This document shows positions 1-64,000 of a stretch of 64,000 bases of DNA, one piece after another (the first letter of the stretch is position 1; every line of letters begins with the position of its first letter). Made by a program: the position numbers and the translations under genes. The DNA is from Anolis carolinensis (taxonomy: Eukaryota). The notes below the pieces were generated by a model that was not told the DNA's origin, searched no databases, and worked only from the letters and a program-made list of their open reading frames with translations. The stretch spans positions 88,645,574 to 88,709,573 of the forward strand of contig NC_085841.1 in NCBI RefSeq assembly GCF_035594765.1. The letters run 5' to 3'.

Positions 1-1830
1 GGGAGAGGGTGGCGGGAGATGTGAAACTCTAATTATCTTTCCATGCAATACCCAGCAAGCTTATTCAGGGATAAGTTCCACTGAGCACACTGGGACTTAC
101 TTCCAAATTTGCTCATCATTAAACTATATTCCTCTTCAACATCATGACAAATGAATTAAATTTGGACTGAGGACAGCATCTGAGTACTAAGGGTTTCGGT
201 TTCCCTGAATGCGGGAAGAGAGGTTTTTTCTCTCACACACCTCTTCATTTCTCATCACTTGATTACTTAACCCTGGAGGATTTGCAACTGAATGTGTAAA
301 ATTTATTCTGCTAAATAGCACTGCACTGGGTTCTATCTCTGGTGTTTGATCTGTAATGGCTTGTTCAGATGCAAATCATCACTTAATCTACAGTCTTCAA
401 GTGATCAGCATTCATGTGTGAACTGGCTCAGCATCTTGAATACTTTATTCACATTTTTTTAGTCTTGACACTCCATTTCTACAAAAAAAGGCTCAACCTT
501 GCTCTTTAGTACCTGAAGTACTTGAGAATTTTGATGTAGGTTCTATGAAAAGTTATGATCAGTGAACAATCAAGATGGAACATGAATTTTGAAAGCTTAA
601 ATTTACATATAGAGCAAAGGTAACTGTATAATGAGTGTCCCTAATCTCTTTCTATGGATTTTGTATGCAATATACAGTTGAGGAAACTGTAGATACATTC
701 ACAGCCTACTGACACCTTTGTACTTATGATATCACATATATGGCTTTTGCTTCCCCCTCTTACCCCCCCCCCAATCTCTTTTGAAAACAAAAATGCAGGT
801 TTGGTAGGGGTACAGGGAAAAGAAATGAATTATTCACTTAAACTCGCAAAACTGTCTCTGAGCATTATTTGTCTAAGAAAACCACATGAAATTCATGGAG
901 TTGCCATAAGTCAAACAGGTGACTTGAAAACACATACATGCGCGTGTACATTTCTTTCCTCCATTAAAAAATAAGACAAGTTTCAGAATGACCTTCAGAT
1001 TCCTTAGCTAGGTAATTTTTGAATGAGAGGATCTTTCTTATTTCTCAGTCTTAATGCTAGATCATTTAAAAATGACTCAATTAATATCCGTCCCTTTTAT
1101 ATGCACCAAGAAATCTTACAAGTAGATTTTTATGAGAAGTACACTGCATTTTAATTTAATGATTATTTAAAATAAAAACAAAGTACATGCACACTTCTGA
1201 TATCTATGTCATAAGGAATCTTTCATATGCTTTATATTATTAAAATCTATTTCTAATATTTGCAAATATGAAACTAGTTAATATATAAATACATAGAATG
1301 TCACACTCCCATGATAAATATGTACATTGGCCAAATATGTAAAATGGTCCATCTATTGCCTTTCCCTGAACTTTTAAGAGCTTATTATTAGTATGAAAGG
1401 AACAGTTTTCAGAGCATGATCCTCTATTAAAAATTAATAGGAAAATATATTTAGATGTAATACCCTTGAAATATATGGTTAGTCCAGGTAATGCTGGGAG
1501 ATTCTGATTTTCCTCACTATTTCACATTTGAGAAGAGATGAGTGTTATAGGGCAATTTTCCCACACTTGACTACATTGCCTTTTCCTAGGTTTTAATAGC
1601 TTTCTGTCGAGCTTGACATCTATTACCTTATCCGAGACTTTTGGTAAATGTTTTGACCCTGACTGCCTAATGGAACATGGTCTTCTACCTGCTTCTTGAA
1701 ATACACAAGGGGAAATGGCTGGAATGTTCCCCGCACAACATATTTTCGAGTACTATCTCTGCATTTGAGTAAAAGACACCAGCAGGAAACAACATTATCG
1801 CATTACATGGCTCAATAGTCTCTTACTCAC

Positions 1831-1974
1831 CCACATACGGACCAGGCCCTTTGCCTCACTGCACTGCGATGTCAGGCCAAAGCAATAGCAGCTGCTGCAG
1901 CCAAGTGGATTCCTGGCAGAGAGTCCAAACCTGCCAGGTTTGCACCTGTCACAGTAGACACCTTCCACATTCAT
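1831..1974 (-). CDS. LAMA2: Laminin alpha-2 coding exon (exon 24 equivalent, 144 nt), end of the LE array before the L4b domain
   Basis: caatag|ATG AAT GTG ... ATG TGG|gtgagt; MNVEGVYCDRCKPGRFGLSARNPLGCSSCYCFGLTSQCSEAKGLVRMW. Confidence 0.97.
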
Positions 1975-2440
1975 CTATTGTAGAAACAGAAGAGAAAGCT
2001 TTAGAGTTAACATCTTCTTTTCACGCTGTAACACACAAGCATAGCAAGCCTGGCAATCATAATAAGATTCTTAAAACATATAATAATTATAACAACAGTA
2101 GGATGAGCATGTGGTAAACATGCTGACCTTTGCAGAATAAAGCTCAATAACTGTAGAAATTGAAGCACTTATAAAAAGTTCCCCTTATTGGAAGTGAAGT
2201 AGTTAGTGACAGAGGAAGTTCTAGAGAACCTTTGTTTCCTCCATTGATTTTTTTTTGATTTATGGATATGAGTTCCTTCCTATGAGTTATGGATATTGGT
2301 TCCTTCCTGCTTGCAGAGAGCACTTTACAAAAGTTAGCTAGTCTTTTATGGCCCTTTATCTTAGGAAGAGAGAATTCATAAGGCTCCTGTCCTGGAATGG
2401 CTTACACCCACACATTTGAGCCAGTTCTTCCACTAAAATA

Positions 2441-2847
2441 TACCCTATATTCATGTATAAGTCTAGAAATTTCAGTCAAAACATCAGTCCAAAAAAAAAG
2501 AAAAAAAGAAAACTGGGTCAACTTATCCACTGATCAATGCCTTGTACTTTGATTGTTATATATAAAAATGGAACTATCCCCTTATCTGAGTAGAGTGATG
2601 AAAAGCAAGAACTTAAAAGAAACACTGACCCTTTCCCTCCCTGCCATGATGCTACTTCTGGCGTTTTTTTAAGTGTCTAGGGGAGGAAATGTCAGTGTTG
2701 GCTGGGGATACTTTGTCCTGAGGTGGCATTAGTACTTTCCCCTCTCCACAGAATGACCCTTATCTTGTCCACAAATCATATCAAAATCCACATTTTTGGC
2801 CCCAAAATCTGTCCTTGAGGTTGACTGCTACATGAGTATATACAGTA
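2441..2847. mobile_element. Degenerate non-autonomous pogo/Tc2-like DNA transposon (MITE)
   Basis: Termini taccctatattcatgtataag ... catgagtatatacagta are imperfect inverted repeats flanked by TA; a related copy lies at ~53503-53847. Confidence 0.55.
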
Positions 2848-2903
2848 AAGAGGCAATATTTTTAATCTATCTTTTTTCTATCCAAGATAGATTTTCTGAA
2901 GTA

Positions 2904-3961
2904 CAGTAGAGTCTCACTTATCCAACGTAAACGGGCCGGCAGAACGTTGGATAAGCGAATATGTTGGATAATAAGGAGGGGTTAAATAAAAGCCTATTAA
3001 ACATCAAATTACATTATGATTTTACAAATTAAGCACCAAAACATCATGTTAGACAACAAATCCTCAGAAAAAGCAGTTCAATACATGGTAATGTTATGTA
3101 GTAATTACTGTATTTATTAATTTAGCACCAAAACATCATGTTTTATAACAAATCCACAGAAAAAGCAGTTCAATAAATAGGGCCTCTGGAAGTGTAAGGA
3201 GTCAGATATGGAGAAATAAAGCAGCATTAACTCAACAGTTTTTCTTCAGGTTCAGTCCTACTTTGTGAGCATACTGTAGTTTTAATCTCATCTGCTTTCC
3301 CACTGCCCTGGAGTACTTGAGTGCTTAGGATATGAATGCCTGACCATAAACCAAAATAAAGGACAGGTATTATTTCTCTAAAAGGGAAAGAAGCAATATT
3401 ATGTGAACACTAGAGTGAAAACAGCCATCCCTTCCTATAAGATGAATGCAAGAATGTTTTGTAGCTCATTCAGGGCTCTCACCATTTCCTGTTCAGCGCC
3501 TGGCAAATGGAGCAGCCGACTAAGTGTTGCTGCTTAGAGAAGTTTCTCTATGCAGTAACATGCAGATCCCCCCCCCCCTGCGCCTCCCGGGGAGTGGAGC
3601 AGGTGACTGCGTGTTGCTAGGCAGCAACATGCAGACAGCCTTCCACTCCTCCTGGCGACTGGTGAAGCCGAAAGTGTTGCTGCTTAGAGAAGTTTCTCTA
3701 AGCAGCAACATGCAGAAGGCCCCCCGCTCCCCCCAGCGAGCAGAGCAGCTGATTGAGTATCAGCAACATGCAGAGGTCCTCCCGCCCTTCCCGACGAGTG
3801 GAGAAGCCCGCTGCATTTTGCCAGGAAGGGCGAGACGCGGCAGTGCAGGCTGGATGCTCCGATGGGAGAGGCCTGCTGTGCTAGAGCAACCACTGAGCTG
3901 ACTTGCGTCGGATAATACGGTACGTCGGATAAGCGGAAGTCGGATAAGCGGGACTCTACTG
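2904..3961. mobile_element. Non-autonomous Tc1/mariner(pogo)-type DNA transposon
   Basis: TA|CAGTAGAGTCTCACTTATCCAAC ... GTCGGATAAGCGGGACTCTACTG|TA: terminal inverted repeats and TA duplication; internal palindromic subrepeats; no transposase ORF. Confidence 0.85.
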
Positions 3962-5196
3962 TAATACTTTTTCAACTTTACAAGAGCATCCTGAGTATTT
4001 AACTCCTGTTTTCTACTGCAAGCTCATATTGCACTGGCTACGCTGTACTCTGCTTGATATAGGTACCATACATCCCCACTGCTCTTTCCTGCTGCTCTAT
4101 AGTAAAATGCATGTCAATGAGAAACTCAAGAGAAGCATTCTGACTGAAAATGTTGAATCTGCTTCATGTTGGATCAGACCAGTAGAAAAAGCTTTGGAAA
4201 AAGAGTGCACAAAATAAAGATTTGCCTCAAAGGATGTGCAAAATACATTTTTAAAACACATCAGGTGATCAGGAGTGGAATCAATTACAGCCCAACTCAG
4301 AGGTATTGAGGTTGTAACTCCTCTGATTCCTCTGGTTGTTCTAGCCAGTTGATGGGAGTTGCAGTCCTACATCTGGAAGGCCATAGTCAATTCCCAGTTT
4401 GGATGAAAATGAAGTTTCTGGAGAAATATGAGATATGATTCCTGAAAATTATTTGCCCACTATTTAACTATAAGTTTGTGCAGAAACCAGGACACTTATT
4501 GTAGGAAGATTCTGAACCAGTAAAGGTCTTCTTATATTCTTCCTTAACTTTTACTACAGAGAAAGGGAATGTAATGACCATTTTATAATACAACAGTTAT
4601 ATTAGAGCCAGTGAGGCCCAAACTGGATTAATAGAAATTGAAAATGAACAGTATAAATGAAAAAGTGTGCATATTCAGAAATAACACATATAAAAAAAAT
4701 TGCTTAAAAGTATGTAAATGTATCATTTAACATTTCAAGTGTTATAACTCCACTCAAAATGGTAGTTATGCATAGATTATTGATTTCAAAGGGCTACATG
4801 AATTCTTTACATCTGTGATTTGTTTAAAAACATCTTCACCATGCTGTATAGAAGACAATTAAGGCAATGAATTAAGATGGTTTTATGGTCTCTACCTAGT
4901 TGAAAGCCATAAACTATTCTCTTCACAATGGTCTCCTGAGACAAAGTCCACTATCCAGACAAATTTTAAATACCAGTTTCTTATTGTCATATCTCATCAC
5001 AGTACCCAGCTCTGTGTCTTCTGCATGTACTGAGATCCTAGTGTCAATGCAAATGGCTATGTAAAAGACAATGGTAAGAGAACACTTCTGGCTCATGGAC
5101 TTTTATTATACTGGTTTCCAAACACATTGCAACTTAATGGACCCAATTCAGGCTTAGTTGCTCTTCAGCTCATCTGAAATTCAGAGTATCAAAGCT

Positions 5197-5467
5197 TTTT
5201 TTCTTCTTCGTGTCAGGAGCAACCGGAGTTGCTTCTGGAGTGAGAGAATTGGCCGTCTGCAAGGACGTTGCCCAGGGGACGCCAGGGATGTTTTGATGTT
5301 TTATCATCCTTGTGGGGGGCTTCTCTCATGTCCCTGCATGGAGCTGGAGCTGATAGAGGGAGCTCATCCACATTCTCCCCGGGTGGGATTCAAACCTGGC
5401 AGCCTTCAGGTCAGCAACCCAACCTTCAAGTCACAAGGCTTTTATCCCCTAGGCCATCGGAGGCTCC
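5197..5467 (-). mobile_element. tRNA-derived SINE (AnolisSINE2-like)
   Basis: 12-bp TSD agtatcaaagct (5185-5196 and 5468-5479), A-rich tail; reverse-orientation relative of the copy at 61676-61955. Confidence 0.85.
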
Positions 5468-7159
5468 AGTATCAAAGCTAACTAGTCCCGCTGATTTCAT
5501 AGCATTTTTACTTTTCATGGTGCTGAAGAGAGCAAGCTAAACAAGCCCCAGAATTCTTCTGTCCAAATATTGTTGGACAGTAAAGTCAGTCCCACATAGT
5601 ATGGCCAATGGCTAGAGTTCAGAAATTATAGTCAAGTGGCAAATGGCATCCATATGGCCACAGGTCTCCTGCCTGCAAATTGTATTAACTCACCACAAAT
5701 GGAAAATATAGGGAGAGAAAACTGCTCATTTCTCCAATTCATTTTCTTACATATTTCCTGTTAAATCTGCAGATGTATTACCTGATAGGAATGGAAGATG
5801 AGGGATGAGCCAAGTTTATGGTATTGATTTGCTCCTCCCCCCCCCCCCAGTGATTCTCCTTTTTCTTTCCCAAATAGATGTCAAGTTATTTCCTATTAAT
5901 TTAAGGGAAGCTTCAGACTTAATTATTCAAGAACTTTCCCTTGTATTGAAAATGTCAGTTGTGAAGGATCCTAAAATATGTCTATACGTCTTTTTAAAGG
6001 AGATAATAGCAGTCTTTTATATAAAGGCCCTGTAATACCTTGCATTGTTAGCTCGGTTGATAATAGCTCAGGGATGAAAAGATGTTCACAATTATTTACT
6101 ATTTGCATATAATATATAAAAAGATATGGAAAGGAAAAGTTAAACCAGATGCATTTTATTTAAATTGATACCCATTCTTTCAATATGCTAACAATGAAAC
6201 CACAGATACTGCTGTTCAAGATAAATATGGGTAGAATGGCAAAAATAAGTGCAGTTTGAAAGAAAAGAACTAATTTGGATAATTTGGGCTGTTCTATCTT
6301 CCTATGGACTCTAGTACTATAATTATATATTTAAATGATAATGAGAATTTTGGACAATAATTAATTTTAAAATATTCTTTTTTCCGTTCATTGTTGTAGT
6401 AGAACTAATTGCTGAGAGAGAGGGGGGGTGATACAATAAAGGACTACTGTTAAATTTGCTTTATTTTTTATGCCTTCAAGTAATTTCCAATTTATGACTA
6501 GGGCAAATTAATCTTGGGGATTTTTGAGAAAGATTTGTTACTTTTGCCTTACTCTGAGGAAGTGTAGATTTGCCCAAAGTCAGCCAAGGGGTTTTCTTGG
6601 TTGAGTGGGGACCCTATTCTCGAGCCATGTTAATATACTCACAATGTTTATTCCATTTACTCTGTAGGTCCATTCTGAACTCAACAGAGTTGAATAAGTA
6701 ATTGGTAGGGGTATAACAGTTGTCTACAACTTCTATGAGACAAAGAGCATGGCAATGGTCAGGATAGACATTGTAATGCAAAACATAGAGAATCCAGGTT
6801 TGGAAAAATTAAACAATATTATCATGCTTGTTTCTGTGTGCATTCAGTTTGGCTCTAATCTCTGTTGACCATATCAGAGGACTTCCTTGGCAGAAATGGA
6901 TTGTCACTATTTTCTTCTAAGGCTGACAAAATATGATTTGTCCAGTGTTTCCATAGTTGAGCAATTATTTGAACCATTATTTCCTAGAGTCCTAATTCAA
7001 AACTAGAAACATTATACCATGTTGGCTCCTTATTCACATCTAGAGAAATATGTTGAAGAGTTAATTTTCAACTGATCATGTCTGAGCTCAGCTACAATGG
7101 AGATAGATTAGCAACAGAAATGAATAACTTTCATGATAGTGTCATTCTTTATTGCTTAC

Positions 7160-7396
7160 CTTGCAAGTGCACTGTCCTGAATGATCTGAACATGAACATT
7201 TCTCCATCTCTGAATTACAAGTATGTGGCTCAGTCCCTGCTACCATGCATTCGCAGGCAATGCACTGTGGATAGTTTCGATATCCCAGCCTGCATTCAGT
7301 ACATTTATCCCCTGAAAATTCTGGACGGCAGAAACAGCAACCAGTATCAGGGTTACATTGGAAACTGAGAGATCCAGCTGTACTACATTCACAGGC
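7160..7396 (-). CDS. LAMA2: Laminin alpha-2 coding exon (exon 23 equivalent, 237 nt)
   Basis: ttttag|GCC TGT GAA ... TGC AAG|gtaagc; ACECSTAGSLSFQCNPDTGCCFCRPEFSGDKCTECRLGYRNYPQCIACECMVAGTEPHTCNSEMEKCSCSDHSGQCTCK. Confidence 0.97.
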
Positions 7397-8350
7397 CTAA
7401 AATAGGAAAAGAAGATGTAACAGTATCATCATCATCTAATTTTTGATAGGATGGATTCTCAAATTTAAAATAGGCACACTTCCCCAAAATAATAAAAACC
7501 TATGTTTTTATTTTGTGCAAGTAAAAGTTCGCAACCATAATATAACCATAATTTACAGTGTGATTTTTTAAAAAAATTAAAGTTTTTAAAGTGAATGATT
7601 TTTAAGCTTTGGTATTGTGGAGAATTATTTCTTCCAAGCCTGAGACATTTTTGTTGGGAAATAAATTGGATGCATTTTTTATGGAGATATGTTTCTGCTT
7701 TTTGTGAGTGTCGGGGGTATGGAATGCATCCTGCAGCTTGGGATTCATTTGGAGACAAAATGTGCATGAAAACGTATTTTTTAAAAAATGTGTGTTTGCG
7801 TGTGTGTTTGTGTGTGTGTGTGTGTTGCACATAAGCACTGAAAAAATGTATACACATTTCCGAGAAGGGGAAAAATATTGCAAACTGAAAAGAACAGAAT
7901 GGGAACAATGGTGTAAAATTAAGAACATTAGAAAGACAAAAATATATAAATTTGCATATTCTTAAATAAGAGTTAGAAATGTATGGGGTTTAGATGCAAG
8001 CAGAATAGACAGCTAGCAGAATAAAGTCCCCTTCTTCCCGAAGCATTCCCTTGAGTCCAGTTTTCTGGGTTCCTTTCTGAGTCACTTCCTGTGGATATCT
8101 CATCAGCGCAAATAACTTAGGAAGGCTAAAATGTATCCAAATTGCTTTTCACATTTATAGGGTATTTGGGGCTTGACTAAACTGAAGTGGTCCAGAGGTC
8201 ACTACTTGATGTCTACATAGACCAGGGCTCCTTCTATGATTATGAGGTCTTTCACAGCAATGGGGCTGTCCGACAGAAGCAGAGGTGATAGAGAAAGTAA
8301 GGTGATAGTCCAGGTGAGCCAAATAAGTTTCAACCTAGCTGAATAGTGTA

Positions 8351-8770
8351 CCGTGTTTCCCCAAAAATAAGACAGTCATATTATTTTTTACTCCCAAAGA
8401 TGCGCTAGGTCTTATTTTCAGGGGATGCCTTATTTTTCCATGAAGAAGAATTAACATTTATTGTTGAACAAAAAATGAACATTTATTCTATACTATACAG
8501 TAGTTGTCATCACAAACCAACATAACTAAACCAGACAAACTGTGACTCCTGTCAAGAATTTCTTGTTACTACCATTATTTCCATATACAACTGGTATGTA
8601 CATTTACCAATCCTGCATGCTATGATGTTTTGTTTGGTGGGCACCGGGCATGCTTCCAAACAAAAGCTTTGCTAGGTCTTACTTTCGGGGGAGGCCTTAT
8701 ATTTAGCAATTCAACAAAACCTCTACTAGGTCTTATTTTTTGGGGATGTCTTATTTTCGGGGAAACAGGA
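8351..8770. mobile_element. Tc1/mariner(pogo/Tigger-like) MITE
   Basis: TA|ccgtgtttccccaaaaataagaca ... tgtcttattttcggggaaacagga|TA; internal repeated ctaggtcttatttt motifs. Confidence 0.8.
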
Positions 8771-11700
8771 TAGTTTCTGCCTTGCTGCCACCATAAGTTG
8801 GGCACAAAACATTTCTTCTTTGTTCTGGCCTCAAAATAACTGGCCACTGTAGACAAGCCCTTGCATACAAAATATGCTTTTAAAAATAATTGAGCAGTTC
8901 ATAAGACCTCCATACTCATATGTGTACCCCACACCCTTACCTTATAGTGACCCCTTTATTATCTGTATACACCAAATGCATACAAAAGAACACTAAAATG
9001 CACTTTCACTCAACAAATAACATAGACAAAAATGAAAATTAAAGCAAGTTTCTAGTATATGTAACTGCAGAGATATCTTGAAAGAGAGTGAGTTGCCACC
9101 TTGGGGTCTATTAAAAGCAAAAAGAAGAATGAGAATTGGGGGGGGGGGGGGTTAAGCTACCAGTAGTTTGAGAAGTTCCTTGAATTGGATACTTTGGAGG
9201 GCTACCATTAATTGAAATTTTCCAAACTCTCTAATATATTTAAATTAAAAGTAGGAAATTTAATTAGGTTAATTGGATCTAAAAGAGTGTAATCATGCCA
9301 AGTATCGACCAATTACAAAATGTTGGCAAAACATGTTAACTGTCTCAAAGGATCACATTGAAAATATCAGCTGAAAATTTGTGTTAACATTTACTTCACT
9401 GTATTAAAATGTAGTGATATAAATGTTGGACATAAGGATTTAGAAGTGGATGGTTATCAAGATAATACAAAAAACATAATAAAACAGAAGATGAACTCAT
9501 GGGTCAATAAAGCTTCCACACAATGTATGCATATTATAATTCCACTATTGTATTTCACATCTCCCACCAAATAAAAAAAATGCTGATCTTGTAGTCCTAA
9601 AGATTTCATTCTGAGTTGGAATCCTTATCCAGCTTACAAAATGCTTTCTGCAAAGCCTCAATACTTCATTTCTGTGTTTGCTTACTGAATTTTCATTCAA
9701 CCAAGGTACCTTTCTCATCAGTGAGGAATGGCACTGAGATATGGTACTAGAAGACTGAAGGCGAAAGAAACTTCAGATTAATTTTGATAGGTGCTCATAG
9801 TTACTATACTTTCATTTGTTGCTAAAAACTAAACCTAATATCTACATTAGGAGCAACCAATGCAGACAGAGAGGTGCATATTCACTAGTGCTATAGTGTG
9901 TATTGTGGATGTACTGAATTGCAGTTATATAAATTGAGACACAACGTATTTGGTTTGGATAGTTGAATTATTAGAATTTTAAATAAAGAACTGTGTCATA
10001 TTTGAAACAAGGCAAAATTATACATTGATAGAGTTGTGCCATTTTACTAAAATCAAAAAAGCGGAACTAAAAAGATATTGGAACAAAAATCTGGAAACAT
10101 GTATGATTTACATCAAACCTCAGCAGAAAGATTGTATGATAAATCAATTTCAGTGTAATAGATAAAGATACACAAAATCTGTTGGTTTAATTATGGTAGT
10201 CCAGATCTGAGCTGTACATAACTGGGACCACTAACAGTTAAGTATTGCCTGGCAGGCTGCCGTATAGTCAAAGAATTAAAATCTATTTGGAGCAATATGC
10301 CTGCATAGTGAGTAATGCCAGAGGATAATGCCTACTGGGCAAATTGTTCGCCATATGCAGAGTAAATTACAATCAAATGTAATGTTTGTTTTGCAAGAAG
10401 GCAGCTTCATGCAATATTCCCTTGCCAGTGAATTATGATGGGTTCTAAAACCAGCTCCACTAAAAGCTCAAATGGTGTGGGGGCAATCGCATCTTGCTTT
10501 GGAGAAATTAGTTGCAATGCGTTAAAAAGGGGAGACTTGGCTGACATATCATTATTAATTTAGAGAGTGCCGTGGCAGCTGCCATACTAATGCATTCACA
10601 TAATAGACAAGGCAAGGAAAGATAGGAGAGATCCCAGTGCTGAAACAAGGGTCTTCACCCCTATTAAGTTGGTTTGCAGAAGCCTGGTGATCTGTATGCT
10701 GAAACAAGCCAGAGGAACTTTACAACTCAAAGAGAAAATAAATTATTCTGCATTAATTAACTTATTTTTACAGCCTTCAGAAACAGCCTTCTAAAAGAGA
10801 GCATTGTAGCATCTGATTGCTTGCATTCAGGTAACATACATTGAAGGAAATCACAACAAATGTTAAATTAAACCTCTTTATGTTTCTGTTAATGATCATT
10901 TGTTCAGCATCTTTAATATGCAGTGATTACAGTCTTTATCTTGTTCATTTTCAGTACATTCTGAAGAGAAAGTTATTCTGCTTTTTGCTCTAATAAAAAG
11001 GATTGGAAATTGAGAAAAAAACTGTCCTAATGTCATGCAGTGAATCTAGGGTAGAAAGGGAGGTGGAAATACATATGAATTCTGACTGTGTTCATTGGCC
11101 CACAACGACTCTTATTCAGATCATTTTTGAACTAGGTTCTGAACAGAGAAAAATCAAAATGCTATTTTTACTACAGGAGAAGCTATTAAATTACAGATTA
11201 ATTAACAAAAAATAATAATAGCAAAACTTTATTTCTATCCCACCCTATCTCCCCAATGGAGACTCAGGGCAGTTCACAACATACAACGGTAAACATTCAA
11301 TGCCATAAAGTGCAACCAAAAAACAAATAAACAAACCATAAATCAAATAATAACATGTTAGACATCAACATCAGACAATAATGAGACATTACAGCAAATT
11401 AAGTATCAATCAACTAGAAATTCACATTTTGATGAGTAAATATTTAAAAACAACATTTCCATATTCCATTCCATTTTGTTTGTGCCAGATGTTTTATATG
11501 TCCTCCTCTCTGTATGCTTGTGAGCATAAAAAGGTCTTTTTTGAAGGAGAGCAATGAGGGGGGCGTTTTGATCTTCTTAGGGAGGGAGTAATAATAATGT
11601 AATTATTAGCAGTGATTTAAACATTGAAAATGTGTTGCTTTCTTGTTGCATGTGGTCAGATTATCTCCAGCCCTATGTCAAACCTATCACAAGGTTTTCT

Positions 11701-12457
11701 TAGCAAGATTCTCAGGGAGAGTTTGCCTTCCTCGATGTGAGAGTCACCAGCTACCACTGTTACATCAGGTAATATCCTGAGCGCACAAATCTTGTAACTC
11801 AGATTTCTGTCTCTGGTGCCTTGAATTCCATCTTGGGAGAAATCCTCAAGAATAAATAAGTAAATAAATAATCCTAGTTCTCATTACAGAAAATAAATAT
11901 GCAATGCAATACAAATACTGCTCACAGATACCAAACATTGAGACCTAAATCCTATTGTTAGATATAACTAAAGGAGACCCATTGAATAAAAGCTCATTAT
12001 GGTAAGACAACATTTAAGCAGCCGCCATTGATACAGTGGCCTATTCCAGTTGGGACTAGCAACTAGATTCAGATTTGAGTGCCATGTAATTATATGAATT
12101 TAAATAAGATTATGTATCAAAATAGTGCATGAAGCAAAGAAAACTCTGTCAAACACAATTGATTTAGTTTGATGTTTGGTTCTCCATAGCCCTTTGAGAT
12201 ATAATAAATGATGCTCAACTGCAGATTGTGCTTCTCTGGCTACATTATATTTCTGAAATATGTTTGTATGAGTCTGAACACTCTATTTGCCCAGAGAATC
12301 AGTCCTAACTCAAACAGCATATTCCATGATTTCATTTAATGTAAATGCTAACAAAGGAAAACTCAGTTCTAGAATATCATAGATATTAGGTCCCTAACAG
12401 AAATTTACTACACAAAAAGTCAAGAAACTCAAACAAGGAAAATACAGATTCACTCAC

Positions 12458-12594
12458 CTTGCACCCACTGATAATATCATGGCCCCAGTGATTTGGTGCA
12501 CATTTTTCACACCGTTGTCCTACAGTGTTGGGAGGGCAGATACAACGGCCAGTAAATGGGTCACAATTATTACCAAGATGGGAACACTCACAGG
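12458..12594 (-). CDS. LAMA2: Laminin alpha-2 coding exon (exon 22 equivalent, 137 nt)
   Basis: tttgtag|CC TGT GAG ... TGC AAG|gtgagt; (P)CECSHLGNNCDPFTGRCICPPNTVGQRCEKCAPNHWGHDIISGCK. Confidence 0.97.
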
Positions 12595-12628
12595 CTACAA
12601 AGAAAAGGATAAGAGAAGAACAGATAAG

Positions 12629-13494
12629 TGTGATGACTCATGGGCCTTGTAGTTAGTTCCTAGTACTATTGTGGCAGACGAAGAGGAAAACATGAGGTTT
12701 TCGCCGGTTCAGCAAGAGCCGGAGTCTCTTCACCTGCAGGATGTTGATGTTTGCCCTCAAGAATTCAGCCAAACAGGCCTTGGGCAGAACTCCCCTCCGT
12801 TTCCCAGGAGGGAAAATTATTCTAAAGACAGGGGAGTCAGGGAGGCTAATCGGAGAAGCCTGAGAATCGCTGCCAAACAAATGGCTGATTAGGTCTGCTT
12901 CCCTTGGGAAATTCTAAGGAGTCATGCATCTGGACAGAGTTGGGTTTCGCTTCTCATTCTCTAGGGAAAGAGTTCTGTTGGCGGGAAAACGAGACCCAAT
13001 ATAGGTGTTTGGCGCGAGGGATTCTTTGCGGAGTCAATTGATCAGCTTGAGGAGAGAGATCGTGTGTGGACTTCGTAATCCCAGTTCCTTGTTTCCCGGA
13101 TCAAGCTTCAAGCCTTGCCCTGTCTCACGGTTTTACCATGGACTCTGTTTCATGCTTCATGTTCGCCTTGTCTTCAGTCACGGATCTAGCCAAGAATCAA
13201 GTTTATTTCCAGCCTTGTTGTCAAGCTTCATTGGACTCTAAGACTCTGTTATTTCCCCCACACTATTGCTTGGCAAAGTGTGTGTTTCGGTCAAGTGGAT
13301 TAAAACTTTGAACTCTAATATCTTATATTGGACAATACATTTCTGGACTATATTTGACCTCATCTGAAAGGTCTGCTTCTGAACTATATTCTTCACTTGT
13401 TTTTATTGATTTTATATATTTCCTTAATAAAGATATTAGATAGAGACTGGCCTCTGTGTAAGGTTATTGGTGCTCTGCAGCCAGGGACCTGACA
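12629..13494 (+). mobile_element. Solo LTR (Gypsy/BEL-type), 866 bp
   Basis: TG...CA termini, perfect 5-bp TSD ataag, AATAAA near the 3' end; homologous to the LTR at 30302-31207. Confidence 0.9.
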
Positions 13495-14014
13495 ATAAGA
13501 AAAACAAAATCAGCATTGTTGTTGTTTTTAAAAATATCTGGATATATAATTTTCATGAGAATGTTCATCGATTGTTTCTTGCAGGGGGTTCATTCAACCA
13601 TAAGTTGGGAAGATGATAACTGAACAGATGTCCCAAAGTAGATTAGTCATTTTGCATTTTTCACTGTTTTCAGACATCAGTATCATTTCCTATTAAATTA
13701 TCCTTTAAATTGTCCATTAAAAAGATTAACAAGTGTGATATTAAGCAGCCCCTTTTTTTATACAAAAAAAACTTCCTAGGAAATAACTCCCAGAACCAAA
13801 TACAAGCAGAAATTGATTTTTAAAAGACATCTTAGATGTGTTTGCTTTATAAATGTCAATATTCTGCCCTTTCCTCCTAACAAAATATCTCTGTAGGATT
13901 TTATTGTATCAGGAGACACTTCTTTTAGCCAGATTTAATATCAGACAAAAATGGAACCAGTGCCAAAAGGGGGATCTAATTCCTAAGAAGGAAAACAACT
14001 GATATATTATTGTG

Positions 14015-14215
14015 GTTGAAGTCATGTGCCTTCAAGCTAATTATGACTTATGGTGACCATAAGGAAAACTCATTACTGGGTTTTCTTGGCAAAATTTCTG
14101 CAGAGGGGGATGTCTTTGCCTTCATCTAAGATTGAGAGAGTGTGGTTTGCCCAAGCTCACCAAGTAGGTTTCCATGGCTGAGCCAGTCCAACACTCAAAC
14201 CACTACAACATGCTG
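14015..14215 (-). mobile_element. Old degenerate SINE with RTE/BovB-like 3' tail
   Basis: tgtgccttcaag...gacttatggtgacc...gggttttcttggcaa...ttgccttc...tgcccaag motif series; similar decayed copies near 838-950, 6461-6620, 6834-7030 and 11640-11745. Confidence 0.5.
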
Positions 14216-14294
14216 CCCAAAAGACCCATAGGGTCTTGGGGAAAACATTTTTAACATTCAGAAACATGCATTCTGATCACCATCAACACATACT

Positions 14295-15648
14295 AGAAGA
14301 AATGGTTGCTTACCTGTAACCATGTTTCTTTGAGTGCTCATCTGTGAAATTTGCACATATGCATGCATGCACAGCAAGCTCAGAACCCTCTAACAACCTC
14401 TCCTGGATCTTTAGCCCCACCACCTTCCCCAGAAAGTATATAGCCCATGGGACGGGCTGTAGCCTCAGTTCTCCTGCCGCAGTGCAGCAGCTGGGATACA
14501 TAGGCATGACAAAATGTGGGGATGATGGGCGGGGATATGCAGATTTCACAGATGACCACTCAAAGAAACCTGGTTACAGGTAAACTAAGCACCCATTCTT
14601 CTTCATTGTGGTCTCTGTAAAATTGCACTACAGTAGACTAGTAAGCTACACAACTTGGTTGGCGGGTATTATGCCACCGCTGAAAAAAGGACCGCTCTGT
14701 AAAATAGTGCATGTCGCTTGGAGACGATATCAATCTTGTAATGGGTAGAAAACATGAGCGGGGTTGCCCAGCTGGCTGCCCTGCAGATATCTTCTAATAG
14801 CACTCCTTGCATGTATGCTATTGAAGCAGCAGTGGCCCTAGTAGAGTGGCCTCTGATCTACAAAGACAATTCCTTATCTTCCTGCTAGTAGGCTAGTCAG
14901 ATTGCAGACACTACCCATCATATCAATCCTGTACTTCAAAAACAGCATAGGCAACCTCCTGACTGCTGCCGTTCTATTGATGTCCAGGAGATGAAGGGAG
15001 TATTCCAGATTCATGGCTGGGTTTTGAAAAATGGCTGGCAGGATTATATTCTGTGTCTTGTGAAAAATAGAGGCGACTTTTGGCAGAAAAATGATGTCAA
15101 TTTGTAGCACCACCTTATTCTTGTGGAACCGCAAGTAGGATTCAACTATGTAGAGGGCACAAAGCTCACTAGCCCTGTGGGCTGATATAATGGCCACAAG
15201 AAACACTATGTTCCAGGACAAGTAAAATATGTCTGTTATTGCCAATGGCTCAAAACGCAGCTTCGTGAACTTCCGGTGGTGAGAATGGCAGTCGCCAGGA
15301 TCTTTTGAGTGTGCTCAAGAGATCAGCCCAGCAAAGTGATCAAGGGGGAGGAAAACCCCCCTCCGACTGGGAAAGCAGTTGTGAGTTGCTAAAATCTGCA
15401 GCATTCCAGCCGAATGGCAACCAGGTCTCTCCTGGAGAGGGGAGACTCTGAAATGTCTGGGAAAAGGGATTGCAGCAGGCAATGACTGGAGCAAATCACA
15501 GCTGGGCAAGCTGGATCCATAAAAGGGTTAGTGAAGACTGACCACACCATTTTAAAGATTCGAGCAAATGAGGGAAGAAACAAGCAAATACCAGAGTGAG
15601 TGTAATTCATTCCTTTCGGGAAAGAAATAGCCTTCTAGGTCAAATATC
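14295..15648 (-). mobile_element. DIRS-type tyrosine-recombinase retrotransposon, 3' fragment (MT-like remnant, YR, ITR/ICR)
   Basis: YR motifs AIISAHRASELCAL and GHSTRATAASIAYMQGVLLEDICRAASWATPLMFSTHY; ~65-bp inverted repeat 14295-14358 vs 14535-14602 with an adjacent partial direct repeat. Confidence 0.85.
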
Positions 15649-15653
15649 TAAGG

Positions 15654-16344
15654 TATTGCACCTTAGGTTAGCTTCACCTTGCTAAAGACATCACGTTGCA
15701 CACAGAACGTAGTCTTTTGTAGTTTATTAAGAAATAGGGAAAAGATAGTTCATAAAAGGTAAAAGTTCAGTTCCAAAAGATAGTTACCAAAACAAGGCTG
15801 TAAGAAACAAATCCACAGAAACATTAGGCATGAAACAAGGTTCTTTCTAAAGAAACCAAAGTCCCAGAAACGAGAATACATCCAGGCTACAAGATAATAC
15901 AGGAGAGCAGACTTGGTTCTTGATTCAAGCGAGGAAATTGCTTTGACGAAGATTTCCCTTTCAGCAGACTGTTTTAATAGCATAACATGAAGGCATTTCT
16001 TTGCCCTTTGACCTCCCTCTTATTTGCTATTCTGAGACTTCTGCGCAACCCCCGAAATTCAAAACAACTAGCCTGATCTAGAGAAGCGTCCTAATCGCTT
16101 TCAAGTCCACAGGGTTCGTTAGTGTTATCAGGCTGAGGCTGGGAGCTGCTCATCATTAAAAACATCATTTCTTCCTGTGGGAAAGCCTCCCTGCTCCTCA
16201 TCTCCCACAGCAGGAACACTCTGCACCTGATTCCCATAATTCCCATCAGAGTCATCTTGAAACTCATCCTGAACCTGAATACCATCATCATGCACTTGCA
16301 TCCCAGAATCCTTATTAGAGTCACACAAAGGCTGAGTCACAACA
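15654..16344 (-). mobile_element. Solo LTR (second family), 691 bp
   Basis: 5-bp TSD taagg (15649-15653 and 16345-16349); starts TGTTGTGACT on the minus strand; 3' terminus mutated to ...CAATA; AATAAA at 15723-15728 (minus). Confidence 0.8.
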
Positions 16345-16399
16345 TAAGGAATCTCTGATCTACTAGCTATAATATACCTGCAAACCTAGAAGCTCTTAT

Positions 16400-19300
16400 A
16401 ATGTGTGATTCTATAATTCAGTAAGCCAATAATTTAACAATTTAAGAAGGACAGAATTATAGACAGAACAACAGAAAGAGAGAGTGGGAAAGATAGAAGC
16501 TAAAAAGATTGTAAACTCACCAGAATCTCTAAGCACCATGTTGTCCCTGAAGATGCTTTCTCTATAAACATTGATCTTACAAAGAAACCACTGGAAGATA
16601 TAGAGCTATAGCACCAAGGGAGGAGTTGAAAGGACACATGGGAAGTGAACCCAGAATCTGAATAAATAAACTAAACATAGAGCTACTAAAGCAGAGGTCA
16701 GATTGAAATACCAAGTGGCAGTTTGAGGGTTCGTTTTTTTAAAAAAGCAGAGAAAGCTGCTCTGCAACAGAGACAGAGAAGAAGGCAGACAGCAGGAGAA
16801 GAGGAATGGAGAAGGGAAGTATACAAGAGATAAGAAAAGTGCTGGTGCAGACCGGAGAGTGAGAGAGTACTGTGGTGAAGAAAGGTTAGCAGAAAGAGAA
16901 GCTTACTATGGCAGTAAAAGAGGGATCAACAGAGACGAGGGACAACTGCATAGAAACTCATCAGAATCTCTGCATAGAACCAGTGTGATAGAACTGAGAA
17001 ACATTATGGCTACTTACAAATCAAAATTACAAGCCAGCCAGAAAACACTAATAAGACATGACTCAGCCCCTGATGAAATCGGATTCAAGGAAATATACCA
17101 AGAAATACTAAAGATATCACAAAAACAGGATGAACAGCACAAAAAATACAAGAACAAGTACAAGATCTTAAAAAAGAATTAAAGGGGGACATAGCTGCAG
17201 TGAAAAAAAGAATTTGAAGAACTTAAACAAGAACATAAAGATATGAAGAAAGCACAAGGAAAAGTAGACAGAAAAATGAGGAACTTGGAGGTGATAAATC
17301 AAAAATTACAGGATTAGATAGACATGATGGAAAATAAAGAGCTCGAACTTCAATTGAGAATAAGGAACTTAGAAGAGACAGAGAGAGAAGACCTGAGAGC
17401 TGAAATTTTAGCATAACTATGTAATTGTCAGGCTTGGAAGAAAACAAATAAGGGATGAGATACTTAAAAAATCTGCTGCAGAACCAATCATATACAACAA
17501 AAGATGATAGTGATCATGAAAGAATCTTCACTAGGAATACTTAACAGGAGAAGAAAATATTCATTCCTCACAGATGAACTAAAAAAGAGAAACATCAATT
17601 TTCATTGGGAGAAACCTGAAGGCCTAATGGTCACATATCAAGAATCAAGACATTGGCTGAAAAGCCAAGACATTCTATCAAAGATATATGAAAAAGAAAG
17701 GCAATGAGACAGCAGACCCTAATGAAATAGAGGGAAAAAAGGATTATTGAGACGCAGAAGCCAAAGATGAATACTCACTGGAACTGAAAACCTATCAGAA
17801 ATGAGCAGGAGAAAAAAAAAGATTAAGAGAATTCTCCCCAGAAAACTACACCCTGTACACTCCCCTGGCAGGTCAGAAAGGAGAACAAGCAGAGAATAAT
17901 GAAGATGATGGAATTCAAAATATACTCAAATAACTTAAATGGAATAAATTCAGCATCTAAAAGGAACAGAGTCTTTAATTTGTTTTAAAAAGGCAGATAT
18001 GACCTGATTGCAATACAGGAGATGCACATTTGTAACAGACAGGTTGCACACCTCGTAAATAAAACATTAGGGAAGAAATTCTATTCATCTTCAAATGAGA
18101 AAAGGAGTAGTAATATATGTAAATGAAAAAAAATCCCTGCTAATTTGGCTTTTAAAGATTCTGAAGGAAGATTTGTAGCGATTAAAATTGAAATAAGCAA
18201 TAAATTTTTTTAAAATTGTAACATTTATGCCCTGAATGGGCGGAAAGTAAATTTTTGTAAAGACCTTCAGGAAACAACAAGAGAACAGGAATTTGATTAG
18301 TTGATATTAATTGGGGACTTTAACGGGGTAATAGATCCAAAATTCAATAGAACATCAATTAAAACCAATGACAATAACGGGAAGGCAGGAAAATCTTCCT
18401 TAAAGTCAAAGAAAACCTTCACCTCGAAGATATATGGTGTTTGCAAAACCCAGACAACAGGGATTACACATACTACTCTAATAGGCATCAGTCTTGGTCC
18501 CGCATTGACATGGTTTGGGACTACAAGAACGTTAGCTACAAAAATTAAGAAAATAGAAATATTGCAAAGAGTGAACTCAGATCAATGCGCTCTAAAAAAA
18601 CCAAATCAATGAACATCAAAGACAATATAAATGGAGATTAAAAGATAATCTAATAAAAAGACCAGAAAATATAGAAAATATTAGGAAACCTCTGAAAGAA
18701 TATCTGCACCTAAACTATATAGAAAACATACCCAAACAAACAGTGTGCCTGTAAATCAGTAATGCGGCGCTATTTAATATCACAGAGCCAGGCACAGAAT
18801 AAATTAAGACTCAAAGATTATAATAAAGTAATTGATGAGATGAGGAAAAAAGATGCTTAAATCCTTACCTACAGATAAAACAATAAATACAGAGATAGAA
18901 ATATTTAAAAAACTGCCAAGAATTGTTACATAGTGAAAGTATTGCCATATCAATGAAATATATAAAACAAGATTACTTTCAAAATGCCAACAAAATTGGG
19001 AAATGGTTGGCGAGGAAAATTCAAAACAAAAGACAAACCCAACGTATCACTAAGATTAAAAAAGACGGAAAAATATTTTATGAAAACCATACTATAAGTC
19101 AACAATTTAGAGACTATTATGAGAAACTATATGCCGCAGAAGAAACAAACAATGATGAAATTGTCTCCTATCTAGGAAAGCTAAAACTGGGAAAACTAAC
19201 AGATGAACAGAGACAAGGCTTAAACAAAGAAATCACGAATGAAGAAAAAAGCAATGCCATCCGCAATCTACAAAATAAAAAGGCCCCAGGACCTGACGGC

Positions 19301-21745
19301 TTTATGGCAATTTTTTTTACAAAACCTACAAAGAAGAGCTAACTCCACTTCTAAAAGAGATTATGAATGATTCACTGACAAGCAAAGAATCCCTCAAACA
19401 TGGGAAGGAGCCAATATAATGTTAATTCATAAGGAAAACATGGACCCTGAAAACGTTAAAAACTATTGCCCAATCTCACTATTAAACATGGATTATAAGA
19501 TTTTCACATCAATACTGGCAGACAGACTAAAACGTTTTTTGACAAATTGGATAAACGAAGATCAAACCTTTTTTTGCCTAACAGACAGTTACGGGACAAC
19601 ATAAGAAACCTCATAAATACAATTGAATACTATGACAAAAATAATGACAAAGAGCTTGCATTGATGTTTATAGACGCGGAAAAGGCTTTTGACAAAGTAA
19701 GCTGGAATTTCATCTTTAGAACCGTGGAGGAATTAGATATGGGATATCAATTTATTAACGCAATTACGGCAATATACAAAAACGAGGAAGCAAAAATCAT
19801 AGTAAATGACCAAGAAAACTCAGAAATAGTAAACATTTATAGAGGAATGAGACAAGGCTGTCCCCTATCTCCCTTGCTTTTTATAATGGTAGTAGAACTG
19901 ATGTTAAAAAATATAAGAGAAGATAAAAAACTAACAGGCATGAATTTCAGAAATGGATTAAGAAAGTTGAGGACTTCGGAAAACTCGCGGTTTTCAAACT
20001 AAATACAGAGAAAACCAAAATACTAACAAAGAATATGACCAAGGATAGGGTTAAAGAATTAGAGGAAGAATCAAAATTGAGAACAGAGAAGATGATTAAA
20101 TACTTAGGGGTCATTATTACTACAAGCAATATTAATCTCCTTAAAAACAATTACGAGGATAAATCGAAAAATATCCAAAAAGACTTGAAAAATTGGAAAT
20201 ACCTAAATGTCTCACTGTTAGGGAGAACTGCAATTATAAAAATGAATACTTTGCCAAAATTACTGTTCTTCTTTCAAAACCTTTCCATCATAAGAAATAA
20301 CCACCTGTTCAATAAATGGCACAAAGAAATCTCAGAATTTATATGGAACTGAAAGAAGCCCAGAATCAAAACAAAAATATTCACAGATGAAAACAAAAGA
20401 GGGGGACTAGGGCTGCCAAATATGAGATTGTACTATGAGGCATGCGCCCTTACGTGGATCAAAGATTGGGCAACATTAGAAAAGAAAAAACTACTAGACC
20501 TGGAGGGACATGACTTGAGGTTCAGGTGGCATGAATACCTTTGGTACTAAAAAAAGAAAGTAGAAAGTAATTTTAATAATTATTTTATAAGGGCAGCGCT
20601 AATTAGAGTTTGGCATAAATACAAGATGAGACTTTATAATAAAACTCCATTATGGATATCTCTGGTAGAGGCTAAATATAAGAAAGAACTGCAAGAAGAT
20701 AAATGGCTCACGTATAAACAAATTTTAAAGGCCCAAGATAAAGACTTGACAATAAAACATACGATGAAATCAAGCAATCGAACCTGGAGATAACCTGGTT
20801 CCAATATTATCAAATTAAAGAATGTTATAAAGAAGATAAAGTAAAGGGCTTCATGGTTAAAGATAATATTTGGGATAAAATATAGAAAAAGAAACAAAAA
20901 AACTATAAAAATATTATATAATCAATTACTAGAGTAGGATACATAAACAGAACTGATTAAACCCTGCATGATACAATGGCCAAAGACCTCAGCAGGACAA
21001 TTAAACTTTAGGAATGGGAAAATATGTAGAACAAAAAACTAAAATATACTGCTTCAATAAACCTAAGAGAAAACTGGCTTAAAATGTTCCACAGGTGGTA
21101 TCTCACCCCTGAGAAGTTGGCAAAATTCTATAGGAATGTGTCAAACAAATGCTGGAGATGTGAAACAATGAAAGGTACGTTCCTCCATCAGTGGTGGTTA
21201 TGTAAAAAAAAAAATCCAGAAGTTCTGGGAAAAGGTTAGGAAAAGTATGGAAGAAATCCTCCAGGTCAATATTAAAATGAAACCAGAATACTTCCTCCTG
21301 AGTATCACTGACATCAAACTAGACAAAAACCAAGAGAAATTTTTCTTTTATCTAACCACAGCCACTAGAGTTATCATAGCCAAAAAATGGAGACAATGAG
21401 AAATACCAGATATATATGAATAGACTACTAAAGTACTTGAGATTATGCAAATGGACATTCTGACAGAAATAATAAAATTGGAACATAAAATAACAGGACT
21501 GGTCAAGAGTGAAGGACTTCCTAGAGAAACAACGAACACCATTAATTACAGAATTTATGTGAGAAGTCAGTAAGATAATGATTTAAACATAAAAGATAGA
21601 AGGTGGAAACTGTATAAGATTGATATGAAACATGCCAGAAAGGAATGAATTGGAAGGCAAACACTTTTTTAAATATATGTTTTTTCTTTTTTCCTTCCCC
21701 CCCCCCCCCCTTTTTTGCCTCTCCTCATTTTTTTTTCTCTTTTTT
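16400..21745 (+). mobile_element. Degenerate near-full-length L1-clade LINE (ORF1; ORF2 with APE, RT and Cys-rich C-terminus); both ends approximate
   Basis: APE fragments (SNNLNGIN, LIGDFNG), KAPGPDGF, PISLLNMDYKI, IDAEKAFDKV, QGCPLSPLLF, IKYLGV, CWRC..GTFLHQWWLC; many frameshifts and stops. Confidence 0.9.
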
Positions 21746-21749
21746 CGGG

Positions 21750-24700
21750 TAAGGTCGGAGTCTGCTAGAGAGACCAGAAACATCAGGAGGAGTGGTGTGC
21801 GGGCAGCTAAGAAATGAGCTCCCCGCTGCCATATAAATAGGGTGAAGCTGTTCCATTTGGAAGCATTTGATAGCCTGGTTGATGTGCTGCATCAATGATC
21901 GTTCTCACCACCTTGGAGTGGGGTAGGACTGGTTCCACCACGTGGTTAGGCATAGGTGATGCAAATCTGGATGAAAGCGCCAGCTGCCCTGGGCTGTGAG
22001 AAGATCTGGTCGCCCTCTGAGGGGGACAAAGAGTCATTAATGGGGCAAACCATGATTGCTGAGGCCACCATGGGGCGATGATGATGCAGCTGGCCTTGTT
22101 GGCATATAGCTTTGCAACCACTTTGGCCACAAGGGGAGTGGGCGGAGAGATGAACAGGAGAGGCCCATGTCAGTTAAACAGGAATGTGTCTCCTAGGCAG
22201 CCATACTGTAGGCTTTGCGGAAGCTTTGAGCAGTAAGATTGGCACTTTGTGTTGCCTGGTGCTCCAAATAGGTCAACCATGGGCAATTCCCATCTCCAAA
22301 AGAGGGTGGAAGCTTTGTCTGGACAGAGAGATCACTCGTGGTTGATAAGCACTGTCCTGCTGTGCCAGTCAGTCAGGACGTTGTTATTTCCTGGAAGATG
22401 TACTGCTATGAGACATATCCCCTGGGGATGCACCAATTTCATATGACTACAGTAAGACCGAGAAGTGCGATGGACTGCATGCCCCCTGTTGTCTGTCACG
22501 AGTTGCATTACATGCCCCAGGAGTGAAGACTCGAAAGCCCCGAGGGCCTTCTGAATGGCTACCAGTTGATATGCCACCCAGCCTCCTCTGTTGACCACAG
22601 GCCTTGGGCTGTGAGGGTGCCTGTATGTGCCTCCAATTAGTGAAGACAGGCATCCATCATGAGTGCCATTGTTGGCCCTGGAGGGCCAAAAGGTTTGCCC
22701 GTGACACCAGCAAAGTGAATGCCACCCTGTACATGCCACCATGGGGGGGGGGTGCATGAGTTGTGATGGAGCAGGTAAAACACCCGTAGGAACCAGGCCT
22801 GTAGGGGCTGGAGACAAAGGTGCATTGATGTCATGTGTCCTAGTATTGATTGGACGTGTCTGGCCAGTATGGTGGGGTTGTGTAGTGCCTGCAACACTGC
22901 TGATTGAAGAACCGGAAGATGTTCCCTGGATTGTATGGAATTCAAGGTAGCTCCAAAAAGCCGGGTCTGCTGTGTTGGCCAAAGGTGTGATTTCTCTTGA
23001 TTGACAACTAGGTCAAGACCCTGAAGAAGTGATAAGGTGATTTTTATCTGCCCGAGAAGCTGTGTCTGAGATTGAGCGACTAGTAGCCAGTCGTCAATAT
23101 ATGGGTACATTGTGACACCAAGAAGCTGAAGGTGAGCCGCCATCATGGCCATGCACTTTGTGAAGACCCATGGTGCCATGGAAAACCCAAAAGACAAAAC
23201 TTGGAAACAAAAGGCCCGCTGCCCTATCATAAATATGAGGTACTTCTGATGTTACAGCCTGATGACAATGGTCTTTGAGATTTATAGTGGTGAACCATGC
23301 CCCCTTGGGCAGCAGGGGAAGAATGGTGAGATGGGTCACCATCCATAATCTGTGTGCTTGGATATAGTGTTTGAGACCTCTGAGGTCCAGTATTGGCCAC
23401 TGGTTGCCGTCCCTCTTTGGGACAAGAAAATAGCACGAAAAATTGTGCAGAAACATTGATGGATGCAGTGGAATGACTGCTCCTTTACCCAACAGGGTGT
23501 GAACTTCATCCCAAAGAACTTACATACTACCCTCCGGACTATATCCAGGACCCAGCCATCTATCGTGATGGTCCTCCATGTGGGAAAAAGGTGGCCAACT
23601 GTGCGCCAAACCATACGTGTGGATTGGGACCCGCATCTGTGGCGGAAGTGCTCATGAGTGCTGAGATATGATGTGGCCAAGAAAACTGTTCAACCGTGTA
23701 GGGAAGGGTAGTGTTAATGGAAGGGCATGTTCAGCGCTAAAACCAACACCTTGGTTTGCTCTGATATCACCCCTTATCCTGCTCCCGCAGTTTGGATGGT
23801 CCAGGCTGCCTGCTGGAGGTGGGCAACCTAGGCTGTGACACACCTCATGCTCTGGTATAAGGTCTGCAGGTATATGTTCCCAGCAGTGGCCATCTTGTCC
23901 TGGGTTGGTATGATGACTGGGGAGGGAAGCCAAACTTATGTGCAGCTGGTGCAGCTCCTGCATGTTCTTTAGTTGGGTGCCTGTGTCCAGGTTGAACAAA
24001 CCTTCGTCATAGGCAGAAAGGGCTTTACCTTTCTCTGACAGCATCAAAGCCTGGAGCCTATGTACCTGCAAATGGCCGTAGCTGTTGCAAATAGCCTGCC
24101 TGCTGTGCCTGCCATGTGCTTGGCCATCTCATTCTGAGCTCTTGCCAGAACCATGGTGGAATGCCCTAGCAAGGCTCTGTTGGTCAGCAGGGAGGAGATC
24201 CAGATAAAGGGCAATCTTTCCCCAAAGGAAATCTTGATATGCTGCCATATACACACCATTGTGGGCAAGGCACCAAGCCTCGCCTGAGGGCACTTTCTTC
24301 CCCATCGTCTCTATCTTTCTGCCTTCATTATTTGTTGGTGTAAAATGTGCCTTGTGAGACTGTTTCCCCTGTGTGACATCAACAATGACAGAGTTGGGCT
24401 TGGGAGATGTTACTACCCACTGAAAGCTCTACACCCTATGTGGCATGAGCCTGCTTTGAGACATCTGGAGCCACCATTGATGGTAGGTTCAGTGTCCTAG
24501 CCAACTGGAGAAGGTAAGGTAAGGATGGCACTGGTGTGGCCACAGGAGCATGTTGTAGCTGTTGTTCCGACAAGAGGAGCGGGTCATCCACAAACTGGGG
24601 GGATGTGGGTGCAGAGAAATTCAAATTGTGTTCCAAGTGGATCATAAGGGCTGAGAAACCCTCACCTGCCGTGCCTACAGGTGGTGGCTGAGCATTTGCC

Positions 24701-25090
24701 ATGGCAGCGGATGAATCAGCTGATGTGTCAGATGCATCAGGTAACAGTACAACCAGTGAAAAATGAGACGTCCCAACTGCCACATGAAATGGGCTCCATG
24801 GGCCCCCAATTGCACTGTGTTTGACAGTACCAATGGGGCCTGAATATTGTGATAACAAGAAGCATCTGTGGACCCAGTCGAGTGATGGACATGTTCAAAA
24901 TATGGCCTGTTGTAGGGCTGTGCCAAATAATACGGTGGCAAGCAATCTTGATAGTGATACCATGTTAAAAACCTCAATCATCAGGGTAGTGCCATGGTGG
25001 GCTTTGGGATCAAGAGGACCACAGCATTGCCCCCAGAGATGTACCGATGTGAATTTCTCTCAAAGTGAGAAATGCTGCCAAAGCTGATAA
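21750..25090 (-). mobile_element. DIRS-type retrotransposon fragment (gag-like, RT, RNase H, MT-like), degenerate
   Basis: YFLVPKRDGNQWPILDLRGL, FQVLSFGFSMAPWVFTK, YPYIDDWLL, VNQEKSHL, AVHLPGNNNVLTD, IIIAPWWPQQSWF. Confidence 0.88.
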
Positions 25091-25666
25091 TGTTGTCCAT
25101 TTGATTAGCAAATGGACTGGATATGTTTGTGTGTACATCAGCAGATATTTCTGTAAACATAGATTTGTAGACCAGGTTTAATATGCTTTCTACCTTTAAT
25201 TTTGTCTAAGATACACACAGTCAACACATCCAACTGTTTTGATAAAGCAGTTACTTTATTCAAAATGCATATTATTTTTATGAAAGAAAAAAAATCTTTG
25301 ACAGCATTTCCTTTTTAGGAAACTGCTAGACCTTTCCTTAAGTTTTCTGACCTCCCTGGGAAGATTTGCTTGTCTGTTTCTTTAATTAAATGTTTAGGCA
25401 AGTCTTGGAAGGGCTTGAAGCAGAGCAACTGCAGGGTGCCAGGGAGTCACAATGGGACTTCTAGGAGATCTTGAAGGGCTGCAGCCCATCATTGCACCCA
25501 GAACAAAAAAAAAAAAAAAAAAAAAAAAACGAGATGTGTGTCCCCACAATCCTTTATGAAGAATGGAAAGGAGGAAGATTTGACCACTTTTTTATATCCC
25601 CCATGCCTTTGTGTGCCAAGAAGAGACTTTTTAAACAGGAAGTGATCACTTCTGGTGAATGTATGA

Positions 25667-25734
25667 GTACTGTTATATTATCTAGACGGAGGCCAAAAGA
25701 GGGTGCTAGAGAGTGGAGGATAGTGCATTTTATT

Positions 25735-25765
<31 letters not shown>

Positions 25766-25968
25766 CTGAAGGAGGAAAACCAATTCCCCCTTTTTTGCTA
25801 GTTGTTCCCCTCCCCCCTTTTCCTATCATAAATGTGGAGATGGGTGGAGGGAATAACAGGAAAACAGGGGGAAATGGTTTTACTCTTTCAACCCATCCTC
25901 CACCACCAAAAAATGGACTATCCTTCTCTCTCTAGCACCCCCTAATTGCTTCCGCCCAGATGATGGGA
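25667..25968. mobile_element. MITE with long inverted repeats (same family as 35327-35625)
   Basis: ctagagagtggaggatagtgcatttt ... aaaatggactatccttctctctctag inverted arms. Confidence 0.7.
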
Positions 25969-27936
25969 TACACACACACACACACAAAATTTTCTGGGCC
26001 TAAATTTGGAAATAGTGCCAAAAACATGGCAAAAATTGTCCCATGTGACCCTTAGAGGGCACAGGCCTTACTTTGCCCACTGTTAAGGGATGGTCTCCAA
26101 ATGCACCCAAAGAATAAAGGCAAAATGTTGTTCAGTGCTAAAGGAAACAGGCATTCCCACTTTTCTAGTTCCATAAGCTCTTGACACTGTCAATTTAGAT
26201 CACAGGTGTTGTTTCTACTTCGTATGTGTTTTTTTTCTACTTCATTTATCAGACTTCTCATTCTTCTCCTTTTGATACAGGAGTGTAATTTGAGATGAAA
26301 CCATCAACCAATGTGCATTATTACATATATATTTAAGACTGAGGGAGATGACTTTGACCCCATCATTTTAGAAACAAGTCTATTGGAAGAAGTTTTCGCA
26401 AGAGAAAACAAGCTTTTTGAACTTGCAAGTGCTGCAAAAATGACAGACCACTGAACTCATTCGCTGTGTGTTTGTTCCATCCCCATTTGCACTAAGAGCT
26501 TTAAAACTACAGCTACCATTTGTTTTTAATCTTATGTTTTATCTTCAGTGAATTCAAGAGTTGACCTCCTACTCTTACCAAGTGCTGACATGTTTAAACT
26601 TTTACACAACAATAGACATGCCTTTATAGATTCGCTCTTCTTTCACAGGAACAAAATAGTATGGAGACACAAAGTTAAATATAATCCAAAGAAACTGTAA
26701 GACATTTTATCCAGCCAAGAAGGTCATGTCTTTGCCACTTTACTGCACAGCTGAAACAGACTGAAGACACCTTTTACAAAGCAATCCTATACGGTTCCAC
26801 TGGAAAGTAATTCCCATGGAACATCATAGGGACTTGCCTCTCCTGTTTAAGTAGTATAAGGGCTGCTGTCCTAATAGACCCCAGGCTACTGTTTTGATAC
26901 AAACACTACATATATAAGTTCCCAGTTTAAGCTTTCAGCAATTCTAGTCATAAAGATCTGAGTAGGAAATTTTGCAAAGATTTCTCTGTCTGGGAATCTG
27001 AGATGTGTTGTTAGAGTGAATACTACAGAACAAAATGGACTTGTAGTTTTACAAGAACTTTAGTCTTTACTGACAAAGAGCTCTAGTGCCTCACCAAACT
27101 ATAAATCTCAGCATTCCATAGCACTGAGCCATGGCAACTAAAGTGGTGTCAAGTCAGTACCCTGTGTTACATTTGATATTATATTTAGTAATTCTATTAT
27201 ATTTCCTTCCTTTTCACTGCTGTCAGCAGCCCTGAATGTTGCATGTTTGTAACTATTAGGTAGCAAGAACTCAATCCTCTGCCTCCTTACTGTGACTGTA
27301 AGTCCCATTTAATATAAAAGAGCTTACTACTACTACTATCATGTAGAAATTGAGTGTAAACACAGTCCATTACCAAACTGTGCTCATTTTGTATGTGGCT
27401 GAAAAATCTGCACAAGAATGTCTATGTAAGTACACATTTGTTCTGCATTTTATTGTAAAATGCACATTTACCAATCCACTTTATCTAAATGTATGCAGTA
27501 AGACACACCCATTATGACATAGGTCAGACATCTCAGAGGTGAAGTGAATGTACTTAAGGCAGAAAAAAAGAGTGAGAAGAATGCAAGAACCAAAAAAGTG
27601 CTTATTCTACAAAATGCAGGGTTTGAAGTTTAATGAATACCAGCTCATATGAACTGCTGAGGAAAGGGAGAAAAATTCATACTTAAAGGGAAAGGATTTC
27701 TATCAATATAGACGGTTAAGAATATAATCTGATCAGTGTAATTGCACCATTTAAATGCTTCAAATGGAGGATGAAATAATGATACTCCAAATAGGCATTC
27801 ATTTCTCAGCAATTCTGCCTGACTTAGCAACTGCATTCACAATTTTCCTAGGAGACACCTTCGGATAACCTAATCTACACTGCCATATAAAAATCCAGAT
27901 TATCTGCTTTGAACTGGATTATATGGCAGTGTAGAC

Positions 27937-28493
27937 CAGGCATGGGCAAAATTTTGCCTTTGGGCCACATTGTAAGTCCAGCCAGGTGGGCCAGGCCAGG
28001 AGGGAGTGGAGCCATTCGTATGCTGGGTGGGGTAGGCCTGTGAAGTGTAGGGCCCAGGAGAGGACAGGATCAGGATGGAAAAGGACAGGGCCTGGCTCAT
28101 CCTCAGGTTGCCCTCGCAGCATAAGGATGGGGCAACCATCCTTATACTGGGAGGAAGGCAGGACATACAGTGACTGCCCTGATCCTCCCCCCCCCCCCCG
28201 ATCTTCTGGCAGTCCTCTTGACATTATGCCAGGAGGAAGGCGAGAGAGGCAGCGGCTGAGAGTGCTCCAGAGGGCTCTCAGCCAACATGTGCCTTCCTTG
28301 AGCAGTCCTCCCGGCATAAAGATGTGACTGCTTGCAACATTTTATGCTGGGAGGAAGGCAAGATATGCAGTGGCTGAACGCACTCCAGAAGGCTCTCTGC
28401 TGCTGTGGGCCACCATGTACTTATGCCAAAAGGACCGAGGTAAGCACCCTGGGGGCCACATCTGGACCCCAGGCCTTAGTTTGCCCATGCCTA
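27937..28493. mobile_element. Non-autonomous hAT transposon nested in a palindromic PIF/Harbinger-like MITE (~27873-28570)
   Basis: TIRs caggcatgggcaaa / tttgcccatgccta, perfect 8-bp TSD gtgtagac; host element tctacactgccatata...tatatggcagtgtaga. Confidence 0.85.
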
Positions 28494-28616
28494 GTGTAGA
28501 CTCATATAATCCAGTTCAAAGGAGGTATGGATTATCTTCTTTAATAATCTGGATGATATGACAGTGTGATGTGCTTTCTCGATATTTTTTCTGTACATGC
28601 CCACCTTCTCAGAGTG

Positions 28617-31600
28617 AAGAGATATAGTAGTCATGGGTGATTTCAACTATCCCGATATCTGTTGGAAAACAAACTCGGCCAAGAGTACAAAGTCCAACAA
28701 ATTCCTCACTTGCCTTGCAGACAATTTTATGGTCCAGAAGGTAGAAGAGGCAACAAGGGGATTAGCTACTCTTGATCTCATCTTAACAAATGTGGAAAAC
28801 CTGATCAATACAGTCGAAGTTGTCAGATCCTTAGGGGCAAGTGACCATGTGCTCCTGCAGTTTGTGATACAATGGAAGGCTGAAACTAAGACAAGTCAAA
28901 CACGCATTCTGGACTTTAAGAGAGCTGACTTCCAAAAAATGAAGGAAATACTGAGCAGCATTCCAAGGACACTAATATTAAAAGACAAGAGACTTAAGGA
29001 TGGATGGGAGTTTTTTAAAAGTGAAATACTCAAGGCGCAAATGCAAACAGTGCCAACAAAGAAAAAAAACAAGACAAGTGCGAAGAAGCCAGAATGGATG
29101 TCCAAAGAACTTCTAACCGGGCTAATACTCAAAAGAGACATGCACAAGAAGTGGAAAAGGGGAGAAATCACCAAAGAAGAATTCAAATGTATAGCCAACT
29201 CCTGTAGGGAAAAGGTTCGCAAGGCTAAAGCGCAAAAGGAGCTCAGGCTTGCCAGGGACATCAAATACAACAAAAAGGCTTTTTTGCCTATGTTGGTAGA
29301 AAAAGGAAGAACAAGGAGGCAATAGGGCCTCTGCGAGGAGAAGATGGGGTGATGGTGACACGGGACAGGGAAAAGGCAGAACTAATTAATGCCTTCTTTG
29401 CCTCGGTCTTCTCACAAAAAGAAAGCCATCTTCAACCTCAGCAACATAGAATGGATGAAGGATTAGGGGAAATCCAACCCCAAATAGGGAAACAAGTTGT
29501 CCAGGAACACCTGGCCACTCTAAATGAATTCAAGTCCCCAGGGCCAGATCAGGTACATCCAAGAGTATTGAAGGAACTAGCTGAGGTTATTTCAGAACCA
29601 CTGGCAATTATCTTCGAGAGTTATTGGAGAACAGGAGAAGTCCCAGCAGATTAGAGGAGGGTGAATGTAGTCCCTATCTTCAAGAAGGGAAAAAAGAACG
29701 ACCCAAACAATTACCGTCCGGTCAGCCTCACGTCGATACCAGGCAAGATCCTGGAAAAAATCATTAAGGAAGTGGTCTGCGAACATCTAGAAACAAATGC
29801 AGTCATTCCGAATAGCCAACACAGATTTACCAAAAACAAGTCATGCCAGACTAATCTGATCTCTTTGTTCGATAGAGTTATGAGTTGGGTTGATACAGGG
29901 AACGCTGTGGATGTAGCCTACCTGGATTTCAGTAAGACCTTCAACAAAGTCCCCCACGACCTTCTGGCAAACAAACTAGTAAAATGTGAGCTAGACAAAA
30001 CTACGGTTAGGTGGATCTGTAATTGGCTAAGTGAATGCACCCAAAGGGTGCTCACCAATGCATCATCTTCATCTTGGAAAGAAGTCACGAGTGGAGTGCC
30101 ACAGGGTTCTGTCATGGGCCCGGTTCTGTTCAATATCTTTATTAACGACTTAGACAAAGGGTTAGAAGGCACAATCATCAAGTTTGCAGACGACACCAAA
30201 CTGGGAGAGATAGCTAACACTGCAGAAGACAGGAGCAGAATTCAAAATGATCTTGACAGACTAGAGAGATGGGCTGAAACTAACAAAATGAAGTTCAACA
30301 GTGTGATGCCTCATGGGTTTTGTAGTCCTGTGCCTAGTGTCACCGTGACAGATGAGGATGAAAACATGGGGTTTTCACAGCCAGAGCCAGAGTTTTTCCA
30401 GATGCCTGAGGTTCTTGTCCAAGAACCAATTAAAACTGACCTTGATCAATGCTCACCTCCCTTCGCTAGAAAGCAATCCTTCTCGGCAGATAGGGGAGTG
30501 AGAGAGAGAATTCGGAGGAGTGCCCGAATTGCTGCCAAGCAAGAGACTGATTTGCCATGTTTCCCCTGGGAAAATCCAGTGAGTCTCACACCTGCAAGTT
30601 GGGTTTCGTTCCCTGTTCTCTAGGGAAAGAGAACGCTGGACGCCCGTTTGGCGGGAAATGAGACCCAGATAAAAGTATCGGGCTCTGTTGATTCTTTGCG
30701 GAGACAACAGCTCAGCTTCAGGAGTGAATTCCATGTTCCCAGCCTAGTGTGGACTTCGCTAAGTCCACAATCCAGTTTCCTTGCCTCGCCTGCTCAAGTC
30801 TCCAAGAATTGCCTCGCTTTGTCCTTAGTCACGGATTTTGTTCTTAGAATCAAGTTTTCGACTACCTTGCCTCGTTTTGAACCACGGACCTTGTTTCCTA
30901 GATTCAAACCTTGTTCCCAGCTTCCTTGTGGATTTAACCTTGTGCCTTGAAAGACTTTGGACAATTCCCCTCACTATTGCCTGGCAATAGTGAGTGTTTC
31001 GGTAATGGATTTTATCTTTGAACTCTAATATCATTTATTGGACAAACTATTCCTGGACTATTTTAAACCTCATTTGAAAGGTCTGTTTCCGGACTATATT
31101 CTCTACTTGTTTTTATCCTTCTTATATATTTCCTTAATAAAGATATTAGATAGTTTTATTGGCCTCCGTGTCTGGTTCTTGGTGCCCCGCTGCCTTGGTG
31201 TGTGACAAACAGGGACAAATGCAAGATACTTCACTTCAGCAGAAAAAATGGAATGCAAAGATACAGAATGGGGGACACCTGGCCTGACAGCAGTATGTGT
31301 GAAAAAGATCTTGGAGTCCTCGTGGACAATAAGTTAAATATGAGCCTACAATGTGATGCGGCGGCAAAAAAGCCAACGGGATTCTGGCCTGCATCAATAG
31401 GGGTATAGCGTCTAGATCCAGGGAAGTCATGCTACCCCTCTATTCTGCCTTGGTCAGGCCACACCTGGAATACTGCATCCAATTCTGGGCACCACAGTTG
31501 AAGGGAGATGTTGACAAGCTGGAAAGCGTCCAGAGGAGGGCAACTAAAATGATCAAGGGTCTGGAGAACAAGCCCTATGAGGAGCAGCTTAAAGAACTAG

Positions 31601-31983
31601 GCATGTTTAGCCTGCAGAAGAGAAGGCTGAGAGGAGACATTATATGGCTACAAATACGTGAAGGGAAGTCATATGGAGGAGGGAGCAAGCTTGTTTTCTG
31701 CTACCCTGCAGACTAGGACACGGAACAATGGCTTCAAGCTACAGGAAAGGAGATTCCACATGAACATCAGGAAGAACTTCCTCACTGTGAGAGCTGTTCG
31801 GCAGTGGAACTCTCTCCCCCGGAGTGTGGTGGAGGCTCCTACTTTGGAGGCTTTTAAGCAAGGCTGGATGGCCATCTGTCGGGGGTGCTTTGAATGCAAT
31901 TTCTTGCTTCTTGGCAGGGGGTTGGACTGGATGGCCCATGAGGTCTCTTAACTCTACTATTCTATGATTCTATGATTCTATGA
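28617..31983 (+). mobile_element. 5'-truncated CR1 LINE (APE C-terminal part plus RT), interrupted by a solo LTR
   Basis: [68 protein letters not shown]; ends in (ATTCTATG)n. Confidence 0.95.
30302..31207 (+). mobile_element. Solo LTR (906 bp) inserted in the CR1 RT region
   Basis: TG...CA termini, perfect 5-bp TSD aacag; CR1 reads ...KFN|RDKCKIL across the insertion; homologous to 12629-13494. Confidence 0.92.
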
Positions 31984-32512
31984 AAAATAGACATCGGTAG
32001 CCTTTGTAAATCAGATTAATGAGACTCTATGGGACTAAAAAGAGTGCCATGCAGAGAATATGATAACACCAGGGAAGATCAAAATTATAGCAAAAGTCAA
32101 TGCCATCCTTTTGCACCAGTGGGACTCATGGAGAGAGGCAAAAGTGAATTGCTGGGGTAGCTGATCTAGCAGGGAAGTGCTCCTGTGGGGTATGGCATGA
32201 TTGTGGGCTTCTTCCTTTTTTTGCTGATATTATTAAATATCATTGAATAATCAGTTAAAATTGTAGTTATTTAAGTACAATGAACATTATGAATGTTTCT
32301 AGTAGCAATTATCAGTGCTTCTATAACTAGAAATATTTAAAGTAAGTAATCATAGTGGCTGTTGATATGAAGCAGTCATTTGGTGAATGCACTATTTTTT
32401 GCTTTACACCATATTCTATTATAAGTGAATCTTTGAAGCTCCATGCTTTTTTATCCTGTGATTCACTGATATATGCAGCTGATATATGCAGGGGATAAAT
32501 ACATATGATAAT

Positions 32513-33261
32513 AGGGTTGTTGTGCATTTTCCGGGCTGCGTGGCCATGTTCTGGAAGCATTCTCTCCTGATGTTTCACCCACATATATGGCAGGCACCCT
32601 CAGAGGTTGTGAGGTTTATCAGAAAAACTAAGCAAGGAAGGTTTACATATCTGTGAAAGGTCCAGGGTGGGAGAAAGAACTCTTATCTGTTGGAGGCCAG
32701 TGTGAACGTTGTAATTAATCACCTTGATTAGCATTAATGGCCTTGCTTGTGGATTTTAGTGACTTAGCTGTTTAGTCCGACATGATAGTTGTTAGAGTGA
32801 TCCAGCATTTCTTAGTTCTCAAATAATATACTGTGTCCAGGTTGGTTCATCGAGTAATCTGCTATGGCTGACTTCTCTGGTTGAATCAGTCTGCAGTGCC
32901 TTTCATGTTCCTTGATTCCTGTTTGGGCAATGCTGTATTTGGTGGTACCTATGTAGTCTTGTCCATGGCATGGTATATGGTAGACTCCTGCAGAGGTGAG
33001 AGGATCTCTTTTGCCCTTCACTGAATATAGCGTTTTGGATTTTCTTAGTGGGTCTGTAGTTAGTTTGTAGGTTGTGTTTCTTCTGCAGCTTGCCTATACG
33101 GTCAGTGGTTCCCTTAATTTATGCACAAGAGTTCTTTCTACCAAACTGGACCTTCCACGGATATATACACCTTCCTTGCTTAGTTTTTCCAATATACTTC
33201 ACAACCTCTGAAGATATACCTCACAACCCTGTGATTCCGGCCATGGAAGCCTTCGACTACA
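32513..33261 (-). mobile_element. Penelope-like element fragment (GIY-YIG endonuclease, pLTR, inverted segment)
   Basis: AGVYHIPCHGQDYIGTTK...IKEHERHCRLIQPEKSAIA; segment ~33125-33261 is an inverted copy of pLTR sequence. Confidence 0.85.
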
Positions 33262-33749
33262 TATATGATAATAATATAATTCTGTAGTGAAGTACAATAC
33301 AAAATGTAGGCTCACCTATATGATTGCTAATTGTAGGATTATTTAAATAATAAATAAGAGTATATGTGTATGCAGCTGAGTCTAGAATATATATCATAGA
33401 GAGATTTTTTTCTTTACTTCAAAATTTTTGTGTCTACTCATTGTCACATGGCCTGAAAACTCATAGTGAAAATTTAACCACACAGAACTTTCTTTGAATA
33501 TTTTCTTTAAAAATGCAGTTTTGAGAATATACACAAAAGGCTGCATACAAATTATTTATATAAAAATAATGTAAAAACTACCCTATGCCAAAAAATAATA
33601 ATTCTGTGGAGTTTAATTTCACAGAAAAATTCACACACATTTTCCTCCATGATGAGGTCACCACCTGCAATAAATAAATAAATCTCATACTTTACTTTAT
33701 AAAAATGAAAATTTCCAGCTATTAAATGAAACTGTAATATGTTACGTAC

Positions 33750-33930
33750 GGGTACATCCTCCTTCTTCAAAGCCATAAAATCCATGAGCGCAGCGGTCAC
33801 ACTTCTTCCCTCCAACACCTGGTTGACAATGACATTGTCCAGTTTCATCACAGTCAAAGGATTTTGATCCAAATGAATTACAGTTGCAGGGAACACAGCC
33901 TCTGGAAGACTGCACACCAAAGGTTCCAGG
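33750..33930 (-). CDS. LAMA2: Laminin alpha-2 coding exon (exon 21 equivalent, 181 nt)
   Basis: tgacag|CCT GGA ACC ... TGT ACC C|gtacgt; PGTFGVQSSRGCVPCNCNSFGSKSFDCDETGQCHCQPGVGGKKCDRCAHGFYGFEEGGCT. Confidence 0.97.
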
Positions 33931-35326
33931 CTGTCACGGAGGACAGAAGAAATCATTTAGCAAAAGCAAGAACTAAAAACAAGTGTTAAAGATGAACAAG
34001 AAATGCTGAGGAAGACATGGATTCAAAGGGGAGAAATGAAGATAAGCCAGCAATATATTCCACTTCTTTGTATTTAGAGGATGAAAATAAAAATTACATT
34101 TGAGTTCTTACTTCTCTGTAGATAAATGTCAATTTCAAATTACTCACATTTATTGTAAAACATGTGTTGTAATATATTTTTGTTCACATGAACTCCAAAA
34201 TATAAGTTTAAATGTCCAAGTCAAATACAGAGAAAACTAATTTTAACTCTGCAAGCTCCAACATCAATTTAAGATTTTATTTGTGACATTGTTGTCTTCC
34301 AATGAGTAAATGGGGACATGCGTGTTTCTTATTCCTATTTATCAATATAACCGCTCTCTTAGGTAAGTAAGACTGAGGCCTCATCGTCACCCACTGAGAG
34401 ATTCATGCTTAGCTAATTCCAGCTTTTCTGATCTGAGTCTGAGCAAATCTCAATGCTGGAATCTAATCCATAAAGACAGACCTACTTCAACATGGCACCA
34501 GGCTGGCTTGTTAAGAAACCAATACAGAATCTAAAGTTAGTCCACAATGCAAAGGCAAGTAAAAACAAAACACATGCAAGTCATGATACATACACACATT
34601 TCTGCATACTGTGGTGATACTACAGGAGCTTCTCTCTCATTTATAAGACAAAACAGCACCTCCACTCATGAATTTAAAACCCAATGTAAAACCTCCTTAG
34701 TATTTTCCCAAGATCCAAAACAATAAAATAAAACAAAAAAGGCACATAAGAAATCCCTCAATAGCTATTCAGAAAAACATAGTAAATTTAAGTACAACCT
34801 GCATGTAACTCTCTTCTAAATAAATAGACTGGTATAAGCAGTAAAGTTGCTTTTAAGAATAAAAGAGAAACTAAATTTTCTTTTGGATATAATTTGTTCA
34901 CCAAATGTACAATTCTGTCAAGGATTTTGGTCGGTGGTTGTAGTTCATTTAGAAAAATGATTCTGGATTCATACGTATATCAACTAAAACAATAGTTTAT
35001 TCATTATTTTCCTATCACAATGCTGAATAATACAATAAATATGCTTCATTTTTTGTAAGAACCCAGTAGTTTTGAATCACCATTCAGATAACCTGAACTC
35101 AGAAATCGCAGAGTCTTGGGTTTGAAAGGGATGGCAAAAGCCATCTAGTTCAACCTCTTGCAATAAACAACTAAAGAATTTCTGAAAGATGTCCATCTAT
35201 TTTGTTTAATGGTTTTCAAAGATGAAGAGCCCACCACCCAGTCTATTCTGGTTCTGAAACAGCTCTTATATTACAAAAGTTCTTACCAGCTTAACAAGTA
35301 AGCTTAGGTGGATTCTCTTTTCGGTA

Positions 35327-35625
35327 CTGTTCCATTATCCAAGCGGAAGCCACTAGGAGGCACTAGAGAGAGAAGGATAGTCCATTTTGGAGGGGGAGGG
35401 GTTAAAGGAGGAAAACAATTTCCCTGTTTTTACTGATTATTCCCTCCTCCTCCTTCCCATATCATAAACATGGGTTATTTCCATGACAAAGATATTGGGG
35501 GGGGGGGGATAAAAAGAAAAGGGGGGAAATTGTTATCTCCTTCCATCCACCCTCCACTCCCATAAAATGGACTATACTTCTTTCTCTAGTGCCACCTAGT
35601 GACCTCCGCTCAGATAATGGAACAG
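35327..35625. mobile_element. Tc1/mariner-type MITE with ~65-bp TIRs, inserted in an old CR1 3' fragment
   Basis: TA|ctgttccattatccaagcggaagccactaggaggcactagagagagaaggatagtccatttt ... aaaatggactatacttctttctctagtgccacctagtgacctccgctcagataatggaacag|TA. Confidence 0.88.
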
Positions 35626-36011
35626 TATCCTCTTTTCTTGTAATTTGAAACCCTTGGTTTGGTTAAATCCAAGGAGTTTAGAGTTTATCTTGAAAAGTAG
35701 CCACTCTCACCATTAGCTATGTCATATAGTGATTTTCTTTGGAAAATTTGACTTCCCAAGGCAGTCTGTGAAAAAATACACATGCCTACATGTATGGCTG
35801 ATTTTAAAAAAACACAGTGAAAAAAAGGTTTTATGTTGACTTCTAGCCATTGGAACATTAATTTATTGTAACCCATTCTATGTGCTTAAAATACTTTATA
35901 TAGAGAAGTACAGAAATGTTTTGTTTAGTCATGACCAGTTTCACACATGCTGCAGGCATTTAAAAGGCAAGCAATGGTTACCATCAGAAGCCATACAAAT
36001 ATTTCTTCATC

Positions 36012-36183
36012 TTGTTGTCGAAGGCTTTCATGGCTGGGATCACAGTGTTGTTGTGTGTTTTTCGGGCAGTATGGCAATGTTCCAGAAGTATTCTCTCCTG
36101 ACATTTCACCCACATCTATGGCAGGCATCCTCAGAGGTTGTGAGGTATACCTCACACTGCCCAAAAAACACACAACAACCCTA
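36012..36183 (-). mobile_element. Short Penelope pLTR fragment with inverted end
   Basis: Homologous to 32513-32615 and 33220-33261; inverted arms gttgttgtgtgtttttcgggcagt / actgcccaaaaaacacacaacaac. Confidence 0.8.
36097..36137 (-). ncRNA. Degenerate minimal type I hammerhead ribozyme motif of a Penelope element
   Basis: Minus strand: cct CTGAGGA t gcctgc catagat gtgggt GAAA t GTC agg, giving stem I, CUGAnGA core, stem II, GAAA and GUC cleavage triplet. Confidence 0.7.
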
Positions 36184-37032
36184 TTTCTTCATCTGCCTAT
36201 AGTTCTTCAATTTGGGTTACTAATATTATCAAGAGCTGGAGTAACATTTTTCATTTTCTTTTTTCATTCATTTGTAAGTCTGTGATGAATATAGGATCCA
36301 TATTAGCCTAATAGAAAACCATCATAGAAGTTGGTTCTTTTCAGACAAAATAATGCTGGTATGTATGGACTAAGTATGGACTCGGCTGGCTAACTCTTAT
36401 TTCTTTTTCTGAAACTTCCTCAGATTGTCCCTTATTAATTACCTTACTTGTATGGCTAAATGCCCACTTGTCAAAATGTAAGAATAATTTTCTCCCAAAT
36501 CCAATTCTTATTTGAAATAGATGATGTTGTGATAAATAACCGTTTTGCCTTTAAAACTAAAAATACTTATGTGGGGGAAGGCCTTGCAAAACCTTCCCTC
36601 ACAAGGAGAAGTCGGCATGACAGACCTGAGAAGGAAGACTGTCAATGGCTAGTTTGCGTTTTTCTGATAGGAGCAAAACCCAGACTGTGAAATTGTGCTA
36701 TAACACTGCAATGTGAATGAGTCCCCTGTGTCCTTAACACATCATAGTGTAGTAGAAGAGATCCTGAACTCAAAGAGAAACCTAGTACTGTAATGAAAAC
36801 TATTTCCAATTAAATACCGTACATATTTATTGCACATTATGTCATTCAAGTTTTGAAATGTTTAATTTTTCCCAGTGGCAAAATCCATATTACAGTAATA
36901 TCTTTATGAGGTTTACCAGAAAGGCATAACACCTTTCCCCATTTCTTTCTGCTGTATTGTTAATGGTACCACACAAGACAGGCACATGCCAGAATGTCAT
37001 ACATGCTACATTGTGCATCGTCTTCTGATTAC

Positions 37033-37296
37033 CATGGAAGCAGGCTTGAAAGCACCTCTTGGGCACCCACTGGTACTAGGGAAACCCCATCTCTGTGGTG
37101 GAGCTCTGATATGCTTAGCTGTTGAGGGGTGCTCCTTCCGGATATACACCTGTCTGCTCAGATCACACCGTTTACCTGCAAAGCCTGATTTGCAGATACA
37201 CCTCCCTGACATATCACAATTCAGTGACATGGATCCTTGTGGATTGCAGCCACATGGTATGCAGAACAGTTTGTCCAGTGCCCAAAAGTAACTGGG
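37033..37296 (-). CDS. LAMA2: Additional in-frame LAMA2 exon (264 nt, 88 aa, phase 0-0), probable cassette exon absent from the canonical human protein
   Basis: ttctttcttttcaaaag|CCC AGT TAC ... TCC ATG|gtaatc; [88 protein letters not shown]; LE-type Cys spacing, no stop codons. Confidence 0.85.
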
Positions 37297-38329
37297 CTTT
37301 TGAAAAGAAAGAAGGAAGAAAACAGTTTTAAAAAGCAAAGCTAGACAAGAAAAGGCAAAATAATAAATTCAGATTAAAAAGAAAGAAAAAAGAAGATTAT
37401 GAAAAGCTGTTGGACACCAATGTCATGATCCTTTTGGCAAGTGTAACTCTGCTGGAGTAGAAGGCAGCACCATGGTAGGAGGCAATGTGGCAGGAGAGAA
37501 CAAGTCCCTACAGGCAGTGTGATGTTGATGGTGGAGAGGAAATAATCAAAGCTATCTTCCTCAGAACAGAAAGTTACCCTGCTAGAACTCAAGCTACTTT
37601 AGTACTGGCAGGGCAGCTTTCTTGTCCTCAAGGAAATCGTATTTGCTGCTCTCTACCAGAATTATCCACTGCTTAGAAGAAGCCATACATTTCTGGCACA
37701 TTTCACAATTAAGATTCTGGCCCAAATCATTGTGTTTTTGGGTGAACAAATATCAATATGGAATTAAAAAGCAAATAAGAATGCCAGTTAATAATTATAT
37801 TAATGCTATGGTTTTTCGTTTTTCAGAAGGGCAACGGCATTGAATTTTTAAAAATTTATACATGCTTATTAACTCAAGTATTATTTGCTGTAAATTACAG
37901 CAATATGATTCCATGACTGTTAACTCATTTTGACCATAGAGAATTAACTTCAAATATGGTATCATTTAGACAAAATATTTTTCTGTATAGAAAAAATGGA
38001 CTGCAGCCTCCAGCCATGTCAACTTACCAACATATTTTTCACTCCACAATACTGAAAGGTGGCCCTTTTAAAAATATGTTATTTAAGTTGTAAAAAGTGG
38101 TTGAATTCCATTAATCAAAGCAACATGTTTCATTTAGTACCAAGAGTATTCCAGAAAACCACAGAAATTAAAATTGGATTTTTACATAATAAATAAAAAC
38201 AAATTAAACACCATTTGTTATATGCTTAATAGTACCAAGAAAACGCCATCTAAACAAAGAAGAGTTGTTTTATAATGAATAGGAAATGTGATGAAGCCCA
38301 AATTCCTGAAGCAGTTTCCTGCCACTTAC

Positions 38330-38436
38330 CTTACATTTATCACATAAGCGCCCCACGATGTTAGGTTTGCAGTCACACTGTCCAGTCTTAGAATTACAGG
38401 TCAGTGAAAACGAGCCATTGACATTGCAACTGCAAG
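38330..38436 (-). CDS. LAMA2: Laminin alpha-2 coding exon (exon 20 equivalent, 107 nt)
   Basis: ctgtag|CT TGC AGT ... TGT AAG|gtaagt; (P)CSCNVNGSFSLTCNSKTGQCDCKPNIVGRLCDKCK; absent from the ORF track, translated by hand. Confidence 0.96.
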
Positions 38437-41400
38437 CTACAGCCAAACAAGAACAGATGTCATCCTAATGTTGGCAGGACATGAAATGTATATAAAACAA
38501 AATGAAAATACATGCCATATATACTTACTAAGGAAAATCTGAAACTGGTCATCTTTTTGCAACTGATAGCACTAAAATGTACATACCATCTATCTCCTAT
38601 AGCATGTTATATTAGGTCATACTGATTAAAATGAGGGTATAAAAGATCAAATTCTGGTACATGTAACTACATATATAGTGGTATTCACTTTCTAGTATGG
38701 TACAAAGCCAGATTAGCCTGATTTACTAGCTGTAAATTCTTCATCTTGGGTCTTGACAAGTCTTATGAATGCCAAAGCTTTATGATGAGAAAGAGGAAGA
38801 ACCTCTTTTCTCTGTCTAACTATAGCAGAAAAATGCAATGGATTCTTCTGTATTAATTGAGCATAAGTTCAGATAAAAAATAAATAAATTCTCAACTACC
38901 TATTTATACAACAATATGATTACAGTAAGAAAGCCATGATTAGTTTGTAATCTACTAAGGGTGCCTTGACTCGGAGAATTAACCAATCAAATTGATTCCC
39001 TGCAAAAAATATTACCTAAGGTATTACCAAACATTCAATAATATTACCAGACTTGGAAAAACAGAAAAATGTCACCATTTGCTGCATTGCTATGTTTTCT
39101 TGACTATTATTCAATTGCTATATGGATGGAGTCATATTAAGATGCTCATGATGCAGCATTTCCACAGAGTAAGCTGTAGAGATAAAGGGTGTTCACATTT
39201 CCTGATTGAGTGGTTTCTAATAAAGCTAAGAACTTTGCTTTTTATACAAGTTACAGCTGGAATCTAACCCCAAAACCACCAATAGGAGACTTCAGCAAGT
39301 ACTTAAAATATACTGACACTCTAATCACTTGACATTTTAAGCCCAACACCTTAATCTCATGATGTTTGAACTTGTACAATGTTTTATTATTTTAATAGGC
39401 TGTTTTTCTCATAGCAAATATCTCTCAGCATACTTACTAATTTATTGTCCATCTATTATTGGCTTCAGGTGTACTTAGGTCCCTCTGAAATCAATTAATG
39501 TAATTTGCCCCCAATCAGTATGATATTGAGTAATTAAAAATGTCAGTCAGCCTTCCCAAACCTGATTCCTCTTAATATTTTACACTACAACTCTCATTTG
39601 CTCCAGACAACATTACTAGTGGGCTGGGAGGTCATAGTTCAAAGCATTTACACAGACTCTGGGTGGAAAAGAAAACTGATTTATAATATTGAAATAGTTG
39701 GATAATGAATAAACCATTAAAAATTCATTCCAAATGAAGTCTTTACTTTTCTGCCTGCTTTAACACAATATTAAGTATTTACCAGTATCAATTGGGTGGG
39801 AGGGATAAAAAGTGGTTTTTTCAAAAGTATAAAGGCCAGTCAAATGTTGGATTTAGTCCAACAAAATTGATCAAGGGATTCATGCATACAGTTATAGCAA
39901 CGAATGGTGACGTCTGAAATCTATGGGCTATCATGTTCCAAAGACTATGAATGCAAATAGGCCTTCACCAAGAATTTCCCCTTATAGTGAATAGTGAGTG
40001 CTCCCTACAAGATGCAATCCTAAACCACTTAGAAATGGCTTCAATTATAGACAAGATCAAGCAATCATTGAGGCTTTTCTTTTTTTAAAGCCTGTCTTGA
40101 AGATAATTTCATCTTCAGCTCTATTATATACAAAACTGTGATGTTTTTTATAAATAAAAGTCATTTCTGAAATAAAAATCAAATAAATTTGGGATGGTGG
40201 TTTGATGCCTTCATTTTACTTTATTTTAAGAAATACCAACATTTAGGAATGTGCAGTGGTAACAAAAATCCAGCTATCATCTTAGCTGGCTAATGCAAAT
40301 GAATCTGCCAGTGAGGGAAAGGAAGAAAATAAAATAAAAATAAAAAGATTTCCTAGTGTAATTTGAGAGCAAGACTTCTGCTTTGCAAGTTTCCAATCCT
40401 GAATTTGATTCTTTAACGAACAGCAAAAATTGAATGCAACAAAGTAAAGACACAGTCCCTCTCATTTCACAGCTTCAGGGCAAGCTTCATGGAAGCCTGC
40501 CAAGAAATATGCAAAAAAGAAAATCTAGTTGTAATAGGGAAAAATAAATATGAAGTAAATGCAAACACAAGGATGTGAATATATTGAAAAGGTTCTGCTG
40601 TCAACTCAGCTAATGACAAAAAGCAAAGAATCTAAGTATACATTAAATATCCATCTATCTTTAATGTCTTTTTTAATTATATGTTTTTACTCCAGATACA
40701 GGCCCCCCCTATACAGCTGTCTGCTGAGGAAAATGTTCAAAGCTCCATCCATGTCAATGCCTCCAAGAGAGAAACAGAGAGATGGGAGCTGCAAATTTAC
40801 TCATAGTTTGATTTTTCAGATCCATGGCTTTTTAAATGACATCTTTAAAGAACAAGTCATGAGGCACCATAACTAGTGAATTATTAATCAGCCCTGATGC
40901 AGGTTCTGAATACAGAATCTGAAAGGCTCCTAAATCTAAAAAATATGTCATGAAATCAACTTCATAGAAAGATTTCTGGGGCACCTCTATGATACAAGTC
41001 ATCAGTGAGAAATAATTGTGTGGAAAGTACATTTCATGAAACATCTAATTTTTACCAATACTGACATTCTTCTGCTTAGATTCAGGTAACCTGAGTACTT
41101 GGGAAGCACAGAAAATGGTATACTGTTTCACACCTATGTTGTTATAGGGTTAGTCTACACTGGCTGCTAAATCCGGAGCCAGTCTGGAGCAGAAATGCTA
41201 TAGACTGGTCCCAGAGGCACCTACATGTACCTGGCTGATCCACTGCTGCCCAGCTGGACTTTGCTGGACCATCACCTCACCATCAGTGTTGTTAATGCCA
41301 CTCTGAGCCAGTCACAGAGCTCTGTATGAGCTTCTGGCTATGGTAGATGCCACATTCTGAAATCAGCAGAGATATCTGAGTGACCAGGAAAATGAAGGAG

Positions 41401-42776
41401 AACACATAGCTGGGATCGACAGAAGCAACATGGGCACAGTCCAGTCACTTTATCTGTGCTGATGATCACAGAGAAAAGGGGATGGCACCAGTGTCCCATC
41501 TGGACAATGAATTCGTCTGAATAAGATCTGATCCCGCTATTCAGGTTGCCCTCAAATTCAATGCTCAGTACCACAAAATCAGCTTAATATGGAAACTCTT
41601 GCAATACCCATTGGAATCTGGTGGACATTGTTGGAACAGCCAGAATTGAATTCAAGATGAGTCCAGGTTTTCCTGCCCATGTAGAGCTGCCTATAGTTAA
41701 CAATATGTTTCCCCAACAATGATTGTTTTTGTATTTAGCCCTAATTATCTGTTTTCATTCATTTTTCCTTAAATTTGTGTACTTTGTCCTCCTCATTTGA
41801 GAAAGACTTTAAAGCAAGGATGGGCAACAGTGGTGTCAAAAACAGAATAAAAATGGCCAGCAGACCAGTTCTGTTTCTGAAAAGACTTTTTAAGATGTTA
41901 TACAGAACGGGGGGGGGGGGGGGGAGAAGTCAATCTATGTAAAGACAAATTACCATCCATAAGGTTTCCACAAGAGGCAACTGATTTTGTGGGACATGTC
42001 TGGAAGGTCAAAAGCCAGAATATGGCCCTGGGATCTGCATGTGATTCTAAGGCTTTACCTTTGTTGACCCTGATACAGAGTAGCAATGTAACTCTTCATA
42101 AATTTATTCTCACAGACAAGAGTGAAGAATTTCACATTTTTATCTTTATTCCAAGACAGTATTCTAAAACCTTTTCAAGTATTATTAACAGTTTGAGACA
42201 ATTCTATGGAAAGAAAAAAACTCCCTTCTTGCACTTAAAATAGTATTCTGCACAAAACTATCATTTTCTACATGCACAAATACCCACATATACAATATCT
42301 GTGTGCATTTTCCATACAAAAATTGTAAGAAATATTGCCTGTCTAGGATTCTCCTAGGTGTTTCAAGAATTGAGAAACTATTTTTCAAACATTTCTCAAA
42401 TCTTTGGGAATATTCTATCTTACAGGAAAGGCTGAAGGATTGTAGGCCAGAGGATGAGCACATACTTTCTGAGGAAGATGAGGATAATTTGTGGCATCTC
42501 CAGGCAGAGCTGGAAAAATATCACTTATATTTCATACATTTACAGTACACCAGTAGTAGAATAACAAATACCCATGTCCATGGGGTTACTCATAGACAAC
42601 TTACAACTAATCAGGCAGTGTGTAAGGAAGCCTGAACTCCCAGGCTTGGATAATGTGACATTTACTATATGTAATACCATGCAAATCACTCCATGTCCCA
42701 TTTGACAGACACTCATGAGATGTGCCTATAGGGAATGAATGCATTCTGACAGTAGAAGCAAGACTCGAGGACTTAC

Positions 42777-42988
42777 GTTGACAGTTCTTCACATCAAGAG
42801 CATCTCCGAAATACCCATCAGCACACTTTTCACAGTACTGGCCTGTTGTACCTGGCTTACATATCAGACAAGCTCCAGACAAGCTGTCACAGCTGCCAGG
42901 AATGGAGAAGTCAAGGTTGTCATTACATCGGCAAGGCTGGCATGATCCCCCCGGTATTAAAGGTTGTCCGAAATAGCCTTCTGCACAC
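42777..42988 (-). CDS. LAMA2: Laminin alpha-2 coding exon (exon 19 equivalent, 212 nt)
   Basis: tcctag|G TGT GCA ... TGT CAA C|gtaagt; CAEGYFGQPLIPGGSCQPCRCNDNLDFSIPGSCDSLSGACLICKPGTTGQYCEKCADGYFGDALDVKNCQ. Confidence 0.97.
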
Positions 42989-43810
42989 CTAGGACAACAA
43001 ACAGAAACCCTTAAGAGTACATACACTGGCCTGCTGCAATTATAGAAAAATATATACAATTTCATTTTCCTATGAATCACTAAACAAAGCTTTATTTTCT
43101 GTCTCAAGCATTTCTCAGATCTTCCTCCCACCTCTTTTCCATTTTTCCTTTTAGCTTCTTGAACAGTGATGTAGATTCATTACTCACTGAAATCCTGCCA
43201 GTTCCACTAGTTATTACATTTGTGTGTGTTAGTATGGGGGTGCTGGAGGGGAAAGCAGGGAGGGACCTGGTCATTGGAACTGCAGATGAGATAAAAGCAT
43301 ATTAAGAAATGTGTCCATTCATATTCTAGAGAAAATCAGGTTCATGCTGAGAACTCTTTGTGTAACTCTCCAAAAACAATGTTCTTCTCCTATGCTAACC
43401 AATCATGAAGGCTGACATTCTAGTGCTGTGCATAAACAGCCTCTTTAGAATGGAAATCAAACATTCCTTCCTAAAATGACAAAGAAATATAACACATGCA
43501 TAATAAAGAAGAAAATACCTGTCTGCCACAAAAGGGTGTGTTGAATTATACATGCACACAATTTAATGCAAGAAACGCTTACTTCATTCTGAGCAAAATC
43601 CTATACATAGCTTCTGAGATGTAAATCCCACTGAATTCAACAAGATTTACACCCAGGTTAAGTATGTATAGATGGATGGATATCATGTTCTAGCTTGAGA
43701 TTGAAGACCACTACAAAGAACACACAAGATACAAAAATCCAAGCAGATAAAAATCAAATATCTTTGTATTTGATTTTTATCAAATATCAAATATCTTTTG
43801 GTATGGATAC

Positions 43811-45120
43811 TGTCAAGAGTCAGACGCCAATTAACAAACAAAACAGAGTTTATTCAGGAGATAGGCCAAAAAGTAAACATAAACACAGAAGATAGCTTTA
43901 AACACGTAACTATCAGTGTTTAAAAAGCAGTCCAAACAAAAATATATATCAAAAGTATGTTTTAGCAAGCCAACCGGATTATCCACGCAAGTATATAGAT
44001 AAAACTAAAAAGATGCTTCAATTCAGCTTCAAAAACAAATTGAGTTGGCTTATAAAAATAGACAAAACAAACAAGGACTTGGAACCTTCCAAAAACCTTC
44101 CAAGAGCTACAATTAGTAGCTTAAATCCGGAACAGGAAAATAAAGCCAAGGAAAAACAAACTTAGAGCTGGTGCAAAAGGCACTTTGGGTCCAAGCCCTT
44201 ACTGTGGCAGCCACCCGGCTCTGTGGAATTAAAGGGACAGTTCCCAAAAGAATCTCCAAACTGGTCTAAGAACAAATAAACAAGAACTGCAGCAAACTGC
44301 TTCAACGATGCCGATAATGCCAGAAGCTCCAAAGGAAAGGCGAAGAGACGTCGTCAGGGATATCCAGGGTCAGAGCAGGAGACAGCAGCAAGGTCAGGAG
44401 GGCAAGCCAGTGGTCAAGAGCCATCAAAGGGCGAAGGCAGAAGCAAAGTCGAGTTACAATCCAGGGTCCAAAAGGGTGCAGTCATCAAAACCATGTCCAC
44501 GAAATGGCACAAAGAGCCAAGGCAACGATGGTAACAGCAGATCAGAAGCAAAGTCCCAGTCCAGTCTTCTTGAATGAACAGAAATCCCAATGGCGCCTCA
44601 GCAAAACCTTGCCACACGCAAAGTGAAGTGACCAAACATTCCCAATTTATTCCCCTTCCTCTTGGGTGTCCAAACACTCACACCCAAACAACAGGTGTCC
44701 CAGATCTTACTCAGAATCAGAACTCCACACAGCTAGAGCTCGTGGATCAGGAGTGCCTAATTGCTCGTCGGAGTTCCAATCATCCTGCCCATACTCAACC
44801 CCATGCACACTTAAAGAACCATCCTCCCTTCTCCAAGCATCCCAAGTGGGATCTGCTCCTGAAGATACCCCAGGTTCAGTAGTATCCATAGGCCCCAATT
44901 CCCCAGACATCTCCGGTGGCTGTGCCCATTCAGTGCCCACTTCCCCAGCCACCACCTGTTCACCAGCATCCATTTCTTCCCCAAACTCCCCATCTGAATC
45001 TTCCTCAGAAGATTCCCCATTGAGCTCTCTAATCCGTTTCCTGCGCAACTCCTCCAATGAGCCCTTCCTCTTCTAATCCCACCACCATCATCCATAATCC
45101 CCGAAGGCGCAGTCACAACA
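43811..45120 (-). mobile_element. Solo LTR (third family), 1310 bp
   Basis: TGTTGTGACT...TTGACA termini on the minus strand, perfect 5-bp TSD gatac, AATAAA at 43849-43854; acidic 116-aa ORF near the 5' end. Confidence 0.88.
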
Positions 45121-46231
45121 GATACATTATAAAGGAATAATATGACATCATCAAGCACATTGCTACATCACAGAAAGCTTTTTAAAAAAAACAATATTCA
45201 TTTATTCCTTACTTTCATGGGTTCATTTTGTTGTTCATTCTTTCATTTGGGCTTTTATCTTGCATTTGATAATATTGGCAGAAATGTACAAAGCCAAACT
45301 TGGGAAAAATACCCCATGAATTTGTAAGCTAATCATAAAGTATACTTCTCTTAATGACAATCTACTTTGATTAAAAATATTCCCATCTCTTTATATACTA
45401 CTAACTAAAGTTCACATAAACATCCCCTTCTAGTCCTCTCCAGGGCATTTGGAATTATATTCTACTAATGTATACAATGAATCCTGAATATCTTTTGAAT
45501 GTAGTGATGGGTTGTGTCAGTCCATTTTCCTACTGTAATTGTTTATGTGCCACCATGTTGCTCCTTTCCTTTCTCTCTCTAAATATTCAGGAAAACTCTC
45601 AAAGTTATCTACTTTAATTACATCACTCTCTTTCCATTAGGAAATCTGATGTCATGACTCTCTTTTGAGCCAATGCCTTGGAAAAGTGCATACAGAAAAA
45701 GTAAGTACTAACAAAAAATATCTATATTAATAGAAAATGCAGCTTTTTAAAAAAGAAGTCTGACTCCCATGAATAATTGCAAGGAAGACAGAATGAAAAA
45801 ACACTTTTCAGAAAAGTTTCAAAAGACATTTTACATAATTTTCTTGTCCGTCTTAGCTGTAGCAATATCCTGGAGAAATATCCACAGTATCTCTCTGGCA
45901 GATACATCTATACTGTGACAGCTATAAAGCCATTTTCTCCCCAGGGTACATCAAGTCAAATTACGACCCTTAGGTTACAGACACACAGCATGGAATCACA
46001 AAGCATCAGGTTATGCTTTTCAAAGTGAATTACTTGTGGAAGTAGTTATTACTCAACGTGAAAAGAGGAAATCATTAAGACTGTGCATACATGTATGCTA
46101 TTTTTGAAACAAGTGAATAACACTTAAATGCCTAGATATAAGGAAAGTGTTTGATGCATCAAATCTAATACTTTGGTTTCATATATATGTGAAAAGCCTT
46201 TTGAGGAAGAGGAAGGAGAAGTGGTTAGATG

Positions 46232-46603
46232 CAGGGATGGATTAAGACCATTAGAGGTACTGAACACTTAAAAGTTTTTGGCACCCTTATATATATCTAA
46301 TTCAAAATATAAACAATAATCAAGTGTAAAATAAAATTGTATTTTTTGAAATAAAAAAATTACAGTAAGTTGGGAAATGATGTTTATTTTTGTATACTTC
46401 CACTTTATTTATATTTGAAAAGTTTTCTCCCGCCTTTTCTAATTGGGGGAGTTTCTGTTTGTGGAACTTGGTTCAGCTGCACCATTTGCAGTTTTGCACC
46501 ATATAGTCCATGGTAAATCCGGCAAATGAAAATTTCTGTGGTGCCTGCCTTCCCTTTATACCCTAACACCTGCTTATTTAGCTTAATGGTTAATCCAGCC
46601 CTG
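46232..46603. mobile_element. Non-autonomous hAT-like element
   Basis: cagggatggattaagaccatta ... taatggttaatccagccctg TIRs; imperfect 8-bp TSD gttagatg/ggtggatg. Confidence 0.65.
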
Positions 46604-48477
46604 GGTGGATGGGAGGAAAAATTGGAATTTAACATAGCAGTAAAGACTCATTACAAGAACATGTCTAAAGCTCTTTGTCATAGAATCCAGAAGGAATCCA
46701 TTTCATTTTTATGTCCTTTAACAGCATCCACTTCCTCACTGCTCCCATTTTCTCTGTTCAGAAAATTCAGATTCCTCTGTGTTTCTCAGTGCTATGATAA
46801 AATTAATAAGCCTCTTGTTCCCTTCCAAAAGAATGTCTAGCCTCATTCCTTACATTTGAAGCTCTCTGAATTCAAGGGTCACTTTACTTGCTGAGCATAT
46901 GCTGGCCCACAAATTCCCAGCTCATCTCGGGTCCTCAGATGTGCTTGTTCTGAGAGAAGAAGATGAGTCAGTGACTAAAAAGGAGAGATAAGAATTGGAT
47001 TCTGCCAAAGGCAGAGAGACCAAGAGCCTCAAATGTGAGGACTAGGACAAGAAATTGAAAGCAACAAGGAGCCAGTTGAGAGTTGTAAAGAGAAGGATGA
47101 TATTAATGGAAGAAAGGAGAAGCATTCTAACTTTATTGAACAGAGCACAGATAGACAAAGCAGGATAACAGCAATTAGGTGACTGCACAACACACTAGAG
47201 GGATGGGGTATATAGATTAATGGATGAGGATAAGGGTTATGAGATAGATGCAAAAGATTAAAGAAGTTGAGCAGAAACTTCAACAAAACAAATATAATGA
47301 CCGTCCAAAACCCAATCCACAGACAAATCAATAGAATAATGATTCTGACAATAACAACAAAACAGTCTATAAAACATCTTAATTTACTAACACTATATAA
47401 AAACAAAAGAGACTTTATTGCCAGTTCCTATTGTGAGAAATCATGAGATGATAAAAGACAAACCTGAGTGTACAACATTTTGTGATCATTTTGGAACAGT
47501 TAAATTAATAGCTACATGTGGCTCAGAGCATTTTCTAAAGGCTAAATTAAGAAGAGATTCCTTGCACATTCCCGAAGCAATTACTCATTTAGATTTAATA
47601 ATGTATAAAGAAAGCGTACTAAAAGATGGTGTGTTTGTTATAATCAATAGCCCCGGGCAACTTGTGACAATTAAAAGAAACACTTACTCAATTTATTTTC
47701 TTATTCCTAGTTTATGGATTATACCCCGCTCAAGAAATATTACTGGTTGATAATGAGAGCTGTTTCTGAACTTGACTATTGACCAACTGTCACAAAAGTA
47801 AAATCAGCTAATTCATTCTTACATTCACAAACTTCACAGCCATCAAGTCAGAGAGACTGAAGATGACATGCAAGCTAGACAAGAAAAGGCAGAGACAAAA
47901 AGCAGAGGCAGCAACAAGTTGGTGAATGCTTAAGACCTTTCTGTGACAGGTGCTTTTAGCCAAATATAACACCATTTAGACACATAAGGAAACAGCTGGT
48001 TCAATTATAGTTCTGCGCAGGCCTTTGAAAGGAGGAGTTGTGTGTAATCACACAACCAGGTCAACACAACTGAGAAAGACCTCTCCTGTTTCCTCTCTTA
48101 ATGTTCTGCTCTAAGTATGCTGAATACAGTATATTGAGTCTTTACCTTCATTGCTCAACGAGTGTTCAGGCAGATGTCCTGGTAATTACTCCCAATATGA
48201 TTAAATGTCTTTCTTTTCTAAAATCTTCCTTAGTCTCATCCACTGAAAGCAGTACCCTGAATTTGGCTCTCAGGCCAGGAGATTACTTTTAAGAGGAATG
48301 AACCTAAAGATATAATTGAGAGTTGCAGGATGAGGCTTTAGGGTATCCTCCTACTGCAGATCAATTATAAATGGAAAAATCAATCAACATAGATACTTCC
48401 CATGATATCACCTCTTTTTACTCTATTGAAACTGTGTTGTAGAGTTGATATATTAATCTGCTGTGATTGTTATGTAT

Positions 48478-50085
48478 TTTAGCCAGAAGAGAAAAAAAAC
48501 TATTTTTAAACAAGCAATGCATGGAAGTGGAAGAAGACAACAGAATAGGAAGGATGAGAGACCTCTTCCAGAAAATCAGAAACATCGGAGGCAAATTTCA
48601 GGCAAAAATGGGCATGATCAAAAACAAAGATGGGAGGGACCTAATAGAAGCTGAAGAGATCAAGAAAAGGTGGCAAGAATATACAGAACATCTGTATAGG
48701 AAGGATAATAATATAGAGGATAGCTCTGACGGTGTGGTGAGTGAATTAGAGCCAGACATCCTGAGGAGTGAGGTTGAATGGGCCTTAAGAAGCATTGCTA
48801 ACAACAAGGCAGCAGGAGACGATGGGATCCCAGCTGAACTGTTAAAAATCTTGGAAGGTGATGCTGTCAAGGTGATGCATGCCATATGCCAGCAAATATG
48901 GAAAACACGAGATTGGCCATCAGATTGGAAAAAAATCAATTTATATCCCCATACCAAAAAAGAGAAACGCTAAAGAATGCTCAAACTTCCGTACAGTGGC
49001 ACTTATTTCCCATGCCAGTAAGGTAATGCTCAAGATCTTGCAAGGCAGACTCCAGCAATACATGGAGCAAGAGTTGCCAGATGTCCAAGCTGGGCTCAGA
49101 AAAGGCAGAGGATCGAGAGACCAAATTGCCAATATCCTCTGGATAATGGAAGAAGCCAGGGAGTTTCAGAAAAACATCTACTTCTGCTTTATTGACTATT
49201 CTAAAGCCTTTGACTGTGTGGATCATAATAAACTGTGGCATGTTCTTGGTGGTATGGGGATACCAAGTCACCTTGTCTGTCTCCTGAGAAATCTGTATAA
49301 AGACCAAGCTGCCACAGTAAGAACAGACCACGGAACAACAGACTGGTTCAAGATTGGGAAAGGAGTACGGTAGGGGCTGCATACTTTCACCCTACCTATT
49401 CAACTTGTATGCAGAACACATCATGCGACATGCGGGGCTTGAAGATTCCAAGGCTGGAGTTAAAATTGCTGGAAGAAACATTAACAACTTTAGGTATGCA
49501 GATGATACTACTCTGATGGCCGAAAGTGAGGAAGAGCTGAGGAGCCTTATCACCAAGGTGAAAGAAAAAAGTGCAAAAGCTGGGTTGCAGTTAAACGTCA
49601 AGAAAACCAAGATCACGGCAACTACACCTATTGATAACTGGCAAATAGAAGGAGAAAACGTGGAGGCAGTGACAGACTTTATATTTCTAGGCGCGAAGAT
49701 CACTGCAGATGCAGACTGCAGCCAGGAAATCAGAAGTCGTTTACTTCTTGGGAGGAGAGCAATGGCCAACCTCGATAAAACAGTGAAGAGAAGAGACATC
49801 ACACTGGCAACAAAGGTCTGCATAGTCAAAGCAATGGTATTTCCCATAGTAACTTATGGTTGCGAGAGCTGGACCATAAGGAAGGCTGAACGAAGGAAGA
49901 TAGATGCTTTTGAACTTTGGTGCTGAAGGAAAATCCGGAGAGTGCCTTGGACCACAAGAAGATCCAACCAGGATATTAGAGGCAAAGTTGAAGTATTTTG
50001 GCCACATCATGAGAAGACAGGAAAGCTTGGAAAAGATAACGATGCTGGGGAAAATGGAAGGAAAAAGGAAGAGAGGCCGACCAAG
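48478..50085 (+). mobile_element. RTE-BovB LINE fragment (RT), truncated at both ends
   Basis: KAAGDDGIPAEL, NFRTVALISHASKVMLKIL, FIDYSKAFDCVDH, GCILSPYLFNLY, RYADDTTL, YGCESWT, LKYFGHIMRR, GKRKRGRP; frameshifts and an internal deletion near 49970. Confidence 0.93.
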
Positions 50086-50132
50086 TGAGATTCCTCTGTG
50101 TTTCTCAGTGCTATGATAAAATAGTCAATCCA

Positions 50133-50133
<1 letters not shown>

Positions 50134-50192
<59 letters not shown>
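50134..50192. repeat. (ATT)n microsatellite
   Basis: About 19 perfect ATT units. Confidence 0.98.
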
Positions 50193-52676
50193 GCTAGTGG
50201 TAAATCCACACTGATTCACAGCAATGGATGGAAAACACGTGTTAAAAAGTTCTGCTTATATCCCAATTGCAGCTGGAAAATGTGAATATTCCTATCACTG
50301 TATATAAGTGCACTCTGAAAAACAAGTGTTTTCCTTCCCTTCCCCCTGTGTATACTGCTCCAGTGAGAATGCACTTTTTAAAAGCCTGAAACAGCTGATC
50401 AGCTGATTGGACTGTCAAATGAACACACAAGTGGTTCAAGGGAAGCACAAGTGGAAAGCAATTATAAATTTGTATAAATCAGCACCAATTATAGTTCTTG
50501 AGGGCTCTCTTCCAGTTCCAAATATTGGATTAACGTCAGTGTTTTTAGATTGGGCTCAGGTATGATTTACTATCTAGTCCAGGATGATTACACTAGCAAC
50601 TGGTTCAAGTTTAACTCTTTAAAAGCCTCTTCTATTGGCCTCTCTTCTTCCCTCTTATCTCATTTGAGATTGTGGCATGACACTTCAGTCTATCAAACAA
50701 AGAATGAGCTGCATTTCTGCTCATATATTTCTTGTTCCTCAAGTGCACTGAGAATACATTATGCTGGACCTTTTCATGAAACCTTTTTTTTTAAAAAACT
50801 TGACTGTGGCCAAATCCCGCTACCGTACCTAGTCTCCAAGGCAAGGTGCACCATGTTCCCATCCAAAGTGCTTTGAGGCAGATTTACCGATACAATGCAA
50901 GACTTTGCCCTTGTATTAACCAGGATATTGAATGTATGTATCACATCTTATTGTCCCACGGTTTTTACAAACAGGCTCAGCTACATATTATTAATCCACT
51001 ACTGAGAAACCTTCTTGGTATATCAGCCCAATTCCAAGTGAAGTGGAAAATTTCTCTCTAAGATAGCCAGGATAAGACAACTTCCAGTATTAGACACAGG
51101 TTGAAACTTGCCTTGTATATATTTCCAGTTTATTTACCCATGTCCATATGCAACTAGAATCACACTAATTTATGAATCTACTGTGTACTTTTTCTACTGA
51201 GCAAATTGGGTCTTTGGACAGTAATAAAGATTATGATTATTAAAGTAATTAGAACTCTCTGAAACTCTTTATTTTATACTTTTTAATATTAAACACAGCT
51301 TTAATTAACAATCGTGTAAGAGCGAGATCTGACAGAAGTTTTTTTTTAAAATCCCTCCATTATGCACTGGACTTCATATGCGCATATGCGGATCTGCTTA
51401 TATTTATACTTGCATGTGCGCATATCATCCAGCACATAATGGAGTGATTTAAATAACAACCTTCTGCCGGATGTCCCCCGTCTGCCTTCCATCTTGGTCT
51501 GATACAGAGGATGGTGGGGGATCCAAACCTGAGACTGACAGTCAGGTCCCAGGATTCCCCCCCCCCCCCCAAATTTAAAATGTGGATTTTGGTGTTATTT
51601 GGAAGCACCCTTAGACAGCTGTGTTAGTGATATGCACCAGCTAAAAGATGCATTTGGGCCCAAAGAAGAGAGTGCTATGAAGAGGAACTCCTCATAGAAC
51701 TTTACAGTCAAGGAAACTGAGGCTCAGTTAAATATTAAAGTAAGGGGAAGTCAGCTGATATAAACCTCACAGCTCTACCACTTCTATTTAAATTATAGCA
51801 AGTTTTTTCTAAATTTGCTTCTGTACACATAAATTAAGATAACCAACCATGATGCAAACCATTGTCATTTTACTTGCACATCAGCAGGAAATGTCCTCTT
51901 TTTGGCTGAACCCACAGAAGAAACAAGAGACACATCAGAAGATGTTAATTATTGGTAGAGAATCCTGATGTATTTTTGACATGTGTGTACTATTTTGTGC
52001 ATCTAACAATATATTTGTCTCTTTTATTAGTTAAACCCAATGCCATTTTCTTTGATGCTATAAATGTTCTAGTGAACATTTTATGTATTTAATTTTCTGC
52101 TGCATATATGCAAGTCCAGTATAGATTCATATATTATAAAATCAGAAGACATTAAAATAGAGTGCAGTTGCTACATTTTTTTTACTAGCCTTTCACACTG
52201 ATATTTGATATTTGACAGTGCAATCTTTTCTGATCTGGCCTATTTGGGAATCCTTACCTTACCACTTCATCACACAAAGAAAGGGAAGTGTCCTAGAATG
52301 CTTCCAGGATGCTTCCTCAATGGAGCCCATCGGATGCCATCACATGACATAAGACTATTTCTGGCAAGGCTCTGTAGAGGAAGCATCCTGGCAACGTGTT
52401 AGGATGCTTACAAGAGAACACAGGAGGCTTCTCATGTTCTCATTCAGAAGAACAGGGAGAAGTTAGGCAGTGATGTTTCCCCCTGTGGAATAAGGTAAGG
52501 GGCGCAGAAGATGATTCAGGGCATGGAACAATGTTTCCCCCCACTGCCCACCAGATTCACTGCACAGAGTGGCGAATCCCCCTGCAGCCACCTGCCTTAT
52601 CAATTTAGTATGATAAGGTCCTTAATTTCCTATACCCATTCTGTCCACCAGTGTGTTTGAAGTCTATAGAAACAAA

Positions 52677-64000: not shown

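Follow-up and report, generated by a model that had tools for sequence, protein, structure and literature searches.

The end of the pol gene of a lizard retrotransposon is encoded inside its own 3' LTR. Two solo LTRs in the window, a 64,000-nucleotide stretch of the Anolis carolinensis genome, carry a short open frame in U3, and the peptide that it encodes is almost certainly a selected tail of the Pol protein. In full-length copies of the element, the pol frame passes from the chromodomain through the polypurine tract and across the LTR end into U3, stopping just past a motif, RRSxR, that resembles the nucleosome-binding core of HMGN proteins. An earlier note, made from the window alone, had left open whether the peptide was the C-terminal tail of an integrase that extends into the 3' LTR or an LTR-borne accessory micro-protein. 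The full-length elements decide for the first, since their pol crosses the polypurine tract.

Two solo LTRs and their setting

Both LTRs, one of subfamily A and one of subfamily B, are solo LTRs, as the note had called them, with TG...CA ends and a 5-bp target duplication, ATAAG for subfamily A (12624-12628 and 13495-13499) and AACAG for subfamily B (30297-30301 and 31208-31212). They align at 52-83% per 60-column block. Over the 18 codons from D to Q (from 12827 and from 30489), 15 of 18 residues are identical and exactly the eight codon pairs given in the note differ synonymously; the LTR alignment holds three further synonymous changes in SPPF. The subfamily B frame is open from LTR base 2 and extends to 30623, beyond the stop position of its siblings. 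The subfamily A frame has a 1-nt gap near its start (near 12654, relative to a sibling copy) and is intact downstream of the gap up to the stop. The note called the peptide acidic, which is true of the first two thirds but not of the end, which is basic.

Table 1. Features of the two solo LTRs, in window coordinates.
Feature	Subfamily	Position	Strand	Remark
Solo LTR of an anole Ty3/Gypsy chromovirus	A	12629..13494	+	TG...CA ends, 866 bp
Integrase-tail frame in U3	A	12630..12892	+	pol-fused in full-length copies
Acidic block DEEENM of the tail	A	12677..12694	+	
RRSLRIAAK, HMGN-like motif closing the tail	A	12851..12877	+	
TATA-like stretch, putative	A	12998..13005	+	~30 nt upstream of the putative start
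Self-priming target, 10 nt	A	13028..13037	+	complements the element's primer-binding site; putative U3/R border
AATAAA polyadenylation signal	A	13426..13431	+	
Solo LTR of the same chromovirus	B	30302..31207	+	TG...CA ends, 906 bp
Integrase-tail frame in U3	B	30303..30551	+	83 codons
Acidic block DEDENM of the tail	B	30351..30368	+	
RRSARIAAK, HMGN-like motif	B	30513..30539	+	
TATA-like stretch, putative	B	30668..30675	+	~30 nt upstream of the putative start
Self-priming target	B	30698..30707	+	putative U3/R border
AATAAA polyadenylation signal	B	31136..31141	+	

Most of the window is intronic sequence of a laminin-type gene. An exon with laminin EGF domains lies on the minus strand at 42607-43176, and both LTRs are antisense to the laminin-EGF exon sequence at about 42.6-43.0 kb. 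As its flanking frame indicates, the subfamily B LTR sits in a reverse transcriptase fragment that we take to be CR1-like. The LTR is in frame with this fragment, creating a chance 322-codon fusion of reverse transcriptase and tail (29655-30623). Two database models that end in the same tail, P0007 (a cation ATPase) and P0008 (a reverse transcriptase), are probably chimeras of this sort. A decayed element bearing a reverse transcriptase, presumably DIRS-like by its motifs, occupies 22332-24900 on the minus strand.

A self-priming chromovirus

Each of the two LTRs has at least 39 other copies among the matches listed, at 98-99% identity for subfamily A and 98-100% for subfamily B, and both LTR subfamilies are young. 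Sixty LTR loci were examined: 38 are solo LTRs with a 5-bp duplication, 8 are 3' LTRs, and 14 are of other kinds or could not be resolved. LTR pairs about 5.4 kb apart mark full-length elements of 6.2-6.3 kb, with LTRs that are 97-99.8% alike. These elements contain gag plus pol in another frame, with no further frames and no env. Pfam matches in full-length copies give the pol domain order PR-RT-RH-IN-SH3-chromodomain, and the nearest proteins in the database bear the label Anolis carolinensis Gypsy integrase. The chromodomain is of group I; its F, W and Y/F align with the three cage aromatics of HP1, and it would be expected to read methyl-lysine.

No tRNA primer site was found behind the 5' LTR. 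Ten nucleotides at this place complement LTR nt 397-412 in 6 of 10 elements; one of the other four has 7 nt at the same place, and three have none or were unparsed. Subfamilies A/E/F differ from B/H by a compensatory change in the complement; between the two window LTRs, the target has a change that is matched in the primer-binding site. In the Tf1 model, the complement to the primer-binding site marks the start of the RNA, which would place the transcription start at about LTR nt 400, with a TATA-like stretch some 30 nt ahead of it and AATAAA close to the LTR end. Self-priming is a mark of the Tf1/sushi chromoviruses (PMC6317226), and the vertebrate chromoviruses have been named the V-clade (PMC2774666). 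Judged by its sequence, the element is a Ty3/Gypsy chromovirus, probably of the Tf1/sushi (V-clade) group. In a tree it groups with amphibian chromoviruses (89/88) among unnamed relatives, from a sampling that Sushi-ichi and Amn lie outside.

Young copies of one subfamily, 140 in number, are scattered across five large chromosomes (C1-C5), and 46 of them lie in the outermost fifth of a chromosome arm, a count that ties in the hit list may bias. The centromeres of these chromosomes are, we assume, median. Dispersal and end enrichment say nothing specific about a tether. At three places on C2 (117.05 Mb, 256.29 Mb and 50.55 Mb), chromodomain matches 5.4 kb apart suggest head-to-tail elements that share an LTR, and at one locus (L224) integrase sequence comes immediately after the LTR, which points to a rearrangement or an internal deletion. 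Another, very young Gypsy family has a single frame of about 1,600 codons. It was found with an SH3-model search and rejected as a tail carrier: the frame ends 11 residues past SH3, with no in-frame chromodomain or tail.

Pol reads through into the 3' LTR

In intact frames the stop falls at LTR nt 251-293, or about 250-290 nt inside U3, and the anole tail is 83-97 residues long. The junction is in frame in all 30 subfamily A 3' ends. For two other subfamily queries, no stop interrupts the frame from the chromodomain to the end of the tail in 149 of 150 and 147 of 150 best hits, a ranking that favours intact copies. Since the stop lies at nt 251-293 and transcription would start near nt 400, a solo or 5' LTR should be unable to express the tail from its own promoter.

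The lineage of the subfamily B copy at 30302 is less regular. Here, the polypurine tract includes a slippery G run, and 11 of 18 junctions have lost the frame at it. The tree of this lineage intersperses copies of either kind, a pattern that fits recurrent slippage or errors in the assembly. Three of the out-of-frame copies, however, form a group with a support of 0.986, so that tail-less templates may have been copied. The G run varies in length among siblings within one lineage; in other subfamilies the run is interrupted and the frame is preserved. Among the sequencing runs listed as carrying the element, none is recorded as RNA. In contigs of two possibly-RNA runs, 160 nt spanning the tail end are missing; two other runs do not show this gap.

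Selection on the tail frame

We collected 80 distinct open 3' ends, which form 14 clusters, and used one natural copy for each of eight subfamilies. The dN/dS set leaves out all out-of-frame junctions and six single-copy clusters, five of them frameshifted or short (L107, L115, L121, L081 and L095) and one a solitary copy in which the first motif residue is His (L088). The subfamily B representative has a shifted stretch in integrase, and its integrase values are void.

Across subfamilies, the tail has been under purifying selection, as the note had proposed. Omega for the tail is 0.09-0.52 in all 28 pairs of the eight subfamilies, with a pooled value of 0.33 versus 0.07 for the chromodomain, and four disjoint pairs give a pN/pS of 0.36 (p 6e-18). 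The other two sense frames give 1.13 and 1.00, with 30 and 67 stops. The antisense frames give 1.20, 1.17 and 0.47, the last being the shadow frame, with 29 stops. In the 300 nt of U3 after the stop, pN/pS is 0.85-0.87 and there are many frame-breaking gaps. Within the tail, the ratio is 0.29 in the N-terminal part, 0.39 in the middle, 0.46 from SPPF onward and about 0.15 over the nine motif codons (19.7/28.7 synonymous versus 8.3/79.3 non-synonymous, p 5e-9). Differences in tail length are all multiples of 3, among frames that had been selected as open. The codon pattern is not chance.

The selection acted on active elements and not on the solo copies in which the note had seen it. Young siblings of the 30302 type have a pN/pS of 1.27 (15 pairs), which fits neutral decay after insertion. 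The corresponding value for the 12629 type is 0.40 (14 pairs, p 0.02) and probably includes differences between source lineages. L107, L115, L121, P0007 and P0008 are subfamily A variants with a different pre-motif stretch, and individual copies are often frameshifted at a C run in SPP.

A motif like that of nucleosome anchors

The first, second, third and fifth residues of the motif (R1, R2, S3 and R5) are invariant in all eight subfamilies, with 2-3 codons used for each. Position 4 is Leu or Ala (Leu in six of the eight) and position 6 is Ile or Leu. Among the 80 distinct open ends, RRSxR is present in 67 and has one change in 4; one end is cut short and 8 are frameshifted. In the cryo-EM structure of Dsup on the nucleosome, the contacts to H2A/H2B are R363, R364, S365 and R367, with R367 as the anchor, and the ordered part of HMGN2 is RRSAR (PMC12487698). 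Yeast Dot5 binds the acidic patch via the three arginines of RRSARIAT (PMC13347269), and RRSARIAA of subfamily B is identical to this in 7 of 8 residues. The acidic-patch motifs that have been tested carry Ala or Ser at position 4. The tether idea gains support from the match between invariant residues and contact residues, together with the motifs of Dot5 and of the lizard Podarcis. Nevertheless, RRSxR can arise for other ends.

The tail matches no Pfam family at E 0.1 or 0.05, and nothing in PDB sequences or the Atlas. Weak matches to nef (E 0.3) were taken as chance. Neither an HMGN domain nor a stand-alone small protein was found; the tail is part of pol. The predicted fold has a mean pLDDT of 38.6, with a helix over the last 25 residues, motif included, at a pLDDT of about 70. 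A helix running through the motif, as this model would have it, is one for which we saw no description in HMGN or Dsup. AlphaFold 3 misplaces even HMGN2 (PMC12487698).

Tails in other squamates

In the squamate branch, proteins extend 83-117 residues past the chromodomain, whereas most of 111 further relatives end within about 30 residues of it. RRSxR[ILV] occurs once in these 111 proteins (109,062 residues), at the end of a Podarcis pol. A profile search of 1.84 billion representatives added further squamate tails and, among 145 new proteins, one more RRSxR[ILV], of the anole type. Proteins from Podarcis, Crotalus, Vipera, Rhineura, Salvator and Naja have a common junction register, G-D-S/G/N-V-M/V. 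Given this register, the non-anole tails, seen in protein records only, would also be encoded in LTRs. In all six genera the first 60 tail residues are acidic.

The ends of the tails differ. All five Podarcis records that reach the tail, of two sequence types, end in RRSARLKA, and the rest of the tail is diverged. Crotalus, Vipera and the worm lizard Rhineura have Arg-rich ends without RRSxR, and the Salvator and Naja models end early. The last 35 residues have a net charge of +4 to +10 in all six complete squamate tails, and the motif is found in Anolis and Podarcis only. Since snakes and the worm lizard do without the motif, what is conserved may be no more than the need for a basic end. The tail carriers form one branch (93/98), which also includes one tail-less chimeric Rhineura model; the tree was built from 35 sequences, of which 18 are hand-picked environmental proteins.

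What the tail may do

We lean, with moderate confidence, toward the view that the terminal R-R-S-x-R is an arginine anchor that docks on the H2A/H2B acidic patch, a second nucleosome grip for the integrase beside the chromodomain. In this mechanism, the pol polyprotein would end with the U3-encoded tail behind the chromodomain, and the tail would stay attached to the mature integrase, with its acidic middle as a flexible spacer. The chromodomain would read methyl-lysine, and the motif would grip the acidic patch whatever the histone marks. Nuclear retention or target capture would be the step at which the anchor holds nucleosomes. As reverse transcription duplicates the LTR, the frame would also end up in 5' and solo LTRs, and there be silent. 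We are evenly divided on the broader proposal that a squamate chromovirus branch grew an integrase module from its own U3, converging on the motif of HMGN, Dsup and Dot5 to yield a two-handed nucleosome reader.

The main rival, a different role for the basic end as a nuclear import signal or a general DNA- or phosphate-binding helix, is unlikely but deserves serious consideration. Conservation of the basic end beyond the range of the motif would be expected of such a role, as would the helix predicted for the last 25 residues, and a C-terminal nuclear localization signal is known in Ty1 integrase (PMC3605345). However, neighbouring basic positions exchange or vary, but across the eight subfamilies and Podarcis the Ser is invariant and R1, R2 and R5 are never changed from Arg to Lys. 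Moreover, classical importin-alpha signals carry a Lys cluster, which the motif does not have.

It is improbable that the tail is cut off by the element's protease, or acts in particle assembly, RNA chaperoning or anti-silencing, the motif then serving as a free peptide that binds chromatin or RNA. A long low-complexity acidic linker does separate the chromodomain from the motif, and the out-of-frame junctions suggest that the tail can be absent in cis, but the residues at the junction are dictated by the polypurine tract and the LTR end.

The accessory micro-protein of the earlier note, translated from its own ATG, is very improbable. An in-frame ATG is present at LTR base 5-7 in all eight subfamily representatives (M invariant, one codon), but it belongs to the TGTGATG terminus, and Crotalus and Vipera have Val in its place. 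The tail frame is fused to pol and lies entirely in U3, about 135-145 nt upstream of the likely transcription start, which largely removes this reading, and both solo LTRs are antisense to the host laminin-type exon. The analogy with nef and sag also misfits a frame fused to pol: these are accessory genes that overlap the LTR, with a separate frame and their own transcript. Finally, it is scarcely credible that constraint on U3 as DNA or RNA accounts for the codon pattern, since, for all that U3 holds promoter elements and the ratio after the stop is slightly below 1 (0.85), the bias is frame-specific, synonymous sites are more diverged in the tail than in integrase (pS 0.52 versus 0.35-0.41), and frame-keeping indels are confined to before the stop.

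Relation to known systems

Several known systems resemble the anole element or its tail. With Sushi-ichi, Amn-ichi and Amn-san of the V-clade, the anole element shares gag and pol in two frames, the domain order of pol, self-priming without a tRNA primer and the 5-bp target duplication (PMC2774666, PMC6317226); the squamate branch adds the putatively LTR-encoded residues that most relatives lack. Extension of pol into the 3' LTR has been reported for plant CRM group A and for the beet Reina-type element Bingo (PMC3059260, PMC3605345). Like the anole element, the CRM elements continue pol past the polypurine tract and have a putative chromatin-targeting module in the 3' LTR (PMC3059260, PMC3605345, PMC6317226). 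In CRM, however, the CR motif replaces the chromodomain, whereas the anole element keeps a chromodomain with an aromatic cage upstream of the polypurine tract; CRM is centromeric, whereas the anole copies are dispersed, more toward chromosome ends. Our comparison with the CR motif is one of layout, not of sequence. Bingo resembles the anole element in that a chromodomain precedes the polypurine tract and the frame reaches into the 3' LTR, but its chromodomain is of plant group II, and the available text describes no selection test or motif (PMC3605345).

HMGN (RRSARLSA), Dsup (RRSSRLTS) and Dot5 (RRSARIAT) share with the anole tail the pattern R-R-S-x-R-hydrophobic within a low-complexity region (PMC12487698, PMC12480509, PMC13347269). 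The anole motif differs in ending a retrotransposon integrase, in having mostly Leu at position 4 and in the absence of an HMGN domain, and its binding is predicted. Arginine anchors tether foamy virus Gag (through its CBS), KSHV LANA and CMV IE1 to chromatin, and loss of the Gag anchor shifts foamy virus integration sites (PMC9040877). The common element would be a mobile genome, here putatively, tethered to the acidic patch. In contrast to the anole tail, those anchors are on Gag or nuclear antigens, have other sequences, and are neither part of an integrase nor LTR-encoded. The available part of the arginine-anchor review makes no mention of HMGN or of a retrotransposon (PMC9040877). Read-through into the LTR was already known in plant chromoviruses. 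In the open literature, we found no LTR-encoded tail in vertebrate chromoviruses and no HMGN-like integrase motif; subscription journals, Repbase or supplements may note read-through.

Implications

What would an acidic-patch anchor mean for chromoviruses? First, no other retrotransposon integrase would have been known to carry an HMGN-type anchor, and the HMGN-like motif would now have a selfish element among its carriers. The invariant residues of the motif match a structurally solved nucleosome anchor, which makes the proposal directly testable with a 30-residue peptide. Second, it bears on how chromoviruses hold chromatin beyond the chromodomain and on the partner of the plant CR motif; if true, it would be a pointer to the working of LTR-encoded targeting tails such as that motif. 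Third, the tail would account for a class of anole gene models, chimeras that terminate in the tail peptide. Fourth, if the proposal is true, U3 DNA has become a selected protein module across lizards and snakes.
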